A stretch of 64,000 nucleotides of DNA from Thalia democratica (lineage: Eukaryota), in assembly GCA_965202585.1 (NCBI GenBank), contig OZ241829.1, positions 36,332,001 to 36,396,000 on the forward strand, read 5' to 3'. A program made the translations under genes and the position numbers. Shown piece after piece: positions 1-64,000 of the stretch (positions within the stretch are counted from its first letter, which is position 1; each line of letters starts with the position of its first letter). The notes under the pieces were generated by a model that searched no databases, was not told the origin of the DNA, and saw only the letters and a program-made list of their open reading frames with translations.

Positions 1-93
1 TAAACTTATTTTTAAGTTTGTTTTTATACACTACTTAATATTAAAGTCTGAAAAATAAATCCTTTTTACAGTATTTAATAAATACCCTCACAG

Positions 94-23167
<23,074 letters not shown>

Positions 23168-23233
23168 ACTTTCTTTTTTTTTGCTTTAAACTTTTATACC
23201 TAGGAAACTTATTTATTTATTCCTATTTAACTC

Positions 23234-23239
23234 AATAAA
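23234..23239 (+). promoter_or_regulatory. candidate polyadenylation signal of HEATR5
   Basis: First AATAAA, 66 nt after the stop codon. Weak evidence in such AT-rich DNA. Confidence 0.3.
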
Positions 23240-25044
23240 AAACAGCTTAATTTAAATATATAACAGTAGTTTAAGTGTTCTTTTTATATTTTCTTTTTTA
23301 ATCATGTTTTTGAAAAGAAAATTTTAAAATATTTTTTTTTATACTTACTATACGTATGGACACATTTTATTAGATTATAATACTCACATACTAAGCTGCT
23401 CACATAATTAAAATTTTTATTAAATCTATTTTTGAAAAGGTGATCGTTTTTCAATTTCAATCCTTTTTATATTTTACTCGCCTTTTTACATTTATATAGT
23501 ACGGTGCAAGTTTTGTAGCAATTTTTTTATAACTTTTTTAATTTATACAGCAAACATGCTTTTTATGTTCATGCATTTTGTTTACAACTTAATTTTTTTT
23601 TAAGTATGTAAAAATATGTTAAAACTTTAATATTTTCTTTTGTTATGCATGCAAAGTTAAAATAAAAAATACATATGCTATGGATATTACTATAGATATG
23701 TAATTTTTTAAGTTCATGTATGTTACTAATTCAATGCATCGTGGTAAAAATTTGAAAACTTATCTACAATTTCATAAAATATCAATGCAATATATACTTT
23801 GAAACAGTGTTTATAAATAAAAAAGTGTAACATATAATAAAAATCAATTTATTACCTTTTTACTTCTCTACTTAAAACTACATATACTTAATGAATTTTA
23901 GGGTTTTTAGCTTTTTTAAAAAAGACACAAGTATGAAAAAAATTCAGCAGCTTTAGATCTTCAATTAGTTTTTATAATTCAACTAATTTAATTGTAATAA
24001 ATAGTTTTTTTCCGGTGCATAGCAGCTTAAGTAGAACATTTAATAAAATAAACTGCATAACTAATATATTCATTGTAAATAACTTTGAATCAAGTGTCCT
24101 CTGTACAATATCTTGGTAATATAAAATAAAACGAAAGTATATTTTAAACAAAAGAGTTTTAATTTAGGCTTACAAAATGACGCAATAAGTTTGTGTACAA
24201 TTTGAGTTTTGTTTTTTAGCTTATATAAGAATCTGCATGACTGTTGAACAGTGGCGAGTATATAATGTTTTTTTTTTGATAATAGTAATTTCTCATATAT
24301 TTAAGTTTAACAGAGTAATTGTTTTAAAGAAGTAAGTTATACTGAATGATATAAATATATTTGTTTTTGTAAATATCTGCTAAAAGTAGAATATTTATTT
24401 TAATTAATCGAAGACATATAGATATGTTAATTTTTTTGATTATATATCAAGATTTTTTTTAAAGCTTTTTGAAGGTTTGACATTAAAAAAATTCAAGTTG
24501 GAAAACTAAAAAGTTTACCAGATTGTTTTAGAACAATTTAATATAATTTTTAAGCTTATGTTGATTATAGATGTCGAAAAATTCCTATTTAAGTATTTAG
24601 TTGATTAACACGAGCTATTTATATTTCGTAATATGATGAAAAGTGTTTGAAGGCTTTTTATAGAAAGGTTTCTCAATTTCAAACTCAGGCTAGTTTGAAC
24701 TTTTTGAGATGTTTACTTAAGCTAGACTTTTCTGTATTTAAATGAGTTTAATTGAATCAAGTTTAAGATATTTTTTTTATAGTTCATATATATTCTACTA
24801 TTTAATCTTTATTATTTCTATAGTTTTAAATTTCAATATTAGGTTAATATTTCCTCTTTTCAGATACTTCAAAAACAATGAATTCATACCATTTTATAAT
24901 TAAGAACTGTGAATACATAATTTTTTAGTCCTGCTGTTGGTAATTAAAAAATCAAATATAAGGTGAAAAAGTTGATTTTAAACAACTTAACAATTGTGTC
25001 CGCAGTAGATATTCTAATTTATATATTGTTTTTTAAACATTAAA

Positions 25045-25114
25045 AAAGCGCTCAAAAAGTTTGGTCTAAGGACCTGGTGTACAAAGGAACCTTTCGGTAA
25101 TCGAGTCGTATACC
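25045..25114. repeat. solo TIR-like fragment ending ...CGAGTCGTATACC
   Basis: Reverse-complement match to 29994-30061. Confidence 0.7.
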
Positions 25115-26035
25115 ACATGCTTATAAAGTTTCTTACGAGCTATACACATAGTTTTTTTTTATCATTTAAATCGTTAGTAATAAACCAATCATTTAAACTA
25201 AAAGAAAAATGAAACTAAACAAAAATTAACTGAATTTTGTGTTTAATAATGTATTATGAATCTTGTTTAGTAACACATGAACTAAGAAATATATATATCA
25301 CTTTAAATTAACTTTTTAGAGTAGATAAACAACACTAATAACAAACGTTAAATATTGAACTACAAAGAATAATAGTTTAAACATTTTTATTAATGAAAAC
25401 ATTTTAAGTATAGTTTTTTATAGCTGCATGTCATATAAAAGTTGTTTTTAACTATAAAAAAATATTTTTTTTTACAGTTTTTTGTGCACACTGTTAGATT
25501 TTTTTTTCTTTTATAAACTCAGTCTAATTTGTTTTCTCAAAGAGTGGCAAATAGTCAGGAAATTAAAAAAATAAAAAGAAGCTTTTATTTTAATAATATG
25601 TGTATGTTTTAATCACAGGCATGATACAGCAGCAATATTTTTTATAATCCGATATTTTGGCTGTAATAAACAAGATGCTTAAAACAAGTTAGTGTCTTAA
25701 ATATTACAAATTTTTATTCAAACGTTGCAAGCTATCAAATAAGCTTAAAATAAACTAATAAAAAGCTGTATTTTAAACTTCTAAATTAAAAAAAAATACT
25801 TCATGATTATATTCAATTAAAACTCAGAAACTAATAATTTTTGTACTTCTATAAAAATTCATTTGAACAAAAAGTAAAAAAAAGAATCAAGAACAGTAAC
25901 CTCTCGCTTATTTACGCACATTGTGTCCAAAGAAAAAATGCGAAAAGATATGAGAGATCGTAAAGATACGAAAGGTACCAGTTATACTTACTATAATGGC
26001 TGTTTTTTGATATTGCTTCTAGTTAAAAGCAGACT

Positions 26036-26047
26036 GGGGACTTTCCC
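26036..26047 (+). promoter_or_regulatory. exact canonical NF-kB site GGGGACTTTCCC
   Basis: 12-bp match to the classical kB element in intergenic DNA; function unknown. Confidence 0.3.
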
Positions 26048-26691
26048 ACTTTTAGCAGTTTGTTTATTTATTTATAATAAATAAGAGAAAAGATAAAACT
26101 GTACAAATATAAAAAAAAAGGTTTAATATTTTATTTATATGTGACTTATTTGATACTTAACATTTATATTCTATTCTACTTAGCAAATTTTTAATTTATA
26201 ATTAAGTATTTGTTTACAATTAAGAAATGGTGTGGTGTCTATATTAAAATTTGTTTCTATAGTCTTTTACAAAAATATGCATTTGGTGCTGAACTATTTT
26301 TCTTCTTTTGAACAAAAAACATATAAAATTAAAAAAAAAATTTAATAAAAATTGTTTATGTTACCAAAACTTTTTTTAATTTGACCTTTGCCAACATAAG
26401 GATAAACTTGTCTCGCATTGTGTTAAAGATGTAGTAACTAGTTGTTTATCAATAAGTCAAGGAACATAAGTTTACAAAGTCTAAAGATATAGAGAGGTGA
26501 GTTAGCATTTAAAAGCATATTTTAAATAAAAAATAAACCTATTTTGTAAAATATTAAAAAAGTTCAAAGTTCTATTTTTTGAATTTTTTTAGAATTCTAA
26601 AATGCGTAACTAAACGAGAGTGCGTAACATCACGAGTGCGTAAAGATGCGAGAGGTTACTGTAGTTTGAAATTTAGTTCTATTGTTTTTAT

Positions 26692-27120
26692 GGGGACGGT
26701 CAAGTACGCACGAAGACACTTTTGCACGAAGGGTCATGTTTGCATTAAAGCCAAAATTGATAAAGATATATAAGAAAAAGTTTTTGACAAAAATAATGAT
26801 AATAAAATTACTTTCCAAAGGTTAAGGGTAATAGTGATAGTAAAAAAAAATAGAATAAGAAAAAAATATAATACTCCATTCTATTAAAAAAACCAACCAA
26901 GGGTTATGGGTAACAGTGAAAGCAAAAAAAAATGTAAAAAAATAAATATAATAGCAAGAAAATAAAGTAACTGACCAATGTTAGGGGTAATATTGATAGT
27001 AAGTAAAAAAATTATAAACAAAAACATTAAAACAAAAAAAAATTAACCCGTGCAAAAGTGACGCCGTGTAAAAGTGTTTTCTTGCAAAAGTGTCCCTTTA
27101 GGCATATTTGACACCTACTT
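26692..27120. mobile_element. MITE with subterminal TTTTGCACGAAG repeats (family of 56964-57516, opposite orientation)
   Basis: Ends GGGGACGGTCAAGTACGCAC and ...GCATATTTGACACCTAC, with an A-rich core containing GGTTA(A/G)GGGTAA(T/C)AGTGATAGT modules. Confidence 0.8.
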
Positions 27121-28404
27121 TTTTTCATACTGATTTGTTTTATATCTTCACAGTTAAACTATTATCATGCAAACGTTTGAAGTCAAAAATATCATGAATC
27201 TTTTCTAAGTAATGTTTAATGACGTACTACAACAATAATAACAACTCTCAAAAATTTTGTGATTCTACAAACCTGTTACGAGCTTAAATTAATTAAATAT
27301 ATTTTTTTTAGTTTTCCAAAGATGAATTAAGTACAATTTAAGTTTTTCAATCTCAAGTTCAAACTTATTTTACTTATTGAAACTTAAAATGTATTAAGTT
27401 AAGAACTCAATTTTAATTTCTAAACTAAGAGCGGGAAATTTTTTTAATCAGCGGGCCTGATTTACCAAGAAAAGACATTCGCACGCCGCGTAGCTTTTAA
27501 AAAATGTACTATTAAAAATAAAAAAAGAAATTTTTGATGAAATATTTATTTTATAAGCACTACTGTGAAGTGTGCAGGCCAGAAATTTCTAATTTTAGGT
27601 GGTACAAATCCCACCTCTAGTCTAAAATCTACACAACTGTTTTTTAACAAAATCTTTTCAACTTAATAGGTTGCAAATCATTAGTTGATTTATCTTTTCT
27701 AATGTAACGTACTAATTGAGCATACACATTACAGTATTAGTTACAACCGACACAAAACTGTATTAAATAAATTTTAACATTAAATCTAGTTTTTTAGTTT
27801 GTGATTCAGTATGTGCAAAAAAAATTTTTTATATTTTCAACGAAGGTCTAACACATTCCGGTGACTAACCATTTATTTTTCTGATGGTTGCATTAGTTTC
27901 AATAGTTTGTTTTGATCTTAGAATTTATAGAATTGAACAATTTAGCATTTTAAACGATCAAAGCAAACTATTATTTTTTTACCTACAAGTCAATCGTTAA
28001 GATAAATATAATCTTAGAAGAATCAAAAAAATAATGTTATATTACTCCTCATTGAACTTAGAATTACATACTTACCTTTCTTTGTAGAAGTTTGTTTTTT
28101 AAATGGTATTAGAATGATATTGTAAAAAGCTTCTACATATATGTTTTTTTAGCTATTTTTTTCTAAAATAGTTTTTGGTATACATAGAAAATTTTGAGCA
28201 TAAAAATCATCTGTGCACATTTTCACAATTCTCTAAGAATAACAGATTTAAATTGTTTTGAAATAAATAACTGTAAATAAATAAGTCCATTCAAAGTTAT
28301 TTTTTTAAAGGAGAAGATAAAGTTCGATATAATAAATATTCGCTGCTATAGTTAAACGTTTATTGTTGCATAGGATACAGTAAGCTACTTTTTTTAGTCC
28401 AGAA

Positions 28405-28659
28405 CAGTAGTCTGCAAACTGTGGATACGAGCATGTTTTTTGTTCTAAACGGGATGCAGCCCATGAAAATTAAAACTGTGGCCCGCTAACAAATAGTTTT
28501 AGCCGCAAAAGAAATTTTGAGCTTACACCACATATTTTAGGGTGTATTGTTAAGAGCAAAGAAGGTTTAAGGTACAATTTACAGAGTACTCGAAACTTGC
28601 ACTAGATATTATGGGACTGTTATGAAAAGTAATAACTACCAAATGCCTGCCGACCACTA
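28405..28659. mobile_element. degenerate hAT/Charlie-type MITE
   Basis: CAGTAGTCTGCAAACTGTGG start, GGCCCGC motif, ...TGCCGACCACTA end; no TSD. Confidence 0.5.
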
Positions 28660-29607
28660 TTTTTGGAAGATAAAAATCAAATATCAATTACCAAACCAGT
28701 AATCGTTATTGTCATAACATAATAATGTCAAAAATGGCGTAGTTTTTTAGTTTTTTTGTAAAAAAAAGGGATAAACTATATAAAAAATTTATAATTACAA
28801 AAATTGCACAATTTACAAAAGGAAACTTTTCATTAAAATTAACCAATCAAAAATGTTTTTAAAAACTATTTTTGAATGATTTTACAACTCGAAGTTTTTT
28901 TCATAAAGTTGTAATATAAGTAATTATTCACGTCTGCTATTAGTTTTTTTTCAAAAAAATAACTTGTTTATGATTTTTCGCTAAATTATTTTAACTGAAA
29001 CTGTTTAAGTAAGTAATTTGTTTATATATCATTGAATATGTTTCCTATTATTAAAAAAAATTAATTACTAATGTTTTACAGTACCTCGTTTTTAATTTCT
29101 ACTGTAGTAAATATTTCTTTGTTCACGTTAGCTTTACAATGGAAGGCAAAATTTATACATTGTCAATAAAACTGGACTCAATTTTATATTCATGTTATTT
29201 TACTAAAAATTAAAGAACTGGACTACTTGTTAAGAATTTCCATTCTGTTTTACTAGTACTTTTAAACGTACAGTAAAGTACAACATATTTATGTACTTTT
29301 ACATTTACAGCTTATCCAAATCAAGTCAACTGTAAAAAAAATTTAGTAGCTAGAAAAATCTGTTTGCTAAGCAAAAGAAAATAACTTTATTTTTCACAAT
29401 AAAAGTATAAAAAAAATAGTTTTTTACAAATCAAAGTTTTCGGCTTTAAGAGAATGTAATTAGGTTTAAGAGTTAAAATGTTTTTAATTTGAGAGTAAGA
29501 ATAACAGCCTTTTTTCGACGCAAAAATAAAAGAACATTTATTATATTTAGTGTAAAAAATCGAATTATATGATTTTTTTGCGTAGCATAGACTTCATTCA
29601 TTTATAA

Positions 29608-29884
29608 CAGGTATTCCTAAAGAGGGCCATATACCTCCTTGGGGGCTATTTCAGCAATTTTATTTTATCATGATTAGGGGCCAAAGAGGCGCGTGACTAG
29701 TAAGGGGAGCCATATGGTCATATTTTATAATTCACATTACATTTTCTAGAGTTGACGATGGGGAGCAAAAAAAAGGTCTTAGACGTAATTAAGAACAGTT
29801 TTTTGAGAAAGTTTAATTGAGGGGGGCATGGCTGTTTCAACTTCCTTAGAGGGGGCCTTATGAAAAGAAGTTTGGGATATCTTG
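29608..29884. mobile_element. degenerate hAT/Charlie-type MITE (GGGGGC-rich)
   Basis: CAGGTATTCCTAAA / TTTGGGATATCTTG imperfect TIRs. Confidence 0.5.
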
Positions 29885-29993
29885 TATTAAAAAAACTATC
29901 AACTTTTGGACTTAATTATTGAACTTTATACTATATCTTAGTTGATAAATAAAAGAATGATTTTTATCAAGTGTTCTGGACAAGGCGTTAAAA

Positions 29994-30061
29994 GGTGTAC
30001 GACTCGATAACCGAAAAGTTCTTTGTGCATTAGGTCCTAAGACCAAATATTTTGAACGTAT
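29994..30061. repeat. solo TIR-like fragment starting GGTGTACGACTCG...
   Basis: Reverse-complement match to 25045-25114. Confidence 0.7.
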
Positions 30062-32286
30062 TTTTTGTCGTTTAATAAACTATTAATAAAATTTGTCCTA
30101 AATTTAGTAGTTTTATTAAAGTTAAAATTAAAACTTAATTTTCGAAAACAGATCTATAAAATGTTAAGATTTATATTGAAAATATGTTTGTCTTCTTATA
30201 ATAAACCTTAACTCAACAGTAAATTTATTGTTTCAGCACTTATTTGAAATTTCTTAGATGAACGATTTTAACTTTTTTAAAAGTTAAAATTACTTACGAT
30301 TACAACCATTTATTAAAGTTTTCAAACACCTTAATTTTCTAATTATTTCATTTGCTAAAAATTTTGTTAAAAAACTAAATACGCTTAGTTACAATTAGTT
30401 AGAAATGAAACAAAAGCAAACTACACATTATATACAGCTGAAAAATTGAAGATAATTAAGTTTGTGTTGCATACAAAAAAAACTTCATGCTTTCATATAA
30501 CACAATATAACTTTATAACAATGTTTTATAGCATAGTAAACGTAAAAAAAAAGTTTAAGAACTAAAGTTGCTGGACTGGAAAGTTAAAATAGTAAATACT
30601 TTAAAAAACATACAAAAACTCTACTATGTAAGTTATATATAACTTAGATCTTAACTGTTGTGGTACGATTAGTATTTAACAATGTGAAAAAGATATTTAT
30701 AAACTTTAATTCCATTAACAAATTTAACTACGTATACTTTACTTATCGTTAAAAAAAAATTTTTTTTTGAATAGTAATAACGAATAATCAAATTGTTGTG
30801 CAGCTGTGCAAAACCTATTGTAAATAAATTTTATCTAACATACAATCTTAATTTAAATATCGTTACTACTTGTATATAAACCTTTATTTACGTTTTTTCA
30901 GCGGAATTTATTCTTTTTAATTTTTTGGTAAAATATTTTAAAACCTTTTCATTTACTTTATATATTGTTTTTTTCTACACATTTTAACATTATTTTTCAC
31001 TAAACATTTCAGCAGCAATCAAAAGCTTTAACTTTATTTATTTTACAGTTAAATTAATTTTATAAATAAAAACGTATGCATTTGCTACTAAAGTGTGACA
31101 TTTTTAATGTTCCTAATTACTTAGGTTATTCTATAATGCTATTTATGATGTCTAGTGTATAATTACACTCTTAAATAGCGGTAACCATTATTTATTAACA
31201 ATATAATACTAGTTATTTATATTAAAAATTTCTTCCTTGCCAGGTTTACTTTTGTAAACTTTTGTAAACCTTTCATTCAATTAAAAAATTTTTTTTTAAA
31301 CAAGCTCATAATTACAGCATTTAAAAATAAATTTCTAGCTTTACCATCCGTAGTTAGTATTACAAAACCACAAAAACCAAAGTATTACAAAAAATGTTTT
31401 TATTAAAAAAAAGTATATTTTCAACAACTAAATTAGTACTTACAGCTTTTAAAAATGAAGCTATTATATAAGAATATAAATAACTAATATTTTAAATGCA
31501 AAATTATAAAATCTAGTACCGTAAAACTTATATTTTGCACAAATAACTAGTTAACTTAAATAGCTTCTGTTATAACTTCAGATCTAGTTGTTATACATGC
31601 ATGTTATTTTTTACTAGTTGTTGTTATTTATCAGTTTTTAACTAAATGATCGATATTGTTCAAGGCCTAGAAAAAACTATAGTTCATGCGTTTTCTTAGT
31701 AAGAAATTTTTTTTAACAAAAAAAAATTAACACTGTTGCTAGATTTCGATAAGCAAATGACCAAAAAGTTACCCAAATATTACACATTAAGTTATAACAA
31801 ACACGTTCATAAATGTACAATGTTCAGCTTGGATAGCTAATTTTTAGCCAGCCAGCCCTTGGTAAGTTTGTTCGGCAAAAACCGGCATCAGAACCATAGT
31901 TTTGGGCTTCTACTACGAATGGCGAGCGAAGCAGACCGCCGGCAAGACCTCAAGTGGCTATACCCCATAACAGAATCGCCTACAGTGAAAGTAGACTTTT
32001 ATTTGGTTACAAGACATTAACATTTTGTGAACTATGAGTAGTAGGCGTACGGTTAAACTTTTGCTCTGTAGTTAACTAAAATATGCAGATATTACAAAAT
32101 TATAACTTAGTTGTATGAACTTTTTTATTTTTTAAAGTAAATACATATAAGTAGAAGCAAAAATAACAAAGCTGCTTACATTAGAACTTTAACTTATCTA
32201 ACAACACTAAAATTAGTTTAATAACAAAACTTAGAATTATTTATACTAACTAAAAAAGACTTATTTCTTAAGAATAGATTATAAAG

Positions 32287-32559
32287 CAGGGGTCGTCAGG
32301 CATTTTGTGGTTTCAGGTCAAAATTATAAAAAAAGAAATTTGCGGGATGCATTAGTTTTAGTTTTTAATCTTTATTACAAACTAACAACATCCAGTTTAA
32401 GTTTCAAAAATTTTATTCGTAAACTATATTGCACGTTTGCAAAACGCAGATTTTCCTTTTATGGGCCGCAACCCATTTAAAATAAATATATTTTTTCAGG
32501 CTGCTTTTTTACCTTCATGGGCCGCATGTGGCCTGCAGGCCGCTGTTTGCCAATATCTG
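32287..32559. mobile_element. degenerate hAT/Charlie-type MITE
   Basis: CAGGGGTCG... start, GGGCCGCA...GGCCGC...TTTGCCAATATCTG end. Confidence 0.55.
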
Positions 32560-33989
32560 CTCTAATTAAAGAAGAACTAAAACTGTTGCAACTTGCAACT
32601 CTACTTTATTGTAAAATGTAATTTGTTGATTATTACTTCAGCTTTTTTCGGTCACGACTGCAAAATTCTAATAAAAACGAAACCAGGTTCTTATACTGCC
32701 GAACTGCTTTTAATTTTTACTGCAATTTTTCTAATTTTTTTTTTTCAAAGTAGAGCTGTTGTAAATAAATTTCCATTTAGTTTATTTTTTACTTATTCAG
32801 TCTAATTCTTCAAGACTGAAATTCTGACGATATAGGTTAAAAAAATATAATTTTACAACTGCTTTGTTTACGCAAAACTCAGATTCTGGCAACTTTATTT
32901 AAAAAATTTTTGTTTTTTGATCGAAGTGATAAAATCAAAATTTATTTTTATCAAGGTTTTTCTCACACAACTTAAAATCAGAGGCTTTAGCTCTCAAAAA
33001 TTTCGCCAATGATTTATAGTTAGTGCGTTTATATTTTGAAATTAAAAATTAACTTCAATACTAACTAAAAACAAACTTATTAGTTTTATGAAAGTCCCTA
33101 CTAAGAAACTACTAAAACACTTTAAATTAATATACAATGAAACAGCAAGTTTTACAGATATAATTATATGGTCATGTGAATTTAATGAAGAAAGTAGACA
33201 GTGTTCATAATAGCATTGTTTGTCTATTAATTATAGTTGAAAATTAATAAATTTAAAAATAGTTTTTCAAACTCTATGTAAAACTTTTATTATGTTTACT
33301 ACTGGATAATATCAAAAGATAGTTTTGAAAATTTACAAATTTATTGCAAGTTAAAAAGTTCAAAACATTTTCAGATTTACAATCCGTTCTCAGTAAACTT
33401 TTACCACTAAGGACGGACTATAAATCTGAAGAGTTTTGAGCTTATATAAAGTGCAATGAGATTATAGATTTTCAAAACTGTCTTTTGATTATTTCTATTC
33501 ATTGATGCAGAAGAAAATCTAAAATAAAAAATTGACTGTATCCTGGATTAATTTAAGCATTTTATTATAAATCTTGTCTTTATGAATGGAAGAAATGTTT
33601 ATAGAAAAAAATTGAATTAAATTAACAACAAAAATTAAAAAAAAAGCTCAAGTCTAAATAGTTGTTTTAATTGCTAATAAAAGTACCAAAAAAATCAAGT
33701 ATTTAGTTTTTAAGCTGACTTTGTTAAACCTATTTTGATTACATTAGAGTATTTTTTCCAGGACAACTGCTTGAACAGAAGTCTTGACTAAGAGTTTAAA
33801 TATTTTAGGTTATATCTCTGCAACCATTTTTATAAATCCTGTGGTTCTTAGTTCCAGAGGTGAGATATTGGATTGTACTCTTTACTTTAAAAAATGGGGT
33901 TCTTTGCTAGTAAAACTTGATGTCATGTCTTTTTACTTTAAATTAGCTGAAAGTATAACAAAAGTTTAATAACAAAAACAAACCAAAAA

Positions 33990-34190
33990 ATCTGTTTTTT
34001 TTTGTTTTTTGACACAAAATTTTAATTTTCAACTTTTAACTTTTGTTGCAATAGAATTTTCTAAATATTGCAAGGAAAATTTCCTGAAAGTTTGAAATAA
34101 TTATTTGTAGAAATGTAGGAGGAGATAGATTTTTAGTGCTATAGTCTTTTTTTTGTCTTTTTAGTTTGCGCATACTAAAAGGAACCTATT
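33990..34190. mobile_element. fragment of the TTAA foldback MITE right arm
   Basis: GCAAGGAAAATTTCCTGAAA...GTAGGAGGAGATAGATTTTTAGTG...TTTAGTTTGCGC matches about 37020-37125. Confidence 0.7.
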
Positions 34191-34676
34191 TAGTTCATCC
34201 AAAAGCTTATAACAGTGACTGTGCACATTGCGCACCATTGTTTTATAAAACCAAAATCTAGAAGTGTTAATTATATGGTTCATAACTTCACTTTTTTGTC
34301 TTATTTACTATTTTTAGCAACTAACTTTAAATAAGAGATCTATGAGCATTCCAAAACATTGTTTGTAATTTTCCATGGGGTTTAAAATATTGAAAAAATT
34401 ATCAAAAACACCTTGTTAAAAAATATAAGGTAACCTAATTTAACAAATTTTTAATTTTAATTGTTTAAATCTAAGTTTTTGTTCTTTTTGAGTTGTGAGT
34501 TTTATTAGAACTTTTACATTAGAACTATTACAGTTGATATCTAAACTTAAGTTGAAACTTAATTAAAATAATAAGATTATATCATTTGTATTTCATTAGT
34601 AAATAATTACAACTAATAGAAATAGTTAAACAACTGTTGTACGTGTAGCTATTTATCAGCTTAATTAAAAGTACAA

Positions 34677-42573
<7,897 letters not shown>

Positions 42574-44800
42574 ACAGTAGAATTGCTCATTGACAAGTTA
42601 GTAATTTTTGTTTGTAAAATTTAACTATTTTTCATTTTTAGTCCTTTGTATTGGTTTGCAAATGATGTGTTGCAATGTATACTTAGAATTTTTTTTTATC
42701 TTATGATATTACAAATACTCAAGGTGATTTTAATGTTGATTTTTTACACTTTTGTGATCTACAAAAAAAATATTTTATTTTTATTATTAAATTAAATATA
42801 ATTTTTTTAGTTTACTGTACCACAAGATCAGTAAAGTATGCCTAAAACATTGCAAGTAAAAATGAGTATAAACTAATGGAGTGATTTTAGTTTTTTGTTA
42901 TTTTTACTATGCTTGATGGTAATAAAATGAGACCTTTATTATGTTAAGTATACAAAAATATATTTGATCTTCTAAAGTTATTAACGTAAAACTAAGTAGA
43001 TGGATTTTAATAATTATGTTGAATTTTGTTTCAGGTAAAAATTTGCGGTTCTTGTAAAACAGAAAATGAAAAAGTCTCAACAAAGTTATATTTCTTTTTT
43101 GGAGTACACTTTTCGTAACAGAGTCTTTAAGCTTTTGGAAAATGCGTTTTATTTTGTGTTTAAAAGTTTCTCTTTTACCAATCTGTTAATTTCTAACAAA
43201 TTTAATGTTAAAGTATGTCATTTTTAAACTTCCAAACATGGCTTAAGCTTTGTTTTTGACGTCATAAGTTTATTTCTATATTTAATGTGTAAGCAATTAT
43301 TTCTTATCGAGTTTAAGCTAAAAGTTTAAATTTAATAAGAATACGACTAACAAAGTTTAATAGCAATTAGTCTACTGCCGACATCCATATAAAATAGTGT
43401 CTATTTATTTAACAAAATTTTTTTCTACCGTTCATTGATTCTTACAACTCTTTAAATTTTATGCAATTTTTTTTTCTGCTAAACTTTTTACGGGTTTTTG
43501 TAAATAAAATAAATTGCATCGAAGCTCAAGTGCTTTATAATATTTTTTTTATTAGTCATTTTAATGATAAAATGAAATATTCTATTAATATTATCATGCT
43601 GTTACAGTATATTTGATACGACAAAACTGAGTCTGCTTGCACATTGTGACTTACAATATTTAGTATCTTACAAAATAAAATAATTAGTAATAAAAACTTA
43701 AGTTGATAAAAATTACTTTAAAAAGTTAACTAAAATCCCTAAATGACAAAACAAAAGGTGAATCTTTCAGAATTTTAAAACAATACTCATGATGTTCAAG
43801 TTAGCTTTAGAGATCAATATTTTTACAGAGTTATTTTAGCTTAATGCCATTTGCTTTAAAATGAGAAAATTGTTGTTTTTAATATCAACTTACATTTGGA
43901 TTGAAACTGAAACACACGACCAACATCATCAATCAAAACGATAGTCTTACTCTTAATGAGAACTTCTCATGTACACATGTTACGACGATCCAAGCGGATA
44001 TCAGTACGTTAAAACTGAAGCATCCGTAGATCTACCCCATCAAATCATCCCGACTTATTTAAGTTTTTCAGTTTCAATGAGAGATTGTACTTTACGCTTA
44101 TTTTTTTTGATTATCTGCTTGATGAGTAATAGGAAGGACCAAAACCGGTCGTAGACTGTCGCGTGGCTTGTTGTTGATAGTTTTGTAATTTAGAAACTTA
44201 ATCATAAAGACTTTTTCATGCAGTCTAAACCTAACAAGTTAAATTTCAGCTAAATTATATTGTTGCCTTGTTGAATACTAAACGTATAAAAAACATCTAA
44301 TATGATAGTTATTATTGTAGAGGTTTTAGTTTCAAAACAGTTGACACATTTTTAACGTATTAGCAACCGAGAGGTGTTCCAAGAAAGTTTTTGGCTTGTA
44401 CAAATCTAATCAGAAACCAGCAGAACTTATAAAAAAACTTGTGTCTTACAAAAACACATGTACTGTACAGTCAAGCAAAAAAGTTATATTTTTCAGAATT
44501 TTGAGTAAGATGTTTTTTAAGATTGCTAACTTAGACTGTTATTTTTATATAAAGGCTTACAACACAGACATAACTCTTAAAGTTTTCCTAAAAAACAAAA
44601 ATGATAACTGTCAAATGTTTTCCTGTTTTAAGTAAGTTTGACACATTTAGAACTAAATAAGGTTTTCATATACACATTTAAATTAGCTAAGGGCTAGGGC
44701 ACAATAAAATGATTAAAAGGCTTAAGTTTTAATTTATACCACATAAATTAAAATCAAAGTAAATTTTTATATATTAGAGACATAAAGTATCTCTTTAAAT

Positions 44801-45117
44801 AAGCGGTTCTTAACCTTTTTTCATATTTTACCCCTTTTTGGATGGTTATTACCAAATTTACCCCAATACCAAAATAAATACCAATTATGTTACCAAAGTA
44901 GAATTTAATTTTGAGGAATAAAAAGTTAGGTATGTTGAACTTTAAGTTATTAAGTATAAAAATTCGTAAAATTTAAAAAAATTGTTTAACTTAAAAAACA
45001 TACAAAAAAATAGTTACTAATAAGTCAAAAAGACAATCAATGAACATTAATTTACATAACTTGCGATAAAAAATACCCCCTAAAACAATAAAATTTATTC
45101 CAGGTTAAGAATCGCTG
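44801..45117. mobile_element. hAT-type MITE with (C)AGCGGTTCTTAACCT termini
   Basis: TIR AGCGGTTCTTAACCT / AGGTTAAGAATCGCTG; 8-bp flanks CTTTAAAT / CTTTAAAA; TTTACCCC repeats. Confidence 0.8.
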
Positions 45118-47021
45118 CTTTAAAATATTGGTTGCTTGACTAAAATAAAGTTTTTTTTTATGTTTTAGTTTGTTTAATCTTGGGAAGAGTTCAGCGGAAG
45201 GGTTGGGTTTGACACGCAAAGTATATTCTCCCGTGTCGTGTTTTTAACCATTAAAACAATTTAGATTGAAATTTTTTTTTTAATTTGAAATGAGCTTTTG
45301 ATTTGTAATTTATAGTAGTCAAGAAATTTGCAATTTTGTTTTATAGTAAATAACATTTTGAATAAAATTTTTGCTGAATTAAAGAAACTTATGAGAAAAT
45401 AAAAATTCTAAAAACGATCAAATGCTATAATATTAAGCTTTAGAAATCACAAACATCCAAAAAAAAAAAATTTAAGATATATTCATATTTTTAATGAAGC
45501 TTTTGATCGTTAAAAGATAAGAGTTCATTTGGTATTGGATTTATATTAAATGTCTATATGTATAACGTCAATAGGAGAGAGAAAACTTTAAATATGTTTA
45601 AAACAATTCAACATTGTATTCACATGAAAGCTAAACGTTCACAATACAAAATTGTGCTGCCTTTACCCATAATGAAATTCTAGTCTCTTTACTTATTCAC
45701 AAAAGTATTTGCATGTTGTAGAAGCTTTCGGGTGAACTTAAAGTAAAAGTGTGCTCGCGGGCCGCCCTTCTTGGACCGCAAAAGCCCACGAAAGGTAAAA
45801 TTTGCGGCCCGAAAACATACAAAAATGGCTCGCGAATAAAAAAAGTTGATACCTACATTAGATATTCGGGGTTTCTAATGTGTAGATCGAAAATATGGTT
45901 TTAGATAAACTTAATAAGTTTTAAAACTTACACATTATGTTTCAGGTCTATAATAAAGCGTGAGAAGTAAAACTCTGGCACGCGAACATTTTTATTAAGC
46001 TTGGTTGTAATTCAGTTTTTCATAGGTTTAACTAACCATTTTAAGTAGAAATTATTAAATTAAAGTTCAAAAAACTTTTTTGATTTTCGAGTTATTTAAA
46101 TAAAGCTTTGGTTTTTGAATTTGTTTTAAGATAAAAAAAAGCTTAAGCTTTAAAATTTTAATTAGCTGTTATTTAAGATTAGTTGTGTCTTTACCCTAAA
46201 AACTATAATTAATGAAAATTTACGATCCTTAAGCTGTTTTTTTTTAATTTTTATTACTTTGCTAAATTTAGACACATACCAGAATATACTACAGTTCATT
46301 TTAGTTTAATTTAAGCGTAAAGAAATTGTAAAAAAAATTCATTTGTCAAAGTTTTCTTATTAGCATACGATAGTGTAGATATTCAGAATACAAACTAGAT
46401 AATAAACTTAAGCAAATAAATTCAATTCTTAATAAGCATTTTTTGTTCGTAATTTAATTTTTAACTCAGTTTGGCTAAATTTTTAAAAACTGGTTTGAAG
46501 TGGTCAAACGATTTTTTTATTTTAACACTAGTAATCCGACTTGAGTGAGGAACTTAAAAAGAAGTGTATGCAATAACAACTTTTTTCGACGATCAGCAAG
46601 CTTTATAACTAAACTATATAGCTCTTAGGGTTGTTAATTATTTACGTAAAACTAGTTGTGTATTTCAGGATTATAATATGAGCGCTAAAATAGTTGAGTT
46701 TTTTCAATGATTACTTATTTTTACTGCTGTAATTTCCGTTGTTCTGCTGACATTATAGATTAATGTTTTTTAATTTACATTTTCTACTTATTAAGTGATG
46801 ACAAACTAAAACTTCTTATTTGAAGTGTGTTATCCTTATTCGCAATATAATAAATAAAATAAATAATAAATGATTTAATCAACAACTAAGAACTTTAAAA
46901 CACAAATAAAATAGTTTTCTCACTTGTAAACATAAAAAGGTTTATAAAAATTTAGTGTTCGATTTTTTTCAAAAGATTTCAATTACGTTAAAGAAGATCA
47001 ACCAAACTTTATGCATAGTTT

Positions 47022-48005
47022 TTACTTTATAGCTCTATTGTTTTGTATTTTTTGCAAATTGAATTTGTCAAAATCGCCTTTAGCCATAACATCTTTAATG
47101 ATCCAAGTTTGTTCATTCAAATTGTATATATACCATTTGTTACAACTGTAAGGTCGGCGTTCGCGAATAAAAACAATTTTGTTATTCAAACTCAATGTCT
47201 TACATACTTTTGAATTATCAAAATCAAACGGCAGCTTAAGACTAAACATAGTAAATTTTTTTGATATACTGTAATAAACTTTAGAAGACAATAATTTGTT
47301 TCCACCAATTACAAACGGTTTGTTACCAATTGTACAGGAGGAGTGATTATATCTACTTTCAATCATATCAGGTATAATGTTCCATTTGTTTTCTTTATGA
47401 TCAAAGAACTCTACTGATTTCAAACATCTGTAATAACCGAATCCTCCAGTAACAAAAATTTTCCCTTCAAAAATTGAACAAAATGTTTTATGCCTTTTAT
47501 ATTGAAAACTTGCTACTTGTCGCCAACTATCGTTTATCTTCTCATACCTATAATTTCTTTTTGTGTCTTTACTTTTTCTATAACACAAACTTATCACATA
47601 AACAGAACTTATAAATGATAAAACACTAAAAACTTCGTTATTTATTGATTGTAGTATTTTACTGGTTTTTGTCTTTTTAGAATACACCTCATAAGTGTTT
47701 TTCACATTTCCATCATCGTAGTAAGTACTAATAACGTAAGTATCCAATGGAGATTGTGTTTCTCATATGTGGTTTTGGTCGAATCACATATGAAACGTTA
47801 AAATAAATTAAAATGTGGCTTTAACAGGAGCATTAAAATCAGGACAACCTATAGTGACAACTTCCCTTTTGCAACCATTTTTTTTTCCAAAAACAGCAAT
47901 ATGAAACTGATCTTGATTGCAATAACGATTTTCATACAAAATTTTACACTTTACACTAGAAATCATCATTTTTGATATGCTAGCTTGTAAAATAAATAGC
48001 GACAA
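47022..48005 (-). pseudogene. kelch-repeat (BTB-kelch-type) gene fragment, intronless and disrupted
   Basis: ORFs 48005-47808 and 47747-47022 are in the same frame but separated by three stops (TAA 47810, TGA 47786, TGA 47765). The second ORF carries kelch repeats (EGKIFVTGG...LKSVEFFDHKENKWNIIPDMIESRYNHSSCTIGNKPFVIGG) and has no ATG start. Confidence 0.7.
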
Positions 48006-49054
48006 GCTAAATCAAACAACATTTTATATATTTCAATAGTTCAATAAGATTGAAGAAAATCATAAGACTAATATAAATAATATTATATCTTAAGTAGTCT
48101 GTTGCAATTTTTACTAGGATTTTAATAAGAGTTTTATATATGACATAAACATGTTAACTATTTATTTAAAATTCAAAGCTTTAAATTAACTGCTAACTTG
48201 AAACAGTTAGATATTTTTATTAAATGATTTTCTAAATCATATTTTCTAGCTAAAAAAATAAATTAAACCAAATAATAAAATAAATTGAATACTGAAAGAA
48301 AGAACTTTTACTTTAGTTTTAGTATTTTTAAACTGAATCTCATTATTTTATGAACAGTTTGTTAATTTTTATATGTTTATTTAAAAAATTTTTTTGTACA
48401 AGTAACGCTTTTTTTTCATAAATTCTATTTATAACTGGTTGTACCCAGCGTAAAAGAGTTTGAAAAATGTTTTTTTTTTTTTGACCTTTAATAGTTTATT
48501 GAATATATTTCTTATTCTATTGCTACACTTTGAACACATACCAAACTACAGCTCCTCTAAGTTTTTTAAGTTAGTTTAAGAACAAAGTTTCCTCACTAGC
48601 AGGTAAAAGGTGTAGAGAATCAGCATTTAAACTAAACTTTATAAACTTAACTCATTAATTGGACTTTAGTTTTTGTATTCTCCATTTTCAAACTAGCTTA
48701 TATATATACTTAATCGAATTAAAAAAATTGTATTAATTAGTTGTAAATAAAACTATTTCAATGATTTCTATATGTTACTAACTATAAATACTCGTTTTAA
48801 TAAATTATAAAATTATTTTATACTTCTACCTTAGCTGATATTTGACAAAAATAACTATGAGTTGGTTTCTGTTGTCACATTGTTTAAATTAAATTTTGTT
48901 GGCAAATTAATAAATGAGTGTCTAATTATAACCACAAAATTAAACAGATTAGCGTTTTGTTGTGCTTTAGATCAGTAACTAAATTTAAAATTTATTTATT
49001 TTTGATTTGTTAAAAACAAAACCTCCAGAACATTGTATTTGTGTTTATATAACT

Positions 49055-49545
49055 AAGGGTGGGTAGAATGCGGCCGATGGAAGGTAAAACCGGCAAGTTG
49101 TGCGCAAACATGTAAATGTGGCCCGCGAAAATAAAGTTGTAATACTTACACTATATTTTGGTTTTCAAAATTAAAAGAAAAAAAAAAAGTTTTGGATTTA
49201 TTTTACAGAAATTCGAAACTTACACTATATATTTTGGGGACACGTTCAAAGTCCACCCGCGATCAAAATCCACCCGCGTTCAAAATCCACCCAGTCAAAT
49301 TCGAGAACCGCTTACCGAACGAGGGTAAGGGTTAGGGGAAACAGTGATAGTTAAAACTAAAAAGAAAATAAATTAAAAATATATTTAAAATAAACCAGTA
49401 AATAATGAAAATGTAAAAAAAATATCGGGTGAATTTTGAACGCGGAAAGTATACCATATTTTGGGTATATAATCAATTCAATCTAAAACTACAACTGCGG
49501 CCCGTGAACAATTTTGTTTTTGAAATCTGGCCCGCGACCACCTAT
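49055..49545. mobile_element. degenerate hAT/Charlie-type MITE (GGCCCGCG motifs)
   Basis: Repeated (T)GGCCCGCG / GCGGCCC motifs on both sides of the nested insertion; the ends are eroded. Confidence 0.55.
49238..49455. mobile_element. 218-bp MULE-like MITE with perfect 9-bp TSD, nested in a Charlie-like MITE
   Basis: ATATTTTGG at 49229-49237 and 49456-49464, GG...CC ends, and GTTCAAAATCCACCC repeats inverted at the right end. Confidence 0.85.
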
Positions 49546-51223
49546 AGCCAGTTGATAATAACATTAGAACACTTTTTTTTTTCTATCCTTAATTAACTAA
49601 TAAGATAAATTATTTAAAATGAACAGATACCGATTAAAAAATATGCAGAAATAGTTTGAAAGTATAAATGCTATTTGGAAAAAATATTAGTGAGTACTCT
49701 GGTATTACTAAAATATATAAATGAAACACTGGTGTTTCTCTTAACTGTACTAGATGTTTTCAACTTCTAAGCCTTTAGGCCAAAAATAGCAAGAAGGTGA
49801 AAAAGTAAATCGGTAATTAAAAATGGGATATATAGCTAAATGGGAGGCAATCTTTTTTGAAATATCTGCTTAATTGGAGATTGTGAAAATAAGCTTGAGA
49901 AATCCTGTTCGAAACTAACTAATAAAATACTTAAATTTAGTCGTAAGTTGTTTTTGACTGACAAGACTCTGAAATCATTTATTGACATAATTAAACAATC
50001 GTTAATAAAAGTACTAGTTTGTCAGTAAAATTCAACTTTAAGCAAAATTTTCTTTAAAAAAAAATTGTTAACAAACTTTGTTGAATGTTCACCAACAAAA
50101 CGTGAGATAAATGAGTTAATTGTATTAATATGTTTTGCAGAAAACTACTTACATTGAGATTTACACACCTTTTAATAACTTTTGCAAACTTTTGATAAAA
50201 TACTGCACTAACTTAAAATAAAGTAGAATTAATAAAGACATTTAGTTAACTAATGAAAATAATCAATAAGGTTTACAAAATATAGTATAGATCTTAAATA
50301 TCTATAAAGTAGTACTAAAAGAACCACAAATAGAAAGAAGTTTTTTAGAATAAAACCAGATCTTAAGGTCTTAACTCAGTATTATAAATTATCTAAAAAA
50401 GTCATTAAAGATAAAAAAAGTAAATACCATCTTGAACTTATAGTAAATATTTTTTTTTATATATTTACGATCATATACTTCTGTTAAAGTTGATTAGATT
50501 TTGAAAGCAGATCTAATTTAATCTGTTACAAATACAATTTTTCTAATAATGTCCTAAAACATGCTGATTTATCTTGTCATTAACTTTTATAAAAATTAAA
50601 TAATTTTTGTTTTCTACCTTAACTAGTAACAACTTATTCTTAATGTTAAAGTTTTACTAACAGGAATTTAAGCACAATGTTTGAAACGGATTAAGTTTTA
50701 TTTTGATTCAAAATATATTCACGTACTTTTCAACAAACACAAACTTGCATTAGCCTTAAATTGCACGATGAATAAAGGTCAATATATCGTAAAGTAAAAC
50801 AAAGTACGTTTGAGTCAATATGAAACAGTCTTAAACGAAATTAGCATAATAAAAAGTAACACAGCGAAAGCTCATAAGAATGTATAGTGCAAATGTTGAA
50901 AAAAAACTTGATTATGAAATAGGCAAACATATATTGCCCACATATTTGGTGCAAATAATACCGACTGACAACAACACAATATATAGTTTAGACATGGTAA
51001 AAACGTACAAAACTTTATTGCACTACACACGCTTAATCAAAAAAAATAAAACTTTTAAAGATAGATTAACTAAAAAAAAGTTGAAAAAAAGATCACGTAT
51101 TTTTACAAAACTGACAAGATATGCTTAAAAATTAAAACCGCAAACAAACGCGAATAAAATATGTAAAATGAAATAAATAAATTAATAAAACTTATCAGTT
51201 TTTTTTTTTTAACTTTGCTCTTT

Positions 51224-54200
51224 TTACTTACTTCCTTCGCTTTTACGGGCAGCAGTGTGGTATGAAAACAAACAGAGAACGGCGTAACACATTTCCTTGG
51301 CGTATTGCGATTTGTACCGGTGCACAACTGCCTTCTCTGTGTCGCGATCTAACGGATGATTATTTTGTTACCATACCAAGTTTCAAATAAGTTTGAAACA
51401 AAAGTAATGAGAACCGTTACATTTAAAAGTTAAGATATGTAATCAAAAAATACTTTTTGAATTTATTTATAATGTTTTAGAAACAGTTAAGCAACAAACT
51501 ATGTCGAAAATAACTATACAATTAAGTAGTTAAATAAAATAACTTTTGCAGAAGATTTATTTGTATCAAGTCATTGTACTTTGAAGCACTAATAAACTCA
51601 CTATATTCTTCCAGAAGAAATACTCCGTCAACGTTATTGCATTTTCTAATGGTTTTTAGCTCAAGAAATACCTGAAATTGGTAAAGTAAATTCAAATTTA
51701 TAAATATTTTGGCAGACACGATACCGTATGAATAAAAAATTAATAGTTAAAGGCTTCTACTAAAACATTTCATGTAATTTAATAAAAATAAAAAGTTTTT
51801 CTCGAAAAAAGGTGTAAAAGTATTTAAATTATAGGTAGCATAGGTTTATTTTTTAATTGCAAAAATTTAACTAAGAGTTGTCAACCGAACCACAACAAGC
51901 CACCAACCTGGTTGGATGCAAACTTCAGGTTGATCCCCTCCAAAGTGACCTGCAGCAACCCGCATTCCCCGCTACCAGTTTCTTCTATGGGGAACTCCCC
52001 ACCCAAATCCGGTACTGTTTGTTTTGGTTTGTTCGTATTACTATAAACTTTTTTCAGTTTTTATGAGTTTTATGAGTTAGATCTTAGAGAATATTGGTTT
52101 TAACTGTTGAACTGGCTAAGTTTTATATGCACACTATTTTATTTGAAAAAATCTTAAACAACTACAAAATAAAATAAACTAAATACTTTAATTAAAAGTT
52201 CAGATGTTTTGAAAGGAAAAAAAAAATAATTAACAAGCTAATCACTTTTAAACTGTTACAGCTCAAACTACTTAGTACTTTTCTTAAATTTGTAAAATTC
52301 TTAAAGATGATCGACAGACGACAATTATACGACATTTAAACTTAAAAGCTTTTCTACCAAACAAACAACCGTTGTATCTGGATGCAGCTTTTTCCATCGC
52401 CTCTTTCACGCAATGGTACAATTCCCTACACTGAAAAAAAATAAAAATGCTAGAAAATTTGCTTAAAATACAGTGAATTTATTGAGGCATAAAATTTACA
52501 AAAATATTTTTGTACTCTTATCGTCTTGAACTAAAAAGCGTGGTTAAAACTACAAAGGAAAAAGAACAATGCTACACTTTTGAATAATCAATATGTTCTT
52601 GTACTAAGTTTACATTTAACTATTCTTCTTCTACACAAGTAACGACAAAGTTCGGCTGAAAACTTGAACAGATAATAAAGTGTTAACGTAAAAAAACATA
52701 TAAAATAACAGTTGACTATGATTTTACTTAAAAATACTGAGCTCTTTTGTAAATATGCGCAGTTATTTGCTTTCGATATATATAAATATTAAAAATCAAA
52801 GAAAAATGTAACAGCTATTTTTACTATATCAGTAACTAAAAAGGTTATAAAATTATGAAAACTTTAAAAGCAACAACTGCTAACCTTTTTAGTGTAAAAT
52901 TTGTTGAGCTGAGTTTCGTAACCTTTTCTCTGCCACAAACACAGCACTTTGGTCTTCGGGCAGAAAGTCATGTTAATCAGCTTTTCGTACCACCACCGCT
53001 CGCAAATGGTGCCAAAACCAGTTCGCAGTATAATTGCGTCATCACACACCTAAATGGTCGAATAAGATGAAGCATTTTTAAATTTATGCGCAATTTTTAA
53101 TCTAAATTAGAAATAAACAAAAAAATTACTAAAAATAAATACTTTGAAAAATGATTTAAAAACTTAATAAGTTCTGCTTTTTTTTTTTTAACACGTGATG
53201 TGTTTATACCACATTTAAATAAAACGACTTACTTCCATGAAGAGCACATCGCCATTCGTATCGGTGCCGGCGTGAACAACAAAACTCTGCTTTCTTATGT
53301 GGCGACTTCCGCACGGCTTCAGGTCGATCGCCACGCCGTGGAGTTGGTTCAAACTGTCCAGGAGCTGATTGATCTCACAGCTGCACTGGAGCCCGATGTG
53401 CGACTTGCCCAGCAAACGGCGAACCTGGGTTTTCGGGTTTGCAACGTTTATTTTTATTGAAGCTTAGTATTTATATACACTCTATAATCGTAAGTAAATG
53501 AACACAAATATAATATAATACTAAACTAGCAAAAAGTAAACACTGACTTTTGTCTATTCGTCTATGCGATCAAGAAGCGCATGCGATAAAAAGCATGCGA
53601 TACAAAAGCGACGTAATCGTTCATGCGTAGTATATATAGTGCTTTAACAATCCCTTTTTCCCAATTCTCTCAATTTATAACAGAGCATGTCTGTTAGACT
53701 GCTACAATGACATTCAGAATAAAAACATTAAAGTCATTTTTTTACATTAGAAAGCAATTCAATTCAAAGTGATTCAAAACTTATGGTAACATTATATTCT
53801 GGTGTTTGGCGAAAACTACGGTGTTTTTTAAAGATCTAAACTTGAAATACTTTTTTTTAATTACTTCTTTGCAACCAAATATAATTTTTAGTTTCCTAAG
53901 TTTTTGAAAAAGTCACCTTATTTAAAAAATGTAATCCATTAAAACTTATTAAAAACGGAAAACAGAGTAACTAAATAGTGTGCTAGTTTTAATACTTACT
54001 ATACTAGCAAAATAAAAACATTTGTATTCAGCAACCGATTTAACGAACAAAACTTAAAACTACTACAACCAAGTACAGACTGAACTATTTTTCACTGGAA
54101 AAAAACTTTTTTAGACATAAAAACATAAAATTCAAACTTTGGTGACGATGTGGTTGCGGGGCACATTCATCATGACCATGTAAGCCACCAAGTTGTACAA

Positions 54201-57200
54201 AATTGTGGACAGAAGCACGTCTTCCTCTTCCTCCATTCTCTTTCGGTCGTGGGTATTTCCCGATTTGTACCTGCGGGATGTAAAACAGACAGCTTGAATT
54301 TTTAGCCTATTTTTGGAGTTAGCATATGATACCAAATAATTAAAACTCTATGTGATTTTGAATTGGTTAAAAATTTATTTAGCTAGTCAACTCGGTGAAG
54401 TGAGTACTTTGGTAAAATAACATACACATTAAAAATATATATATAGACAAAGAACATATAATTTTATTTTTTGACATTAAAAACATAAGTCTACTATTAT
54501 TTTTTACCTATATAAATAACAATCAATGTTTTTCATAAAAGTTTTAATATGCTTTCACTGCAACTCATCAGAAACTTACTGCAGACATTTGAATATAATT
54601 TTATGTGATAGCACCATTAAATATGAATAAATGTTACATATTTTTCAATCTGTTCTTAAGTTTTTTTCAAACTTGTGTATATATTTAATAACTTACTGTT
54701 AAAAAATGTTCTTTTAACTGTAATTCAAATAAAAATTTGGAATTTTAAAAACTGCTTTAACCCGTTTAAAGTTTTAAATTTAATATCTGAAATTTTTTTT
54801 ACGTGTTTAAAAGGAAAATTTAGAAAGAATAGAAATATGTAACACAGTTTAAATAAATTAATCTAAATTAAAGTATACAATTCCTTTTATTAGAATTGGC
54901 ATTAAGTTTAAAACTTACGTATAATCAATAAAAGTTAAAACTTTCTTTCCCTTTTTTTTCTAGACACTCAACTTATTTTGAAAAGAAAGTCTTTGCATTT
55001 TAAACTTTAGTTTAAACTAATTAGCACTTCTAAAAACTATTCAAATAATAAAATTGTTTACTTTAATTAACTTAACTTAAAACTTATAATGTTACGTTTC
55101 TATTAAATTTACATTGGTCACAAAAAAAAATATTATGAAACATTTAAGTGTTTTTAAAACATGAAGTTCAAAAATTAAACAAAAAACATAAAAAATAGTA
55201 AAACCTTAATATAAAAAAGTTTTAAAATAGTATTAAAAATATTTATAAAATCAAGTAAGAAGTCAATTTAATTAGTGAATTTTAACAAAACTTCTCTCAA
55301 ATTAAATTGGAAAAAAGTTTTTGAAATGAAATGAATATGAACCTAAAATAACATAAGACTTTGAAGAAAAATATAACTTAGTTGGTTTTGTACCATTTCA
55401 TAAAATTTAAAAAAATAAGGGGCTAAAAATGTTACCGTTCAATCATGTCCATGGGGACTTGGTCCATGCCAACAGCGTCTCTTTCCATGGCAACCGAGTC
55501 GAGGAATGTGTCCTCCCAAAACTGCATCTTGTCCCACAGCTTCGATCTTTCCTTTGCTTAAAAAATATTGAATACTGAAATTTTAAATAAAAGACTGAAC
55601 TTCGAAGTCGACTTCAAAGCAATGACAGTTTTTTAACGTTCATCACAATTATTGAACTGTGTTATAAAGACAATGGTCTACAACAGCAATTCTCAACCTG
55701 GGTAAACTTGGGTAAACCCCCTTGGGGTAAATTAAGTTGTTTTAGGGGGTAAATATTCTTTATTACAAGTTGTGTAAATTAATGTTTATTAATTGAATGA
55801 ACTTTTTAGTTTATAAGATAGTTTTAATTGTTTTTTTAGTTAAATAAACTCTTTTAATTTTACGATTCTTTATATTTATTTAGCTTAAGTTTCAAAAAAT
55901 ATAATTTTCTTCCTCAAAAATAAACATTGTTTTGTATAGTAAAGGTAAATTTTATAACTACCTTCCAATAAGGAGTAAAACATGAAAGAAAGGATAATAA
56001 CCGCTTGTTTACAATATATAACAGCAAGTACAAAATAGTTTTGAACCATTACATTTGAAAATATTTATTTACACTAGAAGCCAATCTAAACTTCTAAGAT
56101 GCTTAACTGTGAATGTAAAATAAAAATATTCATCTTATTTTATGCATCTAAATTTTTAAAGTTATATAAATCATTTCAAAAATGCTAAATACCAAATTTT
56201 TTTATTTGATCTGTCAGCGGTAATGAAATAAATGACAAAATAAATTCATTGCAGGTTTATTTTATAATTAATTAGTTTCTAAAGGTAAAGTTTCTAAAGG
56301 ACATGTAAAATATTATTGTAATAAGTACGTGAATTGGTGATCTTTTCATCATTTTTAATCAAAAAAGTGAATTATATTACTATTTACTTTAAAATCTCAA
56401 TACCACTTACAAAGCTATGCTGAAAAATTACTAAAATAAAAATAATTATTTTTTTTTATTGTAACTTACTTAAATTAATTTCAAAATTAAAACCAATTAC
56501 TTTCTCTTAACACTTTTTTTATAATTTTTTAGTTAACTTAAAATGAAATACTACAATTAATGTACAAAATTAATATTCAATTTAATAATATCTTTACAAA
56601 ATAATGTTTCGCCCAGTAGAATTCTTCAGTTGTAATTAAGTTCAGAAAAATCAAAAAAATAAAAATATAAAGACATTAAGGCTTAACTTTAGTTTATAAA
56701 CTACATAACAAAATAAAAATAAAAAGCTAATAAAGACTATCATGTTAAAAGTACTATATTTACAACATTTATAACTATTATGTTTGAAGTTGTAACGGTA
56801 CATCAAAATGTATTTGAAACTGTTTTGTGTTTAAGGGAAAATCCCAGAATGAGACGCATGCAAATAATGATGCAATTTTAATAAAGTTTAGGTTAGGAGA
56901 AAATAAAGAGTAAAAACTCCTGATATAATTTTGAATAAAATTGAGAACGGATCTATATAAACCGGGTAGGAGTCTAATATGCACGAAGGGACACTTTTGC
57001 ACGAAGGGTCAAATATGCACGAAGGGACGTTTTTGCACGAAAACACTTTTGCACGGGTTGAAAACTTTTGTATTTTATTTACTTTGATTTTTTATATTTT
57101 TTTTTACTATCACTATTTACCCCTAACACTTACCCTCGGTCGGTTTTTTTTTTGTTTATTATAACTTACTTTTACTAATGTTTTTATTTTCTAGTATTTT

Positions 57201-60200
57201 TTTGATTAATAATTTTTATTAGGTTTTATTTACTTATTTTTACTATCACTGTTACCCTAACCCTTACTCTCAGTGGGTAACTTTTTTTATTCATTTATTA
57301 ATCTATCTTTCATTTTTATTTTTCTATTAATCTCGTGCAAAAATGACCTTTCGAGCAAAAATGACCCTTCATGCAAAAAGGACCCTTCGTGCAGAAAAGA
57401 CCCTTCGTGCAGAAAGGACCCCTCGTGCGGAATAAAACCCCTCGTGCAAAATTGTCCCTTAGTGCAAAAAAGTCTTCGTGCAAAAGTGTCTCTTTGTGCA
57501 TACTTGACCCGTTCCGATGTAAACCAGCCGCAGAGAGTGGTGGAAAGAATAGTGCCACAGTCTTGCTGCAGTAAACATGCATTTCCAGAATAGAAATTTT
57601 TATTGTTTTCTTGTGTTATATATTTTTTGTTTTCTTCTCATAAGTGTCTTTATAAATTTAAGTTCAAGCAGTTAATTCTCTCTCTAATTTAAACATTCTC
57701 AAAATATAAGTATTTAGATTTAATTGTGTTTAAAGGTTTAAAAACAATTTATTTAAAACATTTTAAAGTAAAGTTTATACTTGTTAGTGTTTTCAATTGT
57801 TCTTTAATACAATTCAATATCTTGCCTAGTTTTATATAGAGTAGCCCTAAATACTTTTTGATATCAGCATTAGTTAACTCAAGTTTAAATTTAATTATGG
57901 TTGCTTGTGTTGGTGTGTTATGTATTCTAACCATTCAATTAACCTAATAAGTTTGTTATTTAAGTAACCTACATCCATGGGTTACAAAGTACTATATTCA
58001 TAAAATGATTAGTTTGTACATAAAAATTTCAAAATCAATATAAACATATTTGTAGATAACAAACATTTTTGTAAACACTCGCAATCTAGAAGAATTCAAT
58101 AAAATATGAAGATGAAGTGTTTAAACTTTTAAGTATCATTACAATATTATTGAGTTTTGTACTAGAATTCGAAGTTTTACAGCTATCAACTTAGCAGTGA
58201 AACTTTGAACCATCGTCGGCAAAGCCGAGATCATCACAATTATCTATATAATAAGCAATATTGCAAACAGTTGTAATAGGTGATACTTTTAACAGACGAT
58301 TTGGTGCAATATATGTATTTTTAAATTTTACATGAACACATCATGCAATGACAACACCGATATAAAGATTTTACACACTTATTGTCGATTGGTTGTTGGT
58401 CATGTGACTTATGTTCTTTGCTGTTTCCATGGCGACTTCTTCAAGGTGCAACATTAAGTTGTTGCGGAATATTCCTTGAATTTGATTAATTGTAACTCAA
58501 ACTTATATAAAAGTATCAACTTACATAATTGTTAAATTTAAAATATAAACATTCAAAATAAATATAACTTAAAAATTTGCTTTGAAGTGTATCAAATGAT
58601 AATTATCAAAGTTTAATGTTTGGTAATATGTGTGGGCGTCTGCTTTACAAGGTTGATTGTTTACTTGTTGTAGATTTTTTTACGTTTAGTATTTGTGCAA
58701 CTATTTGTAAAAAGACTTGTTAAATACACCACACAAATTTAACTTACATAAACCGATAAAATGAACCAATTTAATATCAAGTTTTTATGATTTATCAGTT
58801 TACCAGTGAACATAAAAATAGCAACTAGGTAATCAAACTAGTTTAGTGATTCTTTTATAAATTATTTAGAAAACATTATTTTTTAACAGTAGATATTAAG
58901 AACTAAAAAAAAAACAGTGTCCATTATTCTTTTTGGAATTTAATTAGTTTGAAATCTTAATAAAACAGTTTTAAAATTATAAGGTTTAGCAGTAATAGTA
59001 GTAGTGTTTACATTTAAAATTTGTTAACTTTAACACTTTTTTGGTTAACTTAATGAGGAATCGGTACTATACAAGATTTAAATTCAGTATTTACAAATAT
59101 ATAAACTATTAAAACATACAAACTGATAGTATTAGGAGAGTGTGTGAAGTTTCATAAACAAATAATCTACAGCACATACCAAGCAATCCTTCATAGAGGA
59201 ATACTCGTTCCTCATCGTCGTCAATATCCGAGTTGACTCTGATCAGCTTCTTGTTGCGGTACCTGACATCCTGTTGCTGCGAACTCGAATCTGATCTCAT
59301 TGACAAGTTGTCCTACAATGTTCAACTTGTTAACAAACGTTTAATTTTTTATTAGTAATAAGGTAAATATTTTAAGTCAGTTTGGTCTTTTTTTTCTTGA
59401 GAGGTACCATTTTACTTTTTTTTTTGTAAAAAACTTGAACTAAGTAAAAAAATAAATCGTCATGAATATTTTTCTGATAACACAAATTATAAACAAATTT
59501 TTCGAAATAAAATTTTGAGCAAGCTTCCAATGTTTGCAAAAAAAAGTAAAAAATAATTAATATTCTAAGTGAAAAAGTATCATTCAGCTTATAAACAAAA
59601 ATTTTACTTTAAATTCATTGTGAATCATTTTAGTAGTAAAACTGCTTTCCCATGAGCTAATTTACTGTACATTTTTTCTTGTATAATTTTAATTTAGTTT
59701 AAGAGTAACAACAAAAGATCTTAGTTTGCACCAGAGCAGAAAATTTACAAACTCGTAAATCAAGAAATTAATACTTTTTTATTTATGAAAAACTAAACAA
59801 AAAATTCTACAACTTAGTGATGAACAAAAAATTAAAGTTCTGAGTTTAAAAAAAAAGATTTTATCGAAATTAAAATAAACTTAATACTAAATTTAAAAAC
59901 TATGATGTTTATTAGACTAGTAAAACTGAAGCTTTACTCAAAGTTATGTTTTAACATTAATTTTTTTAGAATACTTGCTACTATGTTTTTAATATTATAT
60001 CGGATATTGGAAGAGCATCTATTTTTAAAACTGTTGTTTAGGAGATTAAAGAAGTATAAACGTGTTTATAATCAGATGAAAAACAAGGTATTAATTAAAA
60101 AATTTTTGCTTTGAACATCTAGATATGTTTCGAAAACGTAATGTAATTAAAATCGTAGTATGAAATTTTTTACTTTAGTTTTAAATATATGGGCAAAAAA

Positions 60201-63200
60201 ATGACTGAATTAAAAAGTGTAACTTTTAAAAACTAATTATAAGCAAAGAAAAAAGAAAATATCTAAATAGCTTTAGGTTAGTAAGTGATGCTTGTAATAA
60301 CAAAAAAATCAAGATGTTTGACAAAATTATGCACCTACTGTTTTAAACAAATTAAATTAAAATAAATTGTAAATAAGTTAAGCACAGACGGATTAAAATT
60401 ATTTTGTTGTTGGTTTTTGTTGTCCAGATCAATATTTTCCAAAATAAGGGAAAAATTTTCAACCACCAAAAATTCAAATAATATGTTTAATAAATCATTT
60501 TCTATATACTAAAACCTAGTTATAAAAAAATATACGCTCAAACATCAACCTTTAAACAAATATTTTACAAAAATAAAAGTTCTTAAGACAAAAACTTAAT
60601 CAGTTTTTCATTAAATTATTAGAAAAGTAATCAAGCAACCGATACAAACAGAAATTTTCAATACCAGATAGTGTTAAAAGAATTAAAAAAAAGCTTATAA
60701 TTTTATTAAAAACCAGCTGTTCAAAAAATTATTAAAACATACAAACTACTAGGAGAATAAATAATAATACTTTAAATAAACTTTCAGTAACTACTTTTGT
60801 AAAAGTCTATAAAACAAACTAAAACTGAGTAAAATTTAGTAACTTGATTAAGTAAGTAAACTGAAAGAATGTGCTTAAAAAATGTTCAAAAAATCAAAAT
60901 CTTGCTAAAAGTAAACAAAATTAAACAGCAGATTATGATATGAACCATTTACCTTGAAATTCAGCTGGAAAGATCTCTATAATTAAATTAAGAATTTTTT
61001 GCGATTGAGCTTTATTTAACATTTTTATATACAAGTATTAAGTTAATAAAAATTTAAACAACATAGAGTAATTTTAAGATGTTGTTTATTCTTAAAAGTA
61101 AAACTTAAACACTTTATTAAGCCAGCTAAAATTATAATTTACATTTATAATTATAATTTACAACTATCTGCACAAAAATAGTTGATGCTTACTTTAAAGT
61201 ATGCGTTATACTTAAGCTTTCAATACTTTCTATAAGAAAATAGCGTTAGCTATATTTATAAAATTATACTTAAAAACTATGAAGAGTTTTACAAACATTT
61301 CACAATATAAACTACTAGTCCCTAAACTTTAAAAACAGTCTATTTGATTTTTAGAAAAACAGCAAACATTATTTAAAACTTACTAATTCGTATGCAATTC
61401 TTGCTGGGAAACTGCGTACACTCGAGCTGTCTTTAGATGAAAGTGAAGAATCTGGACAAAAACATTTTGGTGTGATACAGAACTATAAAGTTAGTTAGAA
61501 CTTATCTTAAATTGAAAAATACTGTCTAACATGTACATGCAAAACATTCGAAGCTGATCAGCACTGTACAAGAAAAATCAGCTTAACGATCATGCAGGTT
61601 AAAACAAAAGCGTTGAAGAACAATAAAGTCAGCAAAAAAACTGTTCGTAACAGGGTTGCCAAAATTTTTTTTAATATTTATTTTTCAGGTTTTCTGAATT
61701 ACTTCCAGGTTTTTAAAAGTTTTTTTTTCTATTTCTAGCGTAGAATTAAATGTAACGTACAAAACTGTGCTAAATAGGATAAAACATTGAAAAGATAATG
61801 TAATGCTACTTTAAATGTTTTTTATAGTAAATAAAATTAAAAAAAGTGCAAAAAAAATTGTTTATAGATTTTCGTATCTAATCTAAATTTCATTATTCTA
61901 CATGCAAAATTCAATGATTTTTCAAAATTTATCAAATTCGAGATTTTTTCAGGTTTTTTGGCAACCCTGTCGTATAAAAAACCAACCAATGCTTGAAACA
62001 GTTTCGACATCTGAAACTTTTTCGCTCTCATCGCTCGTCTTAGCTTCTCTGCCATCCTCCAACGAGGACGGGTGAGGGGGAACTTTAGGGGGGATTTTAT
62101 TCTTTGTTGGCGCTTTCACTTCTTTTTTGAATATTTTAATATAAGTAAGCGAAATGAACTTAATCAGTTAAAATGCAATCATTCAACGTGCTGTTTATAT
62201 ATTTTGAAGAGAACAAAACAATGGTAACATGTCGACCATGCAGACGAAAATCATTTCACAAAAACACACTCATTCTGACTAAAAAAGCAAAAACAAACCT
62301 TTCGCATAATAGTGGGTGTGGCATATTTCGAGGAGGTTGAGGGCGCTCGCCATGCCGCCCAGCCCGTTCCTCATGTTGAAGGTGGACTCGAGGCCGGTGA
62401 CGACGCACTTCAGCAGGTCCAGCATGCCCTTGTACACTTTCAACCCGATTTCCTGCGTCAAATCGATATTGCATTACTTTAACGTGAACGGTTCAACTTT
62501 TTAAAATATTTAAACCGATCATTGCAGCTTTTTTTTATTAGCTTATTTAGTTTACACGTGATAAAACAAAAGCTTATAGATGTTTAATTTTTTAAGAATG
62601 CGTGTTTTGTATTGCTCGGTATTTTTTTACTAAAATACTTTTATTAGTTATTTAGATTCATCATTAATTCATAGTAGATCTAAACTTGCTTTCTGAAAAC
62701 TTCAAGTAGTTTATCACACTAATTCAAACAAAAGAGATTTCCAAGGTTAAACAGATGCATTGACGGTTGAAAAACATTTAATTATTTATAAATTCAGCGA
62801 CAAAAAACCCATTTGGAACTTTAAAACCACCAGCTTTATAAAATATAAGTCTTTAACATTTAAGTTAAACACATATCTATTTAAACTTAGCAAAAAAGTA
62901 GAAAACCTAAATGTTTATTCAGTTCATATTACTGTAACTTTGTCATTAAAAATTATTTCAATAAAAATCTATAACTAAAATTAAATAAAAATTATTTCAA
63001 TAAAAATCTATAACTAAAATTAAATAAAAATATTTCTTTTAATCGAAAATTTCAAAATAAATAAGGAAAATTTATTATCATTATTTCTAATTTATGATGT
63101 ACTTAATAAAAAAATAATACAAATGTAAACTTATACCATTATTCATAGGACTATACAGAAGCAATACATATTAAAATAAAATACTAAATGTTTGCAAAAT

Positions 63201-63745
63201 TTTCTAAACTTATAAATTTGATATTTTGTTTTACACTAAGAGACTTCAACTACAAGCTTGATTTAAAAATTTAAAGTTAATTAGAAAAAATTTAAAAATT
63301 TAAACTTTTACAACTGATGTCTTTTCCAATGAAAAATATGTAATAAAGTATCAAAAAATTTGTAGAAGTTGCTTTAGCAATCATAAATAGTTTAGACGTA
63401 CTAACTGGTTAAAAACTAAATCGATAATTTTAGTGGTAGAATTTATAGTATTTTGAGCATTTTAAAATAATAAAACACATTATTACGAATACTTCATGCA
63501 CATTTTAGTCCAAAACAAATCAACTACTTGCAAACCTATGAACGGCGATTAAACTACTTACTCATAAAACAATCTACAAAACTCACAATGTCTTCCACGT
63601 ACTCGGTGTTGGCTTCGTCTTGCGTCGACTGGTTGAGCCGCTGCAGCAGAAATATTCTCAGCGACTCGCACTCCATCAGCCTCCTGACCTTCTTGAAGTT
63701 AAACCAGCCCACTCCTTGCCCGTCCAACACGCTTTTGGTTATTTC
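51224..63745 (-). CDS. MADD: MAP kinase-activating death domain protein (MADD/DENN/Rab3 GEF, aex-3 orthologue); 5'-partial, C-terminal ~540 aa
   Basis: Minus-strand core exons 63745-63587, 62452-62299, 62121-61987, 61451-61384, 59312-59180, 55556-55436, 54270-54138, 53424-53233, 53049-52885, 52430-52370, 52014-51908, 51671-51602, 51348-51224 (TAA); 1623 nt in frame. Motifs [127 protein letters not shown]. Confidence 0.95.
55684..56006. mobile_element. hAT-type MITE, same family as 44801-45117, opposite orientation
   Basis: CAGCAATTCTCAACCT start, GGGGTAAA repeats; 8-bp flanks GTCTACAA / GTTTACAA. Confidence 0.75.
56964..57516. mobile_element. MULE-like MITE with arrays of 16-18-bp GCACGAAG subterminal repeats
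   Basis: Imperfect TIRs GGGTAGGAGTCTAATATGCAC / CGGAACGGGTCAAGTATGCAC. Near-perfect 9-bp flanking duplication ATATAAACC / ATGTAAACC. Confidence 0.85.
58379..58474 (-). CDS. MADD: candidate alternative MADD cassette exon (66 or 96 nt, phase 1 to 1)
   Basis: caag|GA acceptor at 58474. Reads (G)[21 protein letters not shown], with in-frame donors at 58409 (gtcaca) and 58379 (gtgtgt). It falls exactly between EGLL and KERS, where vertebrate MADD has an optional [9 protein letters not shown]-containing exon (recalled, not aligned). Confidence 0.7.
60953..60976 (-). CDS. MADD: candidate 24-nt MADD microexon (RSFQLNFK, phase 0 to 0)
   Basis: tttaattatag|AGATCTTTCCAGCTGAATTTCAAG|gtaaat; stop-free in the frame required by the flanking phase-0 junction. 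Confidence 0.45.
61651..61969. mobile_element. MITE with CAGGGTTGCCAAAA termini (reverse orientation of the 41059 family)
   Basis: Perfect 14-bp TIR; flanks TCGTAA / TCGTAT. Confidence 0.8.
62947..63031. repeat. 39-bp perfect tandem duplication
   Basis: TAAAAATTATTTCAATAAAAATCTATAACTAAAATTAAA twice (62947-62985, 62986-63024) plus a partial third copy. Confidence 0.9.
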
Positions 63746-64000
63746 CTGTGACATTCGGTTGCTTTAATGGTGATTTTTGTTTGAATTGGTACCAAATGTT
63801 CTTTAACGGATGTTTGTTTTTTATTTCGCAACGTAAACTAGAATTACTAGGAAATAGTATCGGTTGATCAGGTGTATAAAAAAATCAATTACTCACTTTA
63901 AAAAAAACTGTAGTTGTGGGATATAGATATTTACTAAAATGTAAATTCGGCTGACTTTTTGAAACTCCAAAAGACAAAGTAAGTGTTTAATTTTTCAATA

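What the first reader, a model, noticed from the sequence alone, without database searches (positions are those of the whole stretch)
58379..58474. Hidden MADD cassette exon resembling the vertebrate neural-isoform exon, with tandem donors and a downstream UGCAUG
Seen: an unannotated phase 1-to-1 exon encoding (G)[21 protein letters not shown](T), placed between EGLL and KERSKLW. It has two in-frame donors 30 nt apart (58409, 58379) and a perfect UGCAUG at 58347-58342 just downstream. Established, from recall: human MADD has optional exons in neural-enriched isoforms, including a [22 protein letters not shown] segment at this position, and Rbfox sites downstream of an exon promote inclusion. 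Inference: this alternative exon and its regulation predate vertebrates.
Basis: partly seen in the sequence, partly recalled or inferred. Interest (0 to 1): 0.7.

Follow-up and report, generated by a model that had tools for sequence, protein, structure and literature searches.

The report
Real MADD cassette exon, pelagic tunicate
The flagged 96 bases are a genuine, transcribed coding exon of a tunicate's MADD (Rab3 exchange factor) gene and the counterpart of the regulated "exon 26" of vertebrate MADD, so this small optional exon is older than vertebrates; how it is regulated here is still untested.

Summary
Window 58474-58379 (minus strand) is a real exon of a pelagic tunicate's MADD gene.

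- **Transcript evidence.** A spliced 4,991-nt metatranscriptome contig from a close relative (exons 93-99% identical) joins 59180>58474 and 58379>55556 exactly. It therefore carries the long, distal-donor form.
- **Homology.** The first 66 nt match, in position, phase (1-1), length and sequence, a 66-nt cassette that RefSeq models of Ciona and Clavelina either include or skip. They also match the 63-nt vertebrate MADD exon 26 (..[13 protein letters not shown]..), a known regulated cassette. The exon therefore dates at least to the tunicate-vertebrate ancestor.
- **Tandem donors.** The proximal GT lies exactly at the ancestral exon end but reads GTCACA, a poor donor. Only the distal donor is seen in RNA, so a 30-nt donor shift is more likely than two active donors.
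- **Skipping and tissue.** Neither could be tested, because no RNA runs exist for this organism.
- **Rbfox motif.** GCAUG lies within 40 nt downstream of the cassette in all three tunicates, and after almost no other exon of the gene. One bird has none there, so regulation shared with vertebrates is not shown.
- **Side lead.** Amphioxus carries a splice-competent partial copy of the next exon in the same intron, which hints at an origin by exon duplication.

The parts
59180..59312 (-). Upstream constitutive MADD exon (...[28 protein letters not shown]+G), ends in phase 1; donor GTATGT at 59179
   Evidence: Sequence. Aligned to transcript contig L001 at q2943-3075. Junction 59180>58474.
58475..58476 (-). 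Acceptor AG of the cassette. It follows a purine-rich, weak polypyrimidine tract (aattaatcaaattcaAG).
   Evidence: Used in L001.
58409..58474 (-). Ancestral 66-nt core of the cassette, (G)[21 protein letters not shown]. Same length, phase and position as the 66-nt ascidian cassette; the vertebrate exon 26 is 63 nt.
58379..58408 (-). Lineage-specific 30-nt extension ([10 protein letters not shown]), coding in the only transcript seen
   Evidence: L001 q3075-3171 equals 58475-58379 at 96/97 identity, and the one difference is synonymous (TCG/TCA). Absent from ascidian and vertebrate proteins.
58407..58408 (-). Proximal GT (ATAA|GTCACA), at the ancestral exon end. Poor donor consensus; no transcript evidence.
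58377..58378 (-). Distal donor GT (ATAA|GTGTGT), the donor used in the transcript contig
   Evidence: Junction 58379>55556 in L001.
58342..58347 (-). UGCAUG, intron +32..+37 after the distal donor. Candidate Rbfox-type intronic splicing enhancer.
   Evidence: It is the only GCAUG within +40 of any of the 11 donors of the gene in this window. GCAUG lies at +10/+25 in Clavelina and UGCAUG at +14 in Ciona. Identical in organism B's contig.
55436..55556 (-). Downstream constitutive exon ([40 protein letters not shown]), entered in phase 1. It leads into the MADD death domain.

Best explanation
Shown:
- The window carries the 3' third of the MADD / Rab3 guanine-nucleotide-exchange-factor gene of a pelagic tunicate, on the minus strand.
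- Positions 58474-58379 are a true coding exon. It is spliced in phase 1-1 between the ...YEGLL and KERSKLW... exons and adds 32 residues about 30 residues before the death domain.
- Its first 66 nt are orthologous to the 66-nt cassette exon of ascidian MADD and to the 63-nt vertebrate MADD exon 26.

Inferred:
1. As in ascidians and vertebrates, the exon is optional here.
2. In this lineage the ancestral donor (now GTCACA at 58408) decayed, and splicing moved 30 nt downstream to GTGTGT. This lengthened the insert by 10 residues.
3. Inclusion of this weak-acceptor exon is promoted by an Rbfox-family protein bound to the (U)GCAUG 32 nt downstream, following the usual rule that downstream Rbfox sites enhance inclusion.
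4. At the protein level the insert (core LE-x-x-A-M/L-ET, possibly a short helix) tunes the linker before the death and PH domains in secretory cells. In mouse islets, forced skipping of exon 26 lowers insulin secretion.

My odds:
- Real, orthologous exon: about 0.95.
- Optional in this species: about 0.7.
- Rbfox-dependent: about 0.5.
- Proximal donor also used: about 0.2.
For: Transcript:
- Protein P0153 is encoded on a 4,991-nt JGI contig (L001). That contig aligns to 13 successive window exons at 91.5-99.2% identity, with GT-AG introns removed.
- It reads ...[44 protein letters not shown]....
- All differences between L001 and the window in the three exons around the cassette are synonymous.

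Homology:
- Ascidian proteins carry G[TG][AG]K[HS]S..MQLEGAALETTFNLS at the same junction.
- The exon is 66 nt in Ciona and Clavelina genomic DNA, in the same phase.
- MAFFT aligns all cassettes, with L, E, A and E invariant.
- In cross-clade scans the cassette is the top intron hit: 44, 41 and 40 against a background of 30 or less.

Optional use in relatives:
- Clavelina isoforms X4/X5 and Ciona isoforms X6/X7/X8 lack the cassette, while the other isoforms have it.
- Sharks, rays and teleosts also show both forms.
- Mouse and human exon 26 is a regulated cassette (PMC7397853; PMC11321995).

Tunicate identity: P0153 sits inside tunicates with 100/100 support.

Rbfox element:
- GCAUG lies within +40 of the cassette donor in all three tunicates.
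- It follows only 1 of 11 (window), 3 of 30 (Ciona) and 1 of 31 (Clavelina) donors of the gene.
- In organism B's contig there are no differences across 58304-58484, against 4 differences in the next 202 nt.
Against: - No skipped or short-form transcript of this species was found. The single transcript is from a related population or species and retains one other intron, so it is not a fully processed mRNA.
- Ascidian isoforms are annotation models, not experiments.
- A pigeon has no GCAUG in the 361-nt intron after its exon 26 and has one UGCAUG 235 nt upstream.
- I found no paper that links Rbfox directly to this exon.
- The AlphaFold model of the region is of low confidence over the insert (pLDDT 26-42), so the structural role is a guess.
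- Narrow profile HMMs built without the window's own sequence do not reach significance (best E 0.9). The homology argument therefore rests on position, phase and length plus pairwise scores.
Confidence: 0.7

Rival explanations
1. The exon is real but constitutive in this tunicate: always included and never skipped. It would then be an ordinary coding exon that a gene model may simply have missed.
For: The only transcript seen includes it. No skipped form turned up in the protein or contig searches.
Against: Its orthologues are modelled as optional in two ascidians and are experimentally optional in mammals. It has a weak, purine-rich acceptor region and a conserved downstream GCAUG, as regulated exons do. 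One transcript cannot show that skipping is absent.
Confidence: 0.25
2. Both donors are active. The exon would then exist as a 66-nt and a 96-nt form that differ by [10 protein letters not shown].
For: Both GTs are in frame. The proximal one sits exactly where ascidians end the exon.
Against: The proximal site reads UAA|GUCACA, with C at +3 and no G at +5. None of the 11 donors of this gene that L001 confirms has C at +3. The only transcript uses the distal site. The single difference in the extension between L001 and the window is synonymous, which fits coding use, although one change is weak evidence.
Confidence: 0.2
3. The UGCAUG is not an Rbfox enhancer. The exon is controlled by other factors (for example Nova, PTBP, CELF or SR proteins, or simply by its weak splice sites), and the motif is there by chance or for another reason.
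For: It is a single hexamer. A pigeon lacks any GCAUG downstream of its exon 26. I found no direct Rbfox-MADD exon 26 report. Three of the gene's nine UGCAUGs lie in a very high-copy repeat, so part of the local enrichment is not regulatory.
Against: GCAUG within +40 of the cassette donor recurs in three tunicates whose introns are otherwise unalignable, and it is rare after other donors of the same gene. The product of the per-donor rates is about 3e-4. In the medulloblastoma study the RBFOX motif was enriched downstream of the class of exons that includes MADD exon 26, which is indirect support.
Confidence: 0.4
4. It is a chance open frame or pseudo-exon with no biological use.
For: The segment is short, and leave-one-out HMMs are not significant.
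Against: It is spliced into a transcript with exact junctions. It is orthologous in position, phase and length to annotated exons in other tunicates and in vertebrates.
Confidence: 0.02

Closest known systems
Vertebrate MADD (IG20/DENN/Rab3GEP) exon 26, the 63-nt cassette encoding RDKGS[MV][13 protein letters not shown][ILM]S
   Same: Same gene and same intron (between ...YEGLL|G and KERS.LW...). Same phase 1-1. Length 63 nt against a 66-nt core. Shared LE[EDG][AV]A[ML]ET core. It lies shortly before the death domain.
   Different: The window's first half has diverged (IFRNNLMLH against RDKGSMWDQ). The exon is 30 nt longer here through a downstream donor. Regulated use and tissue pattern are known in mammals but untested here. 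The one vertebrate intron I read lacks the downstream GCAUG.
Ascidian MADD cassette (Ciona intestinalis isoforms X1-X5, X9 and X10 against X6-X8; Clavelina lepadiformis X1-X3 and X6 against X4/X5; Phallusia mammillata)
   Same: Closest relatives. A 66-nt exon with the same boundaries as 58474-58409. Gap-free alignment over 21 residues. (U)GCAUG within 40 nt downstream.
   Different: Ascidians keep a good donor (GTAATT, GTAAAC) at the 66-nt end and have no 10-residue extension. Their peptide is nearly invariant (MQLEGAALETTFNLS), whereas this long-branch tunicate has diverged.
Rbfox-activated cassette exons with a downstream intronic (U)GCAUG
   Same: A perfect UGCAUG 32 nt downstream, a weak acceptor, a synaptic/secretory gene, and a motif that recurs in related species.
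   Different: No binding, knock-down or tissue data. A single motif copy. Not conserved into the bird I examined.
Alternative exons born by tandem exon duplication
   Same: The vertebrate cassette aligns with the start of its own downstream exon: [16 protein letters not shown] against KERSTLWDQMQFWEDAFLD, reached by 33 of 20,000 shuffles. Amphioxus has an intronic phase 1-1 partial copy of that exon at the same place.
   Different: Duplicated exons are usually mutually exclusive, whereas this one is a cassette added next to its parent. In tunicates the similarity to the parent exon is nearly gone.

Membership tests
MADD / Rab3 GEP gene | uDENN and DENN domains plus the MADD-type death domain in one protein | tested here: met
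   Pfam on P0153: uDENN 29-96, DENN 211-436, Death_MADD 1062-1137. The death-domain and PH exons lie in the window. The N-terminal part lies beyond the window's end.
MADD / Rab3 GEP gene | Groups with MADD orthologues of related animals | tested here: met
   ML tree: inside tunicates with 100/100 support, 63% identity to Ciona intestinalis MADD.
MADD exon-26-type cassette | Lies in the intron between the ...YEGLL|G exon and the KERS.LW exon, phase 1-1 | tested here: met
   Same layout in Ciona, Clavelina and pigeon genomic DNA.
MADD exon-26-type cassette | Length of about 63-66 nt and the core motif LE[EDG][AV]A[ML]ET | tested here: met
   66-nt core, with 96 nt as actually spliced. Shuffle tests: 0 of 20,000 against Ciona, 4 of 20,000 against vertebrate. 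Alignment A1. Cross-clade intron scan.
MADD exon-26-type cassette | Both included and skipped mRNAs exist | not testable with these tools
   No RNA run for this organism and only one transcript contig, which includes the exon. Skipped isoforms are annotated in Ciona and Clavelina and known in vertebrates.
MADD exon-26-type cassette | Neural or neuroendocrine enrichment of inclusion | not testable with these tools
   No tissue RNA data. For mammals, PMC3994957 states that the KIAA0358 and IG20-SV4 isoforms are neuronal/neuroendocrine. That these isoforms carry exon 26 is my recollection; I could not read it here.
Rbfox-activated cassette exon | (U)GCAUG in the proximal downstream intron | tested here: met
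   UGCAUG at +32..+37. It is the only donor of 11 in the window's gene part with GCAUG within +40.
Rbfox-activated cassette exon | Motif kept at the orthologous exon in other species | tested here: inconclusive
   Kept in Ciona (+14) and Clavelina (+10 and +25). Absent from the pigeon's 361-nt downstream intron. Other vertebrate loci could not be fetched.
Rbfox-activated cassette exon | Inclusion depends on an Rbfox protein; an Rbfox gene is present | not testable with these tools
   No expression or perturbation data. A six-frame search of the genome with Pfam Fox-1_C found nothing, but it also rang in no control, so it says nothing.
Tandem alternative 5' splice sites | Two in-frame donors, both used | tested here: inconclusive
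   Both GTs are present. Only the distal one is used in the one transcript. The proximal one reads GUCACA.

The most novel reading that the evidence does not exclude
The optional MADD exon (vertebrate exon 26) arose in the chordate ancestor as a partial tandem copy of the first ~20 codons of the following exon.

- Amphioxus still carries a splice-competent, little-diverged copy at L004:38629-38706. It is phase 1-1 and encodes LERTSIWDQIPFWDEDSEISTPTILTPD.
- Vertebrates keep the S-x-WDQ-LED trace of that copy.
- Tunicates keep only the LE..A.ET core.
- In tunicates the exon came under a conserved downstream GCAUG (Rbfox-type) enhancer, and this pelagic lineage then moved the donor 30 nt.

If so, one small regulated insert before the death domain of the Rab3 exchange factor has been maintained for more than 500 million years.
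Probability: 0.35. Interest if true: 0.5.

Novelty: new member of a known kind. Interest (0 to 1): 0.35.

Why it matters
MADD is the Rab3/Rab27 exchange factor of regulated secretion. In mouse, its exon 26 changes insulin secretion when forced out (PMC7397853), yet nobody knows what the 21 residues do.

Finding the same exon, still optional in sea-squirt gene models, in the sister group of vertebrates has three consequences:
- The insert has been under selection since before vertebrates.
- The residues that matter narrow to L-E-x-x-A-[ML]-E-T.
- Ciona becomes a tractable system (electroporated minigenes, Rbfox knock-down) to ask how the exon is controlled and what it does.

For genome annotation it is one more example of a short real exon that is easy to miss. 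It is not a new kind of element. The vertebrate exon is published and the ascidian isoforms are already in RefSeq.

Tried and rejected
- **RNA evidence in this species.** The look-up of sequencing runs returned only three DNA contig runs and no RNA. Laying them gave no junctions of interest, only variants and a high-copy intronic repeat.
- **Protein search with a 151-aa piece around the cassette**, aimed at fragmentary skipped or short isoforms: nothing.
- **Search with the full protein restricted to this region**: no second protein of this species.
- **Degenerate DNA pattern for WDKMQFWED in metagenome contigs**: three arthropod or unrelated loci, with no intron at this place.
- **Profile HMMs of the cassette.** They find the exon when the window is in the model, which is circular. 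Leave-one-out they are not significant, so their blanks in amphioxus, Ptychodera and a bivalve prove little. I replaced them with pairwise cross-clade scans.
- **AlphaFold2 on the C-terminal 326 residues with 9 sequences**: mean pLDDT 56 and 26-42 over the insert, with a helix drawn at low confidence. No structural claim is made.
- **More vertebrate loci** for the GCAUG test (two frogs, a lemming) and the Ptychodera X2 and Clavelina X3 products: not on record.
- **Pfam Fox-1_C in the own genome**: uninformative.
- **Literature.** No paper in the library ties Rbfox to MADD exon 26 or describes the exon in tunicates. The MAPK docking motif reported in MADD is at residues 809-815, not in the cassette.
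Full report
**What is in the sequence**

On the minus strand the window carries the 3' part of a MADD gene. The genome is very AT-rich, 23-39% G+C in 2-kb bins.

- The exon ...[28 protein letters not shown] ends with a lone G at 59180, before GTATGT.
- After AG at 58476-5 an open frame starts at 58474.
- With the carried-over G it reads [22 protein letters not shown] up to 58409, followed by GTCACA.
- If read on, it continues [10 protein letters not shown] up to 58379, followed by GTGTGT.
- TGCATG lies at 58347-58342.
- The next exon starts at 55556 after TTTTTTAAG and reads [40 protein letters not shown].

**It is a real exon**

I used the 39-residue downstream exon as a handle against 1.84 billion representative proteins. 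That gave 250 MADD hits. Two of the best 150 carried an insert between EGLL-G and KERS:
- P0001, Clavelina lepadiformis.

A follow-up search brought P0153, a 1,328-residue protein from a 4,991-nt JGI contig (sample 3300019144, fetched as L001). A protein of that length on a contig of that size cannot contain introns.

blastn of L001 on the window gives 13 collinear blocks at 91.5-99.2% identity. Refining the block ends to GT-AG gives the junctions 59180>58474 and 58379>55556, with 0 and 1 mismatch in the flanking 16 nt. So a spliced RNA of a very close relative contains the exon in its long, 96-nt form.

Across the three exons, every difference between L001 and the window is synonymous: five in the upstream exon, one in the cassette (TCG/TCA, inside the extension) and one in the downstream exon.

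One caveat applies. L001 still holds one intron further 3' (about 52360-52010), so it is not a fully processed mRNA, and the last ~60 residues of P0153 are intron-derived.

**Whose gene it is**

In a maximum-likelihood tree P0153 falls inside tunicates with 100/100 support. It is on a long branch and is 63% identical to Ciona intestinalis MADD. Earlier notes of this scan also call the genome a pelagic tunicate. The assembly is 802 Mb.

**Homology of the exon**

Ciona, Clavelina and Phallusia proteins have G[TG][AG]K[HS]S..MQLEGAALETTFNLS at the same junction.

In genomic DNA the ascidian exon is 66 nt and phase 1-1 (Ciona L002:9255-9320, Clavelina L003:11247-11312). Its end corresponds exactly to the window's proximal GT.

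Vertebrates from rays to mammals have RDK[GSA]S[MV][11 protein letters not shown][FL]S[ILM]S. That exon is 63 nt in human (PMC11321995) and encodes residues 1287-1308 in mouse (PMC7397853). The mouse figure agrees with the position in the mouse protein P0239.

The evidence that the window's peptide is homologous:
- Against Ciona it scores 41 with no gap, over residues 2-22 of both. No shuffle of 20,000 reaches that.
- Against the vertebrate peptide it scores 30, reached by 4 of 20,000 shuffles.
- MAFFT places all cassettes in the same columns, with L, E, A and E invariant and the 10-residue extension unique to this lineage.
- Scanning each species' intron with the other clades' cassettes recovers the true exon as the top hit: window 44, Ciona 41, pigeon 40, against a background of 30 or less.
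- Narrow HMMs built without the window do not reach significance. I therefore rest the homology on position, phase, length and the pairwise scores.

**Is it optional?**

In relatives, yes.
- Clavelina isoforms X4 and X5 and Ciona isoforms X6, X7 and X8 lack the cassette, while their other isoforms have it.
- Rays and teleosts show both forms.
- In mouse beta cells and human medulloblastoma cells, exon 26 inclusion is regulated. Antisense-forced skipping in mouse islets lowered glucose-stimulated insulin secretion.

For this species I could not test it. No RNA run holds the stretch, and no further transcript or protein of the species exists in the collections I could search. The exon's acceptor region is purine-rich and weak compared with its neighbours, as expected for a regulated exon.

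**The two donors**

The proximal site is where ascidians end the exon, with good donors (GTAATT, GTAAAC). Here it reads UAA|GUCACA. None of the 11 donors of this gene that L001 confirms has C at +3.

The distal site, UAA|GUGUGU, is the one used. The simplest reading is that the ancestral donor decayed and splicing shifted 30 nt downstream, rather than two donors working side by side. A minor use of the proximal site is not excluded.

**The UGCAUG**

- In the window it is the only GCAUG within 40 nt of any of the 11 confirmed donors.
- Ciona has UGCAUG at +14 of its cassette. Clavelina has GCAUG at +10 and +25.
- GCAUG within +40 follows only 3 of 30 donors in the Ciona gene and 1 of 31 in the Clavelina gene, the cassette included.
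- The chance that the same exon shows it in all three species is of the order of 3e-4 from these per-donor rates.
- No GCAUG lies in the upstream intron of any of the three.
- In organism B's DNA contig, the 181 nt covering the exon, both donors and the UGCAUG show no difference, while the next 202 nt of intron show four. This is weak but in the same direction.

This supports a conserved Rbfox-type downstream enhancer within tunicates.

It does not extend to the one vertebrate locus I could read. The pigeon cassette (L010:22028-22090) has no GCAUG in its 361-nt downstream intron and has one UGCAUG 235 nt upstream. Other vertebrate loci were not on record.

In the literature I found only indirect support. 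In medulloblastoma cells the RBFOX motif is enriched downstream of exons that OTX2 represses, a class that includes MADD exon 26. No paper stated a direct Rbfox effect on this exon.

**Protein context**

The insert is residues 1001-1032 of P0153, and the Pfam death domain starts at 1062. An AlphaFold2 model draws a helix over [18 protein letters not shown] but with pLDDT of 26-42, so I make no structural claim.

**How far back it goes**

Annotated MADD of amphioxus, the acorn worm Ptychodera (three isoforms), the starfish Patiria, molluscs and others go straight from EG[LI][LIV]-G to K[ED][RK]S. Arthropods have no intron there.

The intron of Ptychodera (818 nt) and of the bivalve Tegillarca (1,156 nt) holds nothing similar.

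The 6.1-kb amphioxus intron does hold a candidate, L004:38629-38706:
- It is 78 nt, with an AG before it and a GT after it, in phase 1-1.
- It encodes LERTSIWDQIPFWDEDSEISTPTILTPD.
- It is a clear partial copy of the start of the following exon (score 48, reached by 0 of 20,000 shuffles).
- It also resembles the vertebrate cassette (score 35, reached by 19 of 20,000 shuffles).

The vertebrate cassette in turn aligns with the start of its own following exon: [16 protein letters not shown] against KERSTLWDQMQFWEDAFLD, score 37, reached by 33 of 20,000 shuffles. The window's cassette faintly does the same (LEEVAME against LDSVAME, reached by 108 of 20,000 shuffles). Ascidians do not.

This suggests, but does not prove, that the cassette began as a tandem partial duplicate of the next exon in an early chordate. 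Whether the amphioxus copy is expressed is unknown.

**Verdict**

The claim that the exon predates vertebrates is supported to the tunicate-vertebrate ancestor. Shared Rbfox regulation, neural specificity and dual donor use remain untested or only partly supported.

The thing itself is a new member of a known kind. It is the orthologue of a published vertebrate cassette and of exons already present in ascidian RefSeq models, with a lineage-specific 30-nt donor shift.

Noticed in passing
window 56850-57900 (intron between the cassette and the KERSKLW exon): A very high-copy repeat. Summed contig depth is 1e4-1e5 against about 70-110 for the flanks in all three DNA runs, with many internal joints. 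Three of the gene's minus-strand UGCAUGs (56857, 57370, 57576) lie inside it, so they are probably not regulatory.
   Followed up: partly
window 61384-63745, minus strand: Three consecutive MADD exons (ending 63587, 62299 and 61987) each have a UGCAUG 57-87 nt downstream; none of the five exons 3' of the cassette does. The 154-nt exon (62452-62299) also has a downstream GCAUG in its apparent 154-nt counterparts in Ciona (+23) and Clavelina (+79). In the whole window TGCATG occurs 28 times against 17.0 +/- 4.0 expected, and all nine copies between 56857 and 63500 are on the gene's strand. This bears on the sibling finding s1-301541.
   Followed up: partly
L001 about 3850-4200 = window about 52360-52010, minus strand: The metatranscriptome contig retains the intron between ...EKAASRYNG and [31 protein letters not shown]... 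As a result the called protein P0153 ends in intron-derived residues, and a second ORF carries the PH_MADD part.
   Followed up: yes
L004:38629-38706 (Branchiostoma lanceolatum MADD intron): A splice-competent phase 1-1 candidate exon that is a partial copy of the start of the next exon (LERTSIWDQIPFWDED...). It is absent from the annotated protein P0141. A UGCAUG lies about 87 nt upstream of it.
   Followed up: partly
window 47022-47747, minus strand: An uninterrupted 241-residue ORF just 3' of MADD. Its repeats look kelch-like to the eye (…GGFGYYRCLKSVEFFDHKENKWNIIPDMIESRYNHSSCTIGNKPFVIGG…), so it may be an intronless gene.
   Followed up: no
window 12001-14000 and 40001-42000: G+C rises to 0.39 and 0.33 against a background of about 0.26. 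ORFs on the plus strand at 40195-40530 and 41755-42096 suggest exons of another gene upstream on the opposite strand.
   Followed up: no
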